Source: Octopus vulgaris | Taxonomy: Eukaryota | Direction: 5' to 3' | Length of the DNA: 64,000 bases | Assembly: GCA_951406725.2 (NCBI GenBank) | Contig: OX597821.1 | Span: 107,880,001 to 107,944,000, forward strand | Part shown: one piece after another, positions 1 to 64,000 of the stretch | How the letters are laid out: each line of letters starts with the position of its first letter | Position numbering within the stretch: the first letter of the stretch is position 1 | Notes under the pieces: model-generated | Told to the model about the DNA's origin: nothing | The model's input: the letters and a program-made list of their open reading frames with translations, nothing else | The model's database searches: none | Made by a program: the position numbers and the translations under genes

Positions 1-50
1 TACAAAATAAACAGATGTAATTAGTATAACGCTCAGGAATAGAAAAAAGT

Positions 51-86
51 CTTTTACGTTTCGAGTCTATGCTCTTCTACAGAAAG
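51..86 (-). ncRNA. Minimal type I hammerhead ribozyme, family A (core CUGUAGA), in a Penelope-like repeat spanning about 1-155
   Basis: Minus strand reads CTTT-CTGTAGA-A-GAG(CATAGA)CTC-GAAAC-GTA-AAAG: stem I CTTT/AAAG, stem II with one mismatch, palindromic ACGT stem III. Confidence 0.6.
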
Positions 87-180
87 GGACACAGAAAAAA
101 CTAGGAGAGAAACAAGGAGAGAAAAAATGTGTGTAGTGGCTAATGATCTATCGTATAATATATATATATATATTCATATG

Positions 181-252
<72 letters not shown>

Positions 253-851
253 TGAGTGAGTGTGTGTGAGTCTGGGTGCATTTTTTCTGATATGTATAAT
301 CCTTGTGCAATATGTCGCGCTTTTACCATTGTGCAGTTCAATTCCTCGACCGCTGAAGACTAATTCATTTATGAAGGAGTAAAACAATTTTACAGATTTG
401 GTCTTATCTCGTTTCGTCTCTTTCCCCTTGTTTTCCTAAGACCATCTGTCGTCTCGCTATTTTCGCCATTTTCACAGTGGCTGGAACCCAATTTCAAAAT
501 ATTGCTCTCGCCTTATTGAATGTGTCATGTCCCAAGGGAGCTTTTTTTCGAGGACATTTCTATGCAAATTTCAAGGCTTTGTGACATATGTTAACACAAT
601 CCTTGTTCGTCGATTCAAATTCCTCTTTCTGCATTAAGTTATCGTTTCCGTTAAGTTAGTCCCAACTGAGAGAAGGGTGAGAAGAAATTCTCCTAAATAT
701 TCTCAGTTTTACCTCTTTCTATCTATCTATCTTTCTTTCTTTCTTCCTTTCTTTCTTTCTCTCTCTTTTATTTCTTACTTTTTCTTTTTATGAATGTATG
801 CATATATGTATGTATATGCATATATATAATACATGCATACATATATGTATA

Positions 852-1130
852 TTTCATTTCATTTCATTTCATCTAGTTTCAGCTCACGAGCTGAGGCCAT
901 GCTGGGGCACCGCCATTCGGTGTTGCTACATGATTTTACTTCACGAATGCTTTTTTAGCAATTGACATTTAGTGCATGAGAGAGTTTGATGCAGCTGCCC
1001 TCATCTACACCTCCTGCCGTGAAGTTGGTTCATCTGGGACACCTGACAGGAAGAGGTTCATCTTTATTCTAAAGACATCTGCATCCACCCCATGTAGGTC
1101 TCTAAGGTCCTTCGGGATATTGAAGAGCTG
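852..1130 (-). mobile_element. 3' end of a CR1/L2-type LINE (ORF2 C-terminus, 3' UTR stem-loop, (ATGAA)n tail)
   Basis: Minus translation PQLFNIPKDLRDLHGVDADVFRIKMNLFLSGVPDEP resembles the LFN.LP...FK..LD.FL C-terminus of CR1/L2 ORF2. It is followed by GGCGGTGCCCCAGCATGGCC...CTGAAACTAG and a short tandem tail. Confidence 0.7.
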
Positions 1131-1131
1131 T

Positions 1132-1885
<754 letters not shown>

Positions 1886-2580
1886 TAGATATACGTTATG
1901 GCTTAGCGAAGAATTCTAAGAATATTCGTCACTGAGTAGCGCATATGACGTCAAAAGACCGGTGTCTGAGATCATGTGCTGCTGAAGGAAACCAACTGTT
2001 TCAATATCAGTTGAGACCAGAGCGTTCAACGAGCTTAAAGGGGTCTGCATTCAGGAAAACAAATTTTGTTTGCTAAAAATATAGTCTGGCGAAGGTAAAT
2101 TCTTCTAATTTTCCAATTTATGACACCGTTTATGCGTGGTGTGATAAAACGGAATCACAGAAGCTGATATTTTGTAAGGGATAGCTAAATATACAGGAGT
2201 TAGAATTATTGTATGGGAAGCAGTTTAGACGATACACAAATCAAATCTCATTTTGTGCGCGTGTGTATGTATATGTGTGTGTGAACATGTATGTGTGTGT
2301 GAACATGTGTGTGTGTTGAAAATCGTTTAACCGGCGTAAAAATACTGCCACATATACGGAAAAGAGTCCATTTTCTCATTTATTGAAATGTAGGAACTGA
2401 TAGGAGGAACAATATTCCAAAATTCTTCTTGAGTATCAAAAATCTTGGAAAAGAACTTCTGAGATAAAAATCCCTAAAATGGCTTGAATAAAGCCCCAGT
2501 TTTAATCCGATAGAATATGTTTGGAAGCATCTTGATAGAATATTGTGACTGAGCCCTTTCCGCATGAAGATCACGAAACT

Positions 2581-3083
2581 GGCAGTAGCAGCGGCGGCGG
2601 CGGCGGCGGCGGCGGCAGTGATGGTGATGATGGTGGTGGTGGTGGTGGTGGTTGTGTTGGTGGTCGTGGTCGCAATATTGGTGGTGGTAATGGTGGTAGT
2701 ATTGGTGGTGGTAGTGGTGGTGGTAGTGGTGGTAGTGGTGGTAGTGGTGGTGGTGGTGGTGGTGGTGGTGGCGGTGGCGGCGACGGTGGTGTTGATGGTG
2801 TTCGTAGTGATGGGGGCTGTAGTGGTGGTCGCGGTGATGGTGGTAGTGGTGGTGGTGATGGTGGGGGATCGTAATAATTGGTACTTTTGATGAGATTAGT
2901 GATGAATGCGTGGTGAGGTGGTTGGTTGAAAGCGGTTGGGGATCCGACGAGAGGAAGAGAGAGAAAGCGAGAAAGAAAAAGAAGAAAGAAAGAAAGAAAG
3001 AAAGAAAAAAGAAAGTAAGAAGGAATGAAAGAAAGAAAGAAAGAAAGAAAGAAAGAAAAAAGAAAGAAAGTAAGAAGGAATGA

Positions 3084-3115
<32 letters not shown>

Positions 3116-3125
3116 AAAGAAGAGG
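2581..3125. repeat. (GGT/GGC)n followed by (GAAA)n microsatellites
   Basis: Directly visible. Explains the poly-G/V/P and FFLS ORFs. Confidence 0.95.
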
Positions 3126-4229
3126 ACGATGAGGAGAAATTTTGGATAAAAAAGCGGAGAAGGAGATAAAGTAGTTGTTCCCCATATTTCAATTCGAAAC
3201 GTGCATATTATTTTGTTTGTCTTTATTATTGTCTATGTATATGTATATGCATCTATGTGTTTCTGTTTCTGAGTGTGTGCGCATGTATGTTTGCCTATTT
3301 GTATGTCTGAATGCATGCGTGCATGTATGTATGATCGGAGTATGTATTTATTGAAGTATATATGTATACATCTATGTACATATATACATATCAATGTATG
3401 TACGTATTTATGCATGCATATATCTACGTATATATTTACCAATGCTTATATGTGTGCATGCATCCATCTTTCTATGTACATATGTGTATACATACGTGCC
3501 TATGTGTGTATGAAAGAACGTGTACATGCATCCATCTTTCTATGTATATATGTGTATACATCCATCTCTTTATGTATATATGTGTATACATACGTGCCTA
3601 TGTGTGTATGAAAGAACGTGTACATGCATTCCTGCCTGTCCGACTCACCGTCTCTCAAACCCATTATCTCGACACACGCTCTTTCGCTTTTAGCTTCATT
3701 AGCAAAACGAAGCATTGCCTTTTGACATGGTTCTGAAAGCCAAGTAATAACCATAATCATCGTTTCTTTTTCTTCGTCCATGATTGCTAGGTTTACAGTC
3801 AGCTCAGATATCTCACTCCGGGGACATAATTGATCGATGCCGTGTCTTTCTAGAACGTTCAATTATTTCTTAAAGACGGATTGTACGGCACGACTGCTGC
3901 CCCACCACTGCGTTTCCGCTGCATCCCTGCTGCAATACTACTGCAGCAATAGTTGATGATTTCATGTTACAAATCATCGTATTTTCATCCGTTATGCATT
4001 AACTAAATATGGCGGCTAACAGAGACTCGATTTCAACGAATGTCCGACTGGATGAATGTTTCCTACAGCTACGTTAATTTGTTTCCCCGTCTGCCTAACT
4101 GGCTGGCTGTCTATCTGTGCCTTCAACTCTGTCTTAATGGCTCACCACGTCTGCCTGTCTGTCTGACCATCATTCTATCTGTCTATCAATACATACATAC
4201 ACACACACACACATATATATGTATGTATG

Positions 4230-4277
<48 letters not shown>

Positions 4278-4292
4278 TAGATATAGATATAT

Positions 4293-4342
<50 letters not shown>

Positions 4343-4380
4343 GTATATAAATATATAGATAGATAAATATAGATATACAT

Positions 4381-4426
<46 letters not shown>

Positions 4427-4461
4427 ACAAACACACATATAGGCGCAGGAAAGATCATATA

Positions 4462-4626
4462 GGTGCAGGAATGGCTGTGTGGTAAGTAGCTTGTTTACCA
4501 ACCACATGGTTCCAGGTTTCAGTTCCACTACTTGGCACATTGGATAAATGTTTTCTACTATAGTCTCGGGCCGACCAAAACCTTGTGAGTGGATTTGGCA
4601 AACGGAAACTAGAAAAAAGCCCGTCG

Positions 4627-4629
<3 letters not shown>
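4462..4629 (+). mobile_element. SINE S1 head
   Basis: tRNA-like A box TGGCTGTGTGG and degenerate B box, then the S1 body ending CCCGTCGTATA. Confidence 0.8.
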
Positions 4630-4683
<54 letters not shown>

Positions 4684-5147
4684 ATACACAGACACAATTC
4701 TTGCCTACAGTAAATGGTAGGGTTTTAGTCTTTGATACAGACATGAATAAAAATGAAAAGAAACGAAGGAAGGAAGGAAGAATAAAACAAAGAAAAAAAA
4801 AAAAAGAATTACCGAAGATAAAAAAACAGGAAAAAGTTTTAAAAACAAAAAGACACAGTTGGGAGATGAGTAATACATCTTCGTTTAATGGTGAATAGTT
4901 CCTCATTGAGAAGAAACCTGGTCATTATCGTTGAACAAGAAATAGATTATAATTATTATGTGACGTAAGAATTCTGGTAATGGGTGGCGAAAGTTAATGC
5001 AGCGTCCTAGAGAAAAGGATAGTTGAGAAAGAGAGAGAGTGAGAGATGATGAGAGAGACGTAGTGGGGAAAGCAGATTGGGAGAGGTTTGGAATCAGGTG
5101 GGGGGAGGATGTATAGAGGAAGTATGGACGAGAGGTGGATTGAATCG

Positions 5148-5263
<116 letters not shown>

Positions 5264-5282
5264 CAATCTATCTACCTATTCA

Positions 5283-5395
<113 letters not shown>

Positions 5396-5438
5396 TTATC
5401 TATCTATCTATCCATCTATCTATCTATCTGTCTATCTT

Positions 5439-5471
<33 letters not shown>

Positions 5472-5687
5472 GTGTCTTTCTTTCTGTCTGCCTGCCTGTC
5501 TGTCTGCTTGTTTGTCTGTCTGTCTCTCTGGCTAGCTATCTATTTGACAGTCTTTCTATGTATCTATAATGTATATATTCATGTGTATGTGCATCTGTGT
5601 GTGTGTGCGTATACCCCCCACACACACATACACACACAAATACACACACATATATATACACACACATATATATAATCTTTATTCATT

Positions 5688-5816
5688 GTTTCTACTAGTT
5701 TCAGTCATTAGTATGCGACGGGTCCTTATCTTTCTCTTAAAACCTGCAACTTATTCAATCGAAAACTCAAACCGAACCGCTAAGTTACGGGGACATAGAC
5801 AAACCATCGTGGTTGT

Positions 5817-5871
<55 letters not shown>

Positions 5872-6065
5872 ACACACACACAAACAAACAAACACAATTA
5901 CACACATAAACAACGAGATTATTTCAGTTTCCGTCAAATAAATTCACTCTCAAAGATTTTGTCGGCCCGAGGTTGTAATAGAAGACACATGGCGAAGTTG
6001 GCATGCAGTGGGTCTGAACCCGAAACCTTGCGGTTGTGAAACAAACTTCTTTCTCCACAAACACA
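5688..6065 (-). mobile_element. SINE S1, diverged
   Basis: Reverse complement of the S1 head, internal (CA)n and tail. Confidence 0.75.
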
Positions 6066-6350
6066 GTTAGATAGAAAGATAGAGATATAGTGTGTTTGCA
6101 TTGCTGAAACCCCGTCTTCGGTGCCATGTACCTTCAGGATTGAGGGCATGTACCCGACATTGATGAAGGTCCAAAACTGTCGTTCTCAATCAATTCCGGT
6201 ACGATTCCATTTCATTGTAGGTTTTTAAAAGAACTTCTCTCAGACGGAATATCGCAGCTCAGAAGCGTTTAACAATACACATTGTGTGACATTGTTAATG
6301 CTTACATCACAGAATTGCTTTCAACATAAGAATTTGAATTTACACACACA

Positions 6351-6382
<32 letters not shown>

Positions 6383-6419
6383 AATACACATATGCGTAAA
6401 GATAGATAAGTTGATAGGC

Positions 6420-6494
<75 letters not shown>

Positions 6495-6527
6495 GAGGTA
6501 GATGGCTAGACAAACAGACAGACAAAC

Positions 6528-6607
<80 letters not shown>

Positions 6608-6786
6608 TGATAGATAGATAGATGGATAGATTCATCAACTGATTCGTTTGTGAAGACGATGAAAACGATGATGGCTGATGATGATAGTGTAATGACAATA
6701 AATAAGGACAATGTGAAGAGTAGAGAAGAGATTAGTGTCTAAGACTTGATACCTGTTTCCATTCATTAAGTTGAAATATAAACATT

Positions 6787-7350
6787 GGCTGCGTGGTAAG
6801 AAACTTGATTACCAACCACATGGTTCCGGGTTCAGTCCCACTGCGTGGCAGCTTGGGCAAGTCTCTTCTACTATTGCCTCGAGCCGACCAAAACCATTTG
6901 AGTGGATTTGGTAGATGGAAACTGAAAGAAGCCCGTCGTATACACACACACACACACACACACACACAATGAGATTCAAGAAATTCTTTTACCTGTTTCT
7001 GTCATTTGACTGCGGCCATGCTGGATCACCGCCTTTAGTCGAGAAAATCAACCCCAGGACTTATTCTTTGTAAGCCTAATACTTATTCTATCAGTCTCCT
7101 TTGCTGAACCGCTTTATATATATATGTGTGTGTGTGTAAGTTTATGTGTCTGTGATTGGCTCCCACCCCACCCCACCGTCATTTGACAACCGATGTTGGT
7201 GAGTTTACGTCCTCATAACATTAGCGGTTCGGCAAAATGCTCCGATAGAATATGTACTAGGCTTACATAGAATAAGTCCTGGGACGATTTGCCCGACTAA
7301 AAAGTGATGCTCCAGCATGGCCGCAGTCAAATGACAGAAATAAATAAAAG
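6787..7350. mobile_element. SINE S1 cluster: head (+, 6787-6940), tail (-, 6988-7112), tail (+, 7145-7350)
   Basis: Similarity to the other S1 copies in both orientations. Confidence 0.8.
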
Positions 7351-7434
7351 AATTTCTAGAACTTCATTAGTCAGACTTTGAATTTTAATGAATTTTAATG
7401 AATTGTCTCATTATAATTAATCTGATATCATTGC

Positions 7435-7507
<73 letters not shown>

Positions 7508-7615
7508 ATTAAAGCATCGATGTTCTTATTGCAATCGTCGTCTTCATCGTTTCCATCGTCACTGTGCTCTTCTTTCTCTTCCTCATCTTCATCTTCATCA
7601 TCCATCATCATCATT

Positions 7616-7653
<38 letters not shown>

Positions 7654-8078
7654 TCATCATCATCATCATCGTCGTCGTCGTCGTCATCATCAGAACAACA
7701 TGCACTGCCATCACCATGACGACTACCACCACCACAATCACCTCCACCACCACTACCACCACCACCACCAACAACAACAACGTAAACAACAACAATGCCA
7801 CCTCCATCACCATGACGACTATCCCCCCGACCACCAAACTATCGTCGTTAGCAGCGACAGCAGTATGATGATGATGATGATGATGATGATGATGGTGATG
7901 ATGACGATGAAGATGACGACAATGAGGATGATGGTATTGGTGGTGGTGATTAATTTTGTAAGCTGTAATTAAAACAGACTCCCTGTCTGCTTAATTAATT
8001 CGAATAAAATCATTTGTGTATGATCAAGATTGTCGATGTTTCACACAAACACACTCTACGCACAAACACACAGCACAC

Positions 8079-8155
<77 letters not shown>

Positions 8156-8209
8156 TGTATGTGTGTGTGTATGTATGTATATATGTATATATATATATAT
8201 ATATGTGTG

Positions 8210-8260
<51 letters not shown>

Positions 8261-8489
8261 ATGTGTATGTGTGTGTATGTATGTATGCATGTATGTACGT
8301 ATGTATACATACATACATATTTAATTACATACATGCATACAGGACATAGATACATATGTGTGCATATACGTGTGTATGTATATATTCTACGCATACATAC
8401 AGGAGCAGTGCTGGAATAAATTCATATACGTACAAACCTACCAACAGCGTGAGTACACCAAAATCACGAATCAAATTAGTCTGTAACTC

Positions 8490-8617
8490 TTGTTGTTGTT
8501 GTTGTTGTTCTTCTTCTTCTTCTTCTTCTTCTTCTTCTTCTTCTTCTTCTTCTTCTTCTTCTTCTTCTTCTTTTTCTTCTTCTTCTTCTTCTTCTTCTTC
8601 TTTTTCTTCTTCTTATT

Positions 8618-8698
<81 letters not shown>

Positions 8699-8735
8699 GT
8701 TATTATTATTATTGTTGTTGCTGTTGTTGTTATTA
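8490..8735. repeat. Compound trinucleotide array (TGT)n(TCT)n(TAT)n
   Basis: Directly visible. A similar array occurs at 24372-24612. Confidence 0.95.
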
Positions 8736-10225
8736 TTCTCCTCATCGCTTGTCCTTTGTCTCTCTTTCCATCCCCTTCCCCGTTCTTCTTCTCGTCTTTC
8801 ATATTTCTTTCTTATTTTCTTCCTCCTTTTCTTTTCGTTCTTTCACTATTTCCAGCTTCTCTTTCTTCCTATTTTCTTTCCTCATCCCTCCTTCCCACGT
8901 CCATATTTTCGCTCATTCTCTACTACCGTCTCCACCACAATGTTTATCATAACTCTCTTTAGCCTAAATAGCCTTATAGCCCTTTTCGTTAAATAACACA
9001 CTACATAGCCTTGCACTACTGCATTGAATACCCAAACCTGTGGGCCCCCATGTATCTTTTCAGTGTGTCCATATTTCAAACCATGCTTTTCTGTCAAGAA
9101 ACACAAATAAGACACACGTAGTAGTATCAAAAGGAATTAAATAAATCTGCTTTAATCCACCATGTAACTTGAACGCTGCCACCAGCATAGCTAGAAATTT
9201 TCTGACTCTAGTAACATGTTATCCATCGACTCACAAATAGAGCAAGCATTTTAACCCTTTTAACATTAACGTCAGCTATTCTAGCATGGACAACTTAGCT
9301 ATCCCTGTAACTGAAATCAGACAGCCAATTTCTACCTCTTGAAAACCCTCTATTTGTTTGATTTACTGCATTTGTCTTTCCAAAACAACGATACACTGAA
9401 CATCTGTAACGACCCTTATGGGTATTAAAGGGAATCTCATGAGACTGACTGCAAACACATTCAACATCAGTTACTACCAGCATCTATACTCATTCTGAAC
9501 AAGAGACAGTAAAAACACCATTGTTATACTCTAATTCGTTTGAACACAGGGCCTAAACGTCTTCTACTAGCTTGAGACATCTTCAATAAAGCCATTGTGA
9601 ACATTTAGAGTATCATAAAAATGTTGGATCTATTTGAGTGAAACATTTTTGATATTAAAAGAGCCAGAAGTGTCACTTAAATTGAGATTAGAAATATAGT
9701 CTAAATGCCACCATTAAACGAGACTCCTTCCTGATGTCTGTGAATGGAGGAGCTATTAGATCCACAGCTAACAAGTGTCAAAAGAGGTACGAAATAGTGT
9801 AGTTATAACCTGATTAACATACACGCAGGTAGGGTTGTCTTCCTTAGACCATAGAGGAGATTAAGTAGTTGGTATTATACATGACCGAACAATGTCGGAT
9901 TGAAAGCATATGGTTTACGCGTGTGAAGCTTCAAGACTGTGGTGATTGTTGAGTGATCGTAAGTTGGATGTGTATTTATCTAACAACGATAAACTTAAAA
10001 GATAATTAGGTATCTTCTTCCTCTTTATTCATTGTATCTTTCTTTTCAGCAGTTTCTAAGTCATTGCCAAATTTAACGTACAAACTATCACAAACGTTTA
10101 CATGTATATATAGATATGTAGATATGTACGTACGTCCGTATGTATGTATGCACGTATGTTCGTAAATATGTATGTAAGTGTATGTGTGTATTATGTATGT
10201 ATGCATATATATAAATATATACTAT

Positions 10226-10293
10226 AGTAATTAAGGGTTTAGCAACGATTTGCCTCACCACAAAGGCAAATCGTTGCTAAACCCTTACTTACT
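10226..10293. repeat. Perfect 24-bp inverted repeat with 8-nt loop
   Basis: TAAGGGTTTAGCAACGATTTGCCT (10232-10255) pairs with AGGCAAATCGTTGCTAAACCCTTA (10264-10287), extended by AGTAA/TTACT after one mismatch. Confidence 0.95.
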
Positions 10294-10400
10294 TAGTATT
10301 ACTTAAACCTTCCTTGAATGGGTCTTTTACTTGCCGAACTCTACTTGGTGAAATTAATGATTATTTCTAAATTAATTAATTTCACCCTTTATTATTATTG

Positions 10401-10479
<79 letters not shown>

Positions 10480-10708
10480 ACTCTCCCGACGGTTTCAACG
10501 TATGAGGATCCGACAGCCTACTCTTTCTTTGTCAGTCATAATGCTGATGCTGAATGTGACATTTAAGACCTGCCAATGATTTTCAAAAGAGATCACGGGT
10601 CATTCAAGTATGAGCATCACAGGTCAGTGCAGGTGGTATATTTGCATCTGCTTTTCTCCTTTGCCTTACACCCCGAAGCCTGTTAATGAACTTTTCTATT
10701 TCTGTGTT

Positions 10709-10746
10709 TCTTTCTGTCGAAGAGCGTAGGCTCGAAACGTAAAAGA
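10709..10746 (+). ncRNA. Minimal type I hammerhead ribozyme, family A (core CUGUCGA)
   Basis: TCTTT-CTGTCGA-A-GAGC(GTAG)GCTC-GAAAC-GTA-AAAGA. Stems I and II are perfect. Predicted cleavage after 10741. Confidence 0.7.
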
Positions 10747-11272
10747 CTTTCTCACTTGCCGAGGATTAAACTAATACATCTGTTTGTTGTCTACACACCC
10801 GTCTTCGTCTTTCGTTTTTTTTTAATAAATTCTCACTATGTACCTATGTATGTATGTATGTATGTATGTATGTATGTATGTATGTATGTATGTATGTATG
10901 TATGTATGTATGTATGTATGTATGTATGCATGCATGCATGTATTTATGTATGTATGTATGTATGTATGTATGCATGTATGTATGTATGTATGCATGTATG
11001 TATGTATGTTTGTATGTATGTATGTATGTTTGTATGTATTGTATGTATGTATGTATGTATGTATTGTATGTATGTATGTATGTATGTATGTATGTATGTA
11101 TGCATGCATGTTTGTATGTATGTATGTATGTATGTATGTATGTTAGTATTGTATGTATGTTTGTAAGTATACATATATGTATGTATGCATGTATGTATGC
11201 ATGTAGGTATGTATGTATGCATGTATCTATCTATACATACTTATACGTACATATGTAGACACACACGCACAA

Positions 11273-11307
<35 letters not shown>

Positions 11308-11699
11308 ATGTTCCCATTTGACGATCGCATGGACGTGAAAGTAGGGCGTGCGAGAGAAATTCACTTTAAATGAATCATTTCTTATTCATGTATCGACTTT
11401 TCACTTCTTGATTCGGTTGACAAAACTGAACATTTGAAAAGATTAATTACATGTCTGTGTGCGTATATGTGTGTGAGTATGAGTATGTGTGTGGGTATGT
11501 GTATGTGTGTGCGTATGTGTATGTGTGTGTGTGTATCAATGCGTCTGCTTGCTTTTGTATGTATGTATTTATATATGCATGGATATATGATTACATATAT
11601 GTATGTATATATTATATGTATGTATTATGTATGTATGTAAGGATAAATCATTATATGTGCGTTTGCCTTTGTCTGTATCTGCATGCGTGTTTGTGTGTG

Positions 11700-11920
11700 T
11701 GTATGTGTGTGTGAGGGAGAGAGACTATATATGCATTTATGTTTGTGTGTGTGTGTATCAATGCGTTTGCTTGATTTGTATGTATGTATATATGCATATA
11801 TGTATGTTTGCCTGTGTGTGTTTGTGTGTATGTATATGTGTGTGTGAGAGAGTATATATACATGCATGTTTGTGTGTGTGTATCAATACGTTTGCTCGCT
11901 TTTGTATGTATGTATGTATG

Positions 11921-11952
<32 letters not shown>

Positions 11953-12440
11953 CATGTATGTATGAATGTATTTATGTATATGTGCATATATGTGTGTTTG
12001 CCTGTGTATGTATTTCCATGTGTCTGTGTGTGTGTGTGTGAGAGAGAGAGAGCATATATACTTGCATGATGGTGTGTGTGTGTGTGTGTGTGTGAGGGAG
12101 AGAGACTATATATGCATGCATGTTTTTGTGTGTGTGTATCAATGCGTTTGCTTGATTTGTATGTATGTATATATGCATATATGTATGTTTGCCTGTGTGT
12201 GTTTGTGTGTATGTATATGTGTGTGTGAGAGAGTATATATACATGCATGTTTGTGTGTGTGCGTATCAATACGTTTGCTCGCTTTTGTATGTATGTATGT
12301 ATGTATGTATGTATGTATGTATGTATGTATGAATGTATTTATGTATATATGCATATATGTGTGTTTGCCTGTGTATATATTTGCATGTGTGTCTGTGTGT
12401 GTGTGAGAGAGAGAGAGCATATATACTTGCATGATGGTGT
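11700..12440. repeat. Tandem duplication (about 375-bp period) of a microsatellite-derived unit
   Basis: Markers GAGGGAGAGAGACTATATATGCA, ATCAATGCGTTTGCTTGATTTG, ATCAATACGTTTGCTCGC and GAGCATATATACTTGCATGATGG each occur twice in the same order. Confidence 0.9.
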
Positions 12441-12505
12441 GTGTATGTGTATGTGTGTGAGTGTGTGTGTGTAAGTGAGTGAGAGAGAGAATGGATGTGT
12501 ATCTG

Positions 12506-12545
<40 letters not shown>

Positions 12546-12775
12546 GAGTTATGTATTAGGTAGTTGAGTGTTTGTGGATGATTTTAATTTTATTTATTTG
12601 TGTATTTGTTTTTGGAATGACCTAGTGAATTTCAAGACGCCAAATGAATTGATATATTTAATCGATATTGTCAAAATCATTTAAAAGGTAACGAAATTTC
12701 CAGACGTATTTCTTTCATATGTATTTATTTTTGTCTATCTTGTCTTCGTTTTAATTAATCATTTTATTTATTCAT

Positions 12776-12807
<32 letters not shown>

Positions 12808-13084
12808 TCAGTTGCTTAATGAATAAACTTTTTAAAGAACTACATGAACATTGATTTTTGTTATTTTTTTTTTGAAATTAAGAAAAAAGAACGAATGAAA
12901 AAAAATGGCGACCATATTTGAAATACACGACATAAATGAATGCGTTGAGACAAAAACGAGGAGAAAACGAACGAAGAATGACGACACGAAAGAGATGGTT
13001 TTGATAACATGAAAACAATTAAAGTCGTCCATTTTGAAGGCTGCTGCTGCTGCTTCCACCGCTGCTACTGCTGTTACTACTAGG

Positions 13085-13408
13085 AGCACTCCGTCGGTTG
13101 CGACGACGAGGGCCCCATCTGATACGATCAACGGAACAGCTTGCTCGTGAAATGAACGTGTAAGTGGCTGAGCACTCCACAAACACGTGTACCCTTAACA
13201 TAGTTCTCAGGGAGATTCAGCGTGACATAGTGTGTGATAAGGCTGACTGTTTGAAATACAGAGGTACTACTCATTTTTTCCAGCTGAGTGGACTGGAGCA
13301 ACGTGAAATCAAGTGACTTGCTCAAGGACACAACGCGCCTCAGGGAATTGAACTCGCGGCCTTACGATCATGAGTCGAATGCCCCTAACCACTAAGTCAC
13401 GCGCCTTC
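13085..13408 (-). mobile_element. tRNA-derived SINE family S3, near full length
   Basis: Minus strand has A box TGACTTAGTGG and B box GAGTTCAATTCC. Homologous to 31445-31733 (+) and 38628-38946 (-). Confidence 0.85.
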
Positions 13409-13452
13409 ACTGTTACTACTACAACAACAACAACAACAACTACTACTACTAC

Positions 13453-13495
<43 letters not shown>

Positions 13496-13514
13496 AATGA
13501 TGATGACGATGATT

Positions 13515-13681
13515 TCAAATCTTGGTACAAGGAGAGCAAGCTCAGGGGAAGGGGTAAGTTGATTACATCGACCCCAGTGCTCAACTAGCACTTATTTTAT
13601 CGATCTCGAAAGTTCGAAAGGCAAAGTCAACCTCGGCGCCATTTGAGCTCAGATGGTAAAGCCAGACGAAATGCTGCTAAA
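13515..13681 (-). mobile_element. SINE family S2, partial
   Basis: Reverse complement of the S2 core CCGAGGTCGACTTTGCCTTTCATCC. Confidence 0.75.
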
Positions 13682-14094
13682 CAGTATACCCGATTAAAGG
13701 AAATCTGTGAGGCAATCTTCACTATAGACTCAGCCGACAGATGGATCCGTCCCACACGTGATAGCAACTGCTTTTTTTTAATCGGATAGGTCAGCAATGC
13801 CCGGACACTGAACGGTTTCGTCGCCCTGCACACGCCTCGGACAAGCCCGTCTGACAGCACATTCATGCCTGCAGATTTTATCTCAACCTGGAAGCGCCCT
13901 TCGTTAATACTGCCGGACAAGGACATCTGGAAATTATACATGATGGTCCCTGACCGGAAAGTCCTCCGGAACAGAGTTGTCAGTTCGTTTTCGTCGATAA
14001 CCCGAGTCTCCCCAATAATGTCATCGAATTTCCCTGCCGTTAATCCTCTATGTATTGTTAAAGTGGAAATTCCACATGCACCAGGCTTGAAATT
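13627..14094 (-). other. Unassigned open frame of 155 codons in a CpG-rich non-repetitive island
   Basis: Stop-free frame NFKPGACG...GKFDDIIGETRVIDENELTTLFRRTFRSGTIMYNFQMSLSGSINEGRFQVEIKSAG...KIASQISFNRVY. The last codons run into a SINE. No family recognised. Confidence 0.3.
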
Positions 14095-14799
14095 TTAGCG
14101 ATCCACTATAAATTACTATTATTTCAATGTATTGTGTAAAGTTTGGTCTATGATTATTCACATCTAAGGCAAACAAGCATTATACTCAGAACCATAGATT
14201 CTTTTGAATGGCACATTCTGCTGACTTCACAGTTCAACGGATTGAAACAAAGAATAATCTCTCAAATGTAAATCGTTATCGATTACTTTTCAAGTGAATA
14301 CATGATTGATGAAGTTATACTTCAGAATTGAAATCTTTGCTGTATTTTCTGAGAAAGAACGCATGTTTATGTGGAAGAGTTGAAATTTGCTTCTTTTTCT
14401 TAGGATTGGGTTACGATGACAAATAATATGAAGTTTTTCTGTAAGACAGAAGTTGCAGTATTAGGGCTATAGGCTTATTTCTAAATATTGAAACTTTATC
14501 TTATATTGGTTACGTTGTTATGTTGTTGGTGGTCTCTCTGAAGGTATAGAATGTTTTCAGGGTAAAAGAATTAAGCTGGTTTATAATAAACAAAATAAGA
14601 AACGAAAAAGAAAAAAGAACGATTTTATTCTCTGCAGAAATTTATTTAAGCACCTAAAATAAGAATAGAATTAAACATGGATTCGGATTCTGAAGAAGGA
14701 AATTTTATTTTTTAGGAAGTTAAAACAAAAAATTGGAATTTTGATAATTTGAAACAAAGCATTCAGAACTAAAAAAAAAAAATAGTAATAATAAAATAA

Positions 14800-15150
14800 A
14801 TTTTTAAAATACGTGGAAGTAAGGAAGAGAAAGTTACTGCAATTTCTTGCATTAAAATATTGTCTTTTAGCTGACTCTTTTTGTATCTAGGCAAGAAATT
14901 TTCTTTTATGAGAATCTTATGAGGAAAAAGAATTGCAAGTTTGATAAACTACAACAGAGTTGAAATAAAAATTACGTGAAAATAAAGAAAAGACATAACC
15001 GTTGCTGCAAGTCCTTCCATTAAAGTATTGTCTTCTGGCTGAGTTTTTTAGTATCTAAATAAGGAATTTGCTTTGATGGAGACCTCAGGAAGAAATTTTG
15101 AACTTTGATAAACTAAAATAGAATTAAAATAAAAATTGCGCGAATGTAAT
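14800..15150. repeat. Diverged AT-rich tandem repeat, about 170-bp unit
   Basis: GTT(A/G)CTGCAA...CATTAAA.TATTGTCTT...GCTGA...GTATCTA...TTTGATAAACTA...AAATAAAAATT occurs twice. Confidence 0.75.
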
Positions 15151-15641
15151 GAAGAACGTAAAAAAGGAATTAAATAAATTTTATTTAATTTTACATCATT
15201 TTCATAAAATGGAACAGTTGCTTGGAACTTTCAAGAAACAAAAGGAAGAAAGGCAACTAAAAAGATATATAAATAAATAGTGAAAGTCGACAAAGACAGA
15301 GCTTACAAAAAAAAAAAAACATTTCCACGAAACATACCCTAAACACATTACCAAACGCTTTAGATTACAATGATAGAAATAAATGGTATAAATATTGAAA
15401 TTAAATTTCTATCATTAATTTGATTAATTAATGAATTTATCTTTTCTGATCAACTATTTTTCTGTTTTCTTTTTTTTTTTATTTTGTAATGATGACAAAA
15501 TATGCCAACACGTTTTCATGGAAAATAAATGTTAATTCTACAATTAACGGATTTTTACGGATGTTTCCTTTTTTTCTTTTTTAACTTTTATCGCCTTGGC
15601 ACTTCTCGTTTTTCTCTCCATCATAGAAACGTCACCTATCA

Positions 15642-15723
<82 letters not shown>

Positions 15724-15874
15724 CGTATGTATGATTGTATATGTGTCTCTCATGACTCTTTTATAAGTGAGTAAAGGTGGCGCTTTCAGCGCATCAAATC
15801 GAATTACATAGAAAGAAAACCAGTGCTAACATCATATCCGAAAGGCTTTTCCGAAAAAAAAAAAGAATTCACAA

Positions 15875-15885
15875 TGCTGCTGCTG

Positions 15886-15963
<78 letters not shown>

Positions 15964-15987
15964 TTACAAATAATAATAATAATAATG

Positions 15988-16027
<40 letters not shown>

Positions 16028-16042
16028 GAAGAAGAAGAAGAA

Positions 16043-16135
<93 letters not shown>

Positions 16136-16431
16136 CAACAACAACAGCCATGATGAATGTTCAAAATTAGAAAATAATATGAATAACTAAATAAATAAAT
16201 AAACTAAAAAAACAACAGTATTTGCTGGCAAAAACAAAAGTAAAAACAAAAATTGTCCTCTGAAAGATCTGATGATTATTTTTTTTTACTGGAGTTCTTA
16301 TCATCGTTGTCATCATCATCATCAAGATCTTTCTCATCATTAATACCATCATCATCATTATTCTTGTCTTCTGCTTTTTCCTCTTCCTCTTCTTCTTCTT
16401 CTTCTTCTTCTTCTTCTTCTTCTTCTTCTTC

Positions 16432-16526
<95 letters not shown>

Positions 16527-16546
16527 TATTATTGTTATTATTATTA

Positions 16547-16581
<35 letters not shown>

Positions 16582-16588
16582 GTTATTA

Positions 16589-16619
<31 letters not shown>

Positions 16620-16620
16620 C
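15875..16620. repeat. Compound trinucleotide arrays (GCT)(ACT)(AAT)(AAG), then (TCT)(TAT)
   Basis: Directly visible. Confidence 0.95.
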
Positions 16621-16789
16621 AGAAGTTTTGTTGGAACACATGGAGTCTTATTATTACTGCTATTCTGGCAGGTATTTTACTCTTCTAATTTTACAATATA
16701 AAATTTCGCTTTTTCAAGAATTATCAATAAAGAAGTTCGTCACTATTTGATGCCTATTTTAGCTTTGCTTTTAGCACGATTTCTCAAAC

Positions 16790-16841
<52 letters not shown>

Positions 16842-16870
16842 TACATATATACATATATACATATATATAC

Positions 16871-16946
<76 letters not shown>

Positions 16947-17152
16947 CATATATGTACATATATATATATTTCCATATATATTAGTATATATATATAAATA
17001 TGTATGTATATATATATGTATATATGTATATATATATACATAGTAAATCCCCCCCCCAAAAAAAAAACGAAGAATAAGCACAAAAGAACAACAATGCGAA
17101 GACGTCGTACATGTAAAGTATTAGCAGACGCTCGGGGAAGAGAAAAAAGCTG

Positions 17153-17187
17153 GTTTAAGGTTTCGTGCAGAGCTCTTCTTCAGAAAC
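17153..17187 (-). ncRNA. Degenerate minimal hammerhead, family B
   Basis: GTTT-CTGAAGA-A-GAGC(TCT)GCAC-GAAAC-CTT-AAAC, with mismatches in stems II and III. Confidence 0.5.
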
Positions 17188-17190
17188 AGA

Positions 17191-17232
<42 letters not shown>

Positions 17233-17520
17233 CTTCTGAGTGAGTTAGAGGTTGGGAAACCAACCAACTAAGGGATAGTGCCTATCCAATATAATACTGC
17301 TGGTAGTGTACCCAATTATTCATACCCAAGTGCTAGTTATTATGTAATATTTGTACATGTCTATGTAATACATAGTTAATACATGTGTAATATACACATC
17401 TAACGCATTCTAATTCATTGGAATAAATAGACATACTAGAATGTCTACCGGCTGATGTATGTCATTTTTGTATCCTCTCCATTTTCTTATTTGCCGTATG
17501 TGTGTGTGTGTGTGTGTGTA

Positions 17521-17596
<76 letters not shown>

Positions 17597-18829
17597 CCTT
17601 CCTCTTTTTCTTAAATTTACATTTCCATCGGTGTTAATTGTTTGATCGAATTATTATTAATCTCTAGTTTACTGACTACAACGTTTTTTTTTTCTTTTTC
17701 GGTTTCTTAAGGGACCCTAAAATAACAGCCAGCCAGCCAGAATACACACCCTTATGTTACATCAGCTATGCTACCTTACTTCTCTCTTTCTGGTTTTCTG
17801 TCCCTTATTCTTATCACCCTCTCTCTCTCTCTTTCTCTCCCTAGCTTCTATCTCTCTCTTTCAACTCTCTCTCTCTTTCTCTCGATCCTTCTATGTTATG
17901 TGCATATGAATGTATAAACACATACATGCACTCACAAAGATTGATTGAAAAATAAATATATATATACAAAAGTATATATACATAGGTATATGTATGTATA
18001 TATATACACACATATGTGTATATTTATACACGTATATGTATGTATATATATCGATATATATATATACGCGTGCATACATATGTATATATATATATACTTA
18101 TATGTATGTATATATAATTATATATATATTTGTATGTCTATATATGTAATAAATGTATATCCGTATATCTGTGCGGATGCAAAGGCGTGTGTGAGTGCGT
18201 GTGTATGTCTGTTTATCCATGTATGTGCGCGTCTCTCTGTGTTACGTGTATGTTAACACTTAAGCACATGCGCCAAAGCATGTCTGCAGATAAATCTGAT
18301 AAGAAAATGAAAAGCTTTCGTTAAGAGATCTTGTCTTGACATTGCTTTATATTAATTTAACACTCTTTTAAACACCTCACGATACGTAACGTTCAATCAA
18401 CTCATAACAGAATCCTTTCTAGAGGGCGCTGCATTCGCGGAATCGGTAGAGCTACGGAATATATCAGCATCTGCTTATTCCGATATTAGGTAAATTCATT
18501 CGTTGTTTTTGTTTTTATTTGTTCTCCAATTATTTTAATCTTTTCCAGTGTTATTTAAATTAAAGCAAAAAGTAATTTTATCGTAGTGTATTATGGATTT
18601 TGTAGTTCTTTTCTCCTTATGCAACTTCTGTTTATCGTTCTTGAAATTTGAATAAATTCTTACCTCTTTTCAGTCATGTGACGAAGGAGTGCCAAATTTT
18701 TATGTACTTTGGTTTTACGTCGTTCAAAACACCCCGAGTTCGTTTTCTCTGTTCACCTTGAAGGGATCGATGAAGAAAGTACCACTCAAAATTGTGAGAT
18801 AAATTTAACTGATTTCTCTTAACAGTATG

Positions 18830-19160
18830 AGGGTGCATGGCTTAGTGGTTAGAGTATCGATCTTACGACCGTGAGTTTGTGAGCTCGAATCCCGGACTGG
18901 GCTGCGTGTTGTGTTCTTGAGCATGACACTTTATTTCATGTTGCTCCTGTTCATTCAGATGTAGAAATGAGTTGCGGCGTCACGGGTGCCAAACTGTATC
19001 GGCCTTTGCCTTTCCCTTGGATAACACTGGTGGCGTGGAGATGAGAAGCTGGTATGCATGGGCGACTGCTAGTTTTCCATAAACAACCATGCCCGGAATT
19101 ATGCCTAGGAGGGTAACTTTCTAGGTGCAATCCCATGGTCATTCATGACCGAAAGGGGTC
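18830..19160 (+). mobile_element. tRNA-derived SINE with S3-type head and a different tail
   Basis: A box TGGCTTAGTGG, B box GAGCTCGAATCC, and shared central GTTGTGTTCTTGAGCA.GACACTTTATTTCA. Confidence 0.8.
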
Positions 19161-19188
19161 TCCGACTCTTAGCAGTAAAATATAAGAC

Positions 19189-19865
19189 ATTAGCAGCTAA
19201 GTCGGCTTTCACCCGGTCGGTTTGGATGATGTGGCTGTAAAACCTGCTCTGTGTAAGCATTCGACATGTTTGGGCACGCTTACGTTTAAAAACAATTTTA
19301 GAATGACATTTTTTCTGTCAAGGCGCTAAAAATAACTGACCAACAAAAAACAAAAACCAACCAAGATTCAACCAAGTCAAAAAATAACCCCAAATACTAA
19401 GTGATCAAAGATAAACCATCCCACTTCCATTGCGCTCACTCATACACACACAAGCACACACGCACACGCACAAACACACACGCACACAACCAGAGTCACA
19501 TACCTCCCTTTCACATACACACATATATGACACAGAGTAGAAACGCTGTTTGATTTATTTTTTCAGCGTACAATTTTCATCATCCCACTACCAAGTATGG
19601 CATCACCCCTTCCTTATTCATCTATCACCACTTTCTTTCTCATTCATACACACAAGAGTATTATTATAGTAGATTATCTCGGTAACCATGGCAACTATGA
19701 AAAAATACAAATCCCAGCAACACCACCAGATCATTCTACACATCTGTGTAATTTTTCGCGCAATTCCACCCAGCCGTTTGACGGTGAATCCCAAACAAGA
19801 AAGAATCGCCCATGTCAAATTTATATTTACAGGTTCTATGTTAAAATTTTGGCCTATCTTTGCTA
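19189..19865 (-). mobile_element. Non-autonomous Helitron-like element
   Basis: 19530-19850 is an inverted homolog of 32437-32745. The minus-strand end reads CCGGGTGAAAGCCGACTTAGCTGCTAAT, a degenerate hairpin plus CTAG-like terminus. Confidence 0.55.
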
Positions 19866-20234
19866 TAGGGTTTACACAACTCGAAGCCGAATCTGTTCAG
19901 TAGTGTAGCGGTGGTTCGAAACCTAGCCGCTAGACACTCAGTCAGATATCATGAGTGAACAACCATAATATCACGTGATCGGTTTATAAATCGACCAGTC
20001 AGCGTGAGGCTGTGACGCTGTGGCGTGATATGGTTTTTTCGATTGTTCTAGAATAAAATCTCTTGTCCTTAAAAAAACTGTTTGGCGCGTAGCCTAGAAT
20101 GCAGACGACCGACAGACCTCTATGACAATGAAAATTTGCGCAGACAACTACGTATATTTTTGGTCAGATCGTATATTGTCACACAGACAGTGTTCTATAA
20201 TTTTAGATGTGAGAGTCTTTCTTTCTCTCAGTCG

Positions 20235-21157
20235 GCAAAAACAAGCAGGGACATTTAAGACAAACTTATGAAAATGCTTGGGACAGGAAAAGGGTTAAAG
20301 TAAACCCAGAACAACCAGATAGCCACAGACATACATTTGCAGATGACATCACAGTCATATCTTTTCAATCATGGATCCACAACAACAGATTCAACCCTTT
20401 GCTAGACTTGTACATCACATCTAATGCACTAAAGACGGCGAGCTGGCAGAAACGTTAGCACGCCTAGCGAAATGCTTAGCAGTATTTCGTCTGCCGTTAC
20501 GTTCTGAGTCCAAATTCCGCCGAGGTCGACTTTGCCTTTCATCCTTTCGGGGTCGATTAAATAAGTACCAGTTACGCACTGGAGTCGATATAATCGACTT
20601 AATCCATTTGTCTGTCCTTGTTTGTCCCTTCTGTGTTTAGCCCCTTGTGGGCAGTAAAGAAATAGGTATATCCCCCTGGCAGCCATATAAGAGATACATA
20701 TACGATGCATCATACAGGATACATATCTCCAAATTTTTTCAACCACCAGAGTGTAACTTGGGACTCATGAATGAATGTTTTATATTATTCAGTACGAATG
20801 AAACAAGGGTTAATTAAAATGCTGAAAACAAACATACACATACAGGACAAACTTTTGAAAAGGATTCTAACAGGGTAAGGGTTAAACGGGTAGTGATTTA
20901 TATATCAAGACACACAACCATGTTGAATAGCAAAGCATATCGCAGATGATACACAGGATATATTTTCCTCGCATCCTTCCATCACATACAATATACATCC
21001 CAATTTCATTTCAGCCATTTGAATAACTTGGGAGTTATTAAAGGGAAGCTTTACATTATTCAGAACCTATGTAACAATGGGCAAACTGAAAGGCTGAAAA
21101 CAGGGATTGACGTTTAGGACAAGCTTATGGAAATGCTTTGGACAGGCAAAGGGTTAA
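20235..21157. repeat. Diverged tandem units each ending AGGGTTAA or GGGGTTAA (piggyBac-like terminus), one interrupted by a SINE
   Basis: GACAA(A/G)CTT.TG.AAA.G...ACAGG.AA.GGGTTAA ends near 20298, 20885 and 21157. Confidence 0.55.
20434..20668 (+). mobile_element. SINE family S2, full length
   Basis: GACGGCGAGCTGGCAGAAACGTTAGCACG...GAGTCCAAATTCC (B box)...GTAAAGAAATAGG. Confidence 0.85.
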
Positions 21158-21643
21158 GTATCTGGGAACACATGATTCATATAAGGTCCAAATAAGCCGT
21201 AATACAAAACGTTTTATAACACTTTGAACACCTCTCAAATGAAGTATTTCTGCTCCCTTTTAATGACTCGCTTGTCTTGCATTTTGAGAACGTTGAAACG
21301 AAAACACGTTGCCAAGTGATTAGGATATTGTACATACAATTGTAATATCATGGTTTCGATTCCTGGACAAGGCACAGAGACAGAAAGTGAATGAGAGAGA
21401 GAGTGAGAGAGAGAAAGAGACAGAGAGAGAAATGGAGAGATTGAGTGAACAATGGAGAGGTAGAGTGGGAAAGATTAATAGAGATGGAGCCAGGGTGAGA
21501 GAGAAAACGATAGATATAGTGTGAGTGAGTGAGTGAGTGAGAGGGAGATAAAGTGAGGGAGAAAATCGAGAGATAGAAAAAATGGACAGATAGATGGATA
21601 GATAGATAGACAGGCAGACAGACAGGCAGACAGACAGATAGAC

Positions 21644-21720
<77 letters not shown>

Positions 21721-22062
21721 TGGAGAGAGGGTGAGATAAATATACAGGGAGTGAGTGCGTGAGTAAATGCATGAGTGAGTGAGGAGGAGGCGCAGAGAGA
21801 TGAGGGAGGAACCTAGGTGATGTGACCCACTGGACTTAGTGCAGCTATAATTATCTTTGATGGTAGAAAAATTCAATAAAGACCGAAACGGTACTAAATA
21901 GCAAAAACAACAACAACAACGCCAAGAAAACATTAGCAGCAGCGAAAACAATGACAACAACAACAGCTGAAGACGGAGCAGTAGATTCGAAATGTAATTT
22001 GGCCATGATCGACTTGGACTAAAAGTTTATTGTATGTTTCTCGCTGTTCGTGATTATCTGAT

Positions 22063-22135
22063 CGGAAGTAGTCGAAGTCCCGGAAGTGGTGGAAGTGACG
22101 TATGGGTTACACACGCACGCATCCCACGTGACTCA
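22063..22135. promoter_or_regulatory. Candidate enhancer or promoter: ETS site array, ETS-CRE composite, overlapping E-box and AP-1
   Basis: CGGAAGT 22063, CCGGAAGT 22080, GGAAGTGACGT 22091, CACGTG 22125, TGACTCA 22129. Confidence 0.55.
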
Positions 22136-22199
22136 GATCACTTTTTTGTGCTTTAATTATCAGGCATTGTCTTTCAGTGTGAACGGAGACACACAGTAA

Positions 22200-22264
<65 letters not shown>

Positions 22265-22294
22265 TTGTGTGTATGCGTGTATATATAGGTTTAT

Positions 22295-22337
<43 letters not shown>

Positions 22338-22421
22338 CATACATATATGGATATAAATAATAAGCATATATTTATATATACTATTATGTACATATATATA
22401 TGTATAATACTTATATATGTT

Positions 22422-22490
<69 letters not shown>

Positions 22491-22527
22491 AAAGTGGGGT
22501 ATATATATATATACATGTACACAGACG

Positions 22528-22572
<45 letters not shown>

Positions 22573-22972
22573 AATTCCACCATCAACTGCCTCGTATGAA
22601 TTTGCGAATGATCGAAATTACAGGTTAGATGAGAGAAAGACCGAAATGCATATGTAGTAGTAGTAGTAGGAGGAGGAGGAGGAGGAGGGGGTGGAGCAGG
22701 AACAGCAGCAGCGGCGACGATAGTGATAATGGCGGTGATGAAAACAACGACGGTGAAAATGACGATGATGATGATGATGAGAGTGATGATGGTGGTGTTC
22801 GCGGCGGAGGCGGTGATCGTGTTGACTATGATGATGATGACAGTGGTGGTGGTGGTGGTGGTGGTGGTGGTGGTGGTGATGAATATTTACAATCAGCTGC
22901 AAATTACAAGAGGCGAACTTTTAGACACGTGCATGTACGGACGTAGGCATCAATTCGCTCGCGCAGTCTCAC

Positions 22973-23005
<33 letters not shown>

Positions 23006-23130
23006 TGCACATACACACACACATATGCACATACACACACACATATGCACACACGATATTCTCCAATAACACCGATTTCAGAACACAACACACACCCACA
23101 AATACACATCAACACACACACATCCACACA

Positions 23131-23187
<57 letters not shown>

Positions 23188-23442
23188 ACACTTGCATAAC
23201 ATACACATCCACCTAATCTGTAATTTAAACCCCTAACCGGAAGATTCTAACATACGCAAATAGACACATATATGACCACATTTACACACACGTACATGCA
23301 TACATACATATAATGGTGGTGCCCCAACATGGCCGCAGCTTCCGAACTGAAACTAGTTGTAGAGCTAGGGAGTCATACATATATAGACACATAAATGCAT
23401 AATACATACATGCATACGCATAGGTAAATGTGCATACATACA

Positions 23443-23476
<34 letters not shown>

Positions 23477-23546
23477 CATACATACATATATACATACATA
23501 CATACACACATACATACCTATATACATACATACATACATACATACA

Positions 23547-23580
<34 letters not shown>

Positions 23581-23606
23581 CATACATACATACATACATA
23601 CATACA

Positions 23607-23638
<32 letters not shown>

Positions 23639-23724
23639 CGTAGGTAAATATACATATATACATACATATACGCATGAAAAAATAAAAGCGACATAGACGC
23701 TCACACATACACATATATACAGAA

Positions 23725-23820
<96 letters not shown>

Positions 23821-24433
23821 GTAGGTAGATAGGTAGATAGATGGATGGATGGATGGATAGATATGCATGCATACATAAAACACTAACATAGGTGCTAAGA
23901 TACGTGCATATATACATGCATATATACATGCATATATACATACATAAACACACACATACATACATTAAAAAGGGGACAAGCAAACTTCAAACCCATAATT
24001 TGAACCCTCAGCCGGAAGATCCCAAATCCGGGACCGAATGACGGATGATTCTGAGAGTAACCGCCGGCTACATACATATATCACATGGGAAAAAAAAGGG
24101 CAATGAATTCACTCTTAGACACACCAATATAACGGGGTATGAAGCACAGGCTGGTGTAGGGATAGTCATGAGGGTAGAGTAGGCCCCACCCCATCATCGC
24201 TTACTCTCCATTTCATTTGGGTCGACACATCCTAACGACACATCCTAACGATCTCCCTCTCTCGCCCACCCCAAGTCCGACATCCGCAAATCTATTTGTT
24301 CTTATCAAAACAAAGATGGTTGCTGTCATAGTTATTTATATTTTTGTTCTTCTTTATTACGATTCTTCTTATTGTTGTTGTTGTTGTTGTTGTTCTTCTT
24401 CTTCTTCTTCTTCTTCTTCTTCTTCTTCTTCTT

Positions 24434-24464
<31 letters not shown>

Positions 24465-24519
24465 TTCTTATTCTGTACCATCCTTCATTGTTTTTTGTTT
24501 GAGCTTGTGACCAATGACG

Positions 24520-24588
<69 letters not shown>

Positions 24589-24619
24589 CATTATTATTAT
24601 TATTATTATTATTAGAAGG

Positions 24620-24838
24620 AAGCAAGCTGGCTGGCAGAATCGTTAGGACGCTGAACGAAATGCATAGTGGTATTTCGCACGTCGCTACGTTCTGAAGTTC
24701 AAATTCTGTCGAGGTCGACTTTGCCTTTGATCCTTTCGAGGTCGATAAAATAAGTACCAGTTGTATTCTGGGATCGATCTAATCGAGTGGACCCCTCCCC
24801 CAAAAGTTTCGAGCCTTGTGCCTAGAGTAGAAAAGATT
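24620..24838 (+). mobile_element. SINE S2 (a second copy lies at 25395-25612)
   Basis: Similarity to 20434-20668, with an (ATT)n tail. Confidence 0.85.
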
Positions 24839-24856
24839 ATTATTATTATTATTATT

Positions 24857-25370
24857 GAGTGAGAGAGCAGTGCATGCCATCAAAGTGACACTGGGGTAAA
24901 ATATACGAAGCTCAGTGAACCCATCATAACCACCCGTCTGATAAGGGTACACTAGGCACTTGCATCACAACCATATGTGCGCGACATGGTGATCTCATAT
25001 CAAGATAAACAGCACATGACCTTGCAGGTGGGACCCAGTTAGAATTTTCTTCTGGTTGAGTAACCCATCCTGCTCAAAAGGTCCCTGACAAGGGTTATTT
25101 AAGGATGTTGAATGAACCACCCATGTTTCCAGAGGTGAATTATTCAAACTCCAAAGAATCCCTCTCAACACATGGCTATGATGCTCCCCCACTACTTCTG
25201 CTCATGATTAGAAATGCACATATCGTCAGCCACTAAGGGACATGCTCAACTGGTTAAGGTCAAACAACTGACAAGCAAATCTGTGGTATTGAGCAGAATA
25301 TTTGCTGTAGACCATCTTTTATACCTAGACAAAACAATTGAATTATTCAAACTCCAAAGAATCCCTCTCA
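24857..25370 (-). mobile_element. Interspersed repeat ending in (AAT)n, probable non-LTR retrotransposon 3' region
   Basis: Homologous to 36703-37030. Both copies abut (ATT)n at the identical end GAGTGAG.GAG. Confidence 0.7.
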
Positions 25371-25609
25371 TATTATTTTTATTATTATTAGAATGAAGCA
25401 AACTGGCAGAATCATTAGGACGTTGATCGAAATGCATAGCGGTATTTCGACCGTCGCTACGTTCTGAGTTCAAATTCCGCCGTGGTCGGCTTTGCCTTTC
25501 ATCCTTTCGGGGGTCGATAAAATAAGTACCAGTTGTATTCTGGGATCGATCAAATCGAGTGGACCCCTCCCCTCCTGAAGATTCGAGCCTTGTGCCTAGA
25601 GTAGAAAAG

Positions 25610-25676
<67 letters not shown>

Positions 25677-26006
25677 TTATTATTACTATTAAATGGCGGC
25701 GAGCTGGCTATGTATCTATCTATCTATCTATCTATCTATAGATAGATAGATAGATAGATAAGTTTCTTTATTGGCCACACAGGGCTGCACACAGACGGGA
25801 CAAGTTACAAGGTAGAGCTTTTCTTTTGGGGGATGAAAAAAACAAAAAACAAAAGAAACAAAAAAAAGGGGGGGTGGCGTAGGTTTTCGATCAAGACGGA
25901 TCGTAAAGGGAAGAAAAGAACAAAAAAAAAGAAAGAAAGAAAATAAAAAATAAAAAATAAAAAAATAAAAAAAAGAAAAGGAAAAGGAACAAAAGAAAAG
26001 AGAAAT

Positions 26007-26083
<77 letters not shown>

Positions 26084-26272
26084 AATGCGTAGTCGTACCC
26101 AATACAAAAATGAGCGCTGAAGTTTGTTCTTTAAGCCGGTTCTTTTCTCTCCTCTCTATCATTTTCTCAATACAGTTTATAACACACACACACAAACACC
26201 CCCGTCCACACACACACACACACGCACGCACACACCCATACACATATATATATCGAAGTTACTGTCAACCTA

Positions 26273-26358
<86 letters not shown>

Positions 26359-26450
26359 TGTCTGTTTGTGTGTCTGTGTTTGCCATCCTAGCATTTGCTT
26401 GACAAACGTTACATTGTTCTTATTACAAATCAACATAAAAAGCTAAAATT

Positions 26451-26528
<78 letters not shown>

Positions 26529-26529
<1 letters not shown>

Positions 26530-26760
26530 TGTTGTATCTGGGAGAGTCATTTTCTTTTTGTGACTTATAATATAACACACACACCGGTAAAATTTCCACT
26601 TTTTCTTATTTTCATTTTCCTAAAATTTTTCGGAAATTTTACCGGTGAGTGTGTTATATTATAAGGCACAAAAGAAAATGACTCTCCCCAGACACAACAG
26701 AATATGCTTCAACACATGAACTCATATAAAGAATCTTGCAAACCAAATCCCAAAACGAAA
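26529..26760. repeat. Fold-back element with about 70-bp near-perfect arms (26529-26598 and 26632-26700), embedded in (TA)n
   Basis: CTGTTGTATCTGGGAGAGTCATTTTCTTTT...ACCGGTAAAATTTCC and its reverse complement. Confidence 0.9.
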
Positions 26761-26876
26761 TATATATATATATATATGTATGTATGTATATGCATTTCTA
26801 TCTATCTTGCCATTTACGAGGTTCATCTCATTCCTATCTACCCAGTTAGTGGAAGTTACATCATCGCTGTTTTACA

Positions 26877-26927
<51 letters not shown>

Positions 26928-27630
26928 TACATGGATGCATACGTACGTACATACATACATATGCACATAATACATACCTCTATACATACATGCATATATG
27001 CATGCTTGCATATATACATAAATGTTTGCATGCATGTATACACACATACATAAATGCATACATATAAACATACATACATACATACATACATACATACATA
27101 CATACATACGTACGTACGCACGTACGTGCGTATGTACCCATATGAGACTTCACACACGGAAATACACAAAGATATACAAAGAGATATATTTAGGTGATGC
27201 CTCGAGTCGGTCGCGTGCGATCATTGTATCACCTTCCGCCATCATTAAACTAAATAAAACATTATACGTACGAAAGCTTTCTCGCCCTGTCAAACTCGTC
27301 TCGTTTCCCATGGCCCCACCAAATACACGCGCCATTATCACCACCGCCCACAGCATCCCTGTTGCAGCCTCCGTCTTCTGTGACGCCGTCGAACGATAGC
27401 TAAGCTCCCTGTTAATCATATAGTCGTTAAAGATGTTCTATTATGTTTTAGCTTATTTGCTGTTATATGAGATTTTATTTCAAAAACATAAGGAATAATT
27501 CAGTGTGTGTATGTGTGTAAATGAGTTTCTGTTCATGAATGTGTATGTGGATGGAGAAGTAGTGTCCTTGTGTTTATATGTTCGTACATATTATGTATAT
27601 ATACCACATACTAAGCTGCATATGTGTGTT

Positions 27631-27665
<35 letters not shown>

Positions 27666-27777
27666 GTGAATACATACATACCTACATGTATATCTAGAGA
27701 GATGGAAAGATAGAATGATAGATTGAGATAGACAGATAGACAGACAGATAAATATTTAGGTAGATAGATAGACAAAT

Positions 27778-27827
<50 letters not shown>

Positions 27828-27833
27828 GTGGAT

Positions 27834-27873
<40 letters not shown>

Positions 27874-27927
27874 GTATATAGATAGATAGATAGATAAACT
27901 GACAGACAGGTAGATAGGTGGATATAT

Positions 27928-27996
<69 letters not shown>

Positions 27997-28084
27997 AGAC
28001 AGACAGACCAATATATAGATAATTAGACTGACAAACTGATAGACAGTTAGAGGGAGAGAGGGAGGGAAGAGAGAAACAGAGAGA

Positions 28085-28488
28085 GATTTCAAATTTTGGT
28101 ACCACGCCCGCAGTTTCGGGGAAGAGGATAACTCAATTACATCGACCTCAGTGTTCAACTGGGACTTCCTTTATCGACCCCGGAAAGATGAAATACAAAA
28201 TCGATCTCAGCGGAATTTGAACTCGGGACTAAAGATTGACGAAATGCCGCTAAGCATTTTGCTCGTCGTGCTAACGATTCTGCCAGCTCGCCGCCATCAT
28301 GGTTTATAAATATTCTTACCTACTCTAGTCACAAGGCCCGACATTTTGGGGTTGGAGTCCAGTCGATTATACCGACCCTAGTGCATAACTGGTACTTATT
28401 TAATCGAACCCGAAAGAATGAAAGGCAAAGTCGACCTCGGCGGAATTTGAACTCAGAACGTAGCTAACGTTTCTGCTAGCTCGCCGCC
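28085..28488 (-). mobile_element. Two tandem SINE S2 copies
   Basis: Both end CTGC(C/T)AGCTCGCCGCC on the plus strand. Confidence 0.8.
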
Positions 28489-28767
28489 TTACAGATACAA
28501 AATGTTACTAAGATGAGGTTGACAGGGGATACAAATTCTAGTTTTACGAGCCACCTTCAGACTTGAATGCGACTTTATTTTCTCGATCTTGAAAAGATGA
28601 AAGGCAAATTCGATCTGAAAGGAATTTGAACAGAGGTCGGAAATACGCCCAAAGAAACACCACTACACATTTTGTTCGACGCACTGATGATTCTAGAATC
28701 TCGCTATCTTATAATATTTTATATAAGAATGCAATGTAATATATAATTTAATATGTTTTCTAATATA

Positions 28768-29669
28768 CAGGGTTATTGAAAAGTAACTTCCTATTTTAAA
28801 ATACTTATAAATTATTTATTAATTGTAATTTTTTCTCAAATTTTTGTGTTCGTTTTTTCAAAGTAAGAGAATTTTGAATGGCTGAATGCCTGTTCCCAGG
28901 AGATGGGTGTGTCGTCGTGGCCCGCATGAGTGGCCAGCCAGGCGTCCCGACTAAACACCCTGTCACTTCTTTCTTTGGGGTTAGTTAAAGGAACAAATCT
29001 ACTGTACCGAACCAAAGACTTTGGAAGAACTTGAAGGGTGAATAGGAGAAGATATATGTCGTCCACCCAACAAGACTTCCTGGGGAAATCAGTTGACGCA
29101 ATTATAGGGCGACTCTTGAAGCTGGTGGCGACATCTGTAGCCCATATCGAATTTTGAATGAAAAAACTGGGTTATCTCCCCGCTAAAACATCGAGTTAAT
29201 GTGATGACAAAAGAGTTAGATCCTTTCGATCCAGTACTTCAACACATTGTTGACTTATGGACCCCTCAATAGGAATGGTATGATTTGTTATAAAAATATT
29301 ATGATTCAAAACGATGTTTTTTTTTGCTTTATTGAGAGTTATACAATATTTTTAGCTGAAGGAGATAACCAAAATTAACGATATTTCTCGTAAAACGTGG
29401 GACAAAACTGAAAAAATTAATAAAAATGAAAATTGAAAAAGTTGAACACCTAACTGAGTCTCTCTTTAATCTTTAACTCTTTAACTTGTTTCAGTCATAC
29501 TGGAGCACCACCTTTATAGTCGAGCAAATCGATCCCAGAGCTTATTCGTTGTAAGCCTAGTACATTTTCTATTAGTCTCTTTTGCCGAACCGCTAAGTTA
29601 CGGGGATGTAAACACACCAACATCGGTTGTCAAGCGATGCTGGGGGGGGGGGGACAAACAGGCACACAA

Positions 29670-29706
<37 letters not shown>

Positions 29707-30208
29707 CATATACGCACACACATATATATATACATATACGACGTGCTTCTTTCTGCTTCTGTCTACCAAATCCACCCACAAAGCTTTGGTCGGTCCGAGG
29801 CTATAATAGAAGACACTTGCCCAAGGTGCCATGCTGTGGGACTGAACCCGGGGCCATGTGGTTGGTAAGTAAGCTACTTACTACACAGCCACTCCTGCGC
29901 CTATACAATAACATTTTTATTATAATCATACCATTCCTATTGAGGGGAGCCAAAAGTCAACAATGCGTTGAAGTATTGAATCAAAAGGATCTAACCCTTT
30001 TTAATCCAATCTCTTGTCGCCAAATAAACTCAAATTCTTAGAGGAGGAGATAACCCAATTTTTCATGGGGGTGAGATATTAAAAAAGTGACCGAATTTTC
30101 AATAAAACCTCATGCTAAAAGCTTTCTTCTCATATGCATCTTTTTTGTAAAAATTACAAAAAATAAATAATTTATAAATATATAGGGTGTTACTTTTCAA
30201 TCACCCTG
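28768..30208 (+). mobile_element. Decayed Tc1/mariner-superfamily DNA transposon with a nested SINE
   Basis: TIRs CAGGGTTATTGAAAAGTAAC and GTTACTTTTCAATCACCCTG. Transposase relic RWVCRRGPHEWPARRPD*TPCHFFLWG at about 28900-28980 matches the WP.RSPDL.P.DFFLWG motif. Confidence 0.8.
29480..29901 (-). mobile_element. SINE S1, full length
   Basis: Reverse complement of 53321-53693. Confidence 0.9.
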
Positions 30209-30214
30209 TTCAAA

Positions 30215-30590
30215 GGTGCAGGCGTGACTGTGTGGTAAGAAGCTTACTTCCTAAACCACATGGATCCGGGTTCAGTCTCAATGTAGTGCAAATATTTTCT
30301 ACTATAAACTCGGCCGACCGAAGACTTATTAATGGATTTGGAAGACAGAAACGAAACAACTCAAACCTATGTCCATATATCTATTTTTGTGTGTCTTTGT
30401 ATCTGTGTTTGTCCCTCACCACAAACTGGCAACCGGTATTGGTGTGTTAACATCCCTGTAACTTAGCGGTTCAGCATTATAGACTGACAAAATAAGTACA
30501 AGGCTTTAAATACTCTCGTCGATTCATTCAACTAAAAATTTTGTAAGGCGATGCTCCAGCATGACCACATTCTAATGGCTGAAACGAATA
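30215..30590 (+). mobile_element. SINE S1, diverged
   Basis: Head, body and tail are recognisable. Confidence 0.75.
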
Positions 30591-30809
30591 AGAGATTAGA
30601 GGTAAGAAATAAAAATAATGTATGATAAAACATGACTGAGAATATTCTAATATATTATGATTTATTATAATCTATTATAATATATTCATAACACGATGCT
30701 TTTTATTGTATTAATTTTCATTACGTTTTTATTTTTCATATTATTTTCATTTCTGTTGTATTTTTTTTTCGTTTTTCAATGGCTGCCGTTGCTATTTGAT
30801 GTTGATGAA

Positions 30810-30975
30810 AGGAAATTGGGAAATGGCCTCCAAGAAAACATTGGACCGACTCCCGGCGTCACGTTACTTGGCACCGGGAATAGTCCTAAACCCTGTAATT
30901 TGAAGAACGATCACACACTTCTTAAAATGAGTCAGGAAATAACTGAAGACACGTGAAGTTGGTTTCGTTTCGTTT
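30810..30975. promoter_or_regulatory. Candidate enhancer with NF-kB-like, CRE half-site, AP-1/ETS, E-box and IRF-like motifs
   Basis: GGGAAATGGCC 30818, CGTCA about 30857, TGAGTCAGGAAAT 30928, CACGTG 30950, GTTTCGTTTC 30962. Confidence 0.45.
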
Positions 30976-31175
30976 GGCTAACAGCAATGGAGGAGCGGGC
31001 GGCGGGAAAGGGTGGAGGTAGTAGTCGAGTGTTGTTTAAAGAAACAGGACGGCTACTACTACCACCACCTCCACCATCACCAAAACTACTACTACCACCG
31101 CCGCCGACACTACCATTATTATCGTCATCATCATCACCGTCATTGTTTAACCACCATCACCACCACCACCACCAT

Positions 31176-31221
<46 letters not shown>

Positions 31222-31444
31222 GCTGCTGCTGCTACCGATACTGCTGCTGCTGCTGTTGATGGTGATGATGCTGATTCTTCCCGTTCTCTCCCTCTTTTCT
31301 TCTTTCTCCTTGTCTTCCTCCTCCTCCTCCCCCTCATCTTGCTGCTGTTGCTGCTACTATTACTACTACTACCACCACCGTCACCACCATCGCCAAGATC
31401 GCCGCCGATATATATACGTGTGCTTACATGTATGTCTATGTGCA

Positions 31445-31733
31445 TAAATTCAGCCCACGATTGTAAATTCGTGTGTTCAATTCCCAGTGACCTTGAGCAA
31501 GACATTTTACGCCACGTTGCTCCGGTCCACTCAACTGGCAAATATGAGTAGTACCTGTAATTCAAAGGGGCCAGCCTTGTCACATTCTTTATCACGCTGA
31601 ATCTGCCTGAGATGTACGTTAAGAGTACACCTGTCTGTGGAGTACTCAGCCACTTGCACGTTAATTTCACGAACAGGCTGTTCCGTTGATTGGATCGACT
31701 GGAAACCTCGTCGTCGTAACCGACGGAGTGACA
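31445..31733 (+). mobile_element. SINE S3
   Basis: Reverse complement of 13085-13408. Confidence 0.8.
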
Positions 31734-32045
31734 GCTAAATGTGTGTGTGTGTGTGTGTGTGTGTGCGTTTGTCCCCTACACCGCTTCACGATCGGTATGA
31801 GTTTGTTTACGTCTACGTAACCTAGTGGTTCAGCAAACTTACCGATAGAATAACTATGAAACTTTTAGGGTCGGTTTATTTGACTTAACCCTGGAAAGGA
31901 TGAAAGCAAAACAAGCTCAAATATGCGTATATCTTATCTTTAACTCGTTTCAGCCACTGGACAGCGGCCATGCTGGAGCACCGCTTTGGAGCAAAACCAA
32001 ACGCGCGCGCACACACAGACACACACACACACAAATATTTTTTTA

Positions 32046-32420
32046 TTCTTTACTTGTTTCAGTCATTTGATTGCGGCCATGATGAAGCACCGCCTTTAAT
32101 TGAACGAATCAACCCTAGGACTTAGTCTTTGTAAGCATAGTACTTATTCTATCGGTTTCTTTTGCCGAACCGCTAAGTTACAGGGACGTAAACACACCAA
32201 CATCGATTGTCAAGCGATGAGGCGGACAAACACAGACACACAAACATATATACATATATACGGGATTCTTTTTGTTTCCGTCTACCAAATCCACTCATAA
32301 GGCTTCGGTCGGCCCGTGGCTACAACAGAAGACACTTTCCCAAGGTACCATAAAGTGGTACTGAATCCGGAGCCATGTGGTTGGGAAGCAAGTTTCTTAC
32401 CACACAGCCACTCCTGCGCC
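32046..32420 (-). mobile_element. SINE S1, full length
   Basis: Similarity to the other S1 copies. Confidence 0.85.
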
Positions 32421-32436
32421 TATATCTATACATATA

Positions 32437-33081
<645 letters not shown>

Positions 33082-33326
33082 TGTCTATGTGTGTACGATG
33101 GGCTACTTTTAGTTTTCGTCTGCCAAACTAACTCACACGGCTTTTGTAAGACTGGGACTATAGTAAAAGACACTTGCTCAAGTTACCCTGCCAATGGGAT
33201 TGAACTTGGAACCTTGTTGTTGGCCAGCAAGCTTCTTACCACACAGCCACGTACGTCTAATCATTCCATGGAGAATCATTCGTACGCACTGCGCTTATAC
33301 TTCATTAACCCTCACCTCACTACACA

Positions 33327-33392
<66 letters not shown>

Positions 33393-33492
33393 ATCCTCTA
33401 ATTAATTGCCTTTCCAATATATTATTGTCTGACACAATTTCCATTCTAACTCACCGTTCATTACAGTCTGTCTGTCTCTGTCTTTCTCTCTA

Positions 33493-33523
<31 letters not shown>

Positions 33524-33970
33524 CTTTCGCTCTCTCTTTTGCTCTCTCTCTCTCTCTCTTTCTCTCCCTTCCTAGCATCCAGTCCTGAGTCACGAGAAGC
33601 ACCTCTCCCTCATTACATCGATCCACTTCAAGCTCTCCTTCACCTTCGCTTTATCCTCTTCACCTTCGTCCTCCTCTCACCTCCACCTTCCCCTCTTCTT
33701 CCTCCACCCTGTGCTTTTCCTCTTTTTCCTTCCCCTCCTTCGACATCCCAAGCTCAACATTTTATTATTAACAGCCAGGAGAAGAGAAGTATCGCCATTC
33801 TTTCTCGTATTTGAAATTTCCAGACATCAACATCTCCTAGGATACCACATCAAACCATTGCACGCGTGCGGCTGTGTACGTATGTGTATGTAAGTCACTG
33901 TATGAGTGTGTATGCGTGTCTGTATGTGTGTGTGTGTATGCATATTTATATGCATGTATATATATATATG

Positions 33971-34055
<85 letters not shown>

Positions 34056-34091
34056 GAGATGAAGAAAGAGAGGTTGATACATGAACCTACA

Positions 34092-34124
<33 letters not shown>

Positions 34125-34367
34125 AGTGTTAGGTGTGGTGTACAGAAATTGAATATTAAGGAAGAAGTCAGAATTTTTCGGGAAAAAAATGTTTAGTTCT
34201 CCGATATTATTAGCGCTGTCGTTCGTTTCTCGAACTTATCAAATAAAATTTTATGAATGTACAAATAGCTTGTTAATATATATAAAACATGTATTTTGGG
34301 GTGGGAGAGGTAGAAGAAGATAAAAATTTTTTTTTCTGTTTTTGGCTGAGGTTCTATGACAATGCAA

Positions 34368-34446
<79 letters not shown>

Positions 34447-34502
34447 GATTGATACATACATACATACATACATACATACATACATACATACATACATACA
34501 TA

Positions 34503-34820
34503 CAGGGTGATTCAAAAGTTTCCCTACATCGGAAAAAAATATTCTTTTATAAGAAACAGTTTATAAGATCCCCTAGATCCCCTAATTTTACCCCTCTTAA
34601 TTTCTATCTCTGGAGGCATTTGAAAGGCACGGTGTATCGCGGAAAGATAAACGACCTAAACCATTTGAAGGGACGCATCACCAACTCCTTTGCACACGTA
34701 TGTCCTATACGAGTTCACAATAAGTGGGGTAAACGTGTTGCAATGTGTATTCAAAGCAATGGTAACCATATAGAGCCTGTTAAATATAAAAAACTTTTCT
34801 TATAAACTTTTTCTTATAAA
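34503..34820 (+). mobile_element. Internally deleted Tc1/mariner-type transposon
   Basis: TA followed by a CAGGGTG terminus. Translation SPRSPNFTPLNFYLWRHLKGTVYRGKINDLNHLKGRI matches the PRSPDLTPLDFYLWGHLK motif. Confidence 0.8.
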
Positions 34821-34821
34821 A

Positions 34822-34927
<106 letters not shown>

Positions 34928-35317
34928 TGGAGGCACATGACCTAGTAGTTAGAGCAGCGGACTCGTGGTCAAAGGATCGCGGGTTCGGATGAAGTGTGTG
35001 TTTATGCGCGAATACAAACGGAATACAAAATAGAGCTCGTTCACCCTTAGAATTACCGAATAGCCGGTAGTATTACGGTATATATCCAAATCTAGGTTTA
35101 GGCATTCTTCGTGTTAGCATCGAAGTCGATGGTTTTGTTTCTAACGAGGATAGGAAATGTATATCACCTGAAGAAATACAACTGAAAACCGTTATACAGG
35201 TAAACCGTTGCATAATTTAAATCCTGTATATATGAAGATCTATGTTGTATGGAAACATGTGCAGTGATTATTAAATAACAGTCTAATCGTGCTCCTTCTT
35301 GTTGACATTATCTTATT

Positions 35318-35411
<94 letters not shown>

Positions 35412-35413
35412 GT

Positions 35414-35790
35414 AGGCGCAGGAGTGTGTGCGTGGTAATTAGCTTCCTTACCAACCGCATGGTTGCGGGTTCAGTCCCACTGCGTGGAAACTTAGGCAAG
35501 AATCTTCTTCTATAACCTCGTGCCGACCAAAGCCTTGTGAGTGGATTTCGTAGAAGCTCGTCGTATATATATATATGTATATGTTTCTGTGTCTGCGTTT
35601 GTCTCCTCCCCCCACCTCAACATCGCTTCACAAGCGATGCTGGTGTGTTTACGTCCCCGTGACTTAGCGGTCCGTCAAAAGAGATTGCGATTATAAGTAC
35701 TAGGCTTTCAAAGAATAAGTCCTGGGATTGATTTGCTCGACTAAAGGCCATGCTCCAGCATGGCCGCAGTCAAATGAATGAAACAAAAGA
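35414..35790 (+). mobile_element. SINE S1, full length
   Basis: Similarity to the other S1 copies. Confidence 0.85.
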
Positions 35791-36404
35791 ATACATACAT
35801 ATATATATATATATATATATTGGCCTGCTCGCTTAGCCAGCGGAGTGGCGTCATTTGAAGGCTAAAGCAATGCGAAGCGCATTGTGACCAGCGATGTGTA
35901 GAAACATCTGATAGCCTGGTCGGTCACGGTGATCACGGTGATATATACATATATATACTACAGGCTTCTTTCAGTTTCCGTCTACCAAATCCCCTCACAA
36001 GGCTCTAGTAGAAGACACTTGACCAAGGTGCCGTGCAGTAGGATTGAATCCGGAGCCATGTGGTTAGGAAACTAGCTTCTTAACACTACTGCAATATTAA
36101 ATATTTCAAAATTAAAAGCCCTTTTAATGACAAGAAACGATAATCTCTGTTCAGGATTAAGCTTGTCCATCACCAAGATTGGTTTGTTTGCTCTATTTTT
36201 TAATTGTTTTTGTTGTTATTGAAAAGCGTTCGGCTGTGAGTCAGAAGCGACGCGAGGATAACGTTATGAAGTCATTCCTCCTACACATCACGTGATTGTT
36301 TGATTGAAAGCAAATAGAATTTCACTTGCATGAAATAAAATTGCCTTCAGCGAAGGAAAACATTTCAAATATATTGTTGCTATAAATATTATTGGCTCAC
36401 TGGA

Positions 36405-36602
36405 AGAATTCTTAACGCGCCTGGCGAAATGTTTAGCAGGCATTTTGTCCGTCATTGCGTTCTGAAATCAAATTCAGCCGAGTTCAACTTTGCCTTTCAT
36501 CTTTTCGGGATTAATAAAATAATTACCAGTTGAACACTGGGGTCGATGTACTCGACTCATCCCCTCCCCCAAAATTACTGCCCTCGCGGCAAAATTCGAT
36601 AC

Positions 36603-36680
<78 letters not shown>

Positions 36681-37186
36681 CATTATTATTATTATTATTA
36701 TTGAGTGAGGGAGTTGTACATGCCATCAAGGTGACACTGGGGTAAAATATACGAAGCCCAGTATACTCATAACTACCCGTCTGATAAGGGTACACCAAGC
36801 GCATGCATCACAACCATATGTACGCGATATGGTAATCTCATACCAAGATAAACAGCAGATGACCTTGTAAGTGGGGCCTAGTTAGAATTTTCATGAGGTC
36901 GAGTAGACCATCTCGCTCAAAAGGTCCCTGAATAAGGGTTGCTTAAGGATGTTGATCGAACTATCCATATTTCCAAATGCGATTTATCCAAACCCCTAAA
37001 GAATTCTTCTTAACACATCGCTATAATGCTCCAAGGCGGCGAGCTGGCAGAATCGTCAGCATGCCGGGATCGATAAATCTTTTCGGGGTCGATAAATGAA
37101 GTACTACTAAAACACTATGGTCGATGTAATCGACTAGTCCATTCTCACTAAATCTCAGCCCTTGTGACTTTAGTAGAAAGGATTAT
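36405..37186. mobile_element. Cluster: S2 (-, 36405-36604), (ATT)n, (AAT)-tailed repeat (36703-37030), S2 (+, 37034-37186)
   Basis: Similarity to 24620-25612. Confidence 0.75.
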
Positions 37187-37984
37187 TTGTTCCTGCTGTT
37201 TTTGCTGGTGTTGTTGTTATTCCTGTTGCCGTACAACGATGGTGCGTTTTTACTTTCTTCACGTCGTTATTACAATATCTTGCCTTTTCCCATTTTCGTC
37301 GTCGTTATCGTCATCATCACCATCTTGGCTATTTAATCTCGTTGTTGTTGCAATGTTTTCCTTGTAACTATTATTGTCGTTGTCGTTGTTGTTGTTGTTT
37401 TTCTGATTCCTGCTGGAATTGTTGTTTTCGAGTTTCTTACTTACATAATTTATTTGTATATCTGTTTATTTATCGCTTTATTTATTTATTTAAGCCTCCC
37501 CTCTCCATCCGATCCTTTGCTTCCGTTGGTTAATGCTACAGAGCCGCCATTTTGTAGTGCAGTTATCTCTCTTGATCATCAGACTGAAGTGAACACGATA
37601 AAAATTATTAAATTAGCCTGACAATCCCACTGGAACCATCTTCTTGAAGATGGTTGGGAAAGGATGTGTAGATGTGGTCGGGCCTCGAAGGAGGAAAGTG
37701 GTGAAGGAGGGGGTATTTGTATGTCTTACATCTTTTATCTACTCCCGCCTCTCTGCAACTTTCCCACCAACCCAACCGAAATAGCATTTACTCACACATG
37801 CATGTTTCTACACACACACACACTTATACATAAATATATATATATGTATGTATGGATGGATGTATGCATGCGTGTGTGCGTGCGCGCGCGCGTAAATAAG
37901 TGTGTGTGTGTAGAAACATGCATGTGTGAGTAGAAGCTCGTTAGGTTGGGTTGGAACGGTGGTACCGACGGAGTGCCAATTATA

Positions 37985-38552
37985 TTGGTTTGTCCGGAAA
38001 GTTCGTGCCGATTTATAGTAGCTTACTTTTCGACATCTTTTAGAACATGGTTGAGTCCATAAAATAGGATTTCACTGCACCTCCATTTAGAGCACAGTTT
38101 TAGCTATCTTTTCGTGGAAGAAGGTTTATTTTCTGATAACCTGTGTTAATTCTGTAACCCTTTAAATGCAAAGATAAGAAAGTTCATTTTCGGCACTTGA
38201 TGCTTTGGGAACCAGACAAAAATTGCTGCAGCTCGGCTGGGATGTATTACCCCACCCTCCATATTCACCAGATATTGCTCCTTCGGATTTCCACTTACTC
38301 AGGTCTCGGCAAAATAGTCTTAATGGTAAAAATTTCAATTCCTTGGATGACGTAAAAAGATACCTTGATGAATTATTTGCCATGAATCCACCTTAATTCT
38401 GGGAAGAGGGTCTTTTCAAGTTAAAGGAAAGATGGAGATGCATTGTGCAACAAAATGGTTCATATTTGGTTGATTAAAATTGTAATGGAAAGTATTTATT
38501 GACCTTTTACTTACCTTTAAAAATCGGCAGGAACTTTCCGGATTAATCCCAA
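37985..38552 (+). mobile_element. Internally deleted mariner element with transposase C-terminal relic
   Basis: TIRs TTGGTTTGTCCGGAAAGTTCGTGCCGATTT and AAATCGGCAGGAACTTTCCGGATTAATCCCAA flanked by TA. ORF 38205-38396 contains LGWDVLPHPPYSPDIAPSDFHL. Confidence 0.92.
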
Positions 38553-38557
38553 TATAT

Positions 38558-38626
<69 letters not shown>

Positions 38627-38627
38627 T

Positions 38628-38946
38628 GGCACTCCGTCGGTTGCGACTACGAGTGCTCCAGTTAATTCGATTAACGGAACAGCTTACTCGCGGAATTAAC
38701 ATGTAAGTGGCTGAATATTCCACAGATACGCGTACACTTAACAAATTTCGAAGAGAGAGTCAGCACGACACATAACGTGACAAAGCTGGCTCTTTGATAT
38801 ACAGGTGCAGCTCTTTTTATTACCAGCTGAGTGAACTGGATTAACGTGAAATAATGTGTCTTCCCCAAGGACACAATCCGTCGTCAGATATCGAACTCAC
38901 ATCTGTCTGATCGTGAGCCGAATGCTCCAATCAATTAGCCACATGC
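38628..38946 (-). mobile_element. SINE S3
   Basis: Colinear with 13085-13408. Confidence 0.85.
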
Positions 38947-39522
38947 ACACATATAAGTGTGCATGTGTGTTCTCAAAGCAGTGTACAATAAATTCTTAAT
39001 CCTTTTTTATTTTTCGATAGAAAGAAAATTAAAAATCGTTTCACATCAGACAATTGTAAGAGATCCTTAAGGACAACGTGAGGTAATCCCATGAAATCAC
39101 AAAAAATCTGTCATATCATTCACGAATATTACTGGCAAAAATCAACCCCAGAATAATTTCTTGCCTGGTCGGTATGTCGACGACCAAAACATTTTGATCT
39201 ACCAGGTACGCGTAGTGATGGAGATGGTAGGGTTGTGTGTTAAAATCCTAACAGGACAAAGAAAATACGTATCTTTCAAAGAGATAGAAGAGCCCAGCAT
39301 AGGGTCTAGGTCTACCGACAAAAAGCACTGTTTTTTTTTAGAAAATCGCGGTTAGTGCCCAACAGTCCTCGGCGGGATTTGATCTTAGAGCATAATAAAC
39401 TGGAAGAAATTGCAGAAGGTATTTTCAGACGCTCTAGCTATTCTTCATCCGCCTTGTTTCATCATAATAATTATTATGCAGCAAGCATAATAATAGTATA
39501 ATGATAATTTTTATTATGCAGC

Positions 39523-39942
39523 AGGCTGGCAGAAATGTTAGCATGCCGGGCGAAATGCTTAGCGGTATTTCGTCTGCGTTACGTTGTGAGTTCAAATTCC
39601 CCCGGGGTCGACTTTGCCTTTCATCCTTTCGGGGTTGATAAATTAACTACCAGTTACGCACTGGCGTCGATATAATCAACTTAATCCATTTGTCTGTCCT
39701 TGTTTGTTTTCTCTGTGTTTAGCCCCTTGTGGGTAGTAAAGAAATAGGTATTTCATCTGTCGCTACGTTCTGAGTTCAAATTCCGCCGAGGTCGACTTTG
39801 CCTTTCATCCTTTCGAGGTCGATTAAATAAGTATCAGTTACGCACTGGGGTCGATGTAATCGACATAATCCCTTTGTTTGTCCCCTCTATGTTTAGCCCT
39901 TATGTGCAATAAAGAAATAAGAATCGTTAGACGCCGGGCGAA
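39523..39942 (+). mobile_element. SINE S2 head-to-tail dimer
   Basis: The S2 core occurs twice, at about 39570-39748 and 39749-39920. Confidence 0.85.
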
Positions 39943-40007
39943 ATTTCTGTGTACGTGTGTGAGTGTACACACGCACATATACACAGACATGCATACACTC
40001 ACACATA

Positions 40008-40221
40008 TGGGGGTGCTGAAAGTTCCTGGCTTTGAGTAAAAGAAAATACGGAAGGAGCAGTTAATTACGATTTTATTCCACATATTCCCCTCTCAGATTT
40101 ACACACTAATTGCAGCAGTCCTTCAGTTTTTCTAAGCGCTGTAAAAGAACTCTGAAGGTTGAGCCTCCATCCAGGCTTTTCGCGTTTCCCTTAAAGCCAG
40201 GACCTTTTCAGCACCCCTTCG
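40008..40221. mobile_element. Mariner-type MITE
   Basis: TIRs GGGGGTGCTGAAAGTTCCTGGCTT and AAGCCAGGACCTTTTCAGCACCCC with TA flanks. A partial inverted homolog lies at 55953-56110. Confidence 0.85.
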
Positions 40222-40266
40222 TATACATAAAGAGAAAGAAGTGACAGGGGTAGTGCTTCTTTGAAA

Positions 40267-40314
<48 letters not shown>

Positions 40315-40614
40315 AAGAAAGAGAGAGACAGACAGACAGACAGACAGTGACAAAGAGAGAGAGAGAGAGAGAGAAGGGGAGGGAGAAGGGTGGTGGTAAG
40401 AGAGAGAATAAAAGAAAGAGTGTGTGAGAGACAGAGCGGGGAGTGAGACAATGAGGAAACCGAGATTTCGATTCACAGAAATACAATTACTTAGAAAGCT
40501 TACTTATTGAGCTATGAGTTAATCGAATGAAATCTCTTAATTGATTAGCGAGAATCGCAGTTTCTACAGACGTACATATACGCATGCGCACATATGTGTG
40601 AATGAGTGTATATA

Positions 40615-40669
<55 letters not shown>

Positions 40670-40756
40670 TGAGAATTTTAGGGAAAAACAAAAGACGGAG
40701 ACGAGTGTATAAACAACAAACAGCAGTATTAGTTTAACGCTCGGTAAGTGAGAGAG

Positions 40757-40794
40757 TCGTTTACGTTTCGAGCCTAAGCTCTTCAACAGAAAGG
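40757..40794 (-). ncRNA. Minimal hammerhead, family A (core CUGUUGA)
   Basis: CTTT-CTGTTGA-A-GAGC(TTAG)GCTC-GAAAC-GTA-AACG, one mismatch in stem I. Confidence 0.65.
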
Positions 40795-40870
40795 AACACA
40801 GGAATAAACAGGGAGAGAAAATGAAAAAAAGATCTATCATGGCGAAAGAAAAGGAGGGAGAGAAAGAGAC

Positions 40871-40921
<51 letters not shown>

Positions 40922-40938
40922 TGTGTACATATATATAC

Positions 40939-41010
<72 letters not shown>

Positions 41011-41096
41011 AGAATACACGAAAAAAACAAAACACGAAGACAGGTGGTGTAGAAAACAAACAGATGTATTAATATAACGTTCGGGAATTGAAAAAG

Positions 41097-41134
41097 TCTT
41101 TTACGTTTCGAGCCTACGCTCTTCCACAGAAAGG
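41097..41134 (-). ncRNA. Minimal hammerhead, family A (core CUGUGGA)
   Basis: CTTT-CTGTGGA-A-GAGC(GTAG)GCTC-GAAAC-GTA-AAAG. Confidence 0.7.
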
Positions 41135-41475
41135 AACACAGAAAGAACGGAGAAAACAAGGAGAGAAAAAAATGTGTGTAGTGGCTACCTCGATCTATCA
41201 TACACTTATGTGCATGGACATATATATATATATTCATTTAATACCTTAAGTACTTTGGTTGCGACCAAGCTTCAGTAAAGAGTAGCTGCGTGGTAAGTAG
41301 CTTGCTTACCAACCAAATGGTTCCGGATTCATTCCTTCTGCGTGGCACCTTGGGCAAGTATCTTCTACTATGACTTCGGGCCGACTAAAGTCTTGTGAGT
41401 GGATTTGGTAGACGGTAACTGAAAGAAACCCGTCGTATATGAATGTATGTATATATATATACATATATATATATT

Positions 41476-41522
<47 letters not shown>

Positions 41523-41529
41523 ATATATG

Positions 41530-41566
<37 letters not shown>

Positions 41567-41585
41567 ATGTATATATATATATATA

Positions 41586-41655
<70 letters not shown>

Positions 41656-41918
41656 CAATCGTAGATACATAGGAACATATATATATATTAAACACACACA
41701 TATATAAATATATATATATATATATATAACTTACACACACTCGCACACACACACTTATACCAGCATGCACATAGTGCGTATATGTCTGTGTATGAGTGTT
41801 TGTGTGTGTATGTCCCAGCTTATACGTACACACATATATACACATATATACATAACTGTCTGTATTTCTATATACATTATATACGTGTCTATGAATATAG
41901 TTGTGTGTATGTACATAT

Positions 41919-41995
<77 letters not shown>

Positions 41996-42103
41996 GTATC
42001 TATATATATAATGTATATACATATATGTATCTATATATATATATATATATGTATCTATCTATATATGTATCTATCTATATATGTATATATATGTATGTAT
42101 ATA

Positions 42104-42172
<69 letters not shown>

Positions 42173-42243
42173 GTATATACATATGTGGATATGTATATAT
42201 GTATATATATATATATATATATATGAGTATGTATCTATGTATA

Positions 42244-42304
<61 letters not shown>

Positions 42305-42533
42305 ATCCCTACGCGGTGTCTCCGCGTAGGTTTTAACTCGATCAGTGAATTGTTGTTATTTATATAACATGTCTAACAGAGACTCAGAGCTCCATAAATT
42401 CCCCGTAATTGCATAAGCGTCTTTCTTTCCTCGTTCGTTTGCTCCATTATCAGATTTTCAAAAACTAAGAAAAACCAATTATGTCACCCTCTCTCCTCCG
42501 TTCTTCCTCTCTCGCCATCTCTTACCAGTTCTC

Positions 42534-42583
<50 letters not shown>

Positions 42584-42656
42584 TGTGTGTATGTGTGTGT
42601 TTTGCTTGTGTGCGTTGTGTTTGTATGTATATTTATATGTATAAGTATATATAATT

Positions 42657-42775
<119 letters not shown>

Positions 42776-42861
42776 TACGTGTTTGAGAGTGCGCTTGCAC
42801 TATAATTACATAAAGAACACACACAGCCACACACGCACGTAAATATATATATATGTATATA

Positions 42862-42945
<84 letters not shown>

Positions 42946-43665
42946 CATATGTATGTATATATGTATGGGTAGCTTTCAAGGTAATGATGGAGAGAGACTG
43001 AAAAATATGCTGAGAGGGAGGGAGATTGGAAGCGTCTATTCTGATCATTATCTGGCTGTGCATTTTCGACGACAAGAATAGATTGCTATCATTATTCGTG
43101 ATTATAATAAGCGGTTACCAATGCATACATAGTTAAGTAATATGTTTATTCTCAGATACTCATACAAAGAATTATAGATACGCATACATATATACGTACA
43201 TACATACATACATACATATATACATACATACATACATACATACATACATACATACATGTATACATATATATATATACATACATACTTAGGCACAGCTGTG
43301 TGATAAGAAGCTTACTTTCCAACCACATGGTTCCGGTTTCAGTCCCACTGCATGGCATCTTGGACAAGTTTCGTCTGTTATAACCTGGGGCCGACCAGAG
43401 CCTTGTGAGTGAATCTGGGAGATGGAAAATGTCTGTTGGTGTTTAGACATCTCTGTAACATAGCAGTTTAACAAATAGAGAGCGACGGATAAGTATCGGG
43501 CTTTACAAAATAAGTACCATGTTAATTTTATTCCACAAAAACTCCTCAAATAGGTACATCAGCATGGTTGCAGTCTAATGACCGAATTAATAAAAAAAAG
43601 GTTTGCGTATGGGCGTGTGTGTCTCAGTGCATGTGCGCGTATGTATGTATGTGTGTTTATATATA

Positions 43666-44826
43666 TCTTTATATAAATAAAACTGAGAATGTGCGTGTGT
43701 GTGTCTGTCTGTGTGTTTCCCTAAAACTTGAGAACTACACAACCAATTTCATTCAAATTTTACACATGCCTTACTTAGGGTCCGGCGAGTGTCATCGGCA
43801 TCTTTAACTTTTTGCCTAGGGCGAGCCCACAGCAATATCATATCTTCTCCACTACGATTCCCTAAAACTTGAGAACTACACAACCAATTTCATTCAAATT
43901 TTACACATGCCTTACTTTGGGTCCATGTAATTTCATGGGCAACAGAAATGTTCAACTTCTTGCCTAGAGCGAGCCCATAGCAATATCATATCTTCTCCAC
44001 TATTTCAGTATTACGTGTTAAAAGTGAAACAAAAACATTTCTCTATTTTATGTCAGATACTTTCACTTTATCAATAAAAATAATAATAACAATTGAATTA
44101 TATGTAGTAAGTAATAATTAAAATCAAACTAAAGTATAATATAATCGTAGCATAACAAAAGTAAAAATAGCAATTAGTATAAAATTGCATCAATGACTTG
44201 AACTTGAATAAGGGATTTCACATGAATGGGAATAAATTAAAAATTAGCGTGCAGAAATGGAATAGTCCAGATGGATAATAAAAAATTAAATTAAAGAAAA
44301 GACTATTGTCTATAAAGTATACAATGTAGAGAAAAAAGAAGATTTGAACACATGGAGGAAAGCACCTTCGAAAAGTGTCTTGGTGCGACTATGAAAGATA
44401 TCTTATCAGAGGCGGTAAATTCGCCACAATAGAAGCAAGGTTCGAGTCAACGGAGTACTCGACTCGAACTTGCAAAATGGAAATATCTTATTTTTACCTT
44501 TATATCTGGGACGTAGGGCGTCCCGGATAAAAATTTAAAATGCCCCCCCCCCCCAATTAGGGGTAGGCTGGATTGTAGCTACACTTCTATACAAGTGGGA
44601 GGACAAGATACAATTGATCGAAATTACAAGAGACGGGCTAACAATTCCAGTCTGTTTTATATTTTGAAGTATTGTTATCACTAGCGATATCAAGATGTAA
44701 CTTTGTATTTTGTATTTTATGTGTAGATGTATATATATAGATGTACATGTAATATGTACACATATATATACACATATATACATGCACTAGCATTATGACT
44801 CCACAACGACGGGTCTTTAATGCTAG
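43666..44826 (+). mobile_element. Helitron-like non-autonomous element with an internal tandem duplication of about 141 bp (43718-44000)
   Basis: 5' end TCTTTATATAAATAAAACTG after A, duplicated CCCTAAAACTTGAGAACTACAC...TCTCCACTA, 3' end GACGGGTCTTTAATGCTAG before T. Pairing of the two ends is inferred. Confidence 0.5.
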
Positions 44827-44988
44827 TATATATATAAAATAAGAAAGAGTGAAAAACTACAAAAGGCTTGTGTTATAAGGTTAAAGGATATATATAAGTC
44901 ATTATTTTAGAAACATTTTATAAAATTTTGTGTATAGTAAAAACTATGTTACTATACACAAAATTCTGTATGGCATATATATATGTAT

Positions 44989-45060
44989 GCTGGCCAGATT
45001 GGAGCAATCTCAAGAATGATCAGCCGAAATTGCGAGGATAATCTGGTGCTTGACTGAGGA
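44989..45060 (+). ncRNA. Permuted or pseudoknotted hammerhead-like motif, family C copy 1 (5'-truncated)
   Basis: GCAA-TC-TCAAG ... TCAGCC-GAAA-TTGC ... CTTGA-CTGAGGA, with extra helix CCAGATT/AATCTGG. Confidence 0.6.
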
Positions 45061-45175
45061 TAGAGGGCTTCGAATGACCCGTCCTTGTTTTGTTTGTACC
45101 GTCTATGTGGATGTTTTGTTGTCTCTTTTTGTATCACCTAGCTGTCCGGTTGTTTTGCGTTCTTGTCCCATTTTG

Positions 45176-45218
<43 letters not shown>

Positions 45219-45295
45219 GTTAAGCCAAACATGAACAAAGAGAAAGCACAACGCGAGGACGTGGAACAAGTATAGGAAAGGAAAGAAAGAAGGCG

Positions 45296-45331
45296 GATAT
45301 AGCGTTTCGATCGGAGCTCTTCGTCAGAAAC
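45296..45331 (-). ncRNA. Degenerate minimal hammerhead, family B
   Basis: GTTT-CTGACGA-A-GAGC(TCC)GATC-GAAAC-GCT-ATAT. The cleavage triplet is mutated. Confidence 0.5.
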
Positions 45332-45397
45332 ATAGAAAAAGGAAAGGTCCAAGGAAGGGAAGACGGAGAAAGAAAATCGCCAGCGATACACACGCGA

Positions 45398-45448
<51 letters not shown>

Positions 45449-45449
<1 letters not shown>

Positions 45450-45636
45450 GAAGGAATACAAAAAATGGGACAAGAAAGCAAAACATGCAGACAGAGGATA
45501 CAAAAGAGGGACAAGAACAAATGAAGACGGATCATTCGGTGTTTTCTATCTGTCCGGATGTTTTGTTGTCCCTTTTTTGTATCATCTAACTGTTTGGATG
45601 TTTTGCGTTCTTGTCCCATTTTTTTTGTATTCCTTT
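45449..45636. repeat. Fold-back of two family C 3' tails
   Basis: AAGGAATACAAAAAATGGGACAAGAA.GCAAAACAT.CA pairs with TGGATGTTTTGCGTTCTTGTCCCATTTTTTTTGTATTCCTT. Confidence 0.8.
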
Positions 45637-45972
45637 TTATATAGATATGGCGGCGTACGTACCCTTTGGTCTCACATTTTTCTGTTTTCGTGCATATATG
45701 TGTATTGTTGTGTTGTAGATGTACGTAAGGCTTTTCAGTACGACTCTCTTGTATATGTTTCTGTCATAATTCTTAGTAAGCCCACGTTGCCTGTCTTGGT
45801 TTCAACATTGTTTTTTGTGACTCGATGTGTGTAAATTCTTGCAACGAATGTCCGCATGCAAATAAACTAGTTCCGTGTGTGTGTGTGTGTGTGGTTGTAA
45901 TTGTTTCACAACCAAAAGCACTTAGCGTTTGCTTGTGTATTAGTGATTGTTGTGTATGCGTTGACCTGTCCA

Positions 45973-46220
45973 AGGAAGCAATTGGCTTAGTGGTGAGAGT
46001 GTCAGCATCATAATCGCAAGATTGTGGTTTCGATTCCTGGACCGGGCGACGCATTGTGTTCTTGAGCAAAGCACTTCATTTTCCGTTGCTCCAGTTCACT
46101 CAGCTGACAAAAAATGAGTGACGCTGCGATGGACTGGCGTCCCGTCCAGCTAGGGAACAAATACGCCATAGAAACCGGGAAACCAGGCCCAGGAGCCTAG
46201 CTTAGCTTTAAAAGGGCGCA
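45973..46220 (+). mobile_element. tRNA-derived SINE (S3-type head, tail shared with 55785-55925)
   Basis: A box TGGCTTAGTGG, B box GTTTCGATTCC, and GATGGAC.GGCGTCCCGTCCAG...ACCGGGAAACC. Confidence 0.8.
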
Positions 46221-46224
46221 TTTA

Positions 46225-46311
<87 letters not shown>

Positions 46312-46688
46312 CATACATATATTCTGAAGCATTTGATTCTTGCGATGATAATGTAAAAGTCCACACAGGTAGTACAGAAGGTGCAAGCTCAAGTAGTAAG
46401 CCACATTCTTATACTTTTTTGGGTCGTTATTTGTTATTTTTCTCTTAATGCCATGCAATAAATCATCTTTTCTGTGGTTTAAAATTGAAAACATTATCAA
46501 TAATGGTATTCCATTATCTACTGTACGTAGATAAAGTTTCAACAAATCACAACACAGTCATTTGAAAAGCAAGCAAATATATATATATATATGCCTGTTG
46601 ACAGTTACTGCAATTTCCAGTCGTGTGTTCCCTTCAATAAACACACACACATACACATTCTGTCACTTTCTCTCTCTCTCTCTCTCTG

Positions 46689-46733
<45 letters not shown>

Positions 46734-46734
46734 C

Positions 46735-46933
46735 TTTCCCTCTCTGCATCTTCTTTCAACCACACTATATACTCCTAGCACTAAACAACTATTTCTCTCT
46801 CTCTCCCATCTCCCTCTCCCTCTCCCCCTCTCTCTCCCTCTCTTCCTCTCTCTCCCTCTCTCTCTGTCTCTCTCCCTATCTCTCTGTCTCTCTCTATCTC
46901 TCTGTCTCTCTCCCTCTCCTTACTCGTGCCTCC

Positions 46934-46966
<33 letters not shown>

Positions 46967-47196
46967 GCCTTCTGTCTCATTTTCTCTCTCTGTATCTCCT
47001 TTCAACCACACTATATACTCCTAGCGCTAAACAACTATTTCTCTCTGTATCTCCCTCTCTCACTCCCCTCCATCTCTCCCTTTCTCTTCCTCCCTCCCTC
47101 TCTACCCCCTCTCTCTCTTTCTCGCCTTCTGTCTCATTTTCTCTCTCTGCATCTCCCTTCAACCATATTACAGACTCCTAGCGCTAAATACCTATT

Positions 47197-47200
<4 letters not shown>
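46735..47200. repeat. Three copies of a roughly 55-bp unique motif spaced by (CT)n
   Basis: TTCAACCA.A.TA.A.ACTCCTAGC.CTAAA.A.CTATT occurs three times. Confidence 0.85.
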
Positions 47201-47241
<41 letters not shown>

Positions 47242-48012
47242 GTCTCTACCTACCTACCTACCTACCTCTTCAGTCAGCAAACTCTTTAACCGCATAACAT
47301 AATAGCCATCTCTTTCTCCTTGCTCGCACCGCTAACACTCTTCTCTCCCCTTTTCTTTTCACCTTTCTCTTCAACTAACCACTTGACAACGTCAAACCTT
47401 TAGCCTCAGCCTTTTAATATATAAATATCAAATAAATAAATAAATAAATGTCTAAGTCTAATGCCAGCCTCTTGATAAAGTAAGGATATTAATCGATTAG
47501 TTATTAGTCGTACCGAAGTACCTTATCGATTTTCTTTTTGTTTTTGACTTATTTCGTTTGTTTTAAAAATAACTTGTGTGATCGTATGTGTGCGTCATCA
47601 TGTGTATGTATGCGTGTATGTAAACGTTTATATGCGTACATGTGTGTATATTCAGGCAAGTACGTGTGTATATGTATGCGTGCACATGTGGACATGCGCA
47701 CGTGTATGTTATTGAATTGGAATGCATTTGTGTTTGCGGATGTGTGTGTGTTCGCGTGTATGTATGTATGTATGTATGTATGTATGTATGTATGTATGTA
47801 TGTATGTATGTATGTATGTATGTACCTATATGTATGTGTTTATATATATTTAAGTATTTATGTGTGTGTGTGTGTGTGTGTGTGTTTACGCCACGTGTGT
47901 TTCAGTATGTATGTGTGTATAGTTGCGTATGTATGCGTGTATTTGTATGTATGCGAATGCGTATCTTCTATCGAATGTGAAGCGCTATTTGCGTGTCTAC
48001 GTACCTGTGTGT

Positions 48013-48093
<81 letters not shown>

Positions 48094-48213
48094 GAAAAAC
48101 AGGAAGCTGCCATTCTTTAGAAAAACACGCAGGTGTGTTCTCCGCGGAACGACCGCGTGGAAGTCATTAAAGGATCTGATTTCGAAACCTTACCCCAACC
48201 ATTGGCTCACTCA

Positions 48214-48255
<42 letters not shown>

Positions 48256-49062
48256 AGAGAGAGGGGGGAGAATGTGTGTGTATGCATGCATACATGTGTG
48301 TGCGTATGAAAGCGTGTATGTGCGTGTATGAAGGTGATCGTGCGCGTGCGAGTATGTATTTGAGAGCACGTGTGTGTGAGTGTGTGTATGTGTGCATAAG
48401 AGAGAGAGAGGGAGCATGTGTGTATGTGTCTCTGTACGTGTATATATGTGTGCATGCACGTGTTTGTACGAGTGTGTGTGTGTGAGAGAGAGAGTGAGTG
48501 TTTGTGTGTACGTGTGTAAGCGATTGTGTGAGCGCCTGTGCGTGAGTGCATGTGTGTTTGCAAGTGTGTGTGTGTGTGTGAAAGAGAAAGGAAAGTGTGT
48601 GCATATGTGTGCGTATGTGTGCGTGTGTGCGTGGATGTGTATGTACGCGCGTATGCGTATGTGAGCCTATGTGTGTATGTGTATATATATTTGTGTAAGC
48701 ATGAGTGTATGCGCGCGTGTGTATATGTACATATATGCATATGTATGGACATATATACGTATGTGTGTATATATGTGTACGTATGGACGTGCGTGTTGCG
48801 TATGTTAGTGCATGCTTATACACGTGTATGTGACCGTACGCACGCATTCATGCGTATCTGCGTGTATGTGTGTGTGTGCGCCAGTGTGAATGTATCTGTG
48901 TATGTGTATATGTAAAGTGCATCTATGTATCTTTGTGTATGTCTATGTGTACATTTGTGTGTACGTATAACTGAATGTGTGTGTTTATGTGTTTATGTAT
49001 GCATATGTATATCTATCTATCTACCTGTCTGTCTGTACATACATACATACATAAATATATAG

Positions 49063-49094
<32 letters not shown>

Positions 49095-49125
49095 GTTTGT
49101 GTGTATATATATATACATATAAACT

Positions 49126-49210
<85 letters not shown>

Positions 49211-49214
<4 letters not shown>

Positions 49215-49266
49215 GTTGATTGCTCGAAATGGGGAGTAGATAGACAACCGACAACCGACGAAGGCT
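49211..49266 (+). ncRNA. Permuted hammerhead-like motif, family D (5'-truncated, degenerate)
   Basis: TGTCG ... GCTC-GAAA-TGGGG ... CGACAA-CCGACGA-AGGC. The downstream tail ending GTCCTGTAC.CA is shared with 62945-63078 (-). Confidence 0.4.
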
Positions 49267-49469
49267 CATTTTTTGTATTACTTGTCCTTTCTTTACTCTC
49301 GTTATTTGCGTATTTAACTAATTTGTTTTCGTATTTCATGTTGTTTACTGCTGGTGATGTCCTGTACCCATATATGCATATATATATATATATATATATG
49401 CCCCGCATCCATTTCCAAGTACATAAATATATATATATATATACACCACCTGGAAAAGTCTTTTAGTTA

Positions 49470-49700
49470 ATTATTTAGGGACACCATAGACCACTCAAAC
49501 AGAAAGTTGTTATTGGTTGAGACGTATCCAGGTGTAGGTGGTTTACTCGGTATTTCCTGGAGGAATTTGTCCAGGTACTGTTCTTTTGGGATAACATTGA
49601 AAAGAGCAAGACCATTTGCAATGAAGAAATGTTCGTATATAATGCGATCTCGACCTTTGTAGGAGAAGCATTGCATGGGGACCTAGTCTTGGGTGAATTG
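49470..49700 (-). mobile_element. CR1/L2-type LINE ORF2 C-terminal relic
   Basis: GLALFNVIPKE..YLDKFLQEIPSKPPTPGY shows the same motif pattern as 852-1130. Confidence 0.6.
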
Positions 49701-50100
49701 TAAACCGATATCATTTGGATAATATTGGTGGAATATGTTTCACATACTGCAAATAATGTATCGCTTACAGCGGCGTTGCAAAGAATATATGCATATATAC
49801 TAGCCATATTCAGTTGGCTAATATCCCTTATATTATGGAGAAGTCACTGTCTATATCTCATTTAGAGAATTATTATTGCTATATATTTTCTATTTTATTA
49901 AAGCTAATTGAGTTTATCCGGAGTTGCCCCCCTTCCGTATTTCTCATTGATAACGGCGAAAGAGCTAGAAACGTGTTGGAGACTCCGATAGGAGTCAGCA
50001 CTGGACAGATATTGTGTTTTTAAGGATAAGAGTCATGCTACGGTCATGCTACATCATATATATTTATATAGAAGAAAACGAGAAGAGAGAGAGAGCGAGC

Positions 50101-50132
<32 letters not shown>

Positions 50133-50219
50133 GAGAATAACTGCTATAATATACATCAGAAGATATGGGATATAAGTTAATATCAGAGAGCGCGAGATAG
50201 ATAGATAGATAGATGGATG

Positions 50220-50319
<100 letters not shown>

Positions 50320-50882
50320 TATAGATATATAGGGAGATGGATAGATAGTAAATGAAATTTAGGGATTTGTTTCTCTTTCGGGCGTTATGAAGAATTGGGT
50401 AATATTTGTGGAGGTGGAGGTGGTGAACTTGTACTGCGATCAGCTGGGATAAGATAGATGACGGGTGTTTGCGGAGACTTTAAGGGTGGGACGTCTGGTG
50501 ACAACAATAGGTACCTCTTCTCTTTTACAAACGCCACGATTCATTTCCTCTTCCCCTCCTCCTCCTCCTCCTCCTCCTCATCATCATCATCATCATCCTC
50601 TTCGCTTCCACTTCCTCCTTTTTCTTTGCCGCCACCACCACCACCACCACGACTACTTGATGATCATCATCGTCATCATCGTCATCATCATCACCATCAC
50701 AATCACTTGCTCCTCTTTTATTTCCTTCCTTCGTTTTTTTTTTTTTTTAATTCTTTATGGTAGTTTCTGAACACTGCATGCAAAAATAGGCAAGAGAATG
50801 TGAGAAAGAAAGAAAGGAAGGAAGAAGGAATGAAAGAAAGAAAGAAAGAAAGAAAGAAGGAATGAAAGAAAGACAGAAAGCG

Positions 50883-50920
<38 letters not shown>

Positions 50921-51753
50921 GAAACGAATCAGTAAGAAAGAAAGAAAGAATGGAAAGAAGGAAGGAAGGAAGGAAGGAGGAAGGAAAGTAAGAAAGGAAT
51001 AAGTAACAAAGAAAGAAAGAAAGAAAGAAAGAAGGAAAGGAGGAAGAAAAGAGAGAAAGATAGAAAGAAGGTGAGGGGGAAGATAAGACAGAAAGAATGA
51101 AAACGAAACAATACGAATCAAAGAATGAAAGAATGAAAGAAAGAGAAAGAAAGAAGGTAAGAAACGAATGAGTAAGAAAGAAAAAAGAAAATAGAAAGAA
51201 AGAGAGAATGAATGAATGAATGAATGAAAGAAAGAAAGAAAAAGAGAAAGAAGGAAAGAAGGCAAACGCGTGCATGACCGACTGCAGCAGATATCGACCG
51301 AAACGCGAACGAACGTTGAACCGGTGGCGTCACGGACTCTACTTAACGTACGTTTCAATACTTCTGAATGCTTGCCTGGTCGGCTGCAACACGTGTCGGG
51401 CCAAATGGCTGTGTAAATAAATCATCGAAGGAGTACAATGAGAAGGTAAAATGCGGACAAACTATGGACACGTGTCTCGGGGTCCCAGCCATGACCGTCA
51501 CTAGTTCTTACTGCCACTATTAGGTACCAACAGTACTAAACAATACTATCACCACCACCACCACCACCACCACCACTACCACCATACCACTGCCACCGCC
51601 ATCGTCACTCTGACACTCAAACGCCAATAACAACGGCAACAACATTACCTACCGTCATTGGCAGCACGCCATACTTCAACCACTCTGCAGCTGTGAACTC
51701 CTATGTCGCTACTATCAAGACACATCACGCTTTAATACAAAAGCCGTACTACA

Positions 51754-51754
<1 letters not shown>

Positions 51755-51815
<61 letters not shown>

Positions 51816-52331
51816 TACTACTATATCTACTACTACTACAACTTCTACTACTATTACTACTACTACTAATACTACTATATCTACTACAGCTTACGAATAT
51901 TACAACTAGTACTAATATTAATAATAAACCACCACCACCACCACCATTACTACTACTACTACTATATCTACTACTACTACTACTATATTTACTACTACTA
52001 CTACTACTACTACTATTACTACAACAAGTACTACTACTACTACTACTACTATTACTACAACAAGTACTACTACTACTACTACTACTACTAATACTACTGC
52101 TTACGAATATTACAACTACTACTAATATTAATAATAAACCACCACCATCACCATTACTACTACTACTACTACTATCACTACCACCACCGCCACCACCACC
52201 ACCAGTTCTACTACTATTACAGCTACTCTAACTACTTCTGCTACTAATACTACTACTACCACCACCGCTACTACTAACGACTACTACAACTACTACTACT
52301 AATAACATTAATAATAATAAGCCACCATAAT

Positions 52332-52397
<66 letters not shown>

Positions 52398-52400
52398 AGC
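51755..52400. repeat. (ACT/ACC)n array with internal block duplications
   Basis: GCTTACGAATATTACAACTA.TACTAATATTAATAATAAACCACC occurs twice. Confidence 0.9.
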
Positions 52401-52994
52401 TGCTACTGTTGCTGCTACTGCTGCTGCTGTTGCAACTACAATGGTCTATAATTAACGAGGCTAACAACATTATATGCGCCCCGCCACGACCACCACCACA
52501 TTGCCAGCGCCACAACCCCCATCTCCATTACCATCATCATCATTGTCAACAGCAGCGCATTAATACAACGACCAACTGCAGCACCAGCTGTGAACCCCTC
52601 CCCCCCTCTTCCACTCCCTTACCACCTTGCCCTGCCCCTCCGCCTATGCCTCCATCGCCACCACGTCAGACCCTAACTCTAACCTTACCCCCCCCCAACC
52701 CACATCTCTCCAACCGTGCCCCTCGCTTACACCCCTACCTCCCCATGCAGCCCCCTATTGTCTTTTCTTCTCCAACCCTCATCAAAACAAATATTAATCC
52801 ACGTGTTGACTCTGTAGCTGACCACAGCCAGGTGTGAAGACAAATAGCTGTCAGGGGCCGAACCCTTCAGGAAGAATAATAGCAGCAGCAGTAGCAGCAG
52901 CAGCAGCAGTAGTAGCGGTGATGATGGTGGTGGCTGTGGAGGCGGTGGTGGTGGGGGTGGGGGGATACAGGTGATGATGGTGATAGTGGCGGTG

Positions 52995-53026
<32 letters not shown>

Positions 53027-53320
53027 GACAGTGGTGATGATGATGGCGGTGGTGGGGGGGATACTGGTGATGATGGTGATAGTGGTGGTGACAGTGATGA
53101 TGATGGTGATAGTAGTGGGGATACTGGGGATAATGATGATGGTGATGGTGGTGATGGTGGTGGTGGCGAGGCTGATATGTTTGCGTTCCCGTGACTGAGT
53201 AGTTCGGTAAAAGCCACAAATAGAATAAGTACTAGGCTTAATAAAAAAAAAAATCGTGAGGTCCAAGACGGTGCCCCAGCATGATGGTAGCAGCCTAATG
53301 AATGAAACAAGTAAAAGTTA

Positions 53321-53693
53321 AGGCGCAGGAGTGGCTGTGTGGTAAGTAGCTTGCTAACCAACCACACGGTTGCGGGTTCAGTCCCACTGCGTGGCATCTT
53401 GGGCAAGTGTCTTCTGCTATAGCCCCGGGCCGACCAATGCCTCGTGAGTGGATTTGGTAGACGGAAACTGAAAGAAGCCTGTCGTATATATGTATATATA
53501 TGTATATCTGTGTGTGTTTGTGTGTCTGTGTTTGTCCCCCTAGCATTGCTTGACAACCGATGCTGGTGTGTTTAGGTCCCCGTCACTTAGCGGTTCGGCA
53601 AAAAGAGACCGATAGAATAAGTACTAAAAGGTGGTGCTCCAGCATGGCCGCAGTCAAATGACTGAAACAAGTAAAAAAGAGAGAGTAAAAGAG
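53321..53693 (+). mobile_element. SINE S1, reference copy (tRNA-like head, internal microsatellite, LINE-like tail)
   Basis: GGCGCAGGAGTGGCTGTGTGGTAAG...GGGTTCAGTCCC...GGTGCTCCAGCATGGCCGCAGTCAAATGACTGAAACAAG. Confidence 0.9.
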
Positions 53694-53797
53694 TATATAA
53701 CGGGAAGCTTTATGAAAATAGACAAAAGACGAAGGCAGGTGGAAAACAAACGAACAATTGTATTAGTATGGCGCTCAGGAAATATAAATAAAACAAG

Positions 53798-53835
53798 TCT
53801 TTAACGTTTCGAGCCTACGCTCTTCAACAGAAAGA
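53798..53835 (-). ncRNA. Minimal hammerhead, family A (core CUGUUGA, GUU site)
   Basis: TCTTT-CTGTTGA-A-GAGC(GTAG)GCTC-GAAAC-GTT-AAAGA with perfect stems. Confidence 0.7.
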
Positions 53836-54000
53836 TACACAGAGAGAAAAAAAAACACAGAAAGAAGGAGAGAAAAAAAATGCGTGCAGTAGCTAACGAA
53901 TCAACATGGCGATCTGATTTCGGCCAGAGGTCAAAGATCAAACATGAGACGCGAGAGCGAAATAAGGGGAGATAATAGGGTTGATATATACTTATTAAGA

Positions 54001-54420
54001 GTAGCTGTGTGGTAAGACGCTTGCTTCCCAACCACATGGATCCAAGTTCAGTCCCACTGCGTGGCACCTTGGGCAAGTGTCTTCTGCTGTAGCCCCGGGC
54101 CAACCAAAGCCTTGTGAGTGGATTTGGTTGAAGCAAACCGAAAGAAGCTAGTCGTATGTATGTGCGTGTGTATGTGTGTTTGTGTGTGTGTGTGTGTATG
54201 TATGTATTTGTGTGTGTCTGTGTTTGTCCCTCCCAACATCGCTTGACAACCGATATTAGTGTGTTTACGTCCCTGTAACCTAGCTGTTCTGTATAAGTGG
54301 CCGATAGAAGAAGTAACAGGCTTACAAAGAATAAGTCCTGAGGTAGTTGTGTTCGACTAAGGGCGGTGCTCCAGCATGGCCACAGTGAAATGACTGAAAC
54401 AAGTAAAAGAATAAAAGAAT
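54001..54420 (+). mobile_element. SINE S1 (another at 54809-55098)
   Basis: Similarity to the other S1 copies. Confidence 0.85.
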
Positions 54421-54444
54421 ACACACACGCACACGTACAAACTT

Positions 54445-54508
<64 letters not shown>

Positions 54509-54517
54509 GAGAGAGAG

Positions 54518-54586
<69 letters not shown>

Positions 54587-54670
54587 TAGTTAATCTAGAC
54601 ATGAAAACACAACAACGCGAGGACGTGGAACAAATATAGTATTATTGGACGCTCAGGAAAGAAAGGGAGG

Positions 54671-54705
54671 GTTTAACGTCTCGAGCGGAGCTCTTCGTCA
54701 GAAAC
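54671..54705 (-). ncRNA. Minimal hammerhead, family B (one core substitution)
   Basis: GTTT-CTGACGA-A-GAGC(TCC)GCTC-GAGAC-GTT-AAAC. Confidence 0.6.
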
Positions 54706-54774
54706 ATAGGAAAAGGAAAGATCCAGAGAAGGGAACACGGAGAAAAAAAATTCGCCACCGGTCCACACGCGGTC

Positions 54775-54808
<34 letters not shown>

Positions 54809-55098
54809 CCACTGCGTGGCACCTTGGCAAGTGTTTTCTTTTTTAGCCTCGGGCTGACAAAATGTTTCTGAGTGGATTTGGTAGACAGAAACTGAACGAA
54901 GCTGTGTTTGTCCCACCAACGTCATTTGACAACCGGTCAGATGCTGGTGTATTTATGTCCCCGCAACTTAGCGGTTCGGCAAAATAGACCGATAGAATAA
55001 GCACTAGGCTTACAAAGAATAAATCCTGGGGTCGATTGGCTCGACTAAAGGCTATGCTCCAGCATGGCCACAGTCAAATAACTCAAGCGGTTAAAGAG

Positions 55099-55157
<59 letters not shown>

Positions 55158-56221
55158 ATACACGGAATAGAGACACACATATGTATATACCTCCAGCACA
55201 AATAGGTACGTTTATGTGTATGTGCGTGGATGGGTGCGCGTTCGTGTGCGTGGATGGGTGCACGCCCGTGTGCGCACGCACGTGCTTGTGCATCTCTGTA
55301 CTATGAGTGTATGAGTGTGTGTGTGAGTGTTCAATGACCAAAGCCAAATAACCGAATTATACCCACACAAGGTAGCAATCAATCAATATTCCAGGTAATA
55401 ATACAGGTAACTAACACCGTTTGCACAAACCTGCTGTAACAGTCATTAGGGTGCGATCGGGGTGGGTAGAGGAGAAACGAGTCCTTTGAAGTAAGGAACG
55501 CAATGAACAGAACGGGTGAAACGAGGGGAAAGGGGTGGAATGGTTTGTATTGCTTTTCCGCAGATTGACCGCAGCTCTGTGTACAAGAAAATCACCTGGA
55601 CAAACGTACTTGAGAAGAATGGTGGAGTGAAAAACATGAATATGGCGGGGACAGAGATGGGAAAGAAGAGAGATAAATAAAACAATGAAATTAACGTAAA
55701 ACAATATTTAAAAATAATAAAATGTTTTTTAAAATACATGAATACATATGCTGAAGGTAATGGCGAAACTTCTGATGATTTATTTCGCTACAACTTTCTC
55801 TCACTCTTTCCTCCTGCATCTTGCAGCTCACCTGTGATGGACCGGCGTCCCGTCCAGGTGGAGAACCTATACGCCAAGAACCGGGAAACCGGCCCTTATG
55901 AGTCAGGAATGGCTCAAGAAGGAACAAACAAAAAACATACATACATATATATTCGAGGCGGGTGCTGTAAGTTCCTGGCTTTATGTGTGTCGCGAAAAGC
56001 CTGGCTGGAGGCCCAACCTTTTGAGCTTTTTCTTGTGTTTTTGAAAGGGTTTCGGAAAAATGGAGTGCTGCAATAAATATGTGAATCTGAGAAGGGAATG
56101 TGTTTTCGCAAATAGATGAAGATTTGTTTGAATGACTTTTGTCAATGTTATTTTTTACTTTTGACATTTGGTAGCCGTCACTTCTAGCTTACTTTAGAGA
56201 CAAATTGCGCGAGATTTTGTT

Positions 56222-56679
56222 ACAGATGTTTACTGTCAACAACTAATGAAACTGGAGAAAGCAATCAAAGAAAAACGGCCAGAATTGGCAAATCGTAAAG
56301 GAATTGTCTTCCACCATGACAACGCTAGACCACACACGTATTTGCTAACTCGCGAAAAATTGTTGGAGCTTGGTTGGGAAGTGATGTCACACCCATCATA
56401 TAGCCCTGACCGTGCACCATCATTTATTTCAAAGTTTGCAAAATTCTTTGAATGGTAAAACTTTCAATAATAATGATGACCTGAAAACGCACTTGCTTCA
56501 GTTTTTGGCTGATAAGGACCAGAAGTTCTATGAGCGCGGAATCATAAAGATACCAGAAAGATGGCAAAAGGTCATCGAACAAAATGAAAAGTATATTATT
56601 GATTAAAGTTCATTTTTGTACTAAAAAAGATGAGTTTATTTTATACTATAAAACCGAAATTACTTTCTTGCCAACCTAA
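56222..56679 (+). pseudogene. Mariner transposase 3' relic with right TIR
   Basis: KEKRPELANRKGIVFHHDNARPH...LGWEVMSHPSYSPDRAPS, a frameshift, then HLFQSLQNSLNGK...PERWQKVIEQN. Ends TTACTTTCTTGCCAACCTAA before TA. Confidence 0.92.
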
Positions 56680-56689
56680 TATATGTATA

Positions 56690-57107
56690 CTCTTTACTTG
56701 CTTCAGTCATTTGACTGCGGCCATGCTGGGGCACCGCCTTTAGTCATGTAAATCGACCCCAGGATTTATTCTTTGTAAGCCTAGTACTTATTCTATCGGT
56801 CTCTTTTGCCGAACCGCTAAGTTACGGGGACGTAAACGCACCATCATCGGTTGTCAAGCGATGTTGGGGGTTGGACAAACACAGATACATAAACATATAC
56901 ATATACATACATACACACACACGCGCGCGCACACATATACATATATAGGACGGACTTCTTTCAGTTTCCGTCAACCAAATCCACTCAAGGTTTTGGTCGG
57001 CCCGAAGCTATATTAGAAGACACTAGACCAAGATGCCACGCAGTGGGACTGAACACAGAACCATGTGGTTGGTAAGCAAGCTACTTACCAGACTACCACT
57101 CCTGCGT
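56690..57107 (-). mobile_element. SINE S1, full length
   Basis: Reverse complement of the reference copy. Confidence 0.9.
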
Positions 57108-57120
57108 CTATATATAAATA

Positions 57121-57157
<37 letters not shown>

Positions 57158-57478
57158 TTTTCTCGCCCCGCCTTAATTCTTCCGTCCCTTTGCCTGTACT
57201 CCTCTCTCTCTTCTCTCCCCACCTGACCGGTGTTCGACCAAGTCTGACTTTTCTTTCTTGGTTCGTCTTCTGTCCGTCAACATCTATATTCTTCCCTGTG
57301 CCTGTGAAATCTTGTACCTCTGTCGCCAACTTAATTTAATTCGTCCTTAGACGAAATACACCTGTTGTTATGTCCTGTTATTTGTATTTGTATTTCTCCG
57401 TTTTTTTCCGCCTTTGTTTTCGTATACATTCGCTGCTTTCTTCCAAGGGATCGAATGCTCTTAGCTTAGTTTTTCCTT

Positions 57479-57553
57479 GAGGCTGGCCAGATTGGATCAA
57501 TCTCGAGTATAACCAGCCGAAATTGCAAAAATAATCTGGAATTCGACTGAGGA
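57479..57553 (+). ncRNA. Permuted or pseudoknotted hammerhead-like motif, family C copy 2 (most complete)
   Basis: GA-GGCTGG ... CAA-TC-TCGAGT ... CCAGCC-GAAA-TTG ... ATTCGA-CTGAGGA, with CCAGATT/AATCTGG. Predicted cleavage after 57502. Confidence 0.65.
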
Positions 57554-57662
57554 AAGAAAACTCCGAATGACCTGTCCTTGATTTTTTTGTATCATCTATC
57601 TGGATGTTTTGTTGTCCCTTTCTTCTATCACAGTCTGGATGCTTTGCGTTCTTGTCTCATTT

Positions 57663-57723
<61 letters not shown>

Positions 57724-57817
57724 TATATAGTTGAAATTTACACAAAAACAAAAGATGAAGACAGGTGTATAAACAAGAAGCAGGTGTATTAGTTTAACGC
57801 CCGGGAAAGTGAGAAAG

Positions 57818-57850
57818 TCTTTTACGTTTCGAGCCTACCCTCTTCAACAG
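57818..57850 (-). ncRNA. Family A hammerhead truncated immediately 5' of the core
   Basis: CTGTTGA-A-GAGG(GTAG)GCTC-GAAAC-GTA-AAAGA. The 5' stem I strand is replaced by an inverted family B unit. Confidence 0.55.
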
Positions 57851-57921
57851 GTGACCTCGTGTGTACCGTTGGCGATTTTTTTCCCTCTGTCTTCCCTTCT
57901 CTGGATCTTTCCTTCTCCTAT

Positions 57922-57956
57922 GTTTCCGACGAAGAGCTCCGCTCGAAACGTTAAAC
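57922..57956 (+). ncRNA. Minimal hammerhead, family B (U4C)
   Basis: GTTT-CCGACGA-A-GAGC(TCC)GCTC-GAAAC-GTT-AAAC. Confidence 0.6.
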
Positions 57957-58475
57957 CCTCCTTCTTTCCTTCTGTTCCTGAGCGTCCAATAATACTCTAT
58001 TTGTTCCACGTCCTCGCGTTGTTGCGTTTTTTTTGTGCTTTCTTGTTTGGATTAACTTTATATATATACATATATACGACGAGCTTCTTTCAGTTTCTAT
58101 CAACCAAATCCACTCACAAGACTTTGGTCGGTCCGATCGTATTGTAGATGCCAGATGCCACGCAGTGGGACTGAACGTGGAGCCATGTGGTTGGAAAGCA
58201 AACTTCTTACCACACAGCCAAATATATATTTCATACCTTTCGGTTTTTTCTTTTAGCTTTTGAGACATCGTATACCTAGGACTACAGGTCAATATTATGA
58301 AATATATTCTCTCTCTTTTTTTCATCTGGTAGAATGAGAATTGAGGTAAATTTGGCTGTTACTTTTGGTAGAGCGACTGATTGATCATTTAGTAAGAAAC
58401 TTTATCCGGTGTTTGTGTAGTTGTGTGCCCCTGTATTGTCTTATGCGTGTCTGTGTGTGCCCGCATGATTGTGTA

Positions 58476-58552
<77 letters not shown>

Positions 58553-59627
58553 TGATGATGTGGGTGAAGGATGAAAAACCTGTGTAATGCTAAGGCCGAG
58601 GCTGACTGTTGAAGCGTGACACGGCCAACAAGGAAGAGCTGACTAAAATGGCAAAGCTAGTTGGCAGGTTTAGAAGTCAGGCAACGTTGGTTAAAGATGG
58701 CGGAGGTATTAACAATTGAAACGGTGGTGGTAGTGGTGATGGTGGTGGTGCTGGTACTGGTGGTGGTGGTGATTGCGTTGCGTGATAATGTTGGTAGTGA
58801 TAATGTTGCAGTGATAGTCGTGATAGTCGTATTGTTTAAAGATGGCGAAGGTGTTTGGCGGCGACCGCGGTCGTAGCGGTTTTGCTGCAATGGTCAAAGC
58901 TGTGGTGGTGACAGTGATGGCGATGGTGGTGGCAATTATGATATTCATAGCGATGAGGGTGATGATAGTGGTGGTGGTGGTGGTGGTGGTGGTGGTTGTC
59001 ATCATCGTCGTCGTGGTGCAGTTGATGTTAATTACGATACTGGTGTTGATGGTGGTGGTGGTGGTGGTGGTGGTGGTGGTGGTGATGGCGGTAAATCTGG
59101 CGAGGGTGGCGTTGCTGGTACTACTGCTAATGTCTGTTGTGCCCGTTAGTTTTCCCCTAGCCAGCCAGCCAGCCGGTCAGTCAGCCGATTCAACCTTCCT
59201 GCCCACCCCCTGTTTCTTTGTTTGTCTGTCTGTCTGCCTGTCTGTATGGCTGTTGGCTTGTTCGTGCGACTGGTACCTGCTAAGGATGAAGGAGGTATAT
59301 TGGCAGGAAGAGGAGACGAGAGAAACAGAGGGAGAGAGAGAGAGAAGAAGAAGGAGAGAAGGGTCGTATAAGGTAATGATGGCGATGGTGATTGTGGCGT
59401 TGGTGATGGTGTGGTGTGGTAGAAGAGATATGATGATAATTATGTTGGTGATAGAGACAATGATAATGATGATGATGATGATGATGATGATGATAATGAT
59501 GACGATGATGATTACGACGACGGTGACTACGACGATGATGATATTTATGATGATGATGATTATGACGGTGAAGACGACGACGACGATCATGATGATGATG
59601 TGATAATGATGATGATGGTGGTGGTGG

Positions 59628-59671
<44 letters not shown>

Positions 59672-59692
59672 GCGATTGTGACGATGACAATG

Positions 59693-59724
<32 letters not shown>

Positions 59725-59959
59725 GATGATGATTATAGTAGCGCTGTTGATATGGAGGGGAATTACGACAAGGATGGAAATGAGAAGGAAGAGGAAGCAG
59801 CAGAAAAAGAAAGATGAGGGAAATGACAAAAAGAAGAGAGAGGGATGGAGGTTAAAGAAGAGTGGGCGGCGGCGGAGGAGAGACGGATGAAAAGTTACTC
59901 AGTGTTGATGATAAAGTAAATTGGGATGTGAAGGTTCTGCTTTCATGCGTTTACAAGAC

Positions 59960-59991
<32 letters not shown>

Positions 59992-60139
59992 AGGGAAAGA
60001 AGGACGAGGAATAGAAAGAGTGGTGGAGGGAGGGAGAGAAGTGTGTCAGATTGGCAGGGTTTCCGACGAGGGTTTTTTGATGGAAGTTAACTGCGGGGTT
60101 TAATAGGTTTGGATTTTGGTTGTCATGACGGTTAGTTAG

Positions 60140-60910
60140 AGAGGGAGAGAGAGGGAGAGACAAACAGGAAGAGAGTGAGAGAGGCAGAGAGTGGTAGAGA
60201 GAGTGAGACAAAGAGGGAGAGAATGAGAGATAGGTATAGAGTGGTAGAGATAGGGGGAGAGGAAAAGAGAGAGAGACAGACAGACAGGGAGAGAGTGAGA
60301 GAGGCAGAGAGTCGTAGAGAGAGTGAGAGAAAATGAGAGAGGGAGAGGGAGAGAGACAGAGAATGAGAGAGAGGTATAGAGTGGTAGAGAGAGGGGGAGA
60401 GGAAAGGAGAGAGGGAGAGGCTGACGGACAGAGAAAGAGAGAGAAAAACAGGGAGAGAGTGAGAGAGAGGTAGAGAATGGTAGTGAGAGGGAGAGAGAAA
60501 AAGAGAGAGGGAGAGACAGGCAGACAGAGAAAGAGATAAAGAGAGAGAGAGACAAACAGGGAGCGAGTGAGAGAGAAAGTGGTAGAGAGAGGAAGAGACA
60601 GACAAAGAAATAATGAGAAAAAGAGAGAGAAAAACAGGGAGCGACAGAGAGAGACAGAGAGTGGTAGTGAGAGGGAGAAAGAAAAGGAGAGAGGGAGAGA
60701 CAGACAGACAGATAGAGAAAGTGAGAGAGAGACAAACAGGGAGAGAGTGAGAAAGAGAGAGTGGTAGAGAGAGAGAGAGACAGACAAACAGAAAGAGAAA
60801 AAGAGACAGATAGAGAAAGAGAGAGAGAGACAAACAAGGAGAGAGTGAGAGAGAGGTAGAGAGGCAGAGAGAAAGAGAGTGAGTGAGAGAGAGAGAGAGA
60901 GAGAGAGAGT
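60140..60910. repeat. GA-rich minisatellite (polypurine tract)
   Basis: Recurrent GAGTGGTAGAGAG and ACAGGGAGAGAGTGAG units. Confidence 0.9.
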
Positions 60911-61801
60911 TAAAGTTTATGTATGTGTGTCAGAGACGGAGGGGAGAGTGAGTGAAAGAGGGAAAGAGTAGGAGGAGGAAGAAGAGAGGTGCAGTCTACA
61001 GAGTGATTGAGTGAGTGATGAAGTCAGTGATTGCTTGAGTGAGTGAGAGTGTAAAATGAGTAAGACTGAGGATGAGGGATGGAGGTAAGGATGAAGGAGA
61101 TAAGGGAATGAATGAAAGAAGGAAACAGGGAGTGATTGAGTGAGTGTGAGAGTGAGTGAGTTACTGAATAAGTTGGTGGATGAGTGAGACAGAGAGTGAG
61201 TGCCTGATTGAGTGATTGAGAAAGTGAGTGCGCGAGTGGAAAGTAGTAGAAATCCACCAATAATAATATATTCAAAATGTACAACGCCTGAGTGTGGGTA
61301 GAATAACAATGTAAATAAACCCTTTTTATGCTATTGACGCGGGGTGGGGGGATGGAGAGAGGGAAAATCTCAGTTTCGTGGTTTGTTGACCGCTCTTCAG
61401 AGAAAAAGTGCTCAGTTTGCTCTCCCAGTCAATAACATAGATCAGCTACAATATAAAGCAGTCTAAAATTAGGCTAGCGCCAAATTAGTCAGCCTTAGAC
61501 TGCTCATCATTAGTTAAACAATAGCTGTTTTATGCAAGAGACATCGTAAATCAGATGAAATAAGAATAATTTAAACTTTACAGAGAGAGAGACACACACA
61601 GACAGATTGACAGACAGACAGAGGGAGAGAGAGAGAGAAAGATGAAGAGAAAAGGAGACACAAAGAAAGAGAGGCAGAGAAAGACCGAGGGAATCTCTTG
61701 ACGGACCTTTTTATGATGAATGCATTATTCACACTTGGTGATCTTACAGAAAGCTGTATATACTGTATATATACTCTAACCCTCTTAACTTAGACATTTT
61801 T

Positions 61802-61874
61802 GAGGGCAACTAGATCAAACCGGCTCAAGTGTAACTGCCCGAAACGGTCGTGACTTCTGGTACTTCACTGAGGA
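61802..61874 (+). ncRNA. Permuted or pseudoknotted hammerhead-like motif, family C copy 3 (divergent subfamily)
   Basis: GA-GGGCA ... ACCG-GC-TCAAGTG ... TGCCC-GAAA-CGGT ... TACTTCA-CTGAGGA, with CTAGA/TCTGG. U16.1 is changed to G. Confidence 0.55.
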
Positions 61875-62110
61875 AAGAAGGTCACGAAAGAACCGTCCTT
61901 TTTCTGCCTGTCCTTCTAATTGTTGTCTCACTTATCCGCCTTTGTATTGTCTATCTGTCCTTATGTTTTATTGTCCTCTGTTGAGTTTTTGCTCCATATA
62001 TATATATAGTTAATCCAAACATGAAAACACAAAGAGAAAACACAACAACGCAGGGACGTGAAACAAGTATAGTGTTATTCGACGCTCAGGAAAGGAAAGA
62101 AAGAAGGAGG

Positions 62111-62145
62111 ATTTAACGTTTCGAGCGGAGGTCTTCGTCATAAAT
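62111..62145 (-). ncRNA. Degenerate minimal hammerhead, family B
   Basis: ATTT-ATGACGA-A-GACC(TCC)GCTC-GAAAC-GTT-AAAT. Stem I has A-U where other copies have G-C. Confidence 0.55.
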
Positions 62146-62210
62146 ATAAAAACGGAAAGATCCAAGGAAGGGAAGACGGAGGAAAAAAACCGCTAACGAT
62201 ACACACGCGG

Positions 62211-62276
<66 letters not shown>

Positions 62277-62683
62277 CCGCTTTAACATGGTTGTCCGTTC
62301 GAGCGGACTCTATTGCGGTTTTTTAACCCCAAGAGGACATCTCTTCTAGTTGGTTAACGATGCACAGCAACATCCCATAAAACTGCGAGCAAGGGAGCTT
62401 ACTCCAACCATCTCCCAGTGACGGGACCAATAAGCCAGTCCTGGTTTCGGGCTATTTCTGCCACTTCTCAGTACTGGACTCTTCGTCTGCTAGAGAGGAT
62501 AGAAGTTCGCTTCTGCACGCAATATATATATATTTCAAGAGAGATTTTTAGAACCTGCATTTTTACTTTGGCATCCAGAAGATCCAAAAGGCAAGCAAGG
62601 CTATGCAAGTGCTACTGAAGGGCCGCTATTATACCTCCCGGTTCGATAATAGTAGAATCCTTACTCATACTATATATATATAT

Positions 62684-62825
62684 AGGCGTAGGAGTGGGTG
62701 TGTGGTAAGTAGTTTGCTTACGAACCACATGGTTCCGGGTTCAGTCCCACTGCATGGCACCTTTGACAAGTGTCTTCTACTATAGCCTCGGGGCGACCAA
62801 AGCCTTGTGAGCGGATTTGGTAGAC

Positions 62826-62862
<37 letters not shown>

Positions 62863-63133
62863 GATAAATAAAAATATATGCATACATACAAACATATATG
62901 TACGTACCTACATCTACATGTATATATACATGCATATATAAATAATTATACGTGAGTACAGGACACCACAATAAGACGTAGAAACGGGAAAAACAAAAAA
63001 ACAAAAAACAAGAAAACGAAAAACAAAAAACAAGAAAGCGAAAAAACAGTTACAGGACGAGCTACACAAGGAAAAAAACCCCGTCATCAGCTGTCGCTAG
63101 TGGAGTCAAGCATGTTTCGAAGGCAGAGACAGA

Positions 63134-63177
<44 letters not shown>

Positions 63178-63405
63178 GTATGTGTGTCTGTATATGTTTG
63201 GGTATCTGCGCCTGTCCCTCCAACATCGCTTGACGACTGATGCTGGTGTGTTTACGTCCCCGTAACTTAGCGGTTTGGCAAAAAACACCGATAGAATAAG
63301 TACTAGGCTTACAAAGAATAAGTCCTGGGGTCGATTTGCTCGACTAAAGGCGGTGCTCCAGCATGGCCACAGTCAAATGACTGAAGCAAGTAAAAGCGTA
63401 AAAGA
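62684..63405 (+). mobile_element. SINE S1 split by a family D unit inserted in its internal microsatellite
   Basis: Head 62684-62826, tail about 63190-63405. Confidence 0.8.
63079..63138 (-). ncRNA. Permuted hammerhead-like motif, family D
   Basis: TGTG-TT-CTGTC-tctg-CCTTC-GAAA-CATG ... GACAG-CTGATGA-C-GGGG. Confidence 0.55.
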
Positions 63406-63508
<103 letters not shown>

Positions 63509-63529
63509 TATGTATATATATATAAATAC

Positions 63530-63600
<71 letters not shown>

Positions 63601-63619
63601 TTGGAGAAAAGAGTAATCG

Positions 63620-63742
63620 TCATTGACAGGGCGCAAGCGTGCCGATTTGCATCTGACATACTTGTGAATCAATGCCGGGATGATCTTTCGTCTCGCTCCA
63701 ATATTGTGTTTTCAAGACAGTCTCCTATCTATGACGTCATTT
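63620..63742. promoter_or_regulatory. Candidate enhancer island (TALE, octamer and CRE motifs)
   Basis: TGACAG 63624, ATTTGCAT 63645, palindromic ATGACGTCAT 63731. Confidence 0.4.
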
Positions 63743-64000
63743 AGTATATGATTCCTCCTTTCTCCTAACCCCCTTCACATGTTCGTATTTACTGATTTAG
63801 TTTTGGTTTGATTAAATGTAGCCTTAAAGCACCGCTATCAACGTTACCGTTACCACCATCGCCTCAAACACAACCACTACCACAGCCACCACCATCATCA
63901 CCACCACAACCAACACTGTCACAACCACAACACCATCCCCATAACTACCATCGCCACCACAACCAGTGCCACCACCAACACTACCACCACCACCATCGTA

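Follow-up and report, generated by a model that had tools for sequence, protein, structure and literature searches.

The hammerheads closest in layout to the motif described here are the non-circularly permuted type-SGC and type-CSG forms (Eckert et al. 2023, PMC10085705). In the scheme set out in the parts of that article considered here, block C (CUGAnGA plus its adjacent stem II strand) is assumed to be uninterruptible, and six block orders are allowed because the core blocks are taken as unbreakable. Minimal type I hammerheads of Penelope elements lie in a terminal repeat on the sense strand, with a short tail running into (TA)n; they keep the circular order, have a tiny palindromic stem III and act as dimers (Cervera and de la Pena 2014, PMC4209133). 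Penelope and viroid hammerheads with an unpaired base between A9 and stem II have been described (PMC4209133), and since an extra base is tolerated there, this core link is the likeliest to bear a branch. Naiads target (TA)n and form tandem and inverted copies (Craig et al. 2021, PMC8557442); the portions of that source considered here state that canonical hammerheads are absent from them and label some HHR_core or HHR_half_core, giving no structure. Metazoan non-LTR retrozymes are described as non-coding tandem units of ~150-450 nt, from monomers to multimers, each with one canonical type I hammerhead; they have been proposed to pass through circular RNA intermediates and to derive from the terminal repeats of Penelope elements (Cervera and de la Pena 2020, PMC7229834; Li et al. 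2026, 10.64898/2026.07.22.740005).

We analysed a 64-kb stretch of the Octopus vulgaris genome (the window), which contains three copies, with cores at 45054, 57547 and 61868, of a motif that we call family C. Sequence comparison indicates six helices, a conserved core, a free N7 and free bases before G10.1. It is probable that the RNA assembles a full hammerhead core whose chain is open at A9|G10.1, with the gap splinted by two stacked helices, and that it likely cleaves itself after C17 (57502). The predicted topology is that of the SGC/CSG class, closed through a helix P4 and reopened inside block C. Compared with type-SGC as described in PMC10085705, family C has the same S-G-C order, pseudoknotted stems I-III, 3-4 nt linker, stem I-II interaction helix and full core, but its stem II strand no longer adjoins A9 and lies on the 5' side, and it adds helices P0 and P5 and a predicted kink-turn. 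Moreover, type-SGC and type-CSG RNAs came from metatranscriptomes and metagenomes (with one bacterial candidate), whereas family C is present in an animal genome in thousands of copies. No description of the family C topology was found in the open-access literature.

Copy 2 (57157-57680, on the plus strand, as are all features of the three copies given here) was delimited by blastn of the natural tandem unit L026 against the window (83% over 561 nt), and consists of a 5'-truncated unit with a pyrimidine-rich body, the putative ribozyme motif and a tail that stops close to a (TA)n run. Its motif opens with the 5' strand of P5 (57427-57442), the predicted splint, which partners the segment after A9. 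Hairpin P0 (57443-57480) contains TTTCC and TTGA, and its 3' strand ends directly before G10.1 (57481), the first base of the 5'-displaced 10-strand of stem II (57481-57486), which was recovered by the alignment and by RNAalifold. The 5' strand of P4 (57487-57493), equivalent to the type-SGC stem I-II interaction helix, is followed by the GA on the non-bulged strand of the predicted kink-turn (57495-57496), between P4 and stem III, and by the stem III 16-strand (57497-57502) with U16.1 (57501) and C17 (57502). The predicted cut, at which the 5' ends of genomic copies show a step, falls between 57502 and 57503. Beyond it lie the stem I strand 3' of the cut (57503-57508), a 4-nt linker from stem I to stem II (57509-57512) ending in a UAA that is invariant in 44/44 aligned rows, and a stretch (57513-57526) that the alignment resolves into the stem II 11-strand, G12-A13-A14-A15.1 (57519-57522) and the stem III 15-strand. 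The kink-turn bulge and its GA, with a G-to-A decay at 57530, precede the 3' strand of P4 (57533-57539) within 57527-57539; the stem I 2-strand and the contiguous core C3-U4-G5-A6-N7-G8-A9 (57547-57553), assigned by core conservation, occupy 57541-57553; and the 3' strand of P5 (57554-57569), drawn from the alignment and single-sequence folds, begins at the first base after A9. G10.1 sits 72 nt upstream of A9 (57553), and neither copy 2 nor the 44-row alignment links A9 to G10.1 directly or via 1-2 bases. Across subfamilies the 3' strand of P0 ends 0-2 bases before G10.1 and that of P5 begins 0-2 bases after A9. A kink-turn comprises a 3-nt bulge and, after it, tandem G-A/A-G; such a bulge together with both GA steps occurs in 35 of 44 family C rows (one row being mis-anchored) and in all 16 copies of a second family discussed below. 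Copy 2 carries three decay changes (T at 57497, A at 57530 and A at 57480).

The other window copies are shorter. Copy 1 (44989-45192) is 5'-truncated within the stem II 10-strand and is without P0 and the P5 5' strand. The preliminary description counted two complete copies, but the second of these, copy 3 (61775-62008), which belongs to another subfamily than copy 2, starts at ~61775 within P0, lacks the P5 5' strand and has a decayed cleavage triplet (G at U16.1) and one stem I mismatch. Searching the 2.8 Gb genome (227 contigs) by similarity with each of the three copies gave 2,042, 1,648 and 2,520 candidates, and a degenerate descriptor found 6,216 exact matches genome-wide versus 0 with the pattern reversed; the family C motif is a high-copy interspersed repeat of at least 6,216 copies. 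A generic three-stem descriptor gave 89 matches (overlapping loci included) versus 0 in the same 1.49 Mb reversed. A repeat-finder run on the window returned mainly microsatellites, a metagenome search gave 3 matches, none with the stems by eye, and a search of viral contigs gave 0.

The structure was assessed on 44 hand-picked rows spanning the subfamilies, and its 55 pairs were drawn from those same related sequences. The six helices (P5, P0, II, P4, III and I) were paired in 88.1% of 2,387 cells, compared with 83.7% in shuffles that ignore the relatedness of the rows (0 of 500 as high) and with 30.6-47.8% in slid registers. Seventeen of the 55 pairs changed on both sides, with at least 2 in every helix, although two of the five whole-structure measures (pairs changed and pair types) were no better than shuffles. 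Stem I was paired in 97.3% of cells (2 pairs changed on both sides), stem III in 95.5% (3 pairs, with U16.1-A15.1 in 44/44 rows), P0 in 88.8% (3 pairs), P4 in 88.6% and P5 in 81.7% (4 pairs), the first two P5 pairs beside A9 being unpaired in 18/44 and 23/44 rows. An A-U/G-C swap in stem I was concordant in 30/30 descriptor matches. RNAalifold, which draws no pseudoknots, returned stem II alone from the alignment. Folding single sequences without pseudoknots recovered P5 in 5/5 copies having its 5' strand and P0, whole or partial, in 4/5, but not all of the core stems. An alternative helix (57460-57469 with 57547-57557) joins the P0 loop region to CUGAG and would turn the core off; this pairing was present in 77.5% of cells with little covariation, and the minimum-energy fold of copy 2 contains it.

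Conservation of the core is consistent with a hammerhead. Among 98 copies collected by DNA similarity and anchored on their flanks only, positions 3-6, 8 and 9 were kept in 93-95 (G8 in 95, A9 in 93), while N7 was G in 81, T in 9, A in 7 and C in 1, all three queries having G. The six fixed positions of CUGANGA were invariant in 44/44 rows of the structure alignment, where N7 was 13 G, 13 A, 14 T and 4 C; about half of these rows were found with a pattern requiring CUGANGA, so that the flank-anchored count is the unbiased one. We know of no hammerhead in which N7 does not vary. Each column of the C11.1-G12-A13-A14-A15.1 block was kept in 43-44/44 rows, and position 17 was C in 43/44 and T in 1/44. 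It was A in 15/16 copies of the second family and in 41-49% of reads at the C17 position L004:1573 in three RNA runs of a related species, the latter representing a subfamily with an AUA triplet; C, T and A are all permitted as H (not G) at this position.

With the core directly after stem I, the GAAA block, A15.1-U16.1, an H17 that is not G, and covarying stems I-III, the predicted motif is hammerhead-like by every sequence test and departs from types I-III and SGC in chain continuity. It has neither the circular block order of types I, II and III nor a match to their Rfam models: no hammerhead was among the Rfam matches listed for the window (150 of 272), which were microsatellite-driven miRNA, and five loci gave 0 gathering-level matches. 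Hairpin, HDV-like, twister and pistol ribozyme readings were dropped after comparison by eye with the consensus motifs. A protein-coding reading was ruled out because of frame-breaking indels between subfamilies and the lack of adjoining sense RT or GIY-YIG motifs; a short ORF from an ATG after the core has a different open length across the 4 units compared. The window also has 11 fuzzy matches (at 82, 10714, 17183, 40789, 41129, 45327, 53830, 54701, 57850, 57926 and 62141) to the minimal type I hammerhead of Penelope elements in the form that has an additional A ahead of stem II, those at 57850 (minus strand) and 57926 (plus strand) being an inverted pair.

The element that carries the motif behaves like a non-autonomous Penelope-like element, judging by its insertions. 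Copies end ~130-200 nt beyond the core, in (TA)n, and are 5'-truncated anywhere from ~70 to 670 nt upstream; several stand head-to-tail at ~800 nt spacing, or inverted. Insertion thus combines a constant 3' end and truncation at the 5' end with tandem or inverted copies and a (TA)n target. Like the minimal type I Penelope hammerheads (PMC4209133), the motif lies in a terminal repeat on the sense strand with a short tail into (TA)n, but its stem III has 5-7 bp and it can be drawn as a monomer. It also resembles Naiads in its (TA)n targeting and its tandem and inverted copies (PMC8557442), and differs from them in having no ORF. As in the retrozymes described in PMC7229834 and 10.64898/2026.07.22.740005, its units are non-coding and tandem with one hammerhead-like motif each; unlike theirs, the motif is rearranged and the unit is 774-870 nt long. 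An ATG lies just after the 3' strand of P5, and a splice-donor-like GTRAGY lies past the tail in 3/4 tandem units (L215:3945-3955; L054, L026); together these may mark a first exon and intron, like those of other Penelope terminal repeats.

The 5' ends of genomic copies bear on whether the predicted cut is used. A (TA)5 run stands no more than 30 nt upstream of the GAAA block in ~1,500 matches (a few loci counted twice), and junctions were counted at positions up to +13. Exact matching placed 99 junctions at the predicted cut (72 + 27, two spellings) and 8 one base upstream, while an AT microhomology site at -11/-12 had 27. Thirty loci examined individually had 7 ends at +1, 19 at +4 to +13, 4 at -12 and 0 at -1 to -11. 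Classing by eye of the first 100 rows of each of two match lists placed 21 ends upstream and 26 at the cut, with most others downstream, in agreement with these thirty loci; the upstream ends are as expected if circles or uncut RNA also get copied. Some insertions consist of just the 140-nt 3' product flanked by TA runs. At L297:1134-1333 two family C copies stand head-to-head, and the predicted cut is the exact start of one of them. AT microhomology shapes the distribution and confounds the 5'-end step.

These patterns could alternatively reflect a fold that is real but catalytically dead, very slow or protein-dependent, and that serves as a structural signal for binding or pausing of the reverse transcriptase, with structure and microhomology together producing the 5'-end step. 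We consider this unlikely, though it is the best supported of the alternatives. Most junctions do lie in the AT-rich +4 to +13 interval, and RNA reads from three runs of a related species span the motif on either strand without their ends accumulating at the cut, although these reads are unstranded, derive mostly from diverged copies and were drawn from ~6% of each run, and are uninformative on cleavage. Backward-going joints in the reads were set aside as tandem mapping artefacts. There is also a precedent in the anole Penelope hammerhead, which in the parts of PMC11167929 considered here needs protein to cleave, is dispensable for in vitro insertion and leaves no RNA-seq ends. Against a dead fold, however, the catalytic positions are fixed across subfamilies and phyla while the stems covary, junctions drop from 99 to 8 across one bond even though position -1 has more microhomology, and short copies span the interval from cut to tail. 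A probably active core remains our preferred reading.

A different question is where the chain of that core is broken. The preliminary description placed its letters correctly (TTGA at 57477-57480 and 61800-61803, CUGAGGA at 57547-57553 and GAAA at 57519-57522), and its statement that the segment 3' of CUGAGGA is unable to pair with the strand preceding GAAA is borne out by the sequence. Its proposal that the stem II partner lies instead at the 5' end of the motif gained comparative support, with 57481-57486 and 57513-57518 paired in 87.9% of cells and 3/6 pairs changed on both sides. The motif might still be an ordinary type-SGC hammerhead in which the stem II partner follows A9 past a short insertion and the upstream complement forms a competing helix only. 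Some subfamilies do have GGCU 5-6 nt after A9, from which 4 pairs with the pre-GAAA strand are possible. But this segment is absent from the copy 2 subfamily and from the second family, and where present it belongs to P5 and fails to follow changes in the 11-strand. The upstream strand does follow them: each of three pairs has 11-12 rows with both partners changed. An ordinary type-SGC arrangement is accordingly very improbable.

The preliminary description further suggested that CUGA comes from the 3' end and G8-A9 from the GA of the upstream TTGA, the flanks TTTCC and GGAAA forming a helix at position 7. TTGA does precede stem II in both window copies that retain the upstream flank, but this arrangement can be given almost no credence, since TTGA is found in 8 of the 88 copies whose upstream flank is readable and its G is paired at the base of P0, A stands at the relevant column in 2/44 rows, the proposed helix is at chance, and the contiguous G8-A9 is fixed in 44/44 rows beside a free N7. 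TTGA does not characterise the family: immediately before G10.1, 49/88 copies have TTGG, 11/88 have TGGG and 8/88 have TTGA, and the last two of these four bases are GG in 67/88, while several subfamilies insert 1-2 other bases instead. The TTTCC/GGAAA pairing was found in 61.8% of cells, whereas shuffles averaged 62.5%; it did not outperform slid registers either, and the TTTCC pyrimidines pair locally within P0. The main inference of that description thus fails the check it proposed on the conservation of the two GA dinucleotides, the upstream one being unconserved and the contiguous one fixed, and the data favour the alternative it also offered, that the contiguous CUGAGGA supplies G8-A9 and only stem II is discontinuous. 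Its expectation that flanking helices bridge the break is of the right sort, except that P5 and P0 are the helices involved and A9|G10.1 is the site of the break. Because the upstream GA is variable and TTTCC/GGAAA pairs at chance, we infer that G8-A9 come from the contiguous CUGANGA; the discontinuity appears real, but the bond concerned is A9|G10.1 rather than position 7.

The same split topology recurs, in a different sequence, in a second family of the same genome, with 334 exact matches (including L226-L245 and L291:710-870 on the minus strand). This family has a GUA cleavage triplet and a 1-nt stem I-II linker, and it matches the published octopus Naiad 3' UTR; at three places its motif lies 1.7-3.4 kb downstream of decayed Naiad ORF remnants. 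Two of 20 listed copies start at the predicted cut, TA microhomology blurring the junction. Inspection by eye of Naiad consensus 3' UTRs (part of the 54 entries in the PMC8557442 supplement) showed the same rearranged order in three phyla: the wiring is present in a box jellyfish, three corals, an acanthocephalan and two octopuses, and decayed in squid. This order is seen, with different letters in each of the stems, in Naiad-2_Movir (so named from the order of file and table), Naiad_Plae, three Acropora Naiads, Naiad_Obim and Naiad_Ovul. In these entries P0 ends no more than 1 base from G10.1 and P5 starts no more than 1 base from A9+1, with no unpaired base on either side of the splint in Naiad_Plae and Acropora. 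By eye the kink-turn is not evident in the coral or acanthocephalan Naiads, the motif of Naiad_Esco is decayed, that of Naiad_Bfor is partial (stem I of only 2 pairs, P5 not seen), and the nematode Naiads have a conventional core order. The 3' tail of Naiad-1_Movir in that supplement looks like a twister ribozyme when set against the twister consensus, and suggests that Naiads may swap ribozyme classes.

An autonomous partner for family C was sought in several ways. Family C units contain no ORF with an N-terminal GIY-YIG, a CxC motif and a C-terminal RT, and blastn gave no match between family C and the Naiad 3' UTR of the same genome. The RT-motif pattern search gave 0 matches; the DK-motif pattern search gave 3, equal to the control level, one being a true Naiad remnant. 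A protein search gave 66 matches, and among the 50 regions examined family C pieces occurred in 3, none reading as the 3' UTR of an ORF. Neptune-type ORFs beside family C copies were rejected as partners, being on the opposite strand with their own minimal hammerhead. These Neptune-type Penelope elements (L224:1444-2921 and 3750-3790; L221:4200-5620), which by motif have an RT, a Cys-rich linker and a GIY-YIG, share a (TA)n run tail-to-tail with family C. Since no ORF was found linked to family C, its tie to Naiads is one of topology.

Taken together, an opened but splinted core could work as follows. The blocks run from the stem II strand through P4, the cleavage block, the GAAA block and P4' to stem I-CUGANGA. 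One continuous upstream strand would pair in P5 with the bases after A9 and pass straight into P0, which ends at G10.1; with P5 and P0 stacked end to end, A9 and G10.1 would be brought together as if they flanked a nick. Stems I and II would be held together by P4, and the kink-turn would bend P4 against stem III. Lying in the terminal repeat of a non-autonomous Penelope-like element, the motif may cleave tandem transcripts into unit-length RNA. Part of the released RNA might be reverse-transcribed as linear 3' products, giving short copies that start at the cut, and part might be circularised and copied round more than once, giving arrays with fixed 3' and scattered 5' ends. The enzyme would act in trans from an autonomous element, most likely a Naiad or Neptune Penelope-like element.

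A young subfamily offers a view of this second route. It forms near-identical arrays of 844-870 nt units, up to five full units long, whose 3' end is fixed at +150 from the predicted cut and whose 5' ends are scattered round the unit. Five of the 10 multi-unit arrays contain variants that all their units have and that no other array has. The five-unit array G000:C1:108237301-108243805 (L271-L275) has seven A-to-G changes inside the putative ribozyme, between +3 and +49, in 5/5 units and an eighth (+55) in 4/5, and two of the changes destroy GAAA. This array fits repeated reverse transcription of one circular RNA that had undergone A-to-I editing, although variants common within arrays could also stem from DNA-level tandem expansion after insertion.

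More broadly, and as a tentative proposal that we rate possible rather than probable, the A9|G10.1 opening with its coaxial splint may be a seventh natural hammerhead architecture and the missing ribozyme of much of the Naiad clade, with circularised units copied by a rolling circle and with A-to-I editing of the core switching it off and being written back as edited multimers. If true, a natural form opened at A9|G10.1 would break the rule of unbreakable core blocks adopted in the parts of PMC10085705 considered here, and the opening would explain why descriptor searches missed the motif. As P5 depends on sequence ~110-125 nt upstream of A9, cleavage could be gated; the splint would be a built-in switch point that designers of ribozyme switches could use. 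With the edited array and the young arrays of identical units, it becomes directly testable in an animal whether a circular RNA is reverse-transcribed by rolling circle. For the Naiads, the rearranged motif would overturn the statement in PMC8557442, in the portions considered here, that these elements lack hammerheads, and would therefore bear on whether Penelope-like transposition needs ribozymes.

Follow-up and report, generated by a model that had tools for sequence, protein, structure and literature searches.

A probable hammerhead ribozyme opened within its catalytic core in Penelope-like repeats of Octopus vulgaris, with likely counterparts in Naiad retrotransposons

Introduction

The hammerhead was split by Eckert et al. 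(2023; PMC10085705) into three blocks, C, G and S, each of which was assumed to be uninterruptible. In the portions of that paper used here, two types are given as validated, SGC (HRIMA-1 and its variants) and CSG, together with one GCS candidate, all of them outside eukaryote genomes: SGC in metatranscriptome circles, CSG in two metagenome sequences and GCS in one bacterium. The SGC and CSG RNAs, which have the same ring and fourth helix as the motif described below, cleave in vitro protein-free. According to the same authors, known alignments permit an insertion of at most 1–2 bases where CUGAnGA meets its stems. Insertions into the core are known in other hammerheads, none of them of the kind opened between A9 and G10.1 in the portion of PMC3088659 drawn on here.

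Canonical type I hammerheads occur in Penelope-like elements and animal non-LTR retrozymes, where they form nested three-way junctions that are often minimal (bioRxiv 10.64898/2026.07.22.740005 and PMC11167929, both as excerpted for this work). Processing of tandem transcripts has been proposed for Penelope-like hammerheads other than ours (part of PMC8557442). According to the sections of PMC11167929 considered here, the hammerhead of a Poseidon element cleaved only in the presence of its protein, and a Penelope hammerhead was dispensable for insertion in vitro. The Naiads, which insert into (TA)n, form tandem and inverted copies and bear an N-terminal GIY-YIG domain before the reverse transcriptase, were reported to be without canonical hammerheads in the part of Craig et al. 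(2021; PMC8557442) that concerns us; eight Naiad families, one of them from octopus, are flagged there as 'HHR_half_core', and the flag 'HHR_core' is also used.

Results

The window, by which we mean the whole analysed stretch of 64,000 nt (O. vulgaris contig OX597821.1, positions 107,880,001 to 107,944,000, forward strand), had been the subject of a sequence-only reading in which hammerhead elements were claimed to stand in reversed order in three related copies. Both the helices and their order were confirmed in the sequence. The features are given below in window coordinates, copy 2 serving as the reference.

57158..57665, + strand: 5'-truncated family A element, a non-coding Penelope-like repeat of about 720–780 nt, lying between (TA)n runs
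57481..57553, + strand: copy 2, core-opened reversed-order hammerhead motif from G10.1 to A9, assigned from sequence, descriptor and family comparison
57481..57486, + strand: copy 2, stem II 5' strand, starting with G10.1 and unjoined to A9; pairs with 57513–57518 and covaries across nine families
57487..57493, + strand: copy 2, 5' strand of the fourth (scaffold) helix; pairs with 57533–57539
57494..57496, + strand: copy 2, N-G-A (GGA), non-bulged strand of the predicted kink-turn that separates stem III from the fourth helix
57497..57508, + strand: copy 2, block S (stem III strand, U16.1-C17, stem I strand), assigned from sequence and hammerhead analogy
57497–57500 with 57523–57526, + strand: copy 2, stem III
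57501–57502, + strand: copy 2, U16.1-C17, here UC
57503–57508 with 57541–57546, + strand: copy 2, stem I
4 nt, + strand: copy 2, linker between the stem I strand and the stem II 3' strand
57513..57526, + strand: copy 2, block G (stem II 3' strand, GAAA, stem III strand)
57513–57518 and 57519–57522, + strand: copy 2, stem II 3' strand and GAAA, respectively
57527–57532, + strand: copy 2, 6-nt linker, partner strand of the predicted kink-turn; G mutated to A at 57530
57533–57539, + strand: copy 2, 3' strand of the fourth helix
57541..57553, + strand: copy 2, opening segment of block C, namely the stem I strand and CUGAGGA; past A9 the chain exits the core
57547–57553, + strand: copy 2, CUGAGGA
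44989..45060, + strand: copy 1 (family C), cut off at G10.1; the element continues to about 45180
61804..61874, + strand: copy 3 (family B), U16.1 mutated (61823); element at about 61775–61997
49211..49271, + strand: further copy, family H-like, starting approximately at the predicted cut site, core mutated
63066..63137, − strand: further copy, family G2-like, beginning a few bases ahead of the predicted cut site

The fourth helix and stem III make up one interrupted hairpin, the loop of which holds UH, one stem I strand, one stem II strand and GAAA. This loop pairs with the upstream flank, giving stem II, and with the downstream flank, giving stem I followed by CUGAnGA, so that the whole is a double pseudoknot. 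By analogy with the hammerhead, cleavage of copy 2 is predicted between 57502 and 57503, after C57502. A fifth helix closing both free ends was seen in one family A fold only; the flanks differ elsewhere and it was therefore not taken as part of the motif.

Damaging changes are present in each of the three copies. Copy 2 departs from the family A majority at 57497, 57530 and 57542; because of the T at the first of these positions (G in the family) only three of its four outer stem III pairs can form, and the pairing GCAA/TTGC proposed for this stem is that of copy 1 and the family majority. Copy 1 had been called 5'-truncated, and its break lies exactly at G10.1 (T at 44988); that base is missing and the remaining helices, kink-turn pattern and core are all intact. 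The suspected mutation of the cleavage site in copy 3 is a U16.1 to G change at 61823, accompanied by mismatches in stem I and in the fourth helix. One kink-turn G is lost in each of copies 2 and 3. All three copies are decayed passengers and are probably slow or dead. The two additional truncated copies (49211–49271 and 63137–63066), absent from the sequence-only reading, belong to families other than those of copies 1–3.

CUGANGA alone occurs in the window at chance frequency (26 observed against 28.9 expected), and the case for the motif consequently rests on its helices. Within the window a pseudoknot descriptor matched copy 2 only; evenly spaced genome stretches totalling 400 kb gave a single weak, G-U-rich match, and five shuffles of 464 kb none. 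For the comparison of families we used the single G2 copy and eight majority sequences, each built from 7–30 copies that a sequence search, and not the descriptor, had picked out; the core anchored stems I and III, and the positions of the fourth helix and of the upstream strand of stem II were found by fitting over a limited range. One helix order is common to the nine families, and all 126 core-flanking positions (14 pairs in nine families) are Watson–Crick paired. The covariation that had been claimed from three copies is borne out by double changes at 13 of the 14 pairs, G10.1-C11.1 being the sole invariant one, and swapping of strands between families leaves on average 7.9 of 14 paired. 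The two long linkers, which had been proposed to pair as a fourth helix, do so with 4–8 pairs in all nine families when the register is fitted.

In a separate pair count over 12 copies of the A–F group, double changes were found at 8 of 16 pairs, and the covariation score was 0.489, compared with 0.192 after shuffling and no more than 0.098 when the registers were slid. These rows had passed the descriptor, so that the percentage paired is partly given by construction, and the count leaves out families D, G, G2 and H, which were misaligned in the MAFFT all-family alignment, as well as the fourth helix, for which the register slips. The 13 core nucleotides of CUGAnGA, GAAA and UH are kept in all nine families, and stems I, II and III adjoin the core with G10.1-C11.1 and A15.1-U16.1 in the families (copy 1 being without G10.1). 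Within families the core is conserved no better than its flanks, which means that single copies decay neutrally after insertion; selection acts on the source elements. Nested folding gave no stability signal (z from −0.6 to 0.9), a calculation restricted to nested pairs whereas the motif is a pseudoknot. An Rfam search of the window at E up to 5 returned no hammerhead among the 150 matches listed of 402, those listed being of microsatellite-driven miRNA type only. The expectation that canonical descriptors would miss the fold agrees with four family loci in which there was no Rfam match at gathering score. That the motif is a real, selected structure is, in our judgement, near certain.

In hammerheads A9 is joined to position 10.1 directly or over 1–2 bases. 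No such joining was found in six of our families, and a weaker option of four pairs exists in G, G2 and H. The bases following CUGAnGA form with the stem II 3' strand at most one consecutive pair in families A, B, C, E and F and at most two in D, while the upstream strand forms 5–6 pairs with it in all nine families; in G, G2 and H, given a 1-nt insertion, the tail could make four pairs in a row, half being G-U. The start of the motif had earlier been placed at 57479, but the GA at 57479–57480 is unconserved, occurring in 4 of the 30 family A copies, and as this minority allele it was rejected as a stand-in for G8-A9. Taken together, the poor pairing of the tail, the 5–6 pairs of the upstream strand and the rarity of this GA place the opening of the ring between A9 and G10.1, that is, inside the catalytic core as read from the pairings.

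The tail after CUGAnGA (57554–57580, 45061–45087 and 61875–61900 in the three copies) resembles in families A, B, C, E and F the vestige of a minimal type I hammerhead, with a short hairpin, GAA(U/A) and a small palindrome, and is unable to close stems I and III.

A kink-turn consists of a 3-nt bulge followed by tandem G-A pairs, in the description given in the part of PMC12510878 used here. The majority sequences of families A–F, six of the nine, fit this pattern with a 3-nt bulge and GA opposite GA; G, G2 and H have another purine-rich loop instead.

Type SGC, as described in the portions of PMC10085705 used here, is alike in its S, G, C ring order, its short linker between stems I and II, its core bases and its fourth helix, which ties together the distal ends of these two stems. 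In SGC, however, the chain is opened ahead of block S and leaves block C in one piece, whereas our motif opens at A9/G10.1, the segment of block C that follows CUGAnGA having been relocated to the 5' end. Our motif is further set apart from SGC in that its fourth helix continues on both strands into stem III, with a kink-turn pattern in the six families named above, and its host is an animal retroelement and not a metatranscriptome circle. Types CSG and GCS are circular permutations of the same reversed ring, and block C is whole in both. The motif thus has the reversed ring and crossing stems of these three types and breaks their rule of uninterrupted blocks; from types I, II and III it differs by the order S-G-C with crossing helices in place of a nested C-G-S three-way junction. 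The published descriptors require CUGAUGA(U)G and then immediately stem II, and they cannot match it.

Of the sequence-only reading as a whole, the covarying four-helix fold in reversed order stands; its suggestion that non-circular hammerheads were undescribed does not, since SGC, CSG and GCS had been published with the same fourth helix. It left out the point of opening, between CUGAnGA and the stem II 5' strand, and did not recognise the copies as termini of Naiad-type Penelope-like elements. What is new relative to the part of PMC10085705 considered here is that CUGAnGA and the stem II 5' strand lie at opposite ends of the motif. No description of an A9/G10.1 opening or of a ribozyme fold in Naiads was found in openly licensed PMC articles and bioRxiv, the supplements of the 2026 preprint cited above lying outside this search.

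When the source genome (2.8 Gb) was searched, copies 2, 3 and 1 gave 2,698, 2,114 and 3,134 initial candidate matches, respectively, figures that are not copy numbers. On the right the repeats all stop at the same point, beyond which (TA)n begins, and their left ends are variably truncated; the element at 57158..57665, which has this fixed right and variable left end, is 89–91% identical to 39 other best-scoring genome copies. The longest units are of about 720–780 nt and have no recognisable coding frame, and head-to-tail or partial tandems occur at loci L049, L033 and L010 and at L186–L189, the latter with a period of 755–781 nt. A pattern for the 3' half had at least 4,229 exact partial matches, compared with 5 for the reversed control. 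The 400 kb of evenly spaced stretches held two motif-bearing copies of A–F type and one tail, too few for an estimate of copy number. Beyond A, B and C we found families D, E and the young, near-identical F, and then G, G2 and H, the last three from a descriptor run on the flanks of fetched loci. The constant 3' terminus, the truncation from the 5' side, the insertion into (TA)n and the tandem and inverted copies are all Naiad-like, and by this anatomy the repeat is a non-autonomous Penelope-like element. Like the canonical type I units cited above, it forms short non-autonomous tandems with a hammerhead near the repeat end, for which the same role may be proposed; its double pseudoknot and full-length stems distinguish it from them.

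The same (TA)n runs are bordered, often in inverted orientation, by termini of other Penelope-like families (45220–45300 and 62008–62100 in the window; loci L018 and L083 elsewhere), some of which carry by eye a canonical minimal hammerhead-like motif. The stretch at 56198–56606 is presumably a broken mariner-like transposase remnant, judging by its motifs.

The 3' ends of the Naiads were compared through the final 330–400 characters of 53 of the 54 consensuses of PMC8557442, read by eye and not computed. The helix order of the window is clear in seven of these 53 ends (Obim, Ovul, Amil, Anas, 2_Movir, 3_Chem and EuTe), whose hosts are octopus, coral, box jelly, hydrozoan and clam shrimp, and imperfect in two more (Aacu and Bfor). 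By eye, the two octopus ends have GACACC/GGUGUC as stem II, and the coral end has GGCUCC/GGAGCC. An intact type CSG hammerhead with a long fourth helix appears by the same inspection in six ends from nematodes (1-3_Nbra, Hcon, Hpol and Asuum). Apart from these ends and from the two groups with other motifs taken up in the Discussion, the order was left unassigned, in part because the motif lies beyond the stretch of consensus covered.

Family D is the 3' end of Naiad_Obim and Naiad_Ovul in the consensus ends compared. Its pattern has 237 exact matches and none in the control. Of 13 loci fetched for a Naiad-like endonuclease, four have it downstream of the endonuclease in the same orientation, as does an internally deleted copy (L309) that has an upstream partial repeat. 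Upstream of family D, Pfam gave GIY-YIG at E 0.0015 and RVT_1 at E 0.013–0.016, all below the cut-offs, and in the broken frames the endonuclease precedes the reverse transcriptase motifs. None of the 13 Naiad-like and 3 canonical Penelope loci held an autonomous element that ends like A–C at its 3' side; these loci were the top matches of one protein search. The window copies are non-coding, and their homology to autonomous Naiads is seen only as the shared fold. Because A–C share this fold, insert into (TA)n and form tandems, we infer that they are mobilised by a Naiad. The motif is likely to be the ribozyme thought to be missing from the Naiad retrotransposons.

The Penelope loci L323–L325 are canonical Penelope-type elements with intact frames of 784 aa, 98–99% identical, and a C-terminal endonuclease.

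RNA reads for family F amounted to one in three runs. Those for family G numbered 415–661 per run, on both strands, were mostly less than 95% alike and showed no pile-up of starts or ends. The 5' breakpoints of 87 pattern-selected copies, a non-random sample in which 26 came from loci chosen as young, fell in 12 cases between the cut site and 13 nt 3' of it; two of the 87 lay exactly at the site, the next six upstream bins of 16 nt held 5, 7, 5, 3, 4 and 2, and 49 of the 87 were untruncated within 100 nt. This mild excess 3' of the cut leans towards RNAs that start there; truncation or stalling of the reverse transcriptase could also explain it.

Discussion

We consider it quite probable, from the conservation and covariation set out above, that the motif cleaves itself as free RNA at the predicted UH site. 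It would be a hammerhead-type fold placed near the 3' end of Naiad-type Penelope-like elements and of the short repeats that are likely mobilised by them. Its helices would assemble an ordinary hammerhead active site. In our model the kink would bend the fourth helix back along the core toward the distal ends of stems I and II, and this helix would replace the contact of loop I with loop II and cage the core, holding G10.1 and A9 in place bond-free; the A9-G10.1 bond would be unnecessary because the core is caged. By analogy with Penelope-like hammerheads such a ribozyme might cut tandem transcripts into unit lengths or set the 5' end of the RNA. Several observations count against this explanation, namely the lack of an RNA-end pile-up in the reads, the mildness of the breakpoint excess, the neutral decay of copies, the lack of a stability signal in nested folding and the lack of an autonomous A–C element in the loci searched. 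So do the dispensability of a Penelope hammerhead for insertion in vitro and, for a motif opened in its core, the limit of 1–2 inserted bases stated in PMC10085705 for known alignments.

It is unlikely, if still deserving of attention, that this RNA cuts only with a protein, be it the element's own reverse transcriptase-endonuclease or a kink-turn binder of the L7Ae family, and not as free RNA. The precedent of Poseidon, in the sections of PMC11167929 drawn on, speaks for such help, as do the retention of the kink-turn pattern in six of the nine families and competing pairings that can mask CUGAnGA, but families G, G2 and H have no such pattern and the related SGC and CSG RNAs cleave protein-free in the portions of PMC10085705 used here. 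The need of Poseidon for its protein, together with the dispensability of the Penelope hammerhead for insertion, makes both protein help and a minor role possible.

We think it doubtful in a higher degree that the motif descends from a hammerhead, has lost its cutting and is retained because the reverse transcriptase recognises it. Such a history would suit a core chain broken where it was thought fixed, the lack of RNA ends at the site among the reads of families F and G (one read, and 415–661 divergent reads per run), and the 130–150 nt past the cut site that every insertion retains. It fits poorly with catalytic bases, UH rule and G10.1-C11.1 that are invariant amid complete turnover of the helices, across phyla too, and with other Naiads that have by eye apparent CSG or twister-like motifs at the same place.

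That the motif is an ordinary SGC or minimal type I hammerhead, its stem II being formed by the bases after CUGAnGA and the upstream strand being incidental, seems very improbable to us. The four tail pairs of G, G2 and H (half G-U, with the 1-nt insertion) and the likeness of the tail in A, B, C, E and F to a short hairpin followed by GAA(U/A) are what this explanation can draw on; against it, the tail pairs at 0–1 positions in A, B, C, E and F and at no more than two in D, compared with 5–6 covarying pairs of the upstream strand, and there is no UH strand to match the downstream GAA(U/A). Chance resemblance among three repeat copies, which the chance frequency of CUGANGA and the small sample of three related copies might suggest, is refuted by covariation, with nine families of differing helix sequence and no shuffle matches, and we give it practically no credit.

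Returning to the self-cleaving motif opened in its core, the most far-reaching reading, to which we assign a probability of roughly 0.6, is that it would be a seventh natural wiring of the hammerhead, core-opened, kept closed by a kink-turned scaffold helix and self-cleaving; that the ring has been opened variously across the Naiads of several animal phyla, being core-opened in molluscs, cnidarians and a crustacean, of type CSG in nematodes and apparently swapped elsewhere for twister-like or other motifs at this site; and that self-cleavage is general to Penelope-like elements. If the motif cuts, one backbone bond of the core is dispensable in the best-studied small ribozyme, the block assumption behind the published list of six permutations is contradicted, and non-circular hammerheads extend from environmental RNA to animal genomes in thousands of copies. 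The statement that Naiads are without hammerheads, used to argue that Penelope-like elements need none, would also be overturned. If this far-reaching reading is true, the other motifs at the hammerhead site of Naiads become ribozyme candidates.

Six Naiad ends (Mgal, Bpla, Mphi, Scon, Mmer and 1_Movir) carry at the hammerhead position motifs that look twister-like by eye. Another conserved motif of Naiads (CGi, Skow, Pfla and others) is not known to match a ribozyme class. It is apparently structured, lies at the hammerhead position and is shared by about ten ends (CGi, Sglo, Olur, Tgra, Pmar, Skow-1/2, Pfla-1/2 and Chem-2, in the part of PMC8557442 File S5 compared here), and it may be regarded as a candidate self-cleaving RNA. 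The arthropod Naiads Smim, Naiad-1/2/4_Dst and Ptep show by eye CUGAnGA after a run of C in the same consensus ends; Naiad_Smim, in which about 3 bases separate A9 from stem II, has an SGC-like appearance and is a possible intermediate.

Within the repeat itself, 57344..57354 (+ strand) corresponds to an 11-nt stretch which in the family A and B majorities is complementary, by eye, to the stem I strand and CUGAGGA; the element of copy 2 has one mismatch there. Judged by this complementarity it is a possible attenuator, which might switch the ribozyme off in the full-length RNA.
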